Source of the DNA: a virus
Taxonomy: Duplodnaviria; Caudoviricetes
Virus record (IMG/VR): IMGVR_UViG_3300006139_000004
Coordinates: 1 to 64,000 of that record
DNA length: 64,000 nt
Direction: 5' to 3' (one strand)
Shown: positions 1 through 64,000 of the stretch, in pieces
Layout of the letters: each line of letters begins with the position of its first letter
How positions within the stretch are numbered: the first letter of the stretch is position 1
The notes under the pieces: model-generated
Seen by the model: the letters and a program-made list of their open reading frames with translations, nothing else
The model's database searches: none
What the model was told of the DNA's origin: nothing
Program-made: the position numbers and the translations under genes

Positions 1-87
1 TGGTGCTGGTAGTGGGACTTGAACCCACACGGTATTGCTACCAACAGATTTTGAGTCTGCCACGTCTGCCAATTCCATCATACCAGC
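1..87 (-). tRNA. tRNA-Leu(CAA)
   Basis: Reverse complement gives a class II cloverleaf, anticodon loop CTCAAAA, GTTCAAGTC T-loop, encoded CCA. Confidence 0.93.
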
Positions 88-130
88 ATCTTGGATTAAA
101 GTCTCGCATTTCAGGCAGCGAAACACCTAA

Positions 131-206
131 TGGTACGCCAGATGGGGCTTGAACCCACGACTCACGGCTTAAAAGGCCGTTACTCTACCAACTGAGTTAC
201 TGGCGT
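131..206 (-). tRNA. tRNA-Lys(TTT)
   Basis: Cloverleaf, anticodon loop CTTTTAA, CCA end. Confidence 0.93.
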
Positions 207-211
207 ATATC

Positions 212-287
212 TGGTGGAGCCACGGGGACTCGAACCCCGGACTTCCTGCTTGCAAAGCAGACACTCTACCAACTGAGTTATGACCCC
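212..287 (-). tRNA. tRNA-Ala(TGC)
   Basis: Cloverleaf, G3-U70 pair, loop TTTGCAA, CCA end. Confidence 0.93.
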
Positions 288-292
288 ATAAA

Positions 293-370
293 TCAAGTAT
301 TAAGTAAAGCGGCGTTTCCTTATTTAAGTCTGACTAACTGCCGTAAAAAATCCAGACCCTTAATACTTGA
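293..370 (-). ncRNA. Candidate small pseudoknot RNA 1
   Basis: 12-bp terminal stem TCAAGTATTAAG/CTTAATACTTGA enclosing crossed stems GGTCTGG/TCAGACT and CGGC/GCCG. Confidence 0.5.
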
Positions 371-371
371 G

Positions 372-447
372 TGGAGCTGCTGAAGGGACTCGAACCCCCA
401 ACCTACGCATTACAAGTGCGTTGCACTACCTATTGTGCTACAGCAGC
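372..447 (-). tRNA. tRNA-Thr(TGT)
   Basis: Cloverleaf, loop CTTGTAA, CCA end. Confidence 0.92.
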
Positions 448-657
448 ATATAGCATAGTATTTAGTCATTCATGTGGTCTAACTAAACTCCTGATGTTTG
501 ACAACCGAATCGAACGGTACTTTAACCACACCACACCCACCCCAAGAATTACATCAGATTTTAAACTACGCTACATTTAATTGGCACTATATAGTTCCCA
601 CACCGCTCTCCCGTTCTATTGCAAATTTCGGTGGGAGGCTGGTTGATCATACCATAC

Positions 658-734
658 TGGTTGCGGGGACTGGACTCGAACCAGTGATTTCCAACTTATG
701 AGGATGGCGAGATGACCAACTTCTCTACCCCGCA
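658..734 (-). tRNA. tRNA-Met(CAT), initiator-like body
   Basis: GCGGGG acceptor, loop CTCATAA, ACCA end; anticodon stem has a mismatch. Confidence 0.85.
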
Positions 735-740
735 GTATTT

Positions 741-809
741 AGCAGATGGTGGTTTATTGCTACATGATTAGATACCACAAAACTTTCATGTCCTATATAT
801 CCATCTGCT
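741..809 (-). ncRNA. Candidate small pseudoknot RNA 2
   Basis: Terminal stem AGCAGATGG/CCATCTGCT enclosing crossed stems ACATGA/TCATGT and GTGGT/ACCAC. Confidence 0.5.
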
Positions 810-821
810 CTATATCAACAC

Positions 822-1571
822 CTATCCAATCAACCTTAATAGTATCTTGGCGTGTGTAGGATCATTCAATGTAAATCCAAAATCTTCATAAACTCTATCT
901 CGCAAAAATGGTAATGTATAATGTTCATAAAACACGATTTCGTACTGGCGAGGAATTTTGCTTAGAAATTCTTCAATACTATGAGGAAAATAGTTTTCAC
1001 GAACTTCTCTATCCCAATTCTCAACATACCGATATGTCAGTAAGTAATGTAAAAAATCTTTATTGTTTACCAACAGGCCATTATACGCCTCAAACTCTGA
1101 TACTTTATTTGGGTTTTCATGCTGAAGAACCTTTGCTAACTGGATAGAATTTGTCGGATGACAGGAACGCTTGGAATAAAACATATCACGAATTGCAATA
1201 TATGTAGCACCACTATTAAAAATATTTCCATAATCCCATTCAATGTCAGATGAATACGCATGAATTTCATGAAATACAGACGAAGCATTAAGAATAGTAT
1301 TATGCAAATCTGATTTTGGATTAGTTGACAGATAATCAGCATTAGGAACATTCTGTTTGGCAATATCAATCATTTCCTGACTAATATCATATCCAATCAA
1401 TTTCATGCTTGGACAAATTTCTCCAACTATCTTCAACAATGATCCATCTGCACATCCATAATCATAAATTGTATCAATGCCGCCATCAATTTTGTCCAAG
1501 AACCAAATCTTATCCAACATACTCTTTCTCATTCCGTCATTATAAACATTCATATTTGCAATCGGAGTCAT
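822..1571 (-). CDS. Class I SAM-dependent methyltransferase
   Basis: YDYGCADG motif I, GYDIS motif II, SSVFHE. Confidence 0.8.
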   Translation of the reverse strand: MTPIANMNVYNDGMRKSMLDKIWFLDKIDGGIDTIYDYGCADGSLLKIVGEICPSMKLIGYDISQEMIDIAKQNVPNADYLSTNPKSDLHNTILNASSVFHEIHAYSSDIEWDYGNIFNSGATYIAIRDMFYSKRSCHPTNSIQLAKVLQHENPNKVSEFEAYNGLLVNNKDFLHYLLTYRYVENWDREVRENYFPHSIEEFLSKIPRQYEIVFYEHYTLPFLRDRVYEDFGFTLNDPTHAKILLRLIG

Positions 1572-1754
1572 TCTACATCTACCTTTTATTTTGTTTTACG
1601 CCGTACAGTTTCTCTCTGCATTAACCGACACGGCATCACATCGGAATGATATTACATTTTAGTGTCTATCCACAGTCATAAGGCTTAACGATAACCCATA
1701 CGGCACATCTCAAGTTTAGCTGACCCAACTGAACATTTGCTCTCAAAACGGCTC

Positions 1755-1829
1755 TGGTGACGCATACGGGAGTCGAACCCGTGTTACTGCCGTGAAAGGG
1801 CGGTGTCTTAACCACTTGACCAATGCGCC
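1755..1829 (-). tRNA. tRNA-Glu(TTC)
   Basis: Cloverleaf, loop CTTTCAC, CCA end. Confidence 0.93.
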
Positions 1830-1891
1830 ATTTGTATTTGTTGTTATTAGGCGTTTTCTTTTGTCAGGTCTTTGTCCTCCTGACATTATCT

Positions 1892-1920
1892 ATTATAGTT
1901 GTATTTATTGTTATTATCAA
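1892..1920 (-). promoter_or_regulatory. Sigma-A promoter for the tRNA cluster with the 16-bp repeat element in its spacer
   Basis: TTGATA-17 bp (ATAACAATAAATACAAC)-TATAAT on minus strand. Confidence 0.8.
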
Positions 1921-1950
1921 GGGCTTTTTGAAAATTTCTCAAAAATTTTT

Positions 1951-2025
1951 TGGTGGGGAAAGAAGGACTCGAACCATCTCCCTTTGGGCTTCAACCAAAT
2001 GCTCTACTCGTTAAGCTATCTCCCC
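1951..2025 (-). tRNA. tRNA-Phe(GAA)
   Basis: Cloverleaf, stem TTTGG/CCAAA, loop TTGAAGC, CCA end. Confidence 0.85.
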
Positions 2026-2058
2026 GTATCGGAGGGAGGTTGTTGGCCTCCCATCCCA

Positions 2059-2328
2059 TCATAAACAATCTGTAAGTGCCGTACCCGGACGAATCTCAAT
2101 ACACTCCTGTTCAGGAATAACAATAGGCTGCTTATTCTTAAAGTCATACGCCGAATGTCTATTCTTCATCTTACGTTCAATTTTCATAAACTTATGTAAA
2201 GAAACAGAATCTCCCCGGCTAACAGCAGCCACAATAGAATCCTCATATGCAGCCACTACCTCAGATATATCCTTTTTTGTTTTTCCTGTACGTACAGCAA
2301 TATCAGCAATCAAGTCATTTCTATTCAT
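2059..2328 (-). CDS. hup: HU family DNA-binding protein
   Basis: MNRNDLIADIA...GDSVSL...IRPGTAL, HU/IHF pattern, ~89 aa. Confidence 0.8.
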   Translation of the reverse strand: MNRNDLIADIAVRTGKTKKDISEVVAAYEDSIVAAVSRGDSVSLHKFMKIERKMKNRHSAYDFKNKQPIVIPEQECIEIRPGTALTDCL

Positions 2329-2336
2329 AGCACACC

Positions 2337-3533
2337 TCATAATTTGATTGCATATTCTATGGTCTTACCCTTTTCTGCTTCCAATACAAGGAATGTTGCA
2401 CCAGCGTTTGACGTTCTATGAATAGATATGGAATAATCATCAACCCCAATAATGCTTGGTACATTGACCACTTCTTTGTTAATGCCTACTGTCTCGCTAC
2501 AAACGTGATGTTTATGTCCAGCGATCAAAAAATCTAATTGGACATTATAAATATGAGAAAAGTCTTTGATAGCCTGTTCCATATTCTTTACTTCGCCATG
2601 AATACCCATCACATTAAACCCAACAATATTTGAATAAATATATCCAGTAGGATTTTTGACAAAAGTAAAGTTAGGATTGTTAGCAAGACGAGTGCTGATC
2701 ATAGCGTCTACTACAAGACCCATATTCTCTTTTGTAAACGTACCCTTTGGCTGTCCAAGCATACGAAGTTCAGTATGATTTCCGTTAGTCATCTGAAACT
2801 CAACTTCAACATACTTTGTCAACTCATTCAACCAATTAGTAATAAAATCAGCATAACGAACTGTCCCCTCAACAACTCCATATCTAAGTTGCATCAGTTG
2901 CTTGACTCTCAATAAGCCATCCTCAAAATCTCCCATTGAATATACATATATCTTTGAAAATCCTTCTTTTCGTACAATGCCAACGACTTGCTCAAGCAAA
3001 TTCCACATCCTACTTTCAAAGATTTCTGGACTATAGGCATTAATTATCTCATTACCCAACCCCCGAATTTCAAACTCAGTTCCATAATGTTCATCGCCGA
3101 ACACAAGAATACCAGCCCGATCAGACGGCTCTGCATGAATTGCCTCTGGTATACTCAATGGCTTCAACTCATTGATTGCCTGACAAATATGCTCAACAAT
3201 CAATTCATCACGTGCGTTTTCACGCAACCAACGATTTAATTCCAACTTCTCAGTTTGGAGTTTTGTACGCTCCTTTTTCAACTCTCGAAGCTGGTTAGTA
3301 ACTTTTGATGTAGCGGTCGTAGAACTCTCTTCAGGATTTTTAATCCAACCAGCTTGCAAATACTCATAAAATAATTTTGAGCCTTTGCGAATTGTATCAC
3401 GGTGTTCATTCTCACCCGTGTACTCAGAGCGTAAATCGGCTATATCCTGCCATTCAATAGCAGGATCATCCAAACGAGCAAGGAGTAAATCAAACTGTCG
3501 GCTTAAAAATTCTGCCTGTTCTATGTCTACCAC
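2337..3533 (-). CDS. Calcineurin-like metallophosphoesterase with N-terminal coiled coil
   Basis: GDEHYG, GD, GNH, IHG, GHKH motifs. Confidence 0.8.
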   Translation of the reverse strand: MVDIEQAEFLSRQFDLLLARLDDPAIEWQDIADLRSEYTGENEHRDTIRKGSKLFYEYLQAGWIKNPEESSTTATSKVTNQLRELKKERTKLQTEKLELNRWLRENARDELIVEHICQAINELKPLSIPEAIHAEPSDRAGILVFGDEHYGTEFEIRGLGNEIINAYSPEIFESRMWNLLEQVVGIVRKEGFSKIYVYSMGDFEDGLLRVKQLMQLRYGVVEGTVRYADFITNWLNELTKYVEVEFQMTNGNHTELRMLGQPKGTFTKENMGLVVDAMISTRLANNPNFTFVKNPTGYIYSNIVGFNVMGIHGEVKNMEQAIKDFSHIYNVQLDFLIAGHKHHVCSETVGINKEVVNVPSIIGVDDYSISIHRTSNAGATFLVLEAEKGKTIEYAIKL

Positions 3534-3564
3534 TCCCTTCTGGATGATTTTTCATCCAAAATAT

Positions 3565-3747
3565 TTACTCTGTATCTTCAGACTCCTTGCCTTTAGAATC
3601 TGCGTCCGGGGCATAATCGGCACAGTCCTCCATAGTCAAGGTAATCAAAAGGTCTTTCTTTGCACTATCATGAAACTTCATAAGAGGCTTTAACTTCTCA
3701 CAAACAAGATAGTGGTCACAATTATCACAAATAAAGTTCTTAATCAT
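3565..3747 (-). CDS. Small Cys-containing hypothetical protein
   Basis: RBS GAGGT, CxxC motif, in operon. Confidence 0.6.
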   Translation of the reverse strand: MIKNFICDNCDHYLVCEKLKPLMKFHDSAKKDLLITLTMEDCADYAPDADSKGKESEDTE

Positions 3748-3785
3748 ATCAGCATACCTCTTTCATAATTGTATTTATGGTTATA

Positions 3786-4625
3786 TCAATCAAGTAAATC
3801 TGCCATTGCAGCAGTTTCACTTCGCTCTGTCTTAACCAATTTGACAAAGCCGAATTTCGGATGGCCTTTAAGACGGTCAACAGCAATCATAAGCCCATTA
3901 TTTTCTGTAAATACCTTATGATCTGTCTGTTTATAATCACCATTAAGCCATAGTGCAGAACCTTCGCCCACACGACCAAGAAGCAGTTGAACGTGTTCCT
4001 TAGTCATATTTTCTGCCTCGCTGCACATAATAATGGTATTCTTTATGTCACGGCCTCGAATGAATCCCAAATGCTCTACCTCAATCTGCTGGTTGCTAAT
4101 CAATCTCTCTAATCCATCTCTACCACCAACATGATCTGCAAGAGGCATAGCAAAAGGAAGTAACTTATCAAAAGCATCTCCGGGTAAAAATCCAAGAGGC
4201 TTAGAGTTCTTAACCTCTACATTATTCCGAACCCACATAATCTTATCAAACTTACCTTGCATTACCAAATCCAATGCAACAGATGACATAAGATAATCTT
4301 TGCCAGTTCCAAACTTGCCAACAAGAATTTTCACTGTAATATCTTGATTGTATAGCATATCAATAGCCAACCGCTGTTGCGGATTTCTTGGCCTAACATT
4401 GCCAGTATAATCATTCTTGATCACCTTATATCCAACCAGAGCATACTTTGTTCCATCCCAGCGGTAGAAATCTTTCGCAACTCCATCTGTGTCATAAACA
4501 ATAATATGTTCATTTTGGCGGCAACCAAAAATATTATTGGTTAAATCACTATAAAAAGTAGGCAACCGTTCATCATCAGAAGTTATCTCCTGAAATCCAC
4601 GGTATTCATCCATATAATCAACCAC
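3786..4625 (-). CDS. phoH: PhoH-like ATPase
   Basis: PRNPQQ, GKFGTGK Walker A, GFLPG, IRGR, GDYKQTD. Confidence 0.88.
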   Translation of the reverse strand: MVDYMDEYRGFQEITSDDERLPTFYSDLTNNIFGCRQNEHIIVYDTDGVAKDFYRWDGTKYALVGYKVIKNDYTGNVRPRNPQQRLAIDMLYNQDITVKILVGKFGTGKDYLMSSVALDLVMQGKFDKIMWVRNNVEVKNSKPLGFLPGDAFDKLLPFAMPLADHVGGRDGLERLISNQQIEVEHLGFIRGRDIKNTIIMCSEAENMTKEHVQLLLGRVGEGSALWLNGDYKQTDHKVFTENNGLMIAVDRLKGHPKFGFVKLVKTERSETAAMADLLD

Positions 4626-4627
4626 CC

Positions 4628-5263
4628 TTACACAATATCGTCAAGCGAACAATCCTCTCCGATGATATAATCACAAAAGCCCTTCTCTTTAGCTTCATCA
4701 GCAAAAAGATACCACTCAACACGCAACTTGCTATCATATTCATCAGAAGTAATTTTACTGCGAGAAAGCACATACTCTTTAATTCGTTGCTCAATTCGCT
4801 TATTAAACTCCATCTGATCCTGTGCCTTTGCACCAGAATTGACAACAAAATTTGTACCATCGTGCATAAGGAACTTAGCTGTCTTAGAAGCATAACGCTT
4901 GTGTCCAGCGAGGCCAATCAAGAATCCCATAGAATACTGATAGCCAAGATTGATTGTATAAACAGGTGTCTTACTCTCAAGAATCACATCCACCAGTTCA
5001 AATCCCGGATCAATCGAACCTCCATTAGACGATACATACAGTAAAATTGGTTTGCGTTCTTCCACAGGAATATCCTTATCATCCGCATTATATTGTAAAA
5101 TATGGCGAACAATCGAATCAATAATGCACTCGTCAATGTCATCAGATAAGTACAATTTCCTACTACGTAAATTACGCAGATAGAAAACTTCATCGACCCC
5201 CCAATTTTTGGCGATTACACCATCATCCACATCAAAGTCAAAGTCGTAAAATCCCTTAGTCAT
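4628..5263 (-). CDS. clpP: ClpP-like protease subunit
   Basis: SNGGS, YSMG catalytic Ser, LMH, EAKEKGFCD; RBS GGAGG before ATG at 5263. Confidence 0.85.
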   Translation of the reverse strand: MTKGFYDFDFDVDDGVIAKNWGVDEVFYLRNLRSRKLYLSDDIDECIIDSIVRHILQYNADDKDIPVEERKPILLYVSSNGGSIDPGFELVDVILESKTPVYTINLGYQYSMGFLIGLAGHKRYASKTAKFLMHDGTNFVVNSGAKAQDQMEFNKRIEQRIKEYVLSRSKITSDEYDSKLRVEWYLFADEAKEKGFCDYIIGEDCSLDDIV

Positions 5264-5276
5264 ATTGTCCCTCCAA

Positions 5277-5495
5277 TCAATGACGATATTTGCGCTTGCG
5301 TTCACGCTCTTTATCAATCTGCTCACAAATAGAAGCAGCACGTGCATTAGAATCCATGATCAGACGCAGATATTTTTCTGCTTCTGGCAGATAATAATGA
5401 TGACGCTTACTTTTCTGAACACAAGTACGGACAATCTCTGCCCTTGGGTACACTTCACGCACCCGCTGCGACTCAGGTTTTGTAATAGGAATCAA
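5277..5495 (-). CDS. Hypothetical protein
   Basis: 72-aa ORF with RBS, co-oriented. Confidence 0.6.
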   Translation of the reverse strand: MIPITKPESQRVREVYPRAEIVRTCVQKSKRHHYYLPEAEKYLRLIMDSNARAASICEQIDKERERKRKYRH

Positions 5496-5661
5496 TTTTC
5501 TCAGTCCTTTTCATATAAATTTGAGGATTTAAGAAAGTGCTGTAATACAGTCATTTTCGTTCTTATCCCTTCTGCACACTTAGTAGAAATCAAAAACCTC
5601 TATAATACAGCACTTTCTAAGGGTTTGCAAAAGTATTTTATGGACTTCAAACTCCACAAAA

Positions 5662-8600
5662 TCAAAATCCGCTAATTCTATCCTTGTATTCAATTATCTT
5701 ACGATATATCTCAATCCTTTTTGACTTTGAAATATTCAAGTTTCCATTTATAAATGAACTAAAATGTCTCGGAACATAATTTACATGATTTGCAAACCAA
5801 GCAACTTGCAATCCATATTCATCAAGAAAGTCTTTAACGTACTTTCTGAAATTATCTTGATCATCATAAGGCATGGACGCTAACTCCTTTCTGAATGTAT
5901 AGTCATAAATCTGAATTTCCCCATTCTTACACTCACTCAAAAGAGGAATTGGTGTACTACTATCCTGAAGAACATTATATACGCTACGCTTCATTCGATA
6001 GTTTTCTCCATCCATCATGAGCAAAAACAAATGTCGTTCTATATCGCTATAGTCCTCTTCAAGATGAAAGAGAATATGATGAATAGTCTTATCTGAAATT
6101 GCAATCTGCTGAACATCTGCAATCCACTTATTTCTTAAATCAATAGTACGTTCTCTTTTTTCCTTACTTGAATAATTTTCATCACCCCAAACGCCTTTCG
6201 TATCTTCACGAAGTTGTCTTGCGCTATCTACGATCCTTGTTTCTTGCAACTTGCTATACTTTCCATCCACTTCACTTTCATCTACCAGAATATAAGACAT
6301 TAATTTCTTGCGCTTTCTTGGCATCTTAAACTTGTTAATACAAGATTCTAAATAATCCATGCTTGTTGCGTACTTTACATATGACATTCTTCCACGTTCA
6401 ACACAAATACTCTCATCATTCTCTTTAATTGCTCTAACTTCTTTATAACTTCCAACTACACACTTTTTGACAAATTCATCATCTTCTTCACGATATATGT
6501 AATAATCATCCCGATACCCTTTGTATCCATCAATATATTTAAAGAACATTGGTCTGACGTGTCTATTCTTATTATCTCTTACATCGTACTTTTTCTTTAA
6601 ACACTGTAACTCGAACGTATTGTCTGCCGGATTTTCTCTTTTTGCTGAATCAATTTCCAGATTGCTCATAACATCTAACTGAGCAATATCACAATACAAA
6701 CTCATTACGGACTCAATACTTGCTCCATTATGCAATCTATCCCACAAAATAGAATTCAACTCTTGTGAAAGATTAATAATCTCACCAATTTTATTTACAC
6801 TTGTTTTAATATCCAAATCAGCTTTTTCCGCATCTGTATACTTTCGCTTATGGGCTTCTCCCTCTACCAATTTAGTAGGAACGGGGAAGTTATCGTAATT
6901 TCGCTTCGCTGCCTTAATTAAAATTTGATTATCTGATAGCAACATAGTATCGCTGTCAAAATCTGCACCTGACAATCGTTCCAGTATATTTTCTTCAATA
7001 CTGTTCAAATATACAATCTCATTTGTGGGATTCATGTAACGTATGATCTCATCACGTAATACATTTTTGGTTAAAAGAACATTACCCATTGTTACGTGTG
7101 GGCTTCTACACCCAAGCAGTTCTACCCCATCATTAAAACGAACTGAATGAACTGTTTTCTTTTCAATAACAGAAGTTCCATCAAACGTACCAATCGCTTG
7201 TTTTAACATCTCAATAGGATTACCACATAATGTACTATAGTTTCCTTGAATGAGAATATGTCCACATCTTAAATTCTTAATAAAGGCTTTGATTAAATCA
7301 TTACAAAACTCGACATACATTTTAGTTTTTGTAAATTTATCAGTAATACCAAGCATTGTATAGATTACATCATTCTTTGAAGCCATGCTTTCAGTATAAT
7401 GAATCTGATCAGGAGAACGATACGCATAGCTAATTTGAAATCTAAGAGCAGCAGGATCAGTTTTAATTAATCTTGCAAAATCCAGAGATGGTTTAACCAG
7501 TGCTTCAACTTCCTCATATGTCATCTGGAGCGTATTCAACAACTGATAATGTGTCTGTACCATCCTACCATTAAAAAAGTGTGTCGGCTTTTCATATTTT
7601 ACAACACCAAACGTAGGCTCCAAAATATCTAACCACTCATCTAATGTTCCAAATTTGACATACTTTATAGAACTTGGGGTAGTGATCAGTTTAATATCCT
7701 CAATTTGTGTTGCCCTTGTCTTTCCATTTAGCTGACTTACATTAGTAATCCCGTTATCAGCAAACCATTTTTGAATGTTAGAGTTAAAACAGCACGACTT
7801 AAAAAATCTACTACGCAACAAGAGCATACCATGTTCTCTGGCCTCTGGCATATTCTGCCGCTGGCGTTCTTGAAACTTCAAGAACACACTCCGATCCATC
7901 AACGATTGTCCATCCCAAATGCTGTTTGAAATCTCAACATCTTCAATGTTGGTTACAAGCCTTCCATCAACAAAACGAGTAGCAGCAGCTTTATCATGGA
8001 ATACACTCTTGTAATCATCGACCACCAAAATGTTTTCTGGACGAAGTTGAATTGTATCTACAATACTACTCAGCGTGAGTGCAATATAAGGCTCCAGCGC
8101 AGCCAGATCAATGTCTTGTCCCTCTTTCACCTTAATTCCACACATTTCCCACTTGTGCATTTTAGGATACAACCGCTCATCTATAAACAGACATTTACCA
8201 ACACGACTCGATCCGGCGCTGCGCTTAAATCTCACATACTTAATACCGTCACAGTAAAATCCGTTTTTGTACAATTCTTCTCGAATATTCGCAACACTGT
8301 TAATTGTCTGAATATTGCTGTTGGCCTTATATGTTTTACCATCAAATTGAAACGCTGTACCATACACACTTTCTGGAATAGCATTTTCTACAGGGGAACC
8401 AACCTCAACTCCTGCCAACTCTCCATCTGCAAAAGCCACACAATCATGGAATACTAAATCATCATAAGTATACTTATGTAAAATGTAAAATGTCTTATCG
8501 CCTTTTTGAACCTTGTTATATTGTTTATTGCTATACTTAAATGTCACATTAATGACCCTGTAAGTATAATCTTTTTTGTTTTGGTAGAACGAAAATTGTT

Positions 8601-8820
8601 CACTCGGACATATCTGAGCAAACACTTCTTGCATCTTAATAAGATCAAGGCTGTAATCTAATGTGTTGATAAACCGTCCAAGATTCAAAACTCCTGCTTG
8701 GCTTCTGAGCCTATATCCGATTGGCTTTCCATTTTCGTTGATCTTTTGATTAACACAATTATTCGATACAAAAATGTCCTTTCCATCAAGGGACGGTATT
8801 CTCACCCCATTCTCAAGCAT
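5662..8820 (-). CDS. YonO-like single-subunit DNA-dependent RNA polymerase (double-psi barrel)
   Basis: RSAGSSRVGKC, DGQSL, RSPH, catalytic GADFDSD, IDSAK motifs; 1052 aa. Confidence 0.85.
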   Translation of the reverse strand: MLENGVRIPSLDGKDIFVSNNCVNQKINENGKPIGYRLRSQAGVLNLGRFINTLDYSLDLIKMQEVFAQICPSEQFSFYQNKKDYTYRVINVTFKYSNKQYNKVQKGDKTFYILHKYTYDDLVFHDCVAFADGELAGVEVGSPVENAIPESVYGTAFQFDGKTYKANSNIQTINSVANIREELYKNGFYCDGIKYVRFKRSAGSSRVGKCLFIDERLYPKMHKWEMCGIKVKEGQDIDLAALEPYIALTLSSIVDTIQLRPENILVVDDYKSVFHDKAAATRFVDGRLVTNIEDVEISNSIWDGQSLMDRSVFLKFQERQRQNMPEAREHGMLLLRSRFFKSCCFNSNIQKWFADNGITNVSQLNGKTRATQIEDIKLITTPSSIKYVKFGTLDEWLDILEPTFGVVKYEKPTHFFNGRMVQTHYQLLNTLQMTYEEVEALVKPSLDFARLIKTDPAALRFQISYAYRSPDQIHYTESMASKNDVIYTMLGITDKFTKTKMYVEFCNDLIKAFIKNLRCGHILIQGNYSTLCGNPIEMLKQAIGTFDGTSVIEKKTVHSVRFNDGVELLGCRSPHVTMGNVLLTKNVLRDEIIRYMNPTNEIVYLNSIEENILERLSGADFDSDTMLLSDNQILIKAAKRNYDNFPVPTKLVEGEAHKRKYTDAEKADLDIKTSVNKIGEIINLSQELNSILWDRLHNGASIESVMSLYCDIAQLDVMSNLEIDSAKRENPADNTFELQCLKKKYDVRDNKNRHVRPMFFKYIDGYKGYRDDYYIYREEDDEFVKKCVVGSYKEVRAIKENDESICVERGRMSYVKYATSMDYLESCINKFKMPRKRKKLMSYILVDESEVDGKYSKLQETRIVDSARQLREDTKGVWGDENYSSKEKRERTIDLRNKWIADVQQIAISDKTIHHILFHLEEDYSDIERHLFLLMMDGENYRMKRSVYNVLQDSSTPIPLLSECKNGEIQIYDYTFRKELASMPYDDQDNFRKYVKDFLDEYGLQVAWFANHVNYVPRHFSSFINGNLNISKSKRIEIYRKIIEYKDRISGF

Positions 8821-8833
8821 TTAATCACTCCAT

Positions 8834-9193
8834 TCAAAACAATAACTTCTCGCCTTTTGGCTGTTCAGGATAAAAGAACTCAGCAGTATTAGGTAACTGG
8901 CTCAAAAACTCATCTGGTATTTTACCCTGATACCAAAGATTGTTAGTAGTTATCTCTCTCCCATCAAAGAACCTAATCCAAAATCGTCTGCCAGAATGTC
9001 CAAGAAAATCATAATAGTTTGGATTATCTACATTTCCACCATCACGATAACATTCACCATTAATTATAATGTGTTGTTCTTTCTCGGCAACAATTTCATT
9101 CCAAAAATTCTTATAAAAACACGTTCCACTACATAACACAGCATTTGAATATTGACTCTTTTCTATTTCCTTACCGCATATCACACATTTCAC
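8834..9193 (-). CDS. Hypothetical protein with N-terminal Zn finger
   Basis: CxxC...CSGTC. Confidence 0.65.
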   Translation of the reverse strand: MKCVICGKEIEKSQYSNAVLCSGTCFYKNFWNEIVAEKEQHIIINGECYRDGGNVDNPNYYDFLGHSGRRFWIRFFDGREITTNNLWYQGKIPDEFLSQLPNTAEFFYPEQPKGEKLLF

Positions 9194-9836
9194 TCAATCG
9201 CCCCTTTCATTTTCACAAATATCAACAATATGATCACACAACCTATCAGGAATAATAGAACGTTCAATGTGTCCTTTTAAGCCCTGTGTTCCTGTTTTTG
9301 CTCCACGTGGAGCAGCTACATGACATGGATCGCCATTATGACATGGCGGTTTAAAACGAGGGTTAGGATGATTAGTAAAAATATCTGTAGGCTTCATTCG
9401 TGTATCTCCATACTGACAATATGTAAGCGTATATCGAGGCAAGTCTTTCATAAATCTCATTTTACGAAGTCCTCCACGTGGATTCTCAATAAACCAATAC
9501 TTAGGATTAAGTTCATGAATTAATTTCAATACGTGTTGATTAACATTATCACAAAACTTAGCATACTCCGAAACAGGTGCTAAATTTCCATCATCCTCTT
9601 TACGCCTATGATGAGATATAGCAGCAATGCTATATGTCGTACAATCTGGAGAAGCCCAAATTACATCAGGTCTACCAAAATTCTTCAAAATATCATCAGC
9701 GGTTATTGTACCAATATCAGCATACAAGTCGATATTCTCAAATCTTTTATCCCACTCTATACTAAAAACCTCATGCCCCCCGCTCAAAGGCTTTCCCGAT
9801 TGAACGTGTTCCAGCAAACAATTCTAATACCTTCAT
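9194..9836 (-). pseudogene. DNA cytosine methyltransferase, frameshifted at a G6 tract (9776-9781)
   Basis: ATG at 9836 gives MKVLELFAGTRSIGKAFERGA*; motifs WASPDC and IENP continue in another frame. Confidence 0.8.
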
Positions 9837-9863
9837 ATTTCCTCCCTATAATTGTATTTCTTG

Positions 9864-10307
9864 TTATTTTCTGTAAAGAATAACAGTATGCTTTGCAAAA
9901 ATATCACGAATTACAGGATAAACAATATCCCAGCTTGCTCCACCAAGACCACAACCAATCATATATGGCATAGCAATAGGCTCGTTGTAAGGAATAATCT
10001 TTGCAAGGCTCGTCAACGCCTTACTCAGTGCTACAATATCAGTGTGCATCTTACCAACACCAAACCGCTCCTGTCCAAAGACATTGCAAACCACCTTTCC
10101 GTCATCTGTAGGAACCAACAAAACCTTACCAAGCAACTTCTTAGCAAAGTGATCTGCACAATACTCCTGATAGCGGCGGTATACATCAGGATATTTATTT
10201 CTGATTTGAGCAGCAACACCACGCCCCATTGCTCCATAGCAATTCACTTGATGAACAATATAAGTTTCGTTGGCCTCCAGTAAATCACCATTAATCACTC
10301 TTACCAT
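9864..10307 (-). CDS. Macrodomain (ADP-ribosylhydrolase, DarG/Poa1p-like) protein
   Basis: GDLL, HQVNCYGAMGRGVA, IGCGLGGASW. Confidence 0.88.
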   Translation of the reverse strand: MVRVINGDLLEANETYIVHQVNCYGAMGRGVAAQIRNKYPDVYRRYQEYCADHFAKKLLGKVLLVPTDDGKVVCNVFGQERFGVGKMHTDIVALSKALTSLAKIIPYNEPIAMPYMIGCGLGGASWDIVYPVIRDIFAKHTVILYRK

Positions 10308-10815
10308 TTTCAATTTCCTCCATAACCTTATAAAATTCGCTGCCTTTAATTTCTGTAAATGTCTCTGACGGCATTTTAATCTGATCTGCACTAAATGAAC
10401 AATACACAATACCTTTATAATCAAACAATCGTGATGAACTATGCCCCATCATATAGTTGTTATACCATGCTGGCGAAGGCTTACGCACATTTTTCAAATC
10501 GACAGCACGTTTTACCCATTCTTTATTAATGAAAGAGTTTTTCTTAAAAAATCGTAACCCCTCATTTGTCTCTTTAGAACAAAGTTGTTTTGCAAATTTA
10601 ACTTTATCATTTTCTGTAGGAACAATACCAATAACCGTTGAAAACGGGCAAAACAAAGTTGACTCAATTCCAAATTCTTTAAAAAAGCCATCTACAATTT
10701 TTCGATTAGGTTCAATACTATTTTGCCAAGCCCAATAATCTTCGTATAATGCCGAACCTTCATTTACTGTATAAAATTTTTCCAAAAGATGTTCTCCTTT
10801 CAAACGTGTGTCCAA
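10291..10815 (-). CDS. Hypothetical protein
   Basis: ORF in minus-strand operon. Confidence 0.65.
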   Translation of the reverse strand: MDTRLKGEHLLEKFYTVNEGSALYEDYWAWQNSIEPNRKIVDGFFKEFGIESTLFCPFSTVIGIVPTENDKVKFAKQLCSKETNEGLRFFKKNSFINKEWVKRAVDLKNVRKPSPAWYNNYMMGHSSSRLFDYKGIVYCSFSADQIKMPSETFTEIKGSEFYKVMEEIENGKSD

Positions 10816-11372
10816 ATTTGATTATTCACAATTCTTGAAATAAGACCCACACTTACTCCAAAACACACAGCCAGTTCTTGACGATTACACTTTTGCCCTT
10901 TACCTTTTGGAATATAATGTTCCCGAATATAGCGCACATCATTTTCAGTTAATTTAGACATTCCATTATTACTCCCTTGATACTGACCACCCCTTGAACT
11001 CATTTCAAACTGAAACATATTATCAGTATCAATCAAATCCATTTGTGCGGCGTGTGCATAATTGTATTTCCTCGAACACCATTCCAAATTCTCAAGGTGG
11101 TTATTTTGTTTGTTGCCATCAATGTGATTAACAATCTCATCATTGAACCAGTTCGGCAAAAATGTTTCTGCTACACATCTATGTATTCGGATGTTTTTAT
11201 TTCGTCCACAAATTGAAGTGCAAATTTGTAAATAATCACTTGTCCCGATATGGGGTTTATATACTCTTTTTGTTATGGCGTTCCGAATCCTGCCATATGT
11301 AGAAATCTCGAAACGCCATGACAAATCTTCTCCGTCATACCAAGCACCAGCCCATTGTTCCAGCACAATCAC
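10800..11372 (-). CDS. NUMOD4/HNH homing endonuclease-like protein with C-terminal HTH
   Basis: ISTYGRIRN, HRCVAETF, VNHIDGNKQNNHLENLEW. Confidence 0.85.
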   Translation of the reverse strand: MIVLEQWAGAWYDGEDLSWRFEISTYGRIRNAITKRVYKPHIGTSDYLQICTSICGRNKNIRIHRCVAETFLPNWFNDEIVNHIDGNKQNNHLENLEWCSRKYNYAHAAQMDLIDTDNMFQFEMSSRGGQYQGSNNGMSKLTENDVRYIREHYIPKGKGQKCNRQELAVCFGVSVGLISRIVNNQIWTHV

Positions 11373-11387
11373 TCCTTTGCTCTACAA

Positions 11388-12548
11388 TCATAACATTGCA
11401 TGAAGTTGCTTAACAGACTCAGCAATGGCCTGTGCTGCTTTTAACATATCCTCGCTGCTATTATCTCGTCCCATTGAAATACGAATTGTGCAACTCGCAT
11501 CATGGTCATCAAGATACAATGCCTTCAGAACATGAGAAGGATCAAGTGAACCAGCAGTACACGCAGAACCAGCGGACACACACACATCTCTTTCATTCAG
11601 CAATAACAACATAGCTTCACTCTCACAATGAGGCAGCGTAAGACTGATAATTCCCGGAACGCCGCCGTCTGTATTAACATGGTACACCACACCAAGTCTA
11701 TCAAGTTCATCCAAGAATACCTTACGCAAACTCTTATAAATGCCCTCTCGATAATCCATAGTGCTTTGTTTATGCAAAAGTTCTACAGCAGCACCCATAG
11801 ATGCAATACCGGGAACATTCTCTGTTCCAGCACGAAGATGATGCTCTTGACCGCCCCCTGTGATAATTGGATCAATTTTCAGCCCACGGCGTACATAAAG
11901 AACTCCAACACCCTTCATAGCATTAATTTTATGTCCAGACATTGCCATCAAATCAATATGGCTCTTGTTCACATCCAAAGGAATATGCCCCAACGCCTGA
12001 ACTGCATCAGTCATAAAAATAACCCCAAATTCCTGACACAAATCGCCAATATCATCAATAAGCTGAATAGACCCGATTTCGTTGTTCACAGCCATAATCG
12101 ACACCATACCCAACGAATCCTTGAACTGTTGCATCACACAATCCAGTTCCTCAATATCGACACGACCATCCTGATCTACTGGCATATAAATTACCTTGAA
12201 TCCATCTGTCTCTAAGGATTGACAAGTATGAAGCACCGCATGATGCTCAATCATACTGGTAATAATTGTAGTCTTTCCAATCTTCTTCAGGTATGGAGCC
12301 ATGCCACGCAACGCAAGATTGTCAGCCTCGCTTCCTCCAGCCGTAAATACAATTTCATCAGGACTTGCACCAATGTAGTTTGCAATCTGGCTACGGGCTT
12401 TTCCCACTACTTTTGCTGCACTAACTCCGGCTTGATGTAAACTACTCGGATTACCATAATCATCATGCAAAGCCCATAGTGCAGCTTCAAATGCTTCATG
12501 TGAGATTCTTGTTGTAGCTGCATTATCTAAGTAAATCAATTTCAACAC
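11388..12548 (-). CDS. iscS: Cysteine desulfurase (IscS/NifS)
   Basis: YLDNAATT, GNPSS, SGHK PLP lysine, SAGSAC catalytic Cys. Confidence 0.92.
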   Translation of the reverse strand: MLKLIYLDNAATTRISHEAFEAALWALHDDYGNPSSLHQAGVSAAKVVGKARSQIANYIGASPDEIVFTAGGSEADNLALRGMAPYLKKIGKTTIITSMIEHHAVLHTCQSLETDGFKVIYMPVDQDGRVDIEELDCVMQQFKDSLGMVSIMAVNNEIGSIQLIDDIGDLCQEFGVIFMTDAVQALGHIPLDVNKSHIDLMAMSGHKINAMKGVGVLYVRRGLKIDPIITGGGQEHHLRAGTENVPGIASMGAAVELLHKQSTMDYREGIYKSLRKVFLDELDRLGVVYHVNTDGGVPGIISLTLPHCESEAMLLLLNERDVCVSAGSACTAGSLDPSHVLKALYLDDHDASCTIRISMGRDNSSEDMLKAAQAIAESVKQLHAML

Positions 12549-12551
12549 TCC

Positions 12552-12767
12552 TTACTGGTCATTACGACCATCTCCATATTCATCAGCATATTTATGAAAA
12601 TCCAACCTGTATTGATTTCGTTGAATCTCAATCTCTAATTCAATTTCCTCATCCGTAGGCAATCTGCCGGGATCAAAAAAATCACAAATTTCGTCACTTT
12701 CACACTGGTCACGCCAGATACATTCTAAGCACGAAGGCTTTTCGCTTTTATATTCCATTTCAAACAT
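12552..12767 (-). CDS. Small Cys-rich hypothetical protein
   Basis: CLEC..C..C, RBS GGAG. Confidence 0.6.
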   Translation of the reverse strand: MFEMEYKSEKPSCLECIWRDQCESDEICDFFDPGRLPTDEEIELEIEIQRNQYRLDFHKYADEYGDGRNDQ

Positions 12768-12824
12768 CTACTCCTATCTGATTTATATTCCTCCCTTATA
12801 TTGTTGTATTTATGGTTATTTGCT

Positions 12825-14633
12825 CTAAAAAATATGTGAAATAAATTCACTTTCATCAACCTCTTTCCCATTATACTGCATTGTGGAGGATATGTTCAAA
12901 AGTTTCTCCGCTCTCGTCATAGCCACATACATGAGTCGTTTTTCTTCATCAGGATTCTCGCTCTTTTCATGAGGCAAAAGCCCTTGATTCACACCGGCGA
13001 CAAATACAACAGGAAATTCCAGTCCCTTAGATTTATGGATTGTCATTAATTGAACAGAATTTGGATTGGTTTTCTTTTCCTTTGAAAGCCTTGTCATAAA
13101 GGCAATGAATCTTTTCGGATCGTCATAGTCTGAAGCCATTCGTTCAAGCGTATTCAAATTTTCAACACGACTATCATCATTTTCGCACAAATCTTTTGAA
13201 ACATAAGAATCAAGATTTAGATAGTCACGTAAGTTTTTAATAATGTCAGCAACGGTCTTATACTTCTCGTCACCTACAGTTTTAATAGTAGCATATATAT
13301 TATTGACGGCGTTCTTGTACCGCCAATTTGCTTTACTTACTGTAAACATTGCACAGTACATAGAAATCTTTTCTCTACGTGCAAGCCGCCGTACTTCCTG
13401 AATAAAGGCTTGACCAAGCCATCTATTAGGTCGGTTATATATGTATTCAAAAGCCTCATCATCATTCATATCACAAATAAGTCTGAGATAACACAGCACA
13501 GTCTTAATCTCTCGGCGGTCAATGAACGACAGTCCATCAACGATAGAGTAAGGAATATTGTGCCGATAAAGAGATGCTTCAAAATTTTGTAGTTGTGCAT
13601 TTGTCCTTGTCAATATTGCAATATCTTTGTACTCATACCCAGCTTCCGAATACTCTTTAATCTTTGCCGCTATACTATCTGCTTCTGCTGTTTCATTCAG
13701 ATACCTTTCATACACTGGCTTCTCAAACTTACCCTTATCAGAAATACTTTCTACATAATGAGGATGCTTGGATTCTGGAATACATCTTGCAAAGAGGTTT
13801 GCTGCCTCAACAATATCTTGGCTGCTGCGATAGTTCTTATTTAAATGGATAATTTTCGCTTCAGGCCAGTCTTGGTCAAACCCAAGCACATACTTATTGT
13901 CACTACCACGCCACATAAAAATGTTCTGAAGAGGATCATCCACGACAAACACATTCTTATATTTACTTCCAATCAGACGTAGGATTTCATACTGTACTGC
14001 ATTGGTGTCCTGCATCTCATCTGCCAAGATAAACTGATACTGCTCCTGACAATAAGCCAACCCCTTTTCATTTGAACTTAAAATTTCATAACACTTTACC
14101 AGCATATCATCAAAATCTAACTGATTATGTGCGCTTTTATATTTTTCATACTGACTATAAATTTTGCCATACCTTGTGGTTTTATCTGGCTTTTTCATCT
14201 GATTCTTCTGAATAGAAATAAAACTTAGAACATCTGCAATTTCTTGTCCATCAGGCTCTTTTTCACCAAATGTATGCTGAATGACTTCCTCAATGATTTT
14301 TACCTTTTTCCAATCCTGATCCAGAATTTCAAATTCATCTTTGTTAAATTTTCTAATAATACGATACCCAAAAGAATGAAAAGTCTCAATATTTATGCGT
14401 GAAGCATATTCAGGTATCATTTCTTTCAGCCGTTTCATCATGTTCTCTTTTGCCTTTTTGCTGAAAGTGATCGCTAAAATATTCGTTGGCTCAACATCAT
14501 GATCATTAATCAAACTCACAATTCGATTAACCAACACTCTTGTTTTACCAGAGCCAGCAGATGCAATGACATTACAACATCCAGTGTAAAAGTCTACCGC
14601 TTCTTGCTGAACCTTACTTAGATTCATTTTCAT
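12825..14633 (-). CDS. UvrD/PcrA-family SF1 helicase
   Basis: ASAGSGKT, DEMQDTN, NYRS, TIHKSKGLEF, YVAMTRA. Confidence 0.92.
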   Translation of the reverse strand: MKMNLSKVQQEAVDFYTGCCNVIASAGSGKTRVLVNRIVSLINDHDVEPTNILAITFSKKAKENMMKRLKEMIPEYASRINIETFHSFGYRIIRKFNKDEFEILDQDWKKVKIIEEVIQHTFGEKEPDGQEIADVLSFISIQKNQMKKPDKTTRYGKIYSQYEKYKSAHNQLDFDDMLVKCYEILSSNEKGLAYCQEQYQFILADEMQDTNAVQYEILRLIGSKYKNVFVVDDPLQNIFMWRGSDNKYVLGFDQDWPEAKIIHLNKNYRSSQDIVEAANLFARCIPESKHPHYVESISDKGKFEKPVYERYLNETAEADSIAAKIKEYSEAGYEYKDIAILTRTNAQLQNFEASLYRHNIPYSIVDGLSFIDRREIKTVLCYLRLICDMNDDEAFEYIYNRPNRWLGQAFIQEVRRLARREKISMYCAMFTVSKANWRYKNAVNNIYATIKTVGDEKYKTVADIIKNLRDYLNLDSYVSKDLCENDDSRVENLNTLERMASDYDDPKRFIAFMTRLSKEKKTNPNSVQLMTIHKSKGLEFPVVFVAGVNQGLLPHEKSENPDEEKRLMYVAMTRAEKLLNISSTMQYNGKEVDESEFISHIF

Positions 14634-15756
14634 GTCCTCCTATGCCATATTCAATTTCATAACCATATTTTTCTTGCAATTTTTCCTGATAATCTTTGTT
14701 TTTCGCTGACGGTAACGCTGGTAAAATGTCCTCAGAGTCATATGGCAGCGTTATGTCAGACAATCTCTTAAATTGTTCTATATAATTACTTACCAACTTC
14801 GGATTCTTTGCAAATCTATTTTCAGCATTTGTGTCCATGATTTGCTTGAACACGATACCAATTTCTCTCTGCCGTTGAGTTATGGTTTTATCCGCAAAAC
14901 TTTTTAAAATGCTTTTACATTGCTTTTCGTCTACTCGCCAAAGTTCAAACGCTCTGCATACAAAAATAATCCCGTTCTCTCGCATCAACCTTGTTAATTC
15001 GGTATTATACCTTAATGCCTTTTTCCCATACCACTTTTCACTGTCATAGGTTATTTTCGCTTTTTTGCTTGCCTGTTCTACTAACTTGGCATACAATTCC
15101 ATTTCTTCGTCAGTTGCTCTACGAACTTGCGCTGGCTCAATAATTACATGACCATTATTGATTTCCGCTGTTTTTGGCATAATACCAATCATATGTGTTT
15201 CATTGTAGATTACACAGTTCATAGCTGAAAGATATTTGATACATCTCCGAATGTAATCATCAATTCTGTTATCGGCTTTATTAAAATACTCAGTCAATAC
15301 ATTCTGATCAAAGTCCAAATCCGTATGTGCTGCATCTTGATTGTATTTCATATTATTGTAGTTTGAATTAACAAGGTTCGTAATATGAGCCAAGTCCAGA
15401 GAGGTAATCACAGCCATCCGATCTTTCTTGGCCTTACTATCCTTGCCATACACAACCTGATATAAAATCAGCGGAGCGAGATACTGATAAATGCCTTTAT
15501 GTATCTTAGAATCATACAGCGACTTCGGATACTTGTAGACTTCCAACACCTTATACTTCTTAGTTTCAGGATCATACTCATAATCACAGTATCTTGCCAA
15601 TGTATCCAAGAACATACTCTGGTGCTTACCGCTGGCGAATTTCTCTTTATGATGGTATGATCTCCGCTGCGCCTCAGAGCATACTTTGTCAACCAAAGAA
15701 CTCTCGTTATATGTTCCACGTTTCAATTTTACTTCTTTGCTTTCGATTTTCCTCAC
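14614..15756 (-). CDS. Basic hypothetical protein, possible replication initiator/DNA-binding protein
   Basis: 380 aa, Lys-rich, between an origin-like palindrome and the helicase; function inferred from position only. Confidence 0.55.
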   Translation of the reverse strand: MRKIESKEVKLKRGTYNESSLVDKVCSEAQRRSYHHKEKFASGKHQSMFLDTLARYCDYEYDPETKKYKVLEVYKYPKSLYDSKIHKGIYQYLAPLILYQVVYGKDSKAKKDRMAVITSLDLAHITNLVNSNYNNMKYNQDAAHTDLDFDQNVLTEYFNKADNRIDDYIRRCIKYLSAMNCVIYNETHMIGIMPKTAEINNGHVIIEPAQVRRATDEEMELYAKLVEQASKKAKITYDSEKWYGKKALRYNTELTRLMRENGIIFVCRAFELWRVDEKQCKSILKSFADKTITQRQREIGIVFKQIMDTNAENRFAKNPKLVSNYIEQFKRLSDITLPYDSEDILPALPSAKNKDYQEKLQEKYGYEIEYGIGGHENESK

Positions 15757-15778
15757 CTCCCTCTAAAAAGACTCCCTT

Positions 15779-15960
15779 AGTTGCCCTCCAGAAAAAATGC
15801 CCGAAAACCTCTGTGTTACAAAGAGTTTCAAAGGTTTTGCCTATGTACTTTTTTGCCATAATTAAATATATATAATATTATGCCAAAGTGGTACATACAG
15901 AAAACCCGTCAAACACACTGTATTCAAACAGTTTCCAGCCACTTTCTCTGGAGGGCAACT
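15779..15960. repeat. Large nested inverted repeat with AT-rich centre (origin- or recombination-site-like)
   Basis: 14-bp IR AGTTGCCCTCCAGA/TCTGGAGGGCAACT, inner TATGTAC/GTACATA and ATAAT/ATTAT around TAAATATATATAAT. Confidence 0.7.
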
Positions 15961-16076
15961 GAATGAAATTGCTTATACACAGACCTTTTGATATATTATT
16001 CTTGTGGACTTGCGCCAGCAAGGACACAACAATGGGCGTTGCCGTAGGCAAAAGCACATTGCCCTACTCTCACCGC

Positions 16077-16874
16077 TTACAGTCCATGTGACTCCACAAA
16101 AGCATCCATCTGAGCCTGACTCCGCTTAATATAATGGTAGGTGGTTTTAATGTCGTTATGCTTGAGAAGCTGCGACACCATTACCTCATCCTGCGTGTTC
16201 GTGCTGCTTGAAATCATATGATAAGGATTGGTCTTTCTCAAAGAGTGTGTTCCCATGTGCATATCAATTCCCAATGCTTTAGTTGCCCTCTGAAGCATCC
16301 GCCTCATCCCATCAACACTCATCGGCTCATCAGGCTTTTTAGAGTTCGGAAACAACCAATCAGACATTCTATACTCATCAAGGCTATTAAAATACATAGC
16401 CAGAGCATCCCTTGCTTTACTGTTCAACAGCACAATAGACTTCTTGCCTGTTTTTTGCTCATGCTCAAATGTCACGTGTGTTTTAAAAGAGCCATCAGGA
16501 TTCAATACATCATATACGTGCAAGTGTAAAATATCCCCCGCCCTCCGGCTCATATTCAAAGAAAACACAAAATAAGCATAGTCCCGGATATTGACGTTCT
16601 TGTGTCCTTTTCTGGTCAGGAAGAATTGCTTGAACCGCTCCACATCCTCCAGTAGATAAATAGGATCGGTAGGATTATGGTTGCAATGCTGTTGTTCATT
16701 GTATTCCTGATCCATAATAGGAGCAGCTACCTTAACAGCCGGAGAATGAATTTTTGCGGCTTTGGCCTCCATAAACTGCTGAACCCAAGGAGCAAGTGCT
16801 ACCTGAAACTCACCATCAGTCAACTTCATATTTTGTGTCATCGTAAAAACCTCCAGTTTTATTATTCTGTTCAT
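16077..16874 (-). CDS. Tyrosine recombinase/resolvase
   Basis: R(AGD), EQKTGK, HSLRKT, H...TYHY catalytic residues. Confidence 0.88.
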   Translation of the reverse strand: MNRIIKLEVFTMTQNMKLTDGEFQVALAPWVQQFMEAKAAKIHSPAVKVAAPIMDQEYNEQQHCNHNPTDPIYLLEDVERFKQFFLTRKGHKNVNIRDYAYFVFSLNMSRRAGDILHLHVYDVLNPDGSFKTHVTFEHEQKTGKKSIVLLNSKARDALAMYFNSLDEYRMSDWLFPNSKKPDEPMSVDGMRRMLQRATKALGIDMHMGTHSLRKTNPYHMISSSTNTQDEVMVSQLLKHNDIKTTYHYIKRSQAQMDAFVESHGL

Positions 16875-16925
16875 TTTGCGAACATGATTGAAAAACTCTG
16901 TGTTTAAGTCCTTTCTCTATTATCT

Positions 16926-16954
16926 ATTATACGCTTCGGAACTCTATTTGTCAA
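16926..16954 (-). promoter_or_regulatory. Consensus sigma-A promoter for the left arm
   Basis: TTGACA-17-TATAAT on minus strand; 16-bp element at 16962-16977 just upstream. Confidence 0.85.
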
Positions 16955-17651
16955 CAGATTTTTGTATTTCTTGTTATAGTTTTTCGAGGCAATTACAGGG
17001 TCATCGTAATACCTATTTATATATAGGAGTTTTGGAGAGGTTTCGGCAGCGAGATTGATGTTTTGGTGATCTGCGTGGTCGGCTGAAAGGTGCTGGAGTA
17101 TAGGAGTTTTCACGATGACATTTACGATGACATTTTGGGGTTAGTGGGCTGATTTGCGGTTTGGATGTTGAGTAGATGTACTCTGGCGGCTGGGCGTTTT
17201 CAAATTCCCGAAAAAGTGTAAAGTACCCCCCACATGATCCGCACACTTCCGGCAGCACAAAAGCCCCTTGTTTTAAGGCGGTTTTGTTCGGCATACTCCA
17301 AAAACCGAACAAAAGCAAGAGCAGCCAAAAGCAAACAAAACCGGGACTTCATGCGGGATCAGGCCAGAGCCAGAGCCGCCAGCTTCCCGCCGTCTATTTC
17401 TGCCAGTGTTGCGGCCTTGCTTTTGATCCCCGTTTCAATCGAACAAAAGGCGGGGTTTTCGTTGTTCTGCTATCCCGTCCACATTCCAGATCAGCAGCCA
17501 GCCCACGCCAGCGCACACAACGCCAGCACACGCCAGCCTTCAGGCCAGCCGCCAGCCGTCCACATGATCCCGCCAGCATAACCAGAAATACAACCACAAT
17601 TTGCACAAAAACAACCCCTTTTATTTGTGCAATATTTCAATCAAAAAACAC

Positions 17652-17680
17652 TTGCATTTCTGGCTATTGTGTGGTACAAT
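17652..17680 (+). promoter_or_regulatory. Early promoter (copy 1)
   Basis: TTGCAT-17-TACAAT with extended TG; near-identical to 20848-20876. Confidence 0.75.
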
Positions 17681-17778
17681 ATAGACAGTTAAGGGAGGGA
17701 ACACAAAAACAAGCCTTCCCAAAAGTCAAAAAACAATAACCACAAATACAATTAAGGCGCAAACCGGGAGGTAACACA

Positions 17779-18420
17779 ATGACAAGAGACATGATGAAGC
17801 GGATCAAAAAGAATAAAGAAAGCGCTGCCTTGCTTGTGCGGTATGCAAACCCCAAAAGTAAAAGCAAGCCCACGGAAGAAGAAGTGCTTGAAATTCTCTA
17901 TAGACATATTCCCTATTGTGGAACACGTCCGGCTATTAAGTCCTTCACCGTTTCCAGATTCAACCGTAACAAAATTATTAAATGCGCTTATTTTGTGGTA
18001 GAACTGGACAACAGCAAAACATATGAGATCAGCGCATATCAAGATTTAAAGGGCAGAACGCCAGAACAAAAGGAAGAGGACAAAACCGCAGAATATCCTT
18101 CCGGCCTGTTTACCATCTTTCATACTGAAATTAAAGCCCCTGAAAAAGAGCCGGAACAGATCACAGAAAAGGAAACGGCAGAAAACCCGGAAAATGAAAG
18201 CGTAAAAATTCACGGCCTTTACAGTCTGGCAAATTGCGCTTGTCTTGAAGTCCATATTGAAGAAGGCTATGATCCCTTCATTATGTGGCGGCTGTCTATT
18301 GTGGACAGTGAAAAGCCGCAAAAATGGCACAAGGCGAAAATATACGACACGGCAAAAGGGCGGCAATATTTCAAGTATGGCAAAATCAGAATTTATCTTG
18401 ATGAGGTTATAAGAGTATAA
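17779..18420 (+). CDS. Hypothetical early protein
   Basis: RBS GGAGGT, first gene of right arm. Confidence 0.7.
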   Translation: MTRDMMKRIKKNKESAALLVRYANPKSKSKPTEEEVLEILYRHIPYCGTRPAIKSFTVSRFNRNKIIKCAYFVVELDNSKTYEISAYQDLKGRTPEQKEEDKTAEYPSGLFTIFHTEIKAPEKEPEQITEKETAENPENESVKIHGLYSLANCACLEVHIEEGYDPFIMWRLSIVDSEKPQKWHKAKIYDTAKGRQYFKYGKIRIYLDEVIRV

Positions 18421-18510
18421 ACGGCGGCAGCACTGGCACAAATAACAAGAAATACAATCAATTTTAAATGCTGGCCTATCGGCAACACGGGGAGAAAGTG
18501 AAGGTTTATT

Positions 18511-18840
18511 ATGAAACTGAAAGCGACAAAAAAAGCTATTAGAAATAGCGGCTATAACGTTTTGAAGATCGGTTATTGCAACGCTCAAAACCTTTTGAGA
18601 CATAAAAGCCCCTTCGCCTATTCAGAGCGGCGGGAAGGTTGGGCTTGTGACTACTACCAGATCAATAATACCATTATTTCAACGGGTTATGATCCTATCG
18701 GGATAAAAGTTGATTATGATTTAATCCGGGAATATGACAAAAAGGCCGAAGCAATTTGGCGGGACTACTCCCGCACATATAAGGATCAGGAAGCCGCCGT
18801 CAATGCCTTGTTAGATGATTTTATCAAGAAGGCGGCATAA
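18511..18840 (+). CDS. Hypothetical early protein
   Basis: ORF with RBS. Confidence 0.7.
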   Translation: MKLKATKKAIRNSGYNVLKIGYCNAQNLLRHKSPFAYSERREGWACDYYQINNTIISTGYDPIGIKVDYDLIREYDKKAEAIWRDYSRTYKDQEAAVNALLDDFIKKAA

Positions 18841-18849
18841 TAACAACAA

Positions 18850-21800
18850 ATACAAAAGCGGCGGTTTTCTGAAGGGTTTTCCCGCTACAAATAAAGCCCT
18901 ATCCCGTGAAATTATAAACCCATTCTTTCAAAATATGGAGGTTTTCAAAATGACAAATCAAAACTTGACTTTTAACACGCTTGATTCTTATTTCTTGAAC
19001 ACTGGCAGCATGAAGTTAAATATCGGCTATTTGCGAGACAGTATCACGGCATATTTTGACGTAACAGAGCGGCACACAAACGGCGGCAACGGCAAAAGCC
19101 TTTTGCAAGTCAATCTTGAAAATATGCGCCGTTCTATTAAATCCCTTGTTTGGGAAGCGTTTCAGTCTATGACTAATGACTATTTAGAGAATGAGACAGG
19201 AAGCCGGAAGTATACTTGCACAAGTGAACAATTAAAAAAGTATTTGAAACAATACGGCTTTACACTTGATGAGGCATTAAAACCCGTTATGGATGAGATC
19301 AACGCATGGCGGGAAAATCTGAAAAATGGGAAGGGGCTTTAACCATGAAAAAGGCAGATATAAGGCAAGCATTTAAGGCTATTAAAAACGCAAAAGAAAA
19401 GGAAGATTTTTTAAAAGTCCACAATATCAAATTTACACATGATAGCCTTCAACGCTTGATTATTTGGTGTAGTGATGGAATATTAACACTTTATCCCACA
19501 TTTTAAAAGGAGGAAAAAAGAATGTTTCAAAAAGTATTTAATGATATTCTTTCAAATTTGGAATATGAAAATATTCCTTTTGAGGTTGTGACAGAGAACG
19601 GGAAAAGCGTGATCCGCATTGATTGCGGGAACAAAATCGGGAAAATCATTTTTGACGATACGGAAAAACGGGAGGCAAAATAAAATGACTATTAACAAGG
19701 CAAAAGCCAGCGCATACAACACGGTAACAACGGCGGCAGTATATGACTATATGCGGCAGTATTTAGCGGAAATTTCCCGCATGATAGAGCCGGAAGAGGA
19801 CGGGACAGGAAACGCATACAAGGCAAAACTTCAGCAGATGGAAGGAGTAAACCGCCAGACATTAAAAACTTGTGCGGCAGAATTAGAAACGGTTGTAAAG
19901 CGGCTGAAATATGCTATTGAAGGGCAATATTGACAAGCTGGAAAAATCAAGTGATCCACAACGGGGAGAAGCCCGGAAATATTCAGGTTATGCTTTTATG
20001 GCCTCCCCATTGTGGCAGCTTGACAGGCGGCAGCAGATAGGGCAAAAACCGGAAGGAGTTTTTACAATGACATTTTACACAACATTCACCACGGCAGACG
20101 GAATAAAAGCGGCTTATATCTACCAGACGAAGCGGCAGTTGATAGCAGCAGATCAGAACGGCACTTTTAAGGCTATGCAAGAGGTAAAACACAATAAAGC
20201 CGAAGCCGGAATAAAGGCAATAAAGGCACACTTACAAAATAACGGCTACAAGGTTTTAAGGCCAGTAAAAGCGGATCGGTATTCAGGCGGTGACTTCCTT
20301 TTACCATTGCCCGGAAAAGAATATTTGCAAAAACGTTGCTATTATTGAGCATTAAAAAAGAGGCGGGGAAAATGAAAGTAAATCGTGATTTTGAAATTAA
20401 CGGCGCAAAATTTCATTTGAATGATGGTAAAGGAATTTTCTGTAAATCAAAATATATACTTATGTATTATATTGAAGATTTTGGTTGGGTTGAAATAACT
20501 GGATCAGTAAACAACAAAAAAGAAGCGGTTAAACTTGCACAAGAATTTCTTAAATATAGATAATGGGGGCTGGAAAAATGACTGATTATGTAGCTATCGG
20601 TTTTGACGTTGCGGGTTATGTTAGAGCGTTTACCACTGGCACATTAAACGCTTGCAAGGCAGCAGCCAGAACGTACAAGCGGAAAAAGAACGGTATGCGG
20701 GTTTATCCCGTTGTGAAGGTTATGACGTGGGAAGAATGGGAGGCAATGAAAAAGAATTAGCAATGGATCAGAACAACATATAACAAGAAATACAATATAG
20801 ACAAAATAGCCGCTTGTAATTTGGCGGCTATGACGGGCAGAAAATAGTTGCATTTCTGGTTATTGTGTGGTACAATAAGAACATAGAATAACAGCAGCGG
20901 AAAACAGGCAAGAGACAAAAACAAGCCTATAACAACAAATACAATCTTTTGGAGGTTTTGAAAATGAAAGTTTACGCTAAACAGATTAACCCGGAATATC
21001 AGGAAAGTTATTTATTTGATGACGATGGAATGGGAACGGAATATATTAACGTATGTGGAAACAAGGATTTTCAGAGCCGCACAAGCAAACTTTTTGATAG
21101 GGTAAAAGAGTGTTTAGACAATGGAGAATTAGCGGAGGCCATAGAGGATATTAAAACAGGCGGTTATTATTCCAGCTTTTATGAAAATGTTACACAGGCC
21201 ATAAATGATCTTTTGTGGCGGGAGGACGGAAAGCCCTATGGTACAAGGCAAATCGGAAAATTGAAACAGCTTGTTTTGAAGTATAGTGATTGCCGAAGCA
21301 ACGAAGAGGATCAAATTTTGGTTGACGTTCTTTCTATTGTAACAGCGGAAAAATGGGACTATAGGCAGATTAACGGTTGTTGCCAAAGTGACTGGAATTA
21401 TGTTTATTATCCTGTTCAGTATTGGACGAAAGAAGGGCTTGATGCTTTTGAAACAATGTATTTTAACACTGGATCGGAATGGGTTATTCACGATGAGGAA
21501 ACAGAGCCAGAAAGCCCGGAAGATATTAGCGGCTATTCAGTGTATTGCATTAGTTGGAATGATGAGGGGATCAAGAAAGAGTTAGCAGAAGCGGCAGGAG
21601 TAGAGCCAGAAGAAATTATTATGTATGCTTATGATCATTCTGTTAGTGTTCCAGTTTATAGAATAGCTTAACATGGAGGGTAGAAAAATGAAACAATGGC
21701 ATACTATCACATTTTCGGCAAATTTGGATCAGGATGATATAAGGGCAATGAATAAATGCTTTTATGACGCTATGAAGGAAAGTATGGAAATTTCAGAATG

Positions 21801-24800
21801 TGCAGACTTGATGATCAGAACAGAGTATGAGGAAAGCCGGAAAGAAAAGGCGGCAGCGGACTTCATAGAAGCTATTAAGACATTAGCAAGCAAGCCGGAA
21901 AATCTGGAAAATTTACAGTTTTATCTTGAACAGCATTTTCCCGCATGGATGAAAAAATTTGCTTATGATCCAGACAGTTTAGCGGCAGAAATGAAAGAGT
22001 TTGCAAACATGGAAATTTAGTAAGCTGGAAAAACAATGAAGGAGGCGGCAATTCTGGTATTGATCAAGCGGATAAATAAAGGCTTGTTTGTCCGCTTGAA
22101 TGAGTATCAGAAAGACGGGAGGCAGAAAAAATGCAGAGACAGGATAAAGAAAACCTAATCATTATATTTCAATTCATGCAGCACAATGATCCTAATGGTG
22201 ATTATTGGACATATATAGAGGATATAGAGGCAGGAGAAATTAGCTTGACAGAAACAGTAACGGTATTGATCAGAGTATTAGCACAATGGAAAAGTGACTT
22301 GCATAGCCGGAAAAATCCCCTCTATGCGAAAATGACAACATATCAATTAGTTTTGGCAGCTATGGCATAAACACATATAGGAGGCCGGAAAAATGGCATA
22401 CACAAACGTACAAAGGACAACACAGACAAAACAAGCGGTTTTTATGGGATGCAGGACACAGGCCAGATGGAAAGCCCATTATAAGCGCATTAGAGCAGCA
22501 ATCAGAACGGCGGCAGGCTGGACAACGGCAATTATGTTTTTTCTGGTTTTGGGAAAAGCCGGGGCTTCAGATTGCGGCGCACCTATGGAAGAAATTTTCC
22601 CTTCAACATTTATCTATATGGGAATTGCAATTATATCTTTCCATGTATGGGAAGCGTTTGGCGGCAATCGTACATATAACAATAAATACAATAGGAAGGT
22701 GGAAAAATGATTTATATTATTGGCGGCGAAAAGTGTATTGAATTAAGTATGGAAAGTGATCATTGTAAATCGTTCTTTTACAAGGGAAGATATTTTGTGA
22801 AACTATCAGACTACAATGCAGACGATTAAGGAGGCCGGAAAAATGATAACGATTGAAAAAGTTATTAGTTGGACAATTCCTCTATTTGGTAACAAGCGGA
22901 TTTTTGCCTATGGAAAGTTGCTTGTTAGTGATGGAAAAACAAGGCGGTTTGTAACAACAAAAGAGGATAGCAACGGATCATATATCACATTCAATAGAAA
23001 GCGGTATAGGATCAGGAACAACGGCGGTTTATACAATCCACTTTTGCAAGTGGAAGCGTATTAAGGAGGTTAAGAAAATGGTTAATTGTTTAGGAAAATG
23101 GACGCATACTCCAGATCAACCAGCAAATTGTGATATGGATATTATTGCAAATATGATTATGGAGGATGGATATAAACCAAAAACAGATTTGGAAAATCTA
23201 ATAATTATGGTTTTGCTTTTATTTGAAAGTGAAACAGAAGATTCTTCGTCAGAATTTTTTCCAACATATGATTTTGAAACAATGGCAATAAATGCTGATG
23301 GATTAAAAAGATTTGTTTATGCAAGTGGAGGCTGGAAAGAGTTTGATTATTACGCATAATATCATTTTTAAGGAGGTAACGGAAAATGCTTGATAAGTTT
23401 GAAGCGGCGGCATTAGAGGCCATTCAGAAAGCAATGCAAGCGGTAACAGGCAGCGGAAAGCTGGAAACACGTATTCTCAACGCAGAGTACAATATGGGGA
23501 AGTTTGCGGCATTAGTGGAAATTCTGGAAGGCATGAACACAGAGCGGTTTGTATCAGTTGTAGATCAAACAGCGGCAGACAGAGACAGGGTTACAAAATT
23601 CATTGAACAGATTTACAGTATCAGAACAGAAAAGACACATGGAAGTGTAGGTCAAAATATTATTGCAGGACTATACGGGAGGTAACGGAAAAATGAGGGT
23701 TAAATATCTGCCAGTTGCGGAAGGACGGCGATTGCACATAGAGGCCTTTCCTAACTTTTCTGCCAGTGGATCAATAAAGGGAATGAAAGACAAGTTTTAT
23801 GGTAAAAATGCCTTGCTTGTGAAATGCGGCAGCTACATTTACAATGTTGGAAATTCAGACTATGGCAGGACGATTTACTATAGCAGAGCGCATTAAGGGA
23901 GGGTTATAAAATGGCACGTTATCAGGCAGTTATCAATACAGACGGTTACAAGCTAATGCCTTGTAGCAAAAAGAATTGGGAAGCCGGAACAGTCAATGAT
24001 TTTATGCTTGCTATTAACGGCTGGAAAAGTACAGAGCGCAGCCTTCAGGAAGTCCGCTGGAGAATTGAAATGCTTTTTAAACACGCACATTATCATTGCG
24101 GCAATTCTCATTGGGAAAAATGGTTTGCACAGAGAAAGAACAAGATTAAATATCATGATCGGTTGTGTGAATTGGATCGTCTGGATGATATTTCTGTTCC
24201 GGGTTTTGCACAAGGCTATGTGGATATTGGTGCTTTACTGGAAAAACTGAAAGCAGAAGGAAAAATCCTTATTCCTTTTAGTATGGGATATGACATAAGG
24301 CAGAGTGGCGACAAGCGGTATAAAGGTTGCTACATGGAAATTTGCAGAGTGGCATAGGAGGAAATATGAACGAACAAATTAAGCTATCAATCAATCACGA
24401 AAAGTTAAAAGAGTGTGGATTGAGTTTTGAAAGTTGGAGCGATATGTATTATTACATTAAGTCATTAGTGGAGTGGTTAGAAAGCCATAACAAGAATTAC
24501 AATAAGGCGCAGTATTACAAGATTGTAACGATAAAGGAAATTCTTGAAAGCATTGATTGTGGCGTTTGATAACGCAAAAGGAGAATTGAAAAATGGAAAG
24601 CAAAATGACAATCCGGCAGCTTCGTAATGCGGTATGTAATGGAGAGTTGATTGTACGGGACAACAATATCATTATGCAATCAACGCATGACAATAGTGGA
24701 AAATCCCGTGTTGAGTTGACAAATGTAATGTGTTCTTATGATGCTATACTTTCTTTGCCAGTTGAGAAACTTAACTATGATGCTGGAAAATTCATTGCAA

Positions 24801-25707
24801 TAATTGATATTCCAGCAGCGACATTGATCGGAATGACACGATAAAATAGTTGCAGAAATGCAAGAAAGGATGGTAAAGCAAGATGAAGTTGAAAGAGTTG
24901 GATACCATGTTGGAAAATCAGCGGACAATTTGTTACAAGAAAGACGGCAATTCAATCACGTATCACAATAAGGATATGCGGCTTGTAGAAGGTTGTCTGT
25001 ATTGTGGAGAGCCAGAGGCAGAAAGCCAGTGGAATAGCTATTGTATGCTTTATGTACGCTATCCAGATCAGAAAGTGGCAATGGAAATTGGTACAGTCAA
25101 TGCGGACTACAATGTAGAAGAAGCGGTTGGCGTGGTCAAGAAAAACGGAATTGAAACACAGGACACATTTATTGAATGTGTCAAGCGGAAAATTGAGGCG
25201 CAGGATCATATTCAGTTGACATGGATTGAGTATTTAAAATATATCCGTCCTACTTTGATTGACGCTTGTTGGGAAAGTCGGAAAGCCTTTGCAGAAAAGC
25301 GTGAACAGATCAGACAGGAGCGAAAAGCACAGAGGGATGCAGAGGATCAAAAGTATGTGGCAGAGCATAACGCAGAAATGGAAAAGCAGATTGCGGCGGC
25401 ATATGAGGTTATCCGTAATGGCGGTACACTTGAAAATTCTGATGTGTCAATCTATGAAAGCCGTTATAATTCCCATACCTACAAGATCGTCAATTATCTG
25501 TTCCGGCAGCATGGTATAAATTGTCCGATTAAGACTCAAGGTTGGATCAATGAAAGACTTTCACAAGTTACTGTCACTCCAGAAGGCACCGTCAATGTGC
25601 GGTTTTGGAAAACAAAGAATGGAAAGTGTTCGGAAAAAGTTTTTGATTGTTTGTTCGAGTTGGTAAGGATCGTAAGAGCGGAAAATCAGAAAGAAACACA
25701 GAAATAG
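18850..25707 (+). other. Cluster of ~20 small co-oriented early (host-takeover-type) hypothetical genes
   Basis: Tightly packed 50-270 aa ORFs with GGAGG RBSs, no recognisable domains. Confidence 0.7.
20848..20876 (+). promoter_or_regulatory. Early promoter (copy 2)
   Basis: TTGCAT-17-TACAAT. Confidence 0.75.
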
Positions 25708-25770
25708 ACCAGTTTTAGTAAGCCGGAAAACAACAACAAATACAACATAAATTATTAGGAGGAAATAAAA

Positions 25771-26850
25771 ATGACACGTTTTAATATTCAGTGGACGGCA
25801 AAGACTCTGACTAATCAGATGAACAAGGGCAAGGTAAACTTCGACAATGCGGTGCAGCGTGGGCTTGTGTGGGACAATGGGAAAAAGAGCCTTCTCATTC
25901 ACAGTATGCTTTATGGTTATGCCATTCCCGCTATGTACTTTACACGGGATGAGAACGGAGTGTATGACAGTCTGGACGGAAAGCAGCGCAGCAATGCCAT
26001 TAGTGGATTTTTGAATGGGGATTATGCACTGGCTACTGACTTCCCCGCCGTGACAGATGATGATGGAAACACAGAGGACTTCAGCGGCATGACGTTTGAA
26101 CAGTTGCCGGAGTGGGCGCAGGATAGGATTAAGGATTATAACCTTACTATTTACTACTATGAAGATATGACGGAAGATGAGGTACGGGAGTTTTTCAGGC
26201 GGCTTAACAATGGCAAACCTCTGTCCTCTATCGAGTTGACCAGAGTAAACACGGCAAATCTGAAAGTATTTCAGGAATTGGCTGGACATGACACAATTCA
26301 GGCAGTTGTTACAGAGGCCGGAAAAAAGCGGTTCACTGATGAAATGATCGCTATGCAGTTGTACCATATTGTCACAGTGGAAAATCCTGATTTTGGTACA
26401 AAGTCTTTCCGTGAGTGGGCGCAGGACGTTCAGATTGACAATGAGGTTATTAGCCGCCTCGATTCTGGCCTGAACGCTTACAAGGAATTTCTGGATAGTT
26501 TGGATAGCAAGAATGACAAACAGCTTATTAAGACTATTAAGGCAAGAACGCATTTTATTAGCGCAGTTTACTATTGCTATCTGGCGGTTGAAGCGGAAAA
26601 GTCTCAGGATGAAATCAACAATACTTTGGCAGACTTCTTTAGCGGAAATCCCTCTACCTCTGATGACTACAATAAGACCGTAACTTCTGGCAGCGCAAAG
26701 CCCGCCTCTGTTCAGATGCGCCGTGACATTATGAAAGCCCTTGTTGGTGAGGACACAAATTGCGAGAATGGCACGTATGATTGTGAGAGTTGCGTGAACA
26801 ACGGCACGTGTAATAGGCAGGACGAAGGCGAAGAGGATCAGGCCGAGTAA
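25771..26850 (+). CDS. DUF262 (GmrS/ParB-Srx-like) domain protein
   Basis: VQRGLVW, LDGKQR, FRRLNNG motifs. Confidence 0.82.
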   Translation: MTRFNIQWTAKTLTNQMNKGKVNFDNAVQRGLVWDNGKKSLLIHSMLYGYAIPAMYFTRDENGVYDSLDGKQRSNAISGFLNGDYALATDFPAVTDDDGNTEDFSGMTFEQLPEWAQDRIKDYNLTIYYYEDMTEDEVREFFRRLNNGKPLSSIELTRVNTANLKVFQELAGHDTIQAVVTEAGKKRFTDEMIAMQLYHIVTVENPDFGTKSFREWAQDVQIDNEVISRLDSGLNAYKEFLDSLDSKNDKQLIKTIKARTHFISAVYYCYLAVEAEKSQDEINNTLADFFSGNPSTSDDYNKTVTSGSAKPASVQMRRDIMKALVGEDTNCENGTYDCESCVNNGTCNRQDEGEEDQAE

Positions 26851-27113
26851 ATCATACTGGAAAAATCATAAGCTGACCTATCGGCTATACGGGGATGGAG
26901 GAAAACAAGATGTATCAAAACATTATTTCTCCCGATATTGTTTCATTCCGCAGATATTTTGTCATTGGAGAGTATAACACTTTGGATGAGGCAAAGGCAA
27001 AGCTGGATGTAGATGTGGAAAATTGGAAGTCAAACAACAAAGTCTACTACAAAAGGAATTATCCTTTTGCGTGGGCGACAATCAAAGGCTAACAGCCAGA
27101 AAGGAAAGCGGTT

Positions 27114-27845
27114 ATGAACACAACAATAAGAAAAGAGTTTGTGGACACCTTTAATAAGTTGACACACAAGTTATCTCCGTGGGAAGTTTGGAAAGACTTT
27201 GTGGTTATGTGTTCGTGTTCTTTCTCTAATGCGCTGGATAAAAGCCATTATGATGAACGGGAAAAGTTGTATATGGATACAATCAAAAAGTATGACAAAG
27301 AGGATCAGGCGGCTTTCCCGAAGTTGTTGGCTTATACAGTAATGGCTTTAGAGGAAAATCCTGATCAAGATTTTCTTGGGACTATCTATACTGAACTTGG
27401 CCTTGTCAACAAGCAACACAAACAGATTTTCACTCCCTATAATGTGAGTCGCCTTATGGCAGAAATCACGATGGAGAATGTAGCGCAGGAGGTCAAGGAG
27501 AAAGGGTACATAACGCTCAATGATGATTGTTGCGGCGCAGGATCGACACTGATTGCCGGAGTCAATACAATTAAGAGCATACTGGAAAAACAGAGGTTGA
27601 ACTTCCAGAATCACTTGCTTGTAGCGGCGCAGGATATTGATTTGACTGTTGGACTTATGTGCTACATTCAGTTATCCTTGCTTGGTGTAGCGGCCTATAT
27701 CAAGATTGACGATGCAATCTCAAAGCCTATGGCAGTAGATGACACACTGGAAAATTATTGGTTCACTCCAATGTACTTTTCCGAAGTATGGAAAACTCGC
27801 AGGATGATCAAACAGGTGGAGCAGCTTTTCAAGGAGGATAAATAA
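27114..27845 (+). CDS. N-6 DNA methylase (HsdM-like) domain protein, short
   Basis: DFLGTIY, QIFTP, DDCCGAG, AQDID; no NPPY motif seen. Confidence 0.75.
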   Translation: MNTTIRKEFVDTFNKLTHKLSPWEVWKDFVVMCSCSFSNALDKSHYDEREKLYMDTIKKYDKEDQAAFPKLLAYTVMALEENPDQDFLGTIYTELGLVNKQHKQIFTPYNVSRLMAEITMENVAQEVKEKGYITLNDDCCGAGSTLIAGVNTIKSILEKQRLNFQNHLLVAAQDIDLTVGLMCYIQLSLLGVAAYIKIDDAISKPMAVDDTLENYWFTPMYFSEVWKTRRMIKQVEQLFKEDK

Positions 27846-28417
27846 GATGGTGTACAAACGTGATTATAATTGTCTGGTAAAGCGAGTTGACAAGTTGATG
27901 CGCCAGCTTGGAGCAGAGCAGGATCGGTATGGAGCATATCACTTTGATACTGATTGTGGAAAGATGCGAGTCAAGGTTGATGAGTTTAGACCAAAGTGTG
28001 AGCGTATATGGGTATATACGTGCGTGGAAAATCCTGAACTGGCAAAGCAGCAGTTTCATCGTACAGAAATTTTTAAGTACATGACGCAGGATTTGAACAC
28101 GTTTAATGGTAAGTATAATGCGTTTCATGAGAGTGTAGATATTCTGTATCACTGGCTTTATGAATATGTAATGGCTTGCCTCCCTGATGGAAAGAAGGTT
28201 GAGTATTGATGGAAAAAACAATTTATGGTGGTAAGCCTAATAATCCAGTCGGCTATTGTTGTTTGCATTGTGGCCTGTTGACAGTCAAGGAAATGAAGCG
28301 GAAAAATTGTCTTGGGAAACAGTGCCGACACCTGAAGCGGTTTGAGAATCATGAATATTGGCGGCAGCGTAGGATTGCTAAAGAGAGAAAAAACATTGCC
28401 AGAACAGAAATTAGGGC

Positions 28418-28446
28418 TTGACAATAACCACAAATACAAGTATAAT
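28418..28446 (+). promoter_or_regulatory. Consensus promoter with 16-bp element as spacer
   Basis: TTGACA ATAACCACAAATACAAG TATAAT. Confidence 0.85.
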
Positions 28447-28484
28447 AAAGATATAGAATAATCTGATTGTGTAGGTGATTTACA

Positions 28485-29003
28485 ATGTTTGCAGTTTGTT
28501 TGCTTGTTCTGCTGGGTATCTGGATTATTCCAAAGATCAGAGAGAGTAAAGGCAATGCTGCATGGGAGAAAACCTCAACAGAGGAAAAGTGGAAGTTTTA
28601 TCTTGATGCTTTGCATAAAATGAATTGGGACACTTTTCAATTCGGAAGTTACAATCTGAAAGATTGGCATTACGATGAAGTGATTGGATTTTTGGATAGG
28701 CTTGAATCTGGAGTATTTCCCATTGATGATTGGAAGATTACAAAAGTCGATGGAGAAATTAAGCATACGGGAAAAATCACATTTGATTTGGATAATGTGG
28801 AAAACTACATCTTGGATTGTCATGAGATGTATATTGATCCTACACTGGAAAAACTGTTTGATAAAGATTGTCGTGAAGATTTTCGTAATGGAATTGTGCT
28901 GATTGATCGGCAGCGCATGACAGTAGCGGAAGCCAGAGAATATTGCTATCAGAAAGTTACTGCAAAAATGGAGCAGATTTATAAATTTAAAGCGGAAAAA
29001 TAA
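28485..29003 (+). CDS. Membrane-anchored hypothetical protein
   Basis: N-terminal hydrophobic helix, own promoter. Confidence 0.65.
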   Translation: MFAVCLLVLLGIWIIPKIRESKGNAAWEKTSTEEKWKFYLDALHKMNWDTFQFGSYNLKDWHYDEVIGFLDRLESGVFPIDDWKITKVDGEIKHTGKITFDLDNVENYILDCHEMYIDPTLEKLFDKDCREDFRNGIVLIDRQRMTVAEAREYCYQKVTAKMEQIYKFKAEK

Positions 29004-29771
29004 TTACAAAGGAATGATTAAACGCCGTGGATAATATCAAAGAGGTCAGATATTTTGAATGTACGTGTAGTAAGTGTGGAAAGGTTGTTAAAAACAAACG
29101 TGGTTGGGCTGATTTACATATAAATGGCTGGAAACAGATTGGAGAAATGTTGCTGTGCCAAAACTGCTATGCTCCCTATGCCAATCTTAATCCGCAGATA
29201 GGAGATAAGGTCAAGTGTCTGCTTACAACAGATACATGGCATAGAACAGAATTTGGAAAAACATATACAGTATGTGCGTTGGTAAAAAACGATCCCGGAA
29301 CAATTTATATTGATGTTGGGGACGGATGGCAGCGGAAGTTACTTCGTGGTGAATATCTAATGGCCTAAAAGGAGCAAACAGATATGAACGATTTAACACT
29401 TGGTCTTATCTATGCTGTAAAGCATAGTGAAAAGTCTGCAAAAGAATCTATCATTGGTTTTCTTTCTGAATATACTGGAACACCAAAGCAGTATTATTCT
29501 GATAACGAACTGGTACGGATAATTCGAGATTCTTTTGTGGACTATTTGAAAACGGCAGATAATCCAGCGTTTGAGGTATGGCAATACTTCGATGCGAAGC
29601 GACAAAAGGAAAACTTCAAAGATGTATTTCCAGAACAGCATAAGAAATATGCAGAACGTGATAATTGTATGGACATTGATACAGAAGCAATTCTTTCTGC
29701 GTTTCGTTTGGCTGGTGTTCAAAAAGATGGTAAATACATAAATGGATTTAAAGAAAATTGGAGGAATTAGA

Positions 29772-30791
29772 GTGGACATTAGAGAAGTCTTGAGCCGCCC
29801 GGAATATCAATTCATTCAGACGAACCCTCATCTTGGGGGGTCGATGCTGTTTGCAACATTTGGTGGTAGTCATGCGTATGGTACAAACAAACCTACGTCT
29901 GATATTGATATACGTGGATGTGCGCTAAATTCTAAGCGTGATTTGCTTGGAAGAACAAACTTTGAGCAAATGATTGATAACGAAACTGATACCACGATTT
30001 ATGCGTTTAATAAGCTGATTGGCTTATTGGAAAATTGTAATCCTAACACAATCGAAATGCTATTTTGCAGACCTGACAGTTATGTGTTCTTTCATCCTAT
30101 TGGAAAAATGCTGATTGAGAAGCGAGATATGTTTCTTTCGCAGAAGGCAGTTCAGTCTTTTGGCGGCTATGCTAATCAGCAGCTTCGGCGGCTTGAATGT
30201 GCAGTTGCCCGTGATCGTCTGTCGCAGACAAAGAAAGAGGAACACACATTAAACTCTATGAAAAGTTCCATGAAGCATTTTGAGGAAAAGTATACAGAGT
30301 TTGATAAGGGCAGCATTGTTCTTTATACAGCAGAAAGCGCACGTGAGGATTGTGATACGGAAATTTTTGCAGATATTAACCTAACGCATTATCCAGCCCG
30401 TGAGTTTAACTGCATTATGAATGAGTTGAGCAATGTACTTGGTACATACGAAAAGTTAAATCATCGAAACCATAAGAAAGATGAAGAACATTTAAACAAA
30501 CACGCTATGCACTTGATCCGTTTGTACTTGACCTGTATTGACTTGTTGGAAAATGGTGAGTTTTCTACGTATCGTGAGAAGGACATTCCGCTGCTTATGT
30601 CGATCCGTAATGGTGCGTACCAGAATGAGGACGGAACATATAAACAGGAGTTTTTTGATATGGTAAGCGACTATGAACGGCGAATGAATTATGCCAAGGA
30701 GCATACAGTTCTTCCACCGAAGCCTAATTACAAGCAGATTGAGGAATTTGTAGTGTATGTGAACGAGGAAGCTATTAAAATCGGAGGGTAA
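29772..30791 (+). CDS. Pol-beta-like nucleotidyltransferase (YcgL/RlaP-like)
   Basis: GGSHAYGT...SDIDIRG, NPNTIEML, KHAMHLIRL. Confidence 0.85.
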   Translation: MDIREVLSRPEYQFIQTNPHLGGSMLFATFGGSHAYGTNKPTSDIDIRGCALNSKRDLLGRTNFEQMIDNETDTTIYAFNKLIGLLENCNPNTIEMLFCRPDSYVFFHPIGKMLIEKRDMFLSQKAVQSFGGYANQQLRRLECAVARDRLSQTKKEEHTLNSMKSSMKHFEEKYTEFDKGSIVLYTAESAREDCDTEIFADINLTHYPAREFNCIMNELSNVLGTYEKLNHRNHKKDEEHLNKHAMHLIRLYLTCIDLLENGEFSTYREKDIPLLMSIRNGAYQNEDGTYKQEFFDMVSDYERRMNYAKEHTVLPPKPNYKQIEEFVVYVNEEAIKIGG

Positions 30792-31246
30792 ATATGGCTC
30801 ATAAAGGTAAATGGGCGAGAATTTGCGGAGTCCAGAAAAATCAAGAGTGTTTTAATTGTACAAGACGGCAGGAGATCAAAGAAACAAAGACAGAGTTTAT
30901 TGTTTCGTGCGATATTGGACATGGAACACGAACTTTGAAATTCTCCCGCAACCAGTCTCCATATTGTGGGGCTTGGAAGAATAGCAAATAACAATAAATA
31001 CAATTTCGGAGGCTGATGCTAATGAATATTATGAGGCAACATACAGACCATCATCATGGAAATTGTCTGATAATAGATAATATTATTATGGGCGTGGTGT
31101 TTGGGTCTTACATTGTTGAAATTATTAGAAAGTACGACAATGGAACACTTTTAGATTTTCGTGCAAGAAAAGAATTTGCAGATGTTGATGATGCGATTGA
31201 CTATTATAATGGCTTGGTAGATAATATCGGCAAGAGGTGAATGTAA

Positions 31247-32653
31247 ATGGGATGGCAAGATTCTTCATCAAGAAAAATGGTTTGGAAATCTATCAATGAG
31301 GAAAATTTGAATAAGCGAAAAGTATTTATTCCTGATGCTCCAAAGCAGCTTATGCAAGTTCTGCTGGATGCAGGATATGAAGCCTATGTGGTGGGCGGCT
31401 GTGTTCGTGATTTTCTGTTGGGACAGGAACCGCATGATTGGGATATTTGTACGAACGCACTTCCAGATCAGATGAAGGAGTGTTTTGCCAACTATCGTGT
31501 TATTGAAACTGGCCTTCAGCATGGAACGCTTACAGTCATGGTTGATCATGTTGGTTATGAAATCACTACATATCGTATTGATGGAGAATATACGGATCAT
31601 CGTCATCCTGATTCGGTTCAGTTTGTCGGTAGACTTCAAGAAGATTTGATGCGCCGTGATTTCACAGTCAATGCAATGGCTGCTGATATTAGTGGAAAAA
31701 TCCGGGATTTTTATGATGGACAGTTTGATTTGGAGCATAAATGGATTCGCTGCGTTGGCGATCCTGATAAACGCTTTACAGAAGATCCCCTACGTATTTT
31801 TAGGGCTATGCGGTTTGAATCCAAGTTGGGTTTTGCAATCGAGGAAAAGACAGAGGATTCTATGCGTAGGCATCGGTATTTGCTCCAACATATTTCAGCA
31901 GAGCGGATTAACACTGAACTGACTGGAATTTTGATGGGAGATTGTTATTCCACATTGGCCTGTTTTCCTGATATTTTATCTGTTTGTATTCCAGAGATTA
32001 AACAGTGCATTGGGTTTCAACAGAATAATCCTCACCATAACAGAAATGTGTGGGATCATACCCTATTTGCTGTTTCTGTGGCTCCTAAAGACATTTATAC
32101 TCGGCTGGCATTGTTGTATCATGACATTGGAAAACCCCTGTGTTATTCGGAAGATAGCGGCGTAGGACATTTTTATGGACACGCTGCCGTTAGTAGGGAT
32201 ATAGCGGAAAAATCCTTACGCAATCTGCGGTTTGATAACCAAACTATCAAGTTGGTTACTCAGCTTGTCGAAGCCCACGATAGAACGATTGAACCACGAA
32301 AGCCAGTAATTCGCCGTTGTCTGAATAAGATGGGGATGGATCAGTTTCTTCGGTTACTGGACGTTAAAGAAGCTGATTATGCGGCACAAGCGCAGATTTA
32401 TGGAGATAGGTTGCACAAGGCAGAAATTCTTCAGATGACAGATGAGATTATTGCGGCGCAAATACAACAAAAGGATTGTTTTACTCTCAAAGATTTAGCT
32501 GTTAATGGAAACGATCTGATTCAGCTTGGATATAAGCCCGGGAAAAAGATAGGAATGATACTTAACCAGTTGCTTGAAATGGTGATTGATGGCATAATGG
32601 AAAATGATAAAGCAAAATTAATTGATTGGGTAAAGAATCAGAAAGGTGTATAA
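31247..32653 (+). CDS. cca: CCA-adding tRNA nucleotidyltransferase with HD domain
   Basis: VGGCVRD, DWDI, EITTYR, RRDFTVNA, EDPLR, HDIGK. Confidence 0.92.
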   Translation: MGWQDSSSRKMVWKSINEENLNKRKVFIPDAPKQLMQVLLDAGYEAYVVGGCVRDFLLGQEPHDWDICTNALPDQMKECFANYRVIETGLQHGTLTVMVDHVGYEITTYRIDGEYTDHRHPDSVQFVGRLQEDLMRRDFTVNAMAADISGKIRDFYDGQFDLEHKWIRCVGDPDKRFTEDPLRIFRAMRFESKLGFAIEEKTEDSMRRHRYLLQHISAERINTELTGILMGDCYSTLACFPDILSVCIPEIKQCIGFQQNNPHHNRNVWDHTLFAVSVAPKDIYTRLALLYHDIGKPLCYSEDSGVGHFYGHAAVSRDIAEKSLRNLRFDNQTIKLVTQLVEAHDRTIEPRKPVIRRCLNKMGMDQFLRLLDVKEADYAAQAQIYGDRLHKAEILQMTDEIIAAQIQQKDCFTLKDLAVNGNDLIQLGYKPGKKIGMILNQLLEMVIDGIMENDKAKLIDWVKNQKGV

Positions 32654-34337
32654 TGGGATGACAAATTTAGAAAAGATTCAAAGTATGTCAAGTGATGAAA
32701 TGGCAGACTTTTTACGAAATCACGGGAAATGTCCTTGTGAATGGTGTCCCGGAGAAGATAATCATTTCGTTAATTGTATTGAATGTTGGAAAAATTGGCT
32801 GAATGAAGGAGTAAAGTAAAACAGTTCTTTATGGAGGTATAATTATGGTTAAATGGCGATATAAATTAGAGTTTCAAGGTAAGACTTTGCGTGAGACTAT
32901 TAATAATGGTGGTGAAGATTTAGAATCATGTAAGGCTACACTTCAGGCTTTGAAAAACTGTTACGATCAAATTAAGAGACTGGTTAAGGACGATTGGTGG
33001 AACTTTGAAAGCGACTATGAAAGTCTGGAGTATTACATTGAAGTGTTGGACAATCCAGATGAAAGTAAACGAGAAGATGCTTTGTTAGATGGTGGTTATA
33101 ATGGGGATAATCCAGCACTTGAATGTGTAAATGATAACCTACGAGCATTTTATGACCTTTGTGATTATTATAGAATTTGGGTAGGTATATAAGGAGTATA
33201 TATGAGTCAAATTGGTAATAGCACACTTCCTGAAAAACAAATTCAAAGTTGTACGGAAGAAGAAATAAAAAAATGGGATCAGTATGCACGATGGCTTGCG
33301 GATAAAATTGCATATGATGAGTTTCGTGGTATTCCACATTTCTTTATCTGGAGAGATTCTTCTACTTGTAGAAAAGGTGATTATTAATGACTAATCAAGA
33401 AAAATTTATTCTTTTGCGAAAAGGAATTGAAATAGCGAAAGAACTACAGGATAAAGCAACCGAAGCAGAGGATTTAATTTTCAAGGCATTGGATGATCTT
33501 GGTATTGATCCTGCAAAGTATAATACAGCAGCAGAAAATGCCAGCAACTTAGCAGAGGCGATTTCTTGTTACATAAGTTATGGTGAATACTCTGTTGATG
33601 GGTTAATGAAAGAAATTCGGAAGGCATATGAAGGAGTATAGCTATGGAATTATACTGTAAAAATTGTGATCATCATACAAATCATAATTTTGTAGGAAAC
33701 TTTAAAGACGGAAATCGACTGCTTGGTAGATACATTTGTAAAGAATGTGGAACTGAACAGGAAGATGAACCGATAGAAGGAGAACAAATCATGAAAAATA
33801 TTCCATAACTTAATACATGGCTTGGTCAGCGTATGCAAAATATGGGAGAAGCTGAACTTGCTGGATTATTTAAAGAAATTGCCGATTTTCGTAGGACTGG
33901 TATTCTAAAAGGTGAAGCATTAAGGAATTTGGCAAGAGAATTTTCAGATAATGTATCACATACAGACTATGGACAAAATATGAGATTAGTAGAGGATGAA
34001 GTTCTTTTTGAAATGAGTCGAAGATATTACAATTCTTTGATTTTTTGAGGTGATAAAGTGAGACAATTTGATGCTCATACAACATGGGAAGATGTTCAAA
34101 ATATGACAGTCGAAGAGGCTATTGCTGTACTTTCGCATGATGCTGATTCAGATGGAAAAGAGTGGTCTGCCAGACCACATAAAGCAAAGGCTGCTCAAAT
34201 GGCTATTGAAGCGTTAAAAAGAATTGATAATGCAAACTCATGTATTGGTTGCGTTAATTCAAAAGATAGGATGCCATGCAGATTAGATTGTCATGATTGT
34301 TCCAGATGCTATGACGATTTGTATAAGGAGGAAGAAA

Positions 34338-34859
34338 ATGAGGTTTAGAGATATTCCGCAATTTATTAGTGATGGATCATATCAAGTCAATGTGTCGTGG
34401 GAGTATATGATGGACTGGCTTGATAGATTGATCAAAGAAGAAGGGTTACAACTAAATCCAGATTTTCAACGAGGTCATGTGTGGACAGAGGAACAGCAAA
34501 TTAAGTTTTTGGAGTTTATTCTTCAAGGCGGTAAGACTGGTCGCATAATTTATTTCAATGATCCCTATTGGCACAGTTGCCGTCCTAAGACTGGATACAG
34601 TGATTTTGTATGTGTTGATGGCCTCCAGCGGATTACTGCCATTCAGCGTTTTATGAATAATGAAATCCCTGTTTTTGGTATGTACCATAGAGATTTTGAG
34701 GGAGATACGGATTTAATTCGTCATAGTATGGTGTTCAATGTAAACGATCTTAAAACGAAGAAAGAAGTTTTGCAATGGTATATTCAAATGAACGCTGGTG
34801 GTACGCCACATTCTGCTGAAGAAATCGAACGAGTAAAAAAATTGATGGAGGACTATTAA
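34338..34859 (+). CDS. DUF262 domain protein
   Basis: PDFQRGHVW, VDGLQR. Confidence 0.82.
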   Translation: MRFRDIPQFISDGSYQVNVSWEYMMDWLDRLIKEEGLQLNPDFQRGHVWTEEQQIKFLEFILQGGKTGRIIYFNDPYWHSCRPKTGYSDFVCVDGLQRITAIQRFMNNEIPVFGMYHRDFEGDTDLIRHSMVFNVNDLKTKKEVLQWYIQMNAGGTPHSAEEIERVKKLMEDY

Positions 34860-34879
34860 GATGACAGATAGGCGATATT

Positions 34880-35677
34880 ATGATAAGAATTAGTGAAAAC
34901 GAATTGAATCTTAGAACGATTATGGATAGTGGTCAGTGCTTTCGTATCTTTATTGTTGAAGAAAGTTACTTTGTCACTGTTTATGATGTTGTTACTATGA
35001 ACAAGTATGTACGTGTTTATCATGTTAAGTCTGAAGGCGCATATTTCTTTAATTGTAGTAAGGATGAATGGGATTTTTGGAATACATATTTTGATTTGGA
35101 TACTGACTATGAAAAATTTTATGCCGCAATTATGAAATCTGATGATGACTTTTTGAAGTCAGCAGCAGAATACGGGAATGGTATGAGAATATTGCGACAA
35201 TCATTTTGGGAGGCTTTGATTTCATTTGTTATTTCTCAAAATAACAATATTCCAAGAATCAAAAAGTCTATTGAATTGCTTTGTGAAAAATTCGGTAAGC
35301 CTATTGAGAAATATGGAATGGTTCGGTATTCATTTCCTACTGCAAAAGATTTAGATAACATTACTTTGGATGATTTGTCTGATTTAGGCTTGGGGTATCG
35401 TGCATCGTACATTTATGGAATATGTAAACGCAATCCAGCTTTGATTATGCCTAACTATGATATGTTGTTGGCTATTCCGGGGATTGGTAAGAAGGTGGCC
35501 TCTTGCATTATGTTATTTGGGGCATATGATTTGACTCAGTTTCCGATTGATACTTGGATGAAAAAGTTGCTGAATGAAGTTTATAGTGGCACTTTTGATA
35601 CTACGCCATATAAAGGCTTTGAAGGATTTGTACAACAACTTCAATTCTATTATTATCGTCATTTGAAAGGAAAATAA
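34880..35677 (+). CDS. ogg: 8-oxoguanine DNA glycosylase
   Basis: SGQCFR, RILRQ, SQNNNIPRI, GLGYRA, HhH GIGKKVA, FPIDTW. Confidence 0.9.
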   Translation: MIRISENELNLRTIMDSGQCFRIFIVEESYFVTVYDVVTMNKYVRVYHVKSEGAYFFNCSKDEWDFWNTYFDLDTDYEKFYAAIMKSDDDFLKSAAEYGNGMRILRQSFWEALISFVISQNNNIPRIKKSIELLCEKFGKPIEKYGMVRYSFPTAKDLDNITLDDLSDLGLGYRASYIYGICKRNPALIMPNYDMLLAIPGIGKKVASCIMLFGAYDLTQFPIDTWMKKLLNEVYSGTFDTTPYKGFEGFVQQLQFYYYRHLKGK

Positions 35678-36074
35678 ATATGTGTGATTTTTGTAGAAAT
35701 TTCGATTTTGGTTCAGCTTCATTTGAATCAGATAAATATGGATCACGAATATTGTTAGCTGGTGGTAGCTATCGTTTTCCCGAACACCAGATGTTTAATT
35801 ATTGCCCTGTATGTGGGAAATTTCGCACTGAAGTAATTCTTGAGCGAGAAAGGATAAAAAACAATGGCAATCAGTGAAGATAAGACTATATGGATAGATG
35901 GAGTTCCATATATTCAAGATTATTCTGTAATGCCTCCACGGATTATGCTCCATCCTGACTATCATCCAACGATTTGGTTTCGTATTAAGCATCTGTATTG
36001 GGGATTGTTGTGTAAAATTGATGATTTAAAAATTCGGCTACATAACAAGATATACAACTGTTGGAGGTTTATAT

Positions 36075-36497
36075 ATGAGAAAGCCACAGGTCGATAATAA
36101 ATATAATCTTACAATGGCAAAAATTCGCCGTTTGAAGATTGCAGATAGGAGTAAGGTATGTGAACCTTTATTCTGGAGAAATGATGTGATTGAAGCATGG
36201 TGTATCTGTGGAAGCAGCGGGAATGATATGGACAGAAGGTTTGCCACTAACAATGAATTTTGGATTGGCATTTATGATCTGAACGCAAAAGCGTATGCTG
36301 GTAAATTTCGTGTTAGTCTAAGTTCATATGGTGGTATGTGTGGATATGAGTTTAATAAATTTTTTGATGTAAAGGATATTGATAACGAGCAAGATTTAGA
36401 GATACAAGAAAAGTTTTTGGCGAAGATAAATGAACTGATTGACTGTGGAGTTTTAGTGTTTAATACTGAGGCCGCAGAAATTGGGGGGGCAAATTAA
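36075..36497 (+). CDS. Hypothetical protein with G7 tract at its 3' end
   Basis: RBS GGAGG; ends IGGAN* across G7 at 36483-36489. Confidence 0.65.
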   Translation: MRKPQVDNKYNLTMAKIRRLKIADRSKVCEPLFWRNDVIEAWCICGSSGNDMDRRFATNNEFWIGIYDLNAKAYAGKFRVSLSSYGGMCGYEFNKFFDVKDIDNEQDLEIQEKFLAKINELIDCGVLVFNTEAAEIGGAN

Positions 36498-36555
36498 TTG
36501 ACTTTGTGCAGATTCAAAATAAAGTAATAGAGTTGGCAGCATAAAGCAAAACTAT

Positions 36556-36813
36556 TTGGAGGTAAAGAGAATGTCTAAATCTGTTGAATTGAAAAATTGT
36601 CCATTTTGCGGAGGTAAGGCTTCCCTCACAGAATTTGGTGCTGGTCATGAGGGAGATGGAGTATTTGTAACATCGTATAAGTGTGGTTGTCCTGAATGTG
36701 GAATTTTCTTTAATCGTAAATCAAGGTTCTGTATGGAAGGAACAGAAGTGAAGTTTTTAGAAAATGGGTTTGAGTATGTAACTCAGCATTGGAATAATCG
36801 TATGGGAGAATGA
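36556..36813 (+). CDS. Lar family restriction alleviation-like Zn-ribbon protein
   Basis: ELKNCPFCGG...CPECG...WNNR. Confidence 0.7.
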   Translation: MEVKRMSKSVELKNCPFCGGKASLTEFGAGHEGDGVFVTSYKCGCPECGIFFNRKSRFCMEGTEVKFLENGFEYVTQHWNNRMGE

Positions 36814-36985
36814 TTTATGTATTGTAGTGGTGATTGTAAACATTTAAACAGTAAGAATCATATTTGCAAACTTACTGGAGAAAGGCTCTCTCATATGAGG
36901 TATGGTAGTAGAGGGTTTAGATACCATGTACATGAGCATGATGGAATTTGTCAACATGATAAAGAAGAAATGGAGGAAATTAAAA

Positions 36986-37852
36986 ATGGGAAGCAAGCGT
37001 GATAGTCTTGGGGATCGGATGAAAGGCTATGAGAATGTGACACGAACGAAGTTGGTGCGCCGTATGCCTGTCATTATTCGTATTGATGGAAAAGCGTTCC
37101 ACACATTTACAAAGGGGTTTGATAAGCCTTTTGATAGCCTTCTGATGGACGCAATGAATAGGACAATGAAATATCTTTGTGAAAACATTCAAGGCTGTGT
37201 ACTTGGTTACACACAGTCTGATGAGATTTCGTTGCTACTGGTAGACTATCAGACTCTCACTACAGATTCTTGGTTCGATGATACTGTGCAGAAGATGTGT
37301 AGCATTTCTGCAAGTATGGCTACATTGGCTTTTAACAAGGCATGGAAAGAGGTCGTGGATGAGTGGGGCGAAAAGACTTTTGGTAGTTCATGGTTTGAGG
37401 GCGGTACAAATGAGCCTATTGATGAATTGCTGAAGAAAAAGGCAGATACATATTGTTCTAAATATGATCGTGCGTTGTTTGATAGTCGTGTGTTTAATGT
37501 TCCTAAAGAGGATGTTACCAATTATTTTGTCTGGCGGCAGCAGGACGCTACACGCAACAGTATCCAGTCGGCAGGACAGGCGTGTTTTTCACACAGAGAA
37601 CTTATGAATAAGACGTGCAATATGATTCAGGATATGCTTTTCACCGAGAAAGGCATTAATTGGAATGACTATTCTACGTCCTGTAAGCGTGGTACGTGCT
37701 GTGTTAAGCGAATGGTTGACGTTCCTACAGGTAATGTATGCGGTGCTATCCAAGAGGTTGTACGCCGCCAGAAATGGCAACTTGACACAGGTATTCCTAT
37801 TTTTACTCAAGAGCCTAATTACGTTAATAGTCTGGCATTTGTTGGTGACTGA
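36986..37852 (+). CDS. thg1: tRNA(His) guanylyltransferase Thg1-like protein
   Basis: RIDGKAFHTF, YTQSDEIS, FDSR, YFVWRQQD. Confidence 0.9.
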   Translation: MGSKRDSLGDRMKGYENVTRTKLVRRMPVIIRIDGKAFHTFTKGFDKPFDSLLMDAMNRTMKYLCENIQGCVLGYTQSDEISLLLVDYQTLTTDSWFDDTVQKMCSISASMATLAFNKAWKEVVDEWGEKTFGSSWFEGGTNEPIDELLKKKADTYCSKYDRALFDSRVFNVPKEDVTNYFVWRQQDATRNSIQSAGQACFSHRELMNKTCNMIQDMLFTEKGINWNDYSTSCKRGTCCVKRMVDVPTGNVCGAIQEVVRRQKWQLDTGIPIFTQEPNYVNSLAFVGD

Positions 37853-37854
37853 AC

Positions 37855-38565
37855 ATGATTTACTGTACTGGTGATATTCATGGTGATGTGAGAACATTAT
37901 TAAACTGGCTTGACAAATGCCGTATTCCTCATCAAAAGGATCAGATAGTTATTTTGCTTGGAGATGTAGGAGTAAATTATTTCGGTGATTTTCGTGATCA
38001 AGAAGCAAAGGTTATTTTGCAAGATAGCAACCGAACATATTTCTGTATTCATGGCAATCATGAGCGTAGGCCAGAAAGCCTTGCTACATATCATTCTGAT
38101 GTTTGGCATGGTGGAGCGGTTTATATTGAGGACGAATACTCTAATCTTATCTTTGCACAAGATGGAGAGGTGTTTGATCTTGAGGGATTACAGACGCTTG
38201 TGCTTGGTGGTGCATATAGTGTAGATAAGTGGTATCGTCTGCAAAGTAGATACCATTGGTTTGAGGATGAGCAGATACCAGAACAACGGCGAAAGAGTAT
38301 TCTGAAAAATGTAAAGCAACTTGGCAAAGTTGATCTGGTTCTGTCTCATACTTGCCCGTATCAGTGGCAACCTTTTGATTTGTTTTTGTCTGGCATAGAC
38401 CAGAACAGTGTTGATAATTCTACAGAACATTGGCTTGCGGAAGTTGAAAGGAATTTGGATTATCGTTATTGGTTATTTGGACATTTTCATGATGACCGTT
38501 TAATCAACGATAAATCACAGATGCTTTTCAAAAATGTGATTGACTTAGAATTTTTGAAGGAGTGA
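37855..38565 (+). CDS. Metallophosphoesterase
   Basis: GDIHG, LGD, GNHE, SHTCP, GHFH. Confidence 0.88.
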   Translation: MIYCTGDIHGDVRTLLNWLDKCRIPHQKDQIVILLGDVGVNYFGDFRDQEAKVILQDSNRTYFCIHGNHERRPESLATYHSDVWHGGAVYIEDEYSNLIFAQDGEVFDLEGLQTLVLGGAYSVDKWYRLQSRYHWFEDEQIPEQRRKSILKNVKQLGKVDLVLSHTCPYQWQPFDLFLSGIDQNSVDNSTEHWLAEVERNLDYRYWLFGHFHDDRLINDKSQMLFKNVIDLEFLKE

Positions 38566-38569
38566 TTTA

Positions 38570-38959
38570 ATGAATAACGTCTTTATCAAGGGGCAAATTC
38601 CTGACCTGAATTTAGATCGCAAGTTGAACTTGCACAATGGATCGCTGATTATTGTCAAACAAAGAGATACTATAACTGGCATTTATATGGTTGTATCATT
38701 CCGTGATAATAAAAACAAATACAATGGTAGTAATACCACATCGTATTGTTCGCTTGTAAATTTGGATAATGGTTCTCTTGCTTTTGAAGAGCGTTGCAGC
38801 CGTAGCACTACTGTACGTAGAGTTCTTAATCATGTTCTGCGTCTTGGGTTTTCAATGCCTTATAATCCAAACTCTAAAGAAAATGATAATCAAATGAAGG
38901 ATTATGATATTGATTATTATGGAAACGGTGCATATAAACTTGAAGTTGATTTGAGGTGA
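38570..38959 (+). CDS. Hypothetical protein
   Basis: ORF with RBS in operon. Confidence 0.6.
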   Translation: MNNVFIKGQIPDLNLDRKLNLHNGSLIIVKQRDTITGIYMVVSFRDNKNKYNGSNTTSYCSLVNLDNGSLAFEERCSRSTTVRRVLNHVLRLGFSMPYNPNSKENDNQMKDYDIDYYGNGAYKLEVDLR

Positions 38960-39164
38960 TAATAATGAAATTCGTTTTGGGATTTTTTGTTCTGGCGTAT
39001 ATCATTGTTTTCTTTAATCCGAAGTTGGTGATTTCATATAATGGTGTTCCTACTAATAACTTTTTTGCGAGAGTTTTAGGCGCACTTATAATTAGTCTTA
39101 TATTGACGCTTTTTATTGGTCTGCCGATTATAGGTGTTATCTCATTGTTTATATAGGAGGACTT

Positions 39165-39557
39165 ATGGCGTTTGTACTTGATGAAGAAGGTAATATTATT
39201 GCTTTTAATGATCCAGAAAAAAATATACAGCAAAGTTTGAATTCAATCAAACAAGCGGTTAATTATCTTGTACGGGATAACAAGGCTCTACGTGCTACAT
39301 TAAATCGTTATGACAAAGAGGCTGGTATTAAGGCCAAAGAAGATGAAATTCGATCTATCCAGCAGCGGGCTATTACTGTTCTTTCTCCAAAAGAATATGA
39401 GCGAGACAAGGCTTTTCGAGATCGTCATTATCAACTTTGTAAAAATGGAAGTCGCTTTATTTATGATCTTCAAGGAACAGGCATTGGCACAGTTGTAAAG
39501 ATAAAGTGTCCAATTTGCGGTGCTGAAGAAGATATAACAGATATTGAATCTTGGTAA
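39165..39557 (+). CDS. Hypothetical protein with C-terminal Zn ribbon
   Basis: TGIG...KCPICG...DITD. Confidence 0.65.
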   Translation: MAFVLDEEGNIIAFNDPEKNIQQSLNSIKQAVNYLVRDNKALRATLNRYDKEAGIKAKEDEIRSIQQRAITVLSPKEYERDKAFRDRHYQLCKNGSRFIYDLQGTGIGTVVKIKCPICGAEEDITDIESW

Positions 39558-39906
39558 AGGAGAATTATATGCAATATGTTTTATTTTGCATAGTAGTATT
39601 TCTCATTGGTTATGTAATATATGCTTTAACACATAATGATGGGAGTGTGTTTTGCGATCCAACTGAGTGTGCTACTTGTCCGTTTCCTCATAATGGTTGC
39701 AAACATAGAAAAGAACTGTTCTATTATGATTTGATACGAATGGACGGTCAATATATCTATGTTGAAATTGATCAGAAACTTATTCCAGTTCGAGTACGGT
39801 ATGAGAACAAACTATTGTGGTTTGTAAGTTCAATGGGATCAGTAACCTCGTATGACGATATTGAAAAGGCTGGAGGAAAGTTTTTTAAAAAATTTTCAAA
39901 AACCTC

Positions 39907-39935
39907 TTGACAATAACCAGAAATACAACTATAAT
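39907..39935 (+). promoter_or_regulatory. Consensus promoter with 16-bp element as spacer
   Basis: TTGACA ATAACCAGAAATACAAC TATAAT; second element at 39982-39997. Confidence 0.85.
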
Positions 39936-40015
39936 AGGTAGTGTAAGGAGCCAGCGAAAAGCTGGCAATGAATAAGTGGAAATAACCACAAATACAATAA
40001 TAAAGGAGCAAGGTT

Positions 40016-40708
40016 ATGTACATCGAAACGAGCAAAGAAATTGGCAGTAAGGTTTATTTTCTGAAACCGATCCGCAAGGTTAAGTGTAGCCTGTGCAACG
40101 GCACTGGTCACATCTCTCTTGGTAAGCCCCTGAATGTGGAGGATGGTTACGAAAGCCCCAGCGAGTTTGTTCAGTCCCTTGTTCATCAATTTGCAGAGAA
40201 TTATCGGGATGCAGTTATCGGAAACATTAAGCAGTATAAGTGTCCTGAATGTGGTGGCAAGGGTATGGTGAAGGCCATGTCCCCGAAATATGAAGTCGGA
40301 GAAGGAACAGTTGTTGCAATCAATATGATTGCGAATACCAATGGGGCAAATATGATGTTCGCTGTTAGTGAAGAAGGCAATGGTTCTACTCCCCGTAAAC
40401 TGACCGATGATGAGATTTGGTTGGATCGTGATAAGGCTCAGAGGAAATGCGACTTCATGAATCTTGAACGGCGGCTGGTTCCTATTGAGTGTATCCAGAT
40501 TCCACAATCTTTCGCAAAGACCATTCCTTGTAACGAAAAGTTGATGCGGCGGCTGGATGAGTGGCGTAAGGCTCATAAGTTTGAGACTGAGATTTTTGTT
40601 GATGAGAAGCTGAACCTGTTTGATGGGTATACGTCTTTCTTGATGTATCGGATGCTTGGTAAGAATGATGTTCCTGTCGTGATCTGGCCTGACGAAAAGA
40701 GGCCGTGA
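40016..40708 (+). CDS. Hypothetical protein with DnaJ-type Zn motifs and a ParB-like C-terminus
   Basis: CSLCNGTG, CPECGGKG, LFDGYT. Confidence 0.6.
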   Translation: MYIETSKEIGSKVYFLKPIRKVKCSLCNGTGHISLGKPLNVEDGYESPSEFVQSLVHQFAENYRDAVIGNIKQYKCPECGGKGMVKAMSPKYEVGEGTVVAINMIANTNGANMMFAVSEEGNGSTPRKLTDDEIWLDRDKAQRKCDFMNLERRLVPIECIQIPQSFAKTIPCNEKLMRRLDEWRKAHKFETEIFVDEKLNLFDGYTSFLMYRMLGKNDVPVVIWPDEKRP

Positions 40709-40891
40709 TGGATTTGGCAATCGGCAGCACATATCAAAACAAAAATGGCGATAAAATCAGGGTTTTAGATATATGCGATAGCCTTGATAATAAGCCAAAA
40801 GTGGTGCTGTATAAGAAAAACAAAGGTAAAAAAGTTCTTCAGTCGTTTCAAGAAGTGCTGTTGGAAACATTAAAAGGAAGGAATTGATAAA

Positions 40892-41215
40892 ATGAAAACT
40901 GTCAAAAACGTTCTGCTTGCTTTGCTGGTTGTGGTAATTGTTGTCGGTGGCACATATACCGCCATCAAGTGGGATATGATTGTTGACAAGTGGCAGACAG
41001 AAGCAGATCGAGAAGTATTTAAGCAGACTACGACATACTCTGAGGCCGCTGCATCATTCTTGGCAGATAGTTATAAACAGTATAATGATGCTGAAACAGA
41101 TGCAGATAGGAACACAATCATGGAGTATGTTGTGATGAGGTATCCCAATTTGGATACTGATTCTATTGATAATAGCAAGTTGCGCCAGTTTTATAATCAG
41201 TGTCTCAATCATTAA
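40892..41215 (+). CDS. Membrane-anchored protein
   Basis: N-terminal TM helix. Confidence 0.7.
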   Translation: MKTVKNVLLALLVVVIVVGGTYTAIKWDMIVDKWQTEADREVFKQTTTYSEAAASFLADSYKQYNDAETDADRNTIMEYVVMRYPNLDTDSIDNSKLRQFYNQCLNH

Positions 41216-41233
41216 AAATAAGGAGAATTAAAA

Positions 41234-41770
41234 ATGAAAAAGTTTAAGATTGTAGCTATTGTTCTTTGTGCAGTTCTTATGACTGGTATTTTGGCTGGTT
41301 GTATGTATGAAAGCGAAGAAACACAGTACACAGATCAGTTGAAAGATCAGATTAGTGATATGTATGGTTATCCAAATATATCCAACTTCTTTGAGTATTC
41401 TCAACTTAAAGAGATTTATGAAATGCGTGATAATCCTAATTTGGTTTGTTACTGGTATACTAAAAATGACATGAGCGGTAAATGGATTTATCAAGGAACT
41501 TGTGTTGGTTATGGTATTCCTTATAGTACATCTATTACTGCTCCAGAATCTGTTCAGAAATATAGTAAGCATTATGATTGGCAGATTTTACCCCTTGCAG
41601 AGCCAAATGGCCTTTATACCGATGGTCTGTCTACCTCTGCTACATGGATTTTAACAACTGATGCTAATGGTAATATTTCTCCGACATATGTTGAAAGCGA
41701 GATTACAATTAGCCAAGTAAAGATGGATGCTCGTCTTTGCGAGGACTGGTCTATTCCTAACAACTATTAA
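41234..41770 (+). CDS. Lipoprotein
   Basis: Signal peptide with LAGC lipobox. Confidence 0.75.
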   Translation: MKKFKIVAIVLCAVLMTGILAGCMYESEETQYTDQLKDQISDMYGYPNISNFFEYSQLKEIYEMRDNPNLVCYWYTKNDMSGKWIYQGTCVGYGIPYSTSITAPESVQKYSKHYDWQILPLAEPNGLYTDGLSTSATWILTTDANGNISPTYVESEITISQVKMDARLCEDWSIPNNY

Positions 41771-41971
41771 GGAGTAATTACAATGGATGATTTTCTGCAT
41801 GAGATTCTTGAAAACACAAAGAAAATGTTTCCGGGCGCAACCAGCGTAAGGATCATGGTCACGAACGAAGATGTAAAAGTTACTGCATCTTATAATGGCG
41901 AACTGTCCGATTATTCAATGAGAAAGATTGATGGATCGTGGTGCAGTAAACGTAAGTAATTCATTCAATAG

Positions 41972-42253
41972 GTGATACATATGGATTTAATCGAAAAATA
42001 TCTGCGTGAACATTCTATTGGCAAAGATTATCCAATTTGTAGCAGCGAATTGGCAGAGGCATTTGGCGTTCCAAGAACTATGATCCGGCATATGATTAAT
42101 GCTGCTCGAAGTAATGGAAGCCCGATATGTTCTGGTCAAAAGGGTTATTATGTAGCAACTGATAAAGAGGAAATCAAAGGCACTATTGACTCATTACGTG
42201 GGCGCATTACAAAAATGGAAAAGGCTATTGCTGGCCTTGAAGCGTGTTTATAA
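41972..42253 (+). CDS. Winged-HTH protein
   Basis: SSELAEAFGVPRTMIRHMI...PICSGQKGYY. Confidence 0.7.
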   Translation: MIHMDLIEKYLREHSIGKDYPICSSELAEAFGVPRTMIRHMINAARSNGSPICSGQKGYYVATDKEEIKGTIDSLRGRITKMEKAIAGLEACL

Positions 42254-42294
42254 AACAAATCTCCCTCACTACGTTTGTGGTGAGGGATGGATGT

Positions 42295-42385
42295 GGCAGC
42301 GTGTCGGAGCGGCTTAACGAGGCGGTCTTGAAAACCGTTGGCGACTAATAATCGTCCGTGGGTTCAAATCCCACCGCTGCCGCCA
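42295..42385 (+). tRNA. tRNA-Ser(TGA)
   Basis: Class II cloverleaf, loop CTTGAAA, GCCA end. Confidence 0.92.
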
Positions 42386-42388
42386 TAT

Positions 42389-48223: not shown

Positions 48224-50416
48224 ATGAGAGTTTTACTCTTGTTGCGTGGATCGGCTGGTGTTGGTAAGTCCACATATATCAAAGAGCATGGGCTTGAGCC
48301 GTATGCACTGTCAGCAGATAATATTCGTATGATGTGTCAGTCCCCGGTAATGCAAACAAACGGAACTCTTGCAATTAGCCAATCGAATGAAAGGTTAGTA
48401 TGGTCGTTGTTATTCCAGATGCTTGAGGCAAGGATGCAGCGTGGAGAATTTGTAGTGATTGATGCAACAAATTCCAAGACACAAGAAATCAACCGCTATA
48501 AAGATATGGCTAAAACTTATCGGTATCGGATGTATTGTGTTGATATGACTGGTGTTCCTATGGAAGAATGTAAACGGCGTAATAAACTGAGGCCGATTTA
48601 CAAGCAAGTCCCGGATGAAGTCATCGAAAAGATGTATGCTCGTTTTGAGACACAATCTATTCCGGCTGGTGTGACCGTAATTCAGCCTGACGAACTGGAT
48701 AAAATTTGGTATAAGCCAAGCGATTTCTCTCATTATAAGAGGATTCATCATATTGGAGATATTCACGGATGCTATACCGTCTTGAAAGAGTATTTGAATG
48801 ATGGATTCAAAGATGATGAATTATATATTTTCTGCGGTGATTATATTGATCGTGGTATTGAAAATGTAGAAGTAATCAACTTCCTGTATGAAAACATGAA
48901 TCGTCCCAATGTAATATTGCTGGAAGGAAATCATGAACGCTGGCTTTGGTATTGGGCGCATGGTGGTACATCTAAATCAGCAGAGTTTGAGAAAGTTACC
49001 CGCAAGCAGCTTGAGGCTGGGGGGTTGGATTCTAAAATTGCTCGAATGTTGTATCGTAAATTTAATCAGTGTGTGTATTATACATACAATGAAAAAACTG
49101 TTTTGGTTACTCATGCTGGTTTAAGTGTAATTCCTGATAATCTGACAGAGATTGCATCTGAACAGATGATTCGTGGAGTTGGACGGTATAGTGAATACTT
49201 AGATGTTGCAAAGACATTTGATGAAATTATGCCTGAGAATACATATCAGGTGTTTGGTCATCGTAACACTGAGGATTCTCCGATTACGGTGTCAAAACGG
49301 TGTTTTGATCTGGAAGGTAACGTTGAGTTCGGCGGTAATCTTCGGGCTGTAGTTTTGGATGCAGACGGTTTTCATCCTGTAATGATCAGAAACACAGTGT
49401 TTAAAGAGCAGACTAACGAGGAAGCAGTTGTACCAACTGAATATACTGAAACAGAGCAAAACGTTATGGAAGTTGTGGATAAAATGCGTCAGAACAAATA
49501 CATTTACGAAAAGAAGTATGGCGACATTTCCTCTTTCAACTTTACCCGTGAGGCTTTCTATGATAAGAAGTGGAATGAGCAGACTACTAAGGCCAGAGGT
49601 TTGTTTATTAATACAGCAAATGGAACTGTAGTTGCCCGTTCTTACCCAAAATTCTTTAATGTTAATGAGAGAGCAGAAACAAAGTTTAGTATGCTCCAGC
49701 ATAAGTTGAAGTTCCCCGTTACTGCATATGTAAAAGAGAATGGATTCCTTGGCATGGTGTCATATAATCCTGATACAGATGATTTCTTTATTACCAGCAA
49801 GTCCAGTCCTGATAGCGAGTTTTCAGCATGGTTGAAGGCAATGTTCTATGAGAATGTAAATGACGTTGCTGGCCTGAAGGAATATCTGAAACGGAAGAAT
49901 GTCACAATGGTATTTGAGTGTGTAGACATGGAAAATGATCCTCACATTATCAAATACGACAAATCACATTTGTTCTTGTTGGATATTGTAAAAAATCAAC
50001 TTGAATATGAGAAATTGCCTTATCAGCAGCTTGTTCAGATCGGTAAAGAGTTCGGATTTGAAGTTAAGACACGTGCATATCAGTTTATGGATTGGCAGAG
50101 TTTCCGTAACTGGTATACTGAAATCATGGATGAGGAATATCTTTATGATGGCAATGTAGTTGAAGGTTTTGTTGTTGAGGACAATGCTGGGTACATGGTA
50201 AAATTCAAGTGCTATTACTATCATTTGTGGAAACATATGCGGTCTGTTGCACAGGAAGTATTCAGAAGCGGACAGTATCGCCGTATGGGATCGCTGCTTA
50301 CTCCGCTTGAAAATAAGTTCTATGGCTTCTGTAAGGAAATTAGAGATCGGGAACATCCCAATCATATCATTCCGTTGCGTGATATGTTCATGCAACAGTT
50401 GATTGAAAGCAAATAA
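48224..50416 (+). CDS. Polynucleotide kinase-phosphatase-RNA ligase (Pnkp-like)
   Basis: GSAGVGKST P-loop, IDATN; GDIHG/GDYIDRG/GNHE phosphoesterase; ARGL, KFFN, KENG, EGFV ligase motifs. Confidence 0.9.
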   Translation: MRVLLLLRGSAGVGKSTYIKEHGLEPYALSADNIRMMCQSPVMQTNGTLAISQSNERLVWSLLFQMLEARMQRGEFVVIDATNSKTQEINRYKDMAKTYRYRMYCVDMTGVPMEECKRRNKLRPIYKQVPDEVIEKMYARFETQSIPAGVTVIQPDELDKIWYKPSDFSHYKRIHHIGDIHGCYTVLKEYLNDGFKDDELYIFCGDYIDRGIENVEVINFLYENMNRPNVILLEGNHERWLWYWAHGGTSKSAEFEKVTRKQLEAGGLDSKIARMLYRKFNQCVYYTYNEKTVLVTHAGLSVIPDNLTEIASEQMIRGVGRYSEYLDVAKTFDEIMPENTYQVFGHRNTEDSPITVSKRCFDLEGNVEFGGNLRAVVLDADGFHPVMIRNTVFKEQTNEEAVVPTEYTETEQNVMEVVDKMRQNKYIYEKKYGDISSFNFTREAFYDKKWNEQTTKARGLFINTANGTVVARSYPKFFNVNERAETKFSMLQHKLKFPVTAYVKENGFLGMVSYNPDTDDFFITSKSSPDSEFSAWLKAMFYENVNDVAGLKEYLKRKNVTMVFECVDMENDPHIIKYDKSHLFLLDIVKNQLEYEKLPYQQLVQIGKEFGFEVKTRAYQFMDWQSFRNWYTEIMDEEYLYDGNVVEGFVVEDNAGYMVKFKCYYYHLWKHMRSVAQEVFRSGQYRRMGSLLTPLENKFYGFCKEIRDREHPNHIIPLRDMFMQQLIESK

Positions 50417-50443
50417 CAAGAAATACAACAACGAGGTTAAAGA

Positions 50444-50950
50444 ATGGACAGAGTTTTATTAAGCACTGGTAATAATAGCTGGGGAACTCCGCAGAAGTTC
50501 TTTGACCGCTTGAATCAAGTATTCCGTTTCACTCTTGATCCGTGTGCAGACGAAAACAATCATAAGTGCGATAAATTCTACACTGTGCAGGATGATGGCC
50601 TCTCGCAAAATTGGGGGGGGCAAGTAGTTTTCTGTAATCCACCGTACAGTCGTAGGACGAAGGATAATCCCGGACAAGAGGATTGGATTGAGAAATGTTG
50701 TTCAGAGAGTGAAAACAACAAGATCACAGCGGTCATGCTTATACCAGCAAGAACAGATACAAGGCCACAACACGAATATGTGTTTGCTCATGCAAAGTAT
50801 ATCTGCTTTGTTAGAGGGCGGTTAAAGTTCAACGATGGTGCTGATCCAGCACCGTTCCCAAGTGAAGTTGTTGTTTTCACTCAAGACAACTTTGACAAAG
50901 AAATCAAAGGTCTTTCAGACCTTGGGTTTTGGATTAAATTAAGGGAGTGA
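50444..50950 (+). CDS. Phage N6-adenine DNA methyltransferase (in-frame G8 tract)
   Basis: WGTP, FTLDPCA, DGL, CNPPYS, PARTDT. Confidence 0.9.
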   Translation: MDRVLLSTGNNSWGTPQKFFDRLNQVFRFTLDPCADENNHKCDKFYTVQDDGLSQNWGGQVVFCNPPYSRRTKDNPGQEDWIEKCCSESENNKITAVMLIPARTDTRPQHEYVFAHAKYICFVRGRLKFNDGADPAPFPSEVVVFTQDNFDKEIKGLSDLGFWIKLRE

Positions 50951-50956
50951 TGTGAA

Positions 50957-51686
50957 ATTAAATATGTTGGCAGCAAGTCTCGGATCGCCAAGCATATTGT
51001 TCCTATTATTCAGTCATACATCGACAAAACGGACGCAAACTTTTACTTAGAGCCTTTCATCGGGGGGGGCAAATGTAATTGATAAAATTTCTTGCAAGAG
51101 AAAGATTGGTTACGACATTAATCATTACTTGATTGAGTTATTCAAACATTTGGATATGATAGATGGATTGCCAGATGACATTTCAAAGCAAGAGTATAGT
51201 GATGTAAGGAAGTCGTGGCAAAATCAAGACGGTAAATATCCAGATTGGTATATCGGTGTAGTTGGCTTTCTTGCATCATATAACGGAAAGTTTTTCGGTG
51301 GTCGGGCTGGTACAGTAAGAACAAAGATTGGTACAATCAGAAACTACTATGACGAAGCAAAGCGAAACCTGATGACACAAATCCCAAATTTGTCAGGGAT
51401 TGAATTTGGAGAGTTTGATTACCAGCAACTTGATATGTCTAAGTTCAAAGGCGGCGTAATCTACTGCGATATTCCATATAAGAACACAACAGGCTATCAG
51501 CAGACATTTAATCATGATGAGTTTTGGGCGTGGGCTGAACGATGTTCAAGAGACAATATCGTTTTGGTGTCAGAACAGGTATCCCCGGATGGATGGAAGT
51601 CAATCTGGTCGAAGCCAGTTAAACGAACACTGGATAATGCGTCACGGATTGACATTACGGAACAACTATATATTTTTGACAAATAA
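50957..51686 (+). pseudogene. Dam/D12-class adenine methyltransferase, frameshifted at G8 (51062-51069)
   Basis: KYVGSKSR...EPFIGG in frame 1; ANVIDK...YCDIPY...VSE continues in the shifted frame; probable ATT start. Confidence 0.82.
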
Positions 51687-51858
51687 CAAGAAATACAAAT
51701 ATTGGAGATGATAATAGCATGACACGTATGGAACGAAAAAGAGTACATAAAATTCGACTTTTAAGCATTGCTGTGATGGTTGTTGCTTTGGCCTGTATCC
51801 TTGCTTGTTGTACTGCTCCCATGCACCCTGTTCCCGCATTTGGTTGAGGGGGTACAGA

Positions 51859-52610
51859 ATGGTAACAGTAGCTAAAACTTGGGGGGGGGGCAAGCACTAC
51901 CACTTGATAAAGGTTCTTTACGAACAAACGTAATATTCAATGATGATTGTATCAAAGGAATGTCATTGATGCCTGATGAATCGGTTGACTTGATTCTGAC
52001 TGATCCTCCATACAATATAAGCGTTAAAAATAATTTCCATACTTTAAAAGGTAGACATGGGATTGATTTTGGAGAATGGGATAAAGGATTTGATTTAACT
52101 GGTTGGATACCTAATGCGATTCGTATTTTAAAAAGTGGTGGAAACATTATTATTTTTAATGCTTGGAGAAATATGGGACAAATTGCAGATATGCTCGAAC
52201 AAAATGGGTGTTTAATAAAAGAAATGATTCAATGGCAAAAGACAAATCCAATGCCACGGAATAGAGATAGACTTTATGTAACTACTTGTGAATTTGCAAT
52301 TTGGGCTACAAAAGGAAAGGGTTGGACTTTTAATAGGCAAAGAGAAACATATGAAAATACAATTTTTGTTTATCCAATCGTTTCTGCAAAGCAAAGATTT
52401 CATCCTACGCAAAAACCGACAGCCCTAATTGAAGATTTGATAAAAATACATAGCAATGAAAAAGACATAATTTGTGATCCTTTTATGGGAAGTGGTTCAA
52501 CAGCATTGGCAGCATTACATACAGGACGCAAGTTTATTGGATATGAACTTGATGAAAAGTATTATGAAGTTGCTTGTCAACGAGTAGATCAAGAAATGAA
52601 AGGGTGTTGA
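51859..52610 (+). pseudogene. N4C/N6A beta-class DNA methyltransferase, ATG out of frame at G10 (51881-51890)
   Basis: TDPPY, HPTQKP, DPFMGSGST; RBS+ATG at 51859 runs into TAA unless the tract is G8 or G11. Confidence 0.75.
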
Positions 52611-52611
52611 A

Positions 52612-53900
52612 ATGCAGCCTATTTTCCCGGAATATATACAATTTTTGAAAAGCCATAATTGTGATGTAGATTGGTTCCATGAAAACACTTTTTGGCTTGA
52701 TAACAACATTGTAAAAGCCTTCAGACGGGGGGGCAAGTAGTTTTATTATACCGTGTATCGGTTGATGATAATTTACATCTGACTTTAACTAAGCATAAGC
52801 AGAATAAAAACTTTGATGACTTTGAAACGTGGCAAGAAGCAATTCAGAGAAATCGAAATAGGCTTTACCAGATAGAACAAGAAAGTATAAATTTGTTGCA
52901 ACAATATGGTTTACATACAGATCGAAGAATTATCAATACAAATTCTACTGGTAAAGATAGTATGGTGGTAACTCATCTTGCTAAAAAAGCTGAATTGAAT
53001 TTTGAAACATTCTTTAATGTCACAACACTTGATGTAGCAGAAAGTAATCAAATGGCAAAGCGCAATGGGTATCAGCACATCTTTCCTGATCCTCAATACG
53101 GTGGATTTTATCAATATGTTCATAATAGCAGAATGATACCAAATAGATTTACAAGATTTTGTTGTCAATATTTCAAGGAAAGGCCAACAATAGATTATTT
53201 CAACGCAGATGACAAACTTTTGTTTATGTTTGGTATTCGTAACGGAGAAAGTAATCAGCGATCAAACTATGAGGATATTATAAAGAATCCATTATGGGGT
53301 AATCGTGATTGGATAGGGGTTTTACCTATTCGCAAGTGGTCAGAATTAGATATTTGGCTTTATATTCTTGCAGAAGATATTGAAGTAAATCCTAAATACA
53401 AATATGGATATACAAGAGTTGGATGTGGAATTGCTTGTCCGTATTATACAAAATACACATGGGTTCTTGATAAGTTCTGGTATCCATATCTTTATAATCG
53501 TTGGAGAGATATTCTTCGTAATGATTTTGTCAGTAACAATAAATGGCTGATTATGAATTGCACAATTAAAGAATATGTTACAAAAGCATGGACAGGTGGT
53601 GTCTTTCGTACAGAGCCAACAGATGAGGTCATTCAGGAATATGCAGAACATTCCGGGTTAGATATAGAAGTTGCGAAAAAGTATTTCAACCGATATTGTT
53701 CAAATGGCTGTATTAGCAAGCGAAGTCAGCCATTAAAAATAAAAGATAAAAACACTTTAGCAATGAACATGAAGATGTTTGGTCGTGATATTGAGAAATT
53801 CAAATGCAAGAAGTGTTTAATGAAAGAGTTTGGATGGACTCAAGAACAATGGAATAAACAAGTTAATGAATTCAAAAATCAAGGATGCAGACTATTTTGA
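52612..53900 (+). pseudogene. PAPS-reductase-family (DndC-like) protein, frameshifted at G7 (52727-52733)
   Basis: STGKDS, RFCC, GIRNGESNQR, RVGCGIACP; N-terminal ORF from 52612 stops right after the tract and the shifted frame is open into 52893. Confidence 0.8.
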
Positions 53901-53912
53901 TTATAAGGAGAG

Positions 53913-54317
53913 ATGCTAATGAAAATTTACTATGCTCATCATGTTTGGAAGTACGATACGCCTATAGAAAATTTTGAAATCAAGTGTATTGAACGGCAAT
54001 TTAAAGATGCAGTTATTGTAAATCCTCGCACAACCATCCCGCAAGATCAACCAGAAAGCGTCATTCTTGATTACGCATATAAAGCACTCGATGACTGTGA
54101 GGCTATTGTGTTCTCTACATTTTCAGGAATGATCGGACATGGAGTATTTAATGAAATCATCTATGCTTTTAATGCTGGAAAGAAAGTATATCAGCTTGAC
54201 GGAACTGAATGTATTGAAATTAGAAGTTACACAGATTTTATTGAGCATGGAATTCGTGATTTTATTTTCCGTGGTGATAACAGAATGTACGCCGTTGTAA
54301 ATTCTCCATGTTGGTGA
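53913..54317 (+). CDS. Nucleoside 2-deoxyribosyltransferase-like protein
   Basis: KIYYA, VNP, CEAIVF, GVFNEIIYAFNAGKKV. Confidence 0.6.
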   Translation: MLMKIYYAHHVWKYDTPIENFEIKCIERQFKDAVIVNPRTTIPQDQPESVILDYAYKALDDCEAIVFSTFSGMIGHGVFNEIIYAFNAGKKVYQLDGTECIEIRSYTDFIEHGIRDFIFRGDNRMYAVVNSPCW

Positions 54318-54318
54318 T

Positions 54319-55194
54319 GTGATGGGATTAAGAGTTTTATCAATTTGTGGTGGTCTTGAAACTGGATTGCTGGCTTTAAAAGAATTAGGAATACCAGTTG
54401 ATGAATACCATACTTATGAAATTTTTGAACCAGCTATCGAACTTAGTAAAAGGCATTTTCCTGAAATTATTCATCATGGAGATGTTATTGGAGCAGATTT
54501 TTCACAGTTTAAAGGTTTTGATCTGGTGATGGCTGGTACGTGCTGCCAGAGTTTATCGGTAGTCCGGCAAGAAAACAATCAAGTATGTTCAGGACTGAAG
54601 GGCAAATCTGGCATTTTCTTTGAGTATGCAAGAGCCGTCAAAGAAATTCAGCCAAAATGGTTCCTGTTGGAGAATGTAGTTCCAAAAAGCAAGACTGATC
54701 AGAATATTATTACCGATAACTTGGGGGGGCAAATTCCTCAGTTGATAAATTCAAATCTCTTTTCTGCACAAGACAGGGAGAGATTGTATTGGACGAATAT
54801 TCATATTGGTTCGCTGCCTAAATTAAACACAACCGTCCTGAAAGATATAATGGTATCAGATGCGCCAGAGAAAGATTATTATGATAAACCATATATCTTT
54901 CATGGTGAAGATAAAAAAGTAATCGCTACATTACAAGTTAATACACATGATATGTTGAAACGAGTTTACAATCCTCAATTTAAATGTGCAACTTTGACTT
55001 GTGTGAATGGTGGTTATCAAGAAAAGAAAGTTTGGGATAATGGACGTATTCGCAAACTGACACCTGTTGAGTATGAGAGGTTACAAACATTGCCAGATAA
55101 TTTTACAGAAGGATATAGTGACAATGTTCGGCGTTCACTCTGCGGCAATGGGTGGACAAAAGAGGTTATAAAGCATATTTTCAAGGGCTTATAA
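54319..55194 (+). CDS. dcm: DNA cytosine-5 methyltransferase (in-frame G7 tract)
   Basis: VLSICGG, GTCCQ, LENV, QDRERLYW, ERLQT, GNGW. Confidence 0.85.
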   Translation: MMGLRVLSICGGLETGLLALKELGIPVDEYHTYEIFEPAIELSKRHFPEIIHHGDVIGADFSQFKGFDLVMAGTCCQSLSVVRQENNQVCSGLKGKSGIFFEYARAVKEIQPKWFLLENVVPKSKTDQNIITDNLGGQIPQLINSNLFSAQDRERLYWTNIHIGSLPKLNTTVLKDIMVSDAPEKDYYDKPYIFHGEDKKVIATLQVNTHDMLKRVYNPQFKCATLTCVNGGYQEKKVWDNGRIRKLTPVEYERLQTLPDNFTEGYSDNVRRSLCGNGWTKEVIKHIFKGL

Positions 55195-55224
55195 CAATAA
55201 ATACAACAAGAAAGAAGGTATAAG

Positions 55225-55569
55225 ATGGCAAAGATTGTAGAGTTAGAAAGTGGCACTAATCCTGTTGAGGAAGTTACTGATCCAAAGCAGAAGGCAAAGA
55301 ACGAGACAGAGGAAATGATTCAGCGTTTGATGAAAAAGGCATATGTGCTTGGATTGTCTGCTGGTATGAAAACCATGTGTGGTTCTATTCTTGAGAAGAT
55401 GAATCAGAATAAGAATCTTAATCCTCAGAAGCAGTTGATGCTTTTACGTCAGTGGTGTAATCACAATTTGGCAATTAACAACAAACAGGACGAGAACAAC
55501 GATACAGAAAGCAAGTCAGAGGAAACTACAAATAATACAGATAAAAAGGAGAATGAAAATGATGCGTAA
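55225..55569 (+). CDS. Hypothetical protein
   Basis: ORF with RBS. Confidence 0.65.
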   Translation: MAKIVELESGTNPVEEVTDPKQKAKNETEEMIQRLMKKAYVLGLSAGMKTMCGSILEKMNQNKNLNPQKQLMLLRQWCNHNLAINNKQDENNDTESKSEETTNNTDKKENENDA

Positions 55570-55825
55570 GTCACAGAGCAATTCCACTATTTTGACCGAA
55601 AAGGCGGCGCAGTTAGACAGTCTGATGAAGGATTCTGAGAACGCAGTATCCGTGATTACCACAACGATTGATAGGCTGGCAAATGTAAATGCCCGTATCA
55701 ATTCTACTCGTCAGGAGATTGAGTCCTATAAGGCCGAACTTGAGCGTTTGGATGGTTCTATGGAGCAGCAGTTCTCTCACAACGCTAAGATCATCGAGAA
55801 GTTTAAGAACTTTCTGGAGGACTAA
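55553..55825 (+). CDS. Coiled-coil hypothetical protein
   Basis: Heptad pattern. Confidence 0.6.
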   Translation: MKMMRKSQSNSTILTEKAAQLDSLMKDSENAVSVITTTIDRLANVNARINSTRQEIESYKAELERLDGSMEQQFSHNAKIIEKFKNFLED

Positions 55826-56385
55826 TGAATAGGGATACGTTTGAAAAAGAAATTGGCTGGATTCATTCAGAGAAAATTGCAAAGTTTGCTACATATTGTG
55901 TAAACAATCTTCCTGACTATTTCTTTACGGTTCCTGCATCGTCAAGTGGCAAGTATCATCCTTCTTATGCTCTTGGAGATGGTGGCCTTGTCCGGCATAC
56001 CAAAGCTGCTGTATCCATTGCTCATGAACTGTTTAATCTTGAAATGTTCCCATTTACTAATGACGAGCAAGACTTGATTATTGTAAGCCTTATTCTTCAT
56101 GATGGCTTGAAACAGGGTGATGGCAATGGAAAGAGGACAGTATTTGACCATCCTATTTTTGCAGCGAATTTTGTAAAGAGGTGCAATATTGAAAGTCAGT
56201 TGTTGACTGATGAACAGGAAGCCTTTGTAGTAAACGCCATTGAATCTCATATGGGGCAATGGAATACATCAAAGTATTCTAAAGTTGAGTTGCCAAAGCC
56301 TAAGAATAAGTTTCAGAAATATGTTCATCTGTGTGACTATCTGGCCTCACGAAAGTATTTGGAATTTAATTTTGAAGCTATTTAA
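55825..56385 (+). CDS. HD-domain phosphohydrolase
   Basis: PASSSGKYH, GGLVRHT, LHDGLK, HMG, HLCD. Confidence 0.85.
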   Translation: MNRDTFEKEIGWIHSEKIAKFATYCVNNLPDYFFTVPASSSGKYHPSYALGDGGLVRHTKAAVSIAHELFNLEMFPFTNDEQDLIIVSLILHDGLKQGDGNGKRTVFDHPIFAANFVKRCNIESQLLTDEQEAFVVNAIESHMGQWNTSKYSKVELPKPKNKFQKYVHLCDYLASRKYLEFNFEAI

Positions 56386-56408
56386 AAACAGTAAAGGAGA
56401 AAAAGTAA

Positions 56409-57611
56409 ATGAGTTATCAAGCACGATTCAGTTTTGTTGGTACTCCCGTCATTCCCAAGCAGAAGTCAGATACCAAGCGTCCTTTCTGCAAGGAGGGTGA
56501 GTATGTTGATAAGCAGACTAAAAAGAAGCGCAAGACACTTTCTATGACGTTTGGTGTTAAGGAAACGGACTCAAATATGGCATTTGTTGAGGCTTTTGAT
56601 AGTGTTCAGTCCACAATTAAGACAATGGATGCCGACAATGAGAAGATGGATGTTGATTGGGATGACCGTTTCGATGAGGAAATTGTTGATAAGGTTGCCA
56701 GTTATCGTAAGTACATTGTTGATCTTGGTGAGGAATGTGGTGGTCGGCAGGAGTTCATCACCGTCTATGACATGATTCAGCACTTGCAGGAGTATCTTCC
56801 TCAGTACGATGGGCGTGTGGTGGTTACAGGCCAGTTCACTCGTGATTGGTACGCCAAGAAGAAGATGTATTTTAGCAAGTTCCGTATCCAGAATGTTTTT
56901 GCCGCCCCCGAAGAGCGCAAGAGTCGTTTGCTGATTACTGCTGATTTGTTCTATAACAAGTCCAGTCTGGATGATTCTGATTATGCAGAGAATAAGAAGA
57001 TGACTCTGGATTGCTACATTGAGCAGTATATTAACAAGGATGAGGGTAGGAAGTTTGTTCCCATTCAGTGTGTGTTCTCTGGCGCAAAGTATGATCCTGA
57101 GAATGAGAAGCACAAGAAGCTGCTGGCTAACAAGATGAGTTATCTTAATGTTGCCAAGATGAAGGTTCAGAACGATCAGGATGAGATTGTTACTGTAAAG
57201 GGTGATGAGTACGTCCATATCCCTTGGGAGATTGTTCTTCTGCGTGGTGCTGAAGAAGTTGACTTTGACGAGTCTATGTTGACTGAGCGGCAGCGTGAAC
57301 AAGTTGAACTTGGTATTCGCACTGTTGATGATTTCCGTCCGAAGGGAAATGTCTTTGGTGATCGGGTTGATGAATTCAGACTGAAGGATGTTATCATTTC
57401 GTCTGACGATTTCAAAGATGGATATTGTCGGCTTGCTGATGACAAGGGAGATGAGTTCGAGGAAAAGATTTATCAGCCTCCGCAGGATGAAACTATGGAA
57501 GAGGCTAAAAAGAACTCTAAGAAAGCCAAGAACACCGAGTCTAATGACGATGATCCTCCGTTTGACGAGGACAAGAAGAATGATGGTGTTGATGAAGATG
57601 ACCTGTTTTAA
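56409..57611 (+). CDS. Putative single-stranded DNA-binding protein
   Basis: Acidic tail ending DEDDLF; next to AAA ATPase in replication module. Confidence 0.6.
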   Translation: MSYQARFSFVGTPVIPKQKSDTKRPFCKEGEYVDKQTKKKRKTLSMTFGVKETDSNMAFVEAFDSVQSTIKTMDADNEKMDVDWDDRFDEEIVDKVASYRKYIVDLGEECGGRQEFITVYDMIQHLQEYLPQYDGRVVVTGQFTRDWYAKKKMYFSKFRIQNVFAAPEERKSRLLITADLFYNKSSLDDSDYAENKKMTLDCYIEQYINKDEGRKFVPIQCVFSGAKYDPENEKHKKLLANKMSYLNVAKMKVQNDQDEIVTVKGDEYVHIPWEIVLLRGAEEVDFDESMLTERQREQVELGIRTVDDFRPKGNVFGDRVDEFRLKDVIISSDDFKDGYCRLADDKGDEFEEKIYQPPQDETMEEAKKNSKKAKNTESNDDDPPFDEDKKNDGVDEDDLF

Positions 57612-57628
57612 GGGGGAGGTAGATAAAT

Positions 57629-58768
57629 ATGGCAAGGAAATTTGGACAGAAGCGTGAGATTTGCATTGACCCTTTGGCTTATAACATTGGTCTGATCGGT
57701 GAGAGTGGTATTGGTAAGTCCACTGTTATCAAGGAGGTCTGTGAGAAGTTGGCTGGTGATGAGGGCTATATTGCCCTCGACATTGGTAAGGAAGATGGAC
57801 ACGATGCTATTAATGGGATTGTATCTGAAAAGATTCCTGATTGGGCTAAATTCAAGGAGTTCTGTGATGACGTGATTGAAAATAAGTTGACTGATTACAA
57901 GGATTTGCGTGTTGTTGTTCTTGATACATTTGATCAGTTGCTTGAGATTGCGGAGCCTGAAGTTATCCGTATGCACAATAGGGCTAATCCTGATAAGCCA
58001 AAGATTACTTCTATTAAGGCAGCGTTCGGCGGCTTTATGGCTGGCGAGGATAAGGCAATTCAGATTGTACTTGATAAGTTGTGGGAACTGAAGGGCGTTG
58101 GTGTTTCATTTATTGCGATTGGACATACCAAGAAAAAGGATGTTGATGATCCGATTACTGGTGAGTCTTATTCTATCTTGACAACCAATATGAGCCAGCG
58201 TTATTTCAATGCCCTCAAGACCAAGTTGCATTTTCTTGGTGTCGCCTACATTGACCGTGAGATTGTCAAGCAGAAAACGGGCAAGAAGAATGTTGTTACC
58301 AAGCAGGAAGAAGTCAAGGGTAAGGTTATGAGTGAGAGCCGCCGCATTTCTTTCCGTGATGATAACTACAGTGTCGATTCTAAGTCTCGCTTTGCTGATA
58401 TTGTTGATGAAATTCCTCTGGATTCTGACGCTTTTATCAAGGCAATCACTGATGCAATTATGGCTGAACACAGTAAGGGCGACAAGACTGTGGAACAGTC
58501 TAAGAAAGATTTAGAGAAGGCACGTAAGCAGAAGGAGGCCGAGGTTGCTGAGAAGCTGGAACATGATGCAGCAAACAAGGTTGACGAGGAAAAGAACGCC
58601 GAGTTGGTTAGCACCATTCAGAATAAGTTCTCTGATGTAAGTGCCGCAACTAAGAAAAAGGTAAAGGCTTTTATGGCAGAGCATGATATTCCGAATTTCA
58701 AGAACGCAGATGAAATTCCTACTGCGAACCTTGAGGCCATTGTCGCTATGCTGAATGAGGATGAATGA
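57629..58768 (+). CDS. AAA_24/Sak4-like ATPase
   Basis: GESGIGKST, VVLDT, IGH, KSRF. Confidence 0.8.
   Translation: MARKFGQKREICIDPLAYNIGLIGESGIGKSTVIKEVCEKLAGDEGYIALDIGKEDGHDAINGIVSEKIPDWAKFKEFCDDVIENKLTDYKDLRVVVLDTFDQLLEIAEPEVIRMHNRANPDKPKITSIKAAFGGFMAGEDKAIQIVLDKLWELKGVGVSFIAIGHTKKKDVDDPITGESYSILTTNMSQRYFNALKTKLHFLGVAYIDREIVKQKTGKKNVVTKQEEVKGKVMSESRRISFRDDNYSVDSKSRFADIVDEIPLDSDAFIKAITDAIMAEHSKGDKTVEQSKKDLEKARKQKEAEVAEKLEHDAANKVDEEKNAELVSTIQNKFSDVSAATKKKVKAFMAEHDIPNFKNADEIPTANLEAIVAMLNEDE

Positions 58769-64000: not shown

Follow-up and report, generated by a model that had tools for sequence, protein, structure and literature searches.

Simple-sequence repeats, often poly-G, toggle bacterial methyltransferases, and several such switches together give combinatorial methylomes. 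Examples are the Type III mod, Type I hsd and Type IIG methyltransferases of Haemophilus, Neisseria, Helicobacter and Campylobacter (PMC4889913, PMC4209511). These phasevarion genes are chromosomal, usually lie in restriction-modification systems and act as gene regulators. Among phages, the DNA α-glucosyltransferase gene agt of T2 is a contingency locus with an A run that reverts about 1000-fold more often than a point mutant, and a trade-off has been proposed there between modification-dependent (TgvAB) and modification-sensitive (McrA/BC) restriction (bioRxiv 10.1101/2025.10.21.683753, Gomez, Barrick and Waters). Poly-G tracts of 7-11 nt in coding genes of Campylobacter Fletchervirus phages generate frameshift subpopulations (Sorensen et al. 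2021, Cell Rep 35:109214), and a poly-G tract is recorded in the methylase gene of Bordetella phage BPP-1 (Liu et al. 2004, via 10.1101/2025.10.21.683753), a single tract which, as cited there, was noted without further study.

The phage considered here is a temperate gut phage with a complete genome of 133,491 bp and 38% GC, of which the window, the whole stretch of DNA analysed, comprises 64,000 nt. Like T2/T4 agt it has a mononucleotide repeat in a DNA-modification gene that is subject to +/-1 frameshifts. However, the runs in T2/T4, which are virulent phages of Gram-negative hosts, consist of about 9 A, one gene has been studied there and the repeats are not concentrated in modification genes, whereas here six modification genes have a G run apiece, and the runs are conserved across a family of temperate Clostridia phages. 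With BPP-1 the locus has in common that a phage-borne DNA methylase gene contains a G run. The Fletchervirus tracts belong to genes for receptor-binding proteins and act on host range by way of adsorption, while those described here lie in DNA-modification genes. Unlike phasevarion methyltransferases, which belong to Type I or III restriction-modification systems with a partner subunit, the enzymes of this cluster are phage-borne orphans with a Type II architecture, matching Type II or orphan methyltransferase models, and are joined by non-methyl modification enzymes; Pfam, NCBIfam and PADLOC searches found no nuclease or specificity-subunit family in the cluster ORFs. The principle is established, but for a phage no case of this size is known to have been described.

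Results

The cluster contains five modification genes, whose identities as originally predicted hold in Pfam, PHROG, NCBIfam and PADLOC searches (Table 1). Each has one G tract, at the position and of the length that had been predicted, and in every case CAA can be read directly 3' of the run. The predicted frame states were likewise recovered, two genes being in frame and three out. The Dam and C5 genes are uninterrupted and therefore ON, and the D12 and PAPS-reductase-like genes are split by their tracts and therefore OFF. The PF05869 match of the Dam gene, which also matches PHROG 111 and a PADLOC orphan MTase, extends across the tract. In the D12 gene, which has a probable ATT start seen also in the relative L006, PF02086 profile positions 1-31 lie in the upstream piece and 43-202 in the downstream piece. 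The N6_N4 gene is called from an ATG that is preceded by an RBS and is a conserved start (open with G8 in L035, closed with G10 in L037); the only start that its G10 is in frame with is a TTG at 51879, which is without an RBS. The PAPS-reductase-like protein is presumed to be a DNA-modification enzyme. A 134-aa ORF within the cluster had no match in Pfam, PHROG, NCBIfam or PADLOC.

Table 1. Modification genes, G tracts and neighbouring features in the window (window positions).
Feature	Position	Strand	Family match or coding context	State
N6-adenine DNA methyltransferase, phage-type Dam	50444..50950	+	PF05869 / TIGR01712, Pfam 2.1e-26	ON
G8 tract in Dam	50613..50620	+	codes GG of W-G-G-Q, six residues before NPPY	
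D12-class (Dam family) adenine methyltransferase, split at tract	50957..51686	+	PF02086	OFF
G8 tract in D12	51062..51069	+	F-I-G-G-A stretch = AdoMet-binding motif I	G7 ON
Beta-class N6_N4 (CcrM-like) methyltransferase	51859..52610	+	PF01555 1e-43	OFF relative to ATG 51859
G10 tract in N6_N4	51881..51890	+	codons 8-10	G8 or G11 ON
PAPS-reductase-like (BrxP-like), split at tract	52612..53900	+	PF01507 1.9e-22, PHROG 424, PADLOC BrxP 3.3e-27	OFF
G7 tract in PAPS gene	52727..52733	+	N-terminal loop R-G-G-Q	G8 ON
134-aa ORF within cluster, no tract	53913..54317	+		
C5 cytosine DNA methyltransferase	54319..55194	+	PF00145 2.1e-25, residues 6-289	ON
G7 tract in C5	54723..54729	+	L-G-G-Q, mid-gene	G7 ON in allele family here
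G6 tract in Pnkp-Rnl (kinase-phosphatase-RNA ligase) gene 48224-50416	49019..49024	+	Pfam	in frame
G7 tract in ORF 36075-36497	36483..36489	+	three codons before stop	

Such runs are rare in this genome, as had been predicted. In the whole 133,491 bp there are eight G runs of at least 7 nt against 0.24 expected from an order-2 Markov model, no C run of that length, and a GGG share of 11.5% among Gly codons; an order-4 expectation (2.5 runs) was set aside because the tracts themselves inflate it. Tabulated against gene function, modification genes contain six of these eight runs while covering 4% of the genome (binomial P = 1e-7). The prediction that all five modification genes of the cluster carry a tract stands; genome-wide there is a sixth switchable modification gene, and three tracts lie outside modification genes. 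This sixth is a second PAPS-reductase-like gene at genome position 75277, beyond the window, with its tract in the SGG of the PP-loop (G7, OFF). The G7-G10 runs lie inside six ORFs; of the other two runs, one is at the end of an ORF and one is in a 5' UTR. The ORF with the terminal run has no family match in Pfam or PHROG, and a length change there would alter the C-terminal tail alone. The tract of the Pnkp-Rnl gene is in frame in 17 of the 19 tract-bearing loci (the exceptions, L006 and L010, have an out-of-frame G7), so this RNA-repair gene is mostly ON, whereas the modification sites are each mixed ON and OFF. No tract was found in any recognised tail or receptor gene of the genome. The same concentration is seen in relatives: all 6 runs of the complete 126 kb relative G001 lie within a 5.4-kb cluster, and Flintibacter muris has 6 G/C runs of at least 8 nt in 5.7 kb of cluster vs about 35 in its other ~4.5 Mb.

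Around 70 related loci have tracts at matching positions and of other lengths (6-11); their sources are IMG/VR, gut metagenomes of mouse and human, and the cultured strain Flintibacter muris DSM 110149, where the locus lies in a prophage. Homologous tracts are kept across relatives with 60-90% protein identity; positions are conserved and lengths variable. Low-coverage metagenome consensus may miscall some G runs. The cultured-phage collection yielded no close relative, its best DNA match being 67-70% identical over one methyltransferase and its best match to the phage helicase at most 37% identical, in Bacillus phage G. Exact flank patterns, used to seek twins of the record's strain, recovered only three IMG/VR contigs, relatives about 94% identical, and had no match among metagenome contigs; the record's own tract lengths could include homopolymer errors. 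Both bacterial genomes carrying relatives encode Mrr_cat-domain proteins.

Frames were anchored by tblastn, replacing a simple open-frame heuristic that was dropped as unreliable where the upstream piece is short. The Dam site is strictly period 3, with G8 and G11 ON and G7 and G9 OFF, giving 10 ON and 14 OFF among 24 non-duplicate loci with homology-anchored frames. At the D12 site G7 is ON (10 loci; the frame is open with G7 in L006, about 94% identical) and G6, G8, G9 and G11 are OFF; at the N6_N4 site relatives have lengths of 7, 8, 9 and 10; and at the PAPS site G8 is ON (15 loci, with the frame open in L028 and L036) and G7, G9 and G11 are OFF. The C5 site is ON in about 15 loci and OFF in 9, and here L027 has G7 and L028 G8 in loci that are 99.83% identical. 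ON alleles make up about 40-60% of the sample, a share that only modestly exceeds the one third expected without selection. In OFF alleles the downstream frames, spanning 320-1180 nt, are still open across relatives of 60-80% identity.

Between the closest genomes, indels are frequent at the tracts and nowhere else. In strain clusters that are 98.3-100% identical nearly all indels fall in tracts, and 24 of 36 G/C runs of at least 7 nt vary in length vs none of 233 control A/T runs of 5-7 nt. L027 and L028 differ by 20 substitutions and 2 indels, both in tracts, L016 and L029 by 17 substitutions and 5 indels, again all in tracts, and L033 and L076 by two tract changes and no substitution. Tracts account for 10 of the 11 indel regions in a ten-contig human-gut cluster, every full-length contig of which has a different tract combination. 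Conversely, four separately assembled metagenome contigs are 100% identical, tracts included (G7, G7, G11, G8, G7). G/C runs of 5-6 nt are nearly absent and those of 7-9 nt common, which points to selection for mutable lengths. The PAPS tract is a derived state: tract-free relatives code the same N-terminal loop with ordinary codons and no G run.

Discussion

A simple-sequence contingency locus is recognised by a mononucleotide repeat within the frame or promoter and long enough to slip, by repeat length far more variable than the flanks between close genomes, and by both ON and OFF alleles with otherwise intact frames; all three are found here, and a fourth mark, fast and reversible switching in a clonal population, is presumed. 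The G runs are, in all probability, contingency loci that switch the modification genes, with bet-hedging as the presumed benefit. The prediction that hypermutable tracts switch each modification gene independently agrees with the conserved positions, the differences almost only in length, the period of 3 and the intact downstream frames. Slippage would be the mutational mechanism: as the phage genome is copied, a run would slip one base or two, perhaps through the phage's own DnaE-type polymerase, which is a candidate because the phage encodes one, and each slip would move the downstream part of the gene into or out of frame. As the runs differ by single bases between near-identical phages, the genes would behave as on/off switches, presumably reversible within one population. 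The six genes concerned (three adenine/N4 methyltransferases, one C5 and two PAPS-reductase/BrxP-like) each have a run of their own, so that a phage population or lysogen culture would be a mixture of modification patterns from which selection could pick the one that survives the current host's defences. ON alleles would escape restriction-modification, and OFF alleles would escape modification-dependent restriction or the cost of modification. 'OFF' alleles may be leaky, through some transcriptional slippage on long G runs.

The same switch could serve another purpose in lysogens, with prophage methyltransferases remodelling the host methylome, as a prophage-borne phasevarion, or excluding superinfecting phages instead of protecting virion DNA. 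Bacterial phasevarions are established, a relative in a Flintibacter muris contig is joined to host DNA of 53-63% GC and adjoins the place where integrase genes map, and IMG/VR classes two relatives as proviruses. However, the genes around the cluster serve replication and repair and are of a kind typically expressed in the lytic cycle, and PADLOC finds no nuclease paired with the orphan methyltransferases. We regard this purpose as unlikely; it is compatible with bet-hedging by slipped-strand phase variation rather than exclusive of it.

Two explanations deny that the genes are switched in the DNA at all, and both are very unlikely. In the first, sequencing or assembly errors at homopolymers account for the frame breaks, and the genes are intact and constitutively expressed. 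Several sequencing platforms are known to handle G runs poorly, and contig names give some related contigs only 2-4x coverage. But the identical lengths, G11 among them, recur in four independent assemblies, the isolate genome of Flintibacter muris (coverage 165, from its contig name) also has an out-of-frame G10 and G9, and the control A/T runs are invariant; nor would errors explain why long G runs are conserved and almost confined to modification genes. In the second, programmed slippage of RNA polymerase or of the ribosome at G(n)CAA yields a full-length enzyme at any DNA length. The 3' context is indeed non-random, with CAA after six of the eight tracts of this genome and CA after 36 of 65 contexts in relatives, and long homopolymers, as known from A/T runs, can give heterogeneous transcripts. 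Against such recoding, every site has common in-frame alleles, the correction that an OFF allele requires, +1 or -1, differs between genomes, CA is found in all three codon phases, and the tracts of a sister clade have T, CT or CG on their 3' side. The programmed slippage known so far takes place on A/T runs or heptamers in a fixed direction conserved across homologs, and dnaX, prfB and IS3-type frameshift genes keep the same shift with in-frame alleles rare or absent, a pattern that the tracts do not follow. The original prediction had offered slippage at G(n)CAA as an alternative, and as the main mechanism it is not supported, given these common in-frame alleles, corrections in both directions and differing flanks.

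That the runs are neutral hotspots in dispensable genes decaying to pseudogenes is scarcely credible, for although OFF alleles exceed half at several sites and the genes are accessory in principle, no other disabling mutations are seen, the downstream frames of OFF alleles stay open across deep divergence, tblastn matches are full-length (E = 0), and the tracts persist at 7-11 nt without erosion in a length distribution that nearly skips 5-6 nt.

Phage-encoded DNA modification is usually taken as a fixed trait. If every modification gene is instead an independent fast switch, one stock or lysogen would hold up to 2^6-2^10 epigenotypes, which would alter models of host range, restriction escape and type IV (modification-dependent) defence for gut communities, as well as the reading of methylation-based host-linking of phages. 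'Broken' methyltransferase genes in viral metagenomes would then be switched off, not pseudogenes or errors. The idea is directly testable, since a relative is a prophage in the cultured, publicly held Flintibacter muris DSM 110149. A tentative and rather unlikely extension is that 6-10 independent switches form a dedicated 'phase-variable epigenome' spanning the cluster, which this family of temperate Clostridia phages has evolved, and in which G(n)CA would reflect sequence-directed slippage or tract maintenance and lysogen switches would reprogram the host methylome. This epigenome would combine methyl and non-methyl modification, the latter possibly sulfur-dependent because the phage has two PAPS-reductase-like genes and its own cysteine desulfurase.

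Plain slippage does not account for the strong G(n)CA context. The Dam and PAPS runs are followed by about 17 nt of identical sequence, which suggested gene conversion between tracts; this was not adopted, as the flanks do not co-vary across relatives. Nor is 'absorption' of a neighbouring A by transition more than a weak cause of the missing 3' A, which is tolerated 5' of the runs; across the 65 distinct contexts the base after the run is never A.

The modification cluster and its G tracts

The window spans the opening 64 kb of a complete phage genome of 133,491 bp; this genome has a GC content of 38% and carries direct terminal repeats. Searches against Pfam, PHROG, NCBIfam and PADLOC place six genes head to tail on the + strand between 50444 and 55194, five of which carry, in the sequence as assembled, a poly-G tract at the position and length originally predicted, with the same division into two genes whose frame is continuous across the tract (ON) and three in which it is broken (OFF). 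The ATG from which the N6_N4 gene is called OFF has an RBS and is conserved as a start; the N6_N4 frame is open from the homologous ATG in the related locus L035 (G8), and in the cultured bacterium Flintibacter muris the G10 copy has the same kind of break as the window.

Positions of the G tracts, the genes that carry them and associated features (window coordinates unless marked genome or with a locus handle)
Feature	Location	Family or match	Tract	Frame state or remark
RNA-repair genes	29742-30791, 31247-32653, 36902-37852, 48224-50416
ORF	three codons before its stop	no known family	G7, 36483
Kinase-phosphatase-RNA ligase fusion (Pnkp-Rnl)	48224-50416			directly upstream of modification cluster
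Phage-type N6-adenine methyltransferase (Dam-type)	first in cluster, +	PF05869	G8, 50613	reads through, ON
D12-class adenine methyltransferase	second, +	PF02086	G8, 51062	broken, OFF; G7 would restore
42-codon ORF	51719-51847			precedes N6_N4 gene
Beta-class N6_N4, CcrM-like methyltransferase	third, +	PF01555	G10, 51881	out of frame with ATG 51859, OFF
PAPS-reductase-like protein	52612-53900, +	PF01507; best defence-library match BrxP	G7, 52727	broken, OFF; G8 would restore
134-aa ORF	between PAPS-like and C5 genes, +	no family match
C5 cytosine methyltransferase	last in cluster, +	PF00145	G7, 54723	reads through, ON
5' UTR ahead of NAD-dependent DNA ligase gene	just downstream of TTGACA/TATACT promoter		G7, genome 72461
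Second PAPS-reductase-like gene	genome 75140-76257		G7, genome 75277	encodes SGG of PP-loop; OFF, G8 would restore
ATAACAAGAAATACAAC-type motif	50416-50440, 51686-51705, 55194-55215; related locus L001 8427-8447, 8497-8517

The D12 gene has no in-frame ATG, GTG or TTG start (50947-50962); its frame begins with ATT at 50957, nine bases past a GGGAG RBS, and overlaps the Dam stop codon. Translation from a weak ATT start or by translational coupling is likely, because the related locus L006 shares this layout. The predicted product of the 42-codon ORF between the D12 and N6_N4 genes, also kept in L006, looks like a signal or lipoprotein-type peptide: it starts with basic residues and continues into a hydrophobic segment that has Cys residues at its end. 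An A/C-rich intergenic motif of ~17 nt, of the form ATAACAAGAAATACAAC, is conserved immediately 5' of the RBS of several cluster genes, and at genome ~72430 a motif of this type occupies the spacer of the TTGACA/TATACT promoter.

Relatives and enrichment in modification genes

With the PAPS-like protein as query we gathered 30 related loci from IMG/VR, 40 from metagenomes (of human gut, other gut and fermenter origin, some of the contigs being of low coverage) and three informative ones from genomes, namely the cultured F. muris DSM 110149, 'Clostridiaceae bacterium strain 9' and a MAG from mouse gut. Most relatives of 35-46% GC keep G runs at the homologous sites, but the run length differs, ranging over 6-11 nt; the distant relatives of 25-30% GC have no G runs. 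About ten runs, some of them C on the coding strand, are packed into 8 kb in a sister clade (L013, L016, L018, L029-L032 and human-gut contigs), located in genes for an RNA ligase, two PAPS-reductase-like proteins, a putative adenine methyltransferase and two C5 methyltransferases. In 'Clostridiaceae bacterium strain 9', which carries the related locus L036, a second cluster on the separate contig C368 (L083 3398-9126) packs eight G/C runs of 8-10 nt into 6 kb, over C5 methyltransferase and PAPS-reductase-like genes; because it is separate from L036, this strain may hold two such phages.

The whole phage genome contains eight G runs of at least 7 nt where an order-2 Markov model of that genome expects 0.24, and no C run of this length occurs in its 133,491 bp; GGG is the rarest Gly codon (11.5%). 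Tabulation of these runs against gene function bears out their enrichment in modification genes, which make up 4% of the genome and contain six of the eight (binomial P = 1e-7), since the second PAPS-like gene adds to the five cluster tracts. Whole-record scans placed all six such runs of a complete 126-kb relative inside a 5.4-kb Pnkp-plus-modification cluster, and counted 6-10 runs in the cluster and 1-5 outside it in four further related records. The F. muris genome has six G/C runs of at least 8 nt in its 5.7-kb cluster versus about 35 in the other ~4.5 Mb.

Hypermutability of the tracts

Closely related loci differ chiefly in their tracts where they differ by indels. L027 and L028 (99.83% identical) have 20 substitutions between them, and their two indels both fall in tracts; L016 and L029 have 17 substitutions, and again each of their five indels falls in a tract; differences are likewise concentrated at tracts in the L013/L016 and L029/L031 pairs, and L033 and L076 show two tract differences with 0 substitutions in 11 kb. 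In a human-gut strain cluster of ten contigs (at least 98.3% identical) tracts account for 10 of 11 indel regions, with 2-4 length alleles per tract and an allele combination unique to each full-length contig. Across five strain clusters, 24 of 36 G/C runs of at least 7 nt are variable, whereas all 233 A/T runs of 5-7 nt are constant; hardly any G/C runs measure 5-6 nt (three), and this bimodality of G/C run length is the pattern that selection for mutable lengths would give. Nor are the lengths assembly noise, as four contigs assembled separately from different metagenomes match at every base, tracts included (G7, G7, G11, G8, G7), and the lengths are therefore reproducible. By the time nucleotide sequences have diverged by about 0.15%, 30-50% of tracts are no longer the same (near-identical pairs and human-gut cluster), and arithmetic from these comparisons puts the per-tract rate of change at least two orders of magnitude above the per-nucleotide substitution rate, a lower bound because of back-mutation. 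The end of one related contig (L005 1-25, IMGVR_UViG_3300006201_000316) falls exactly on the N6_N4 methyltransferase tract, as would follow from an assembly graph broken by tract heterogeneity in the sample.

Frame states across relatives

Frames were anchored in non-duplicate loci by tblastn of the peptides before and after each tract. The Dam site is ON with G8 or G11 (10 loci) and OFF with G7 or G9 (14 loci), the D12 site is ON with G7 (10 loci) and OFF at most other lengths, the first PAPS site is ON with G8 (15 loci) and OFF with G7, G9 and G11, and the C5 site is ON in about 15 loci and OFF in 9. The Pnkp-Rnl tract is only 6-7 nt long and keeps the frame in 17 of the 19 loci that have it. 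Decay of the OFF genes into pseudogenes is ruled out by the frames 3' of the tract, which are still open for about 320-1180 nt in the OFF alleles of all relatives. The loop at the first PAPS site is R-G-G-Q in tract-bearing relatives, and relatives that lack the tract use ordinary codons there, giving residues such as K-Q-G-K or P-N-G-K; the run is therefore derived, having arisen within a tolerant loop. In the D12 and second PAPS-like enzymes the run presumably recodes the conserved Gly-Gly of the cofactor-binding loop, as we judge from family knowledge and Pfam alignment coordinates.

Sequence context and mechanism

The alternative raised in the original prediction was programmed slippage, signalled by a constant CAA after the run. 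This context is real, CAA following six of the eight runs in this genome and CA following the run in 36 of the 65 distinct contexts from all loci, in which the next base is C in 46, T in 19 and A in none. CA occurs in each of the three codon phases (within a CAA codon, at the end of a GCA codon, or split between a GGC codon and the A after it), so the preference lies at the DNA level and not the codon level. Sister-clade tracts followed by T, CT or CG are equally variable, hence the G(n)CA context is not needed for variability. Nor does it rescue programmed slippage. Slipped-strand mispairing at the G runs during replication is the best-supported mechanism; the phage has its own DnaE-type Pol III alpha gene.

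The Dam-type and PAPS-like tracts (50613-50637 and 52727-52750), in unrelated genes, share an identical stretch of ~17 nt (the run and 11 bases after it), which could reflect either gene conversion over a short patch or convergence on a G-G-Q-V-V turn-strand; their flanks do not co-vary across relatives.

Function and relation to known systems

At the genetic level these comparisons support the interpretation that the modification genes are tract-switched, and we infer their function. Independent switches would give a mixed population of modification patterns, which would be useful because modification guards against classical restriction yet exposes DNA to modification-dependent nucleases. 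Both bacterial genomes carrying relatives encode Mrr_cat-domain proteins, circumstantial support for such a trade-off between protection and exposure.

Simple-sequence contingency loci are classic in bacteria, with multiple phase-variable methyltransferases in Helicobacter, Campylobacter, Neisseria and Haemophilus. Published phage cases are few. Poly-G tracts are reported from the receptor-binding genes of Fletchervirus phages of Campylobacter (Sorensen 2021), and one has been noted in a methylase gene of Bordetella phage BPP-1, as described in a 2025 T2/T4 preprint (10.1101/2025.10.21.683753). According to that preprint, the glucosyltransferase gene agt of coliphage T2 has A-run contingency loci whose reversion is about 1000-fold faster than that of a point mutant, and which let the phage alternate between escape from TgvAB and from McrA/BC (10.1101/2025.10.21.683753). 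T2 agt is a close experimental precedent for the protection/exposure reading, although its repeats are A runs whereas those here are G runs. A full-text literature search found no description of a phage with a whole modification cluster switchable, or of this gut phage family. The present locus adds breadth, since a single genome has tracts in six different modification genes (two of them for PAPS-reductase/BrxP-like enzymes) and a weaker one in an RNA-repair gene; it also adds a cultured lysogen, a relative being an apparent prophage of a cultured strain.

Lifestyle and accessory genes

We class the phage as temperate because it has three tyrosine recombinase genes and the F. muris relative is joined to host DNA. 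Sampled in stretches up to 110 kb and again beyond 150 kb, contig NZ_CALPCP010000004 of F. muris DSM 110149 (L086-L089) carries a collinear relative of 35-44% GC in the former part and host DNA of 53-63% GC in the latter, so that the relative appears to be a large prophage with a GC content about 20 points under that of the host. It is conceivable that the switches act in the lysogen, via the host methylome or superinfection exclusion.

A NifS/DndA-like cysteine desulfurase is encoded at 11388-12548 (- strand; TIGR03402 1.6e-121, DndA model 1.3e-104). Because the same phage has two PAPS-reductase-like PP-loop proteins, sulfur-dependent nucleic-acid modification, for example DNA phosphorothioation or tRNA thiolation, is a possibility. 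The RNA-repair set is unusually full, with an RlaP-family nucleotidyltransferase, a CCA-adding enzyme, a Thg1-like tRNA-His guanylyltransferase and the kinase-phosphatase-RNA ligase fusion, and together with nine tRNA genes suggests counter-defence against tRNA-cleaving host nucleases. Directly after tRNA-Ser, at 42389-42481, ARAGORN calls a tRNA-like gene with an abnormal two-base anticodon loop ('tRNA-???').
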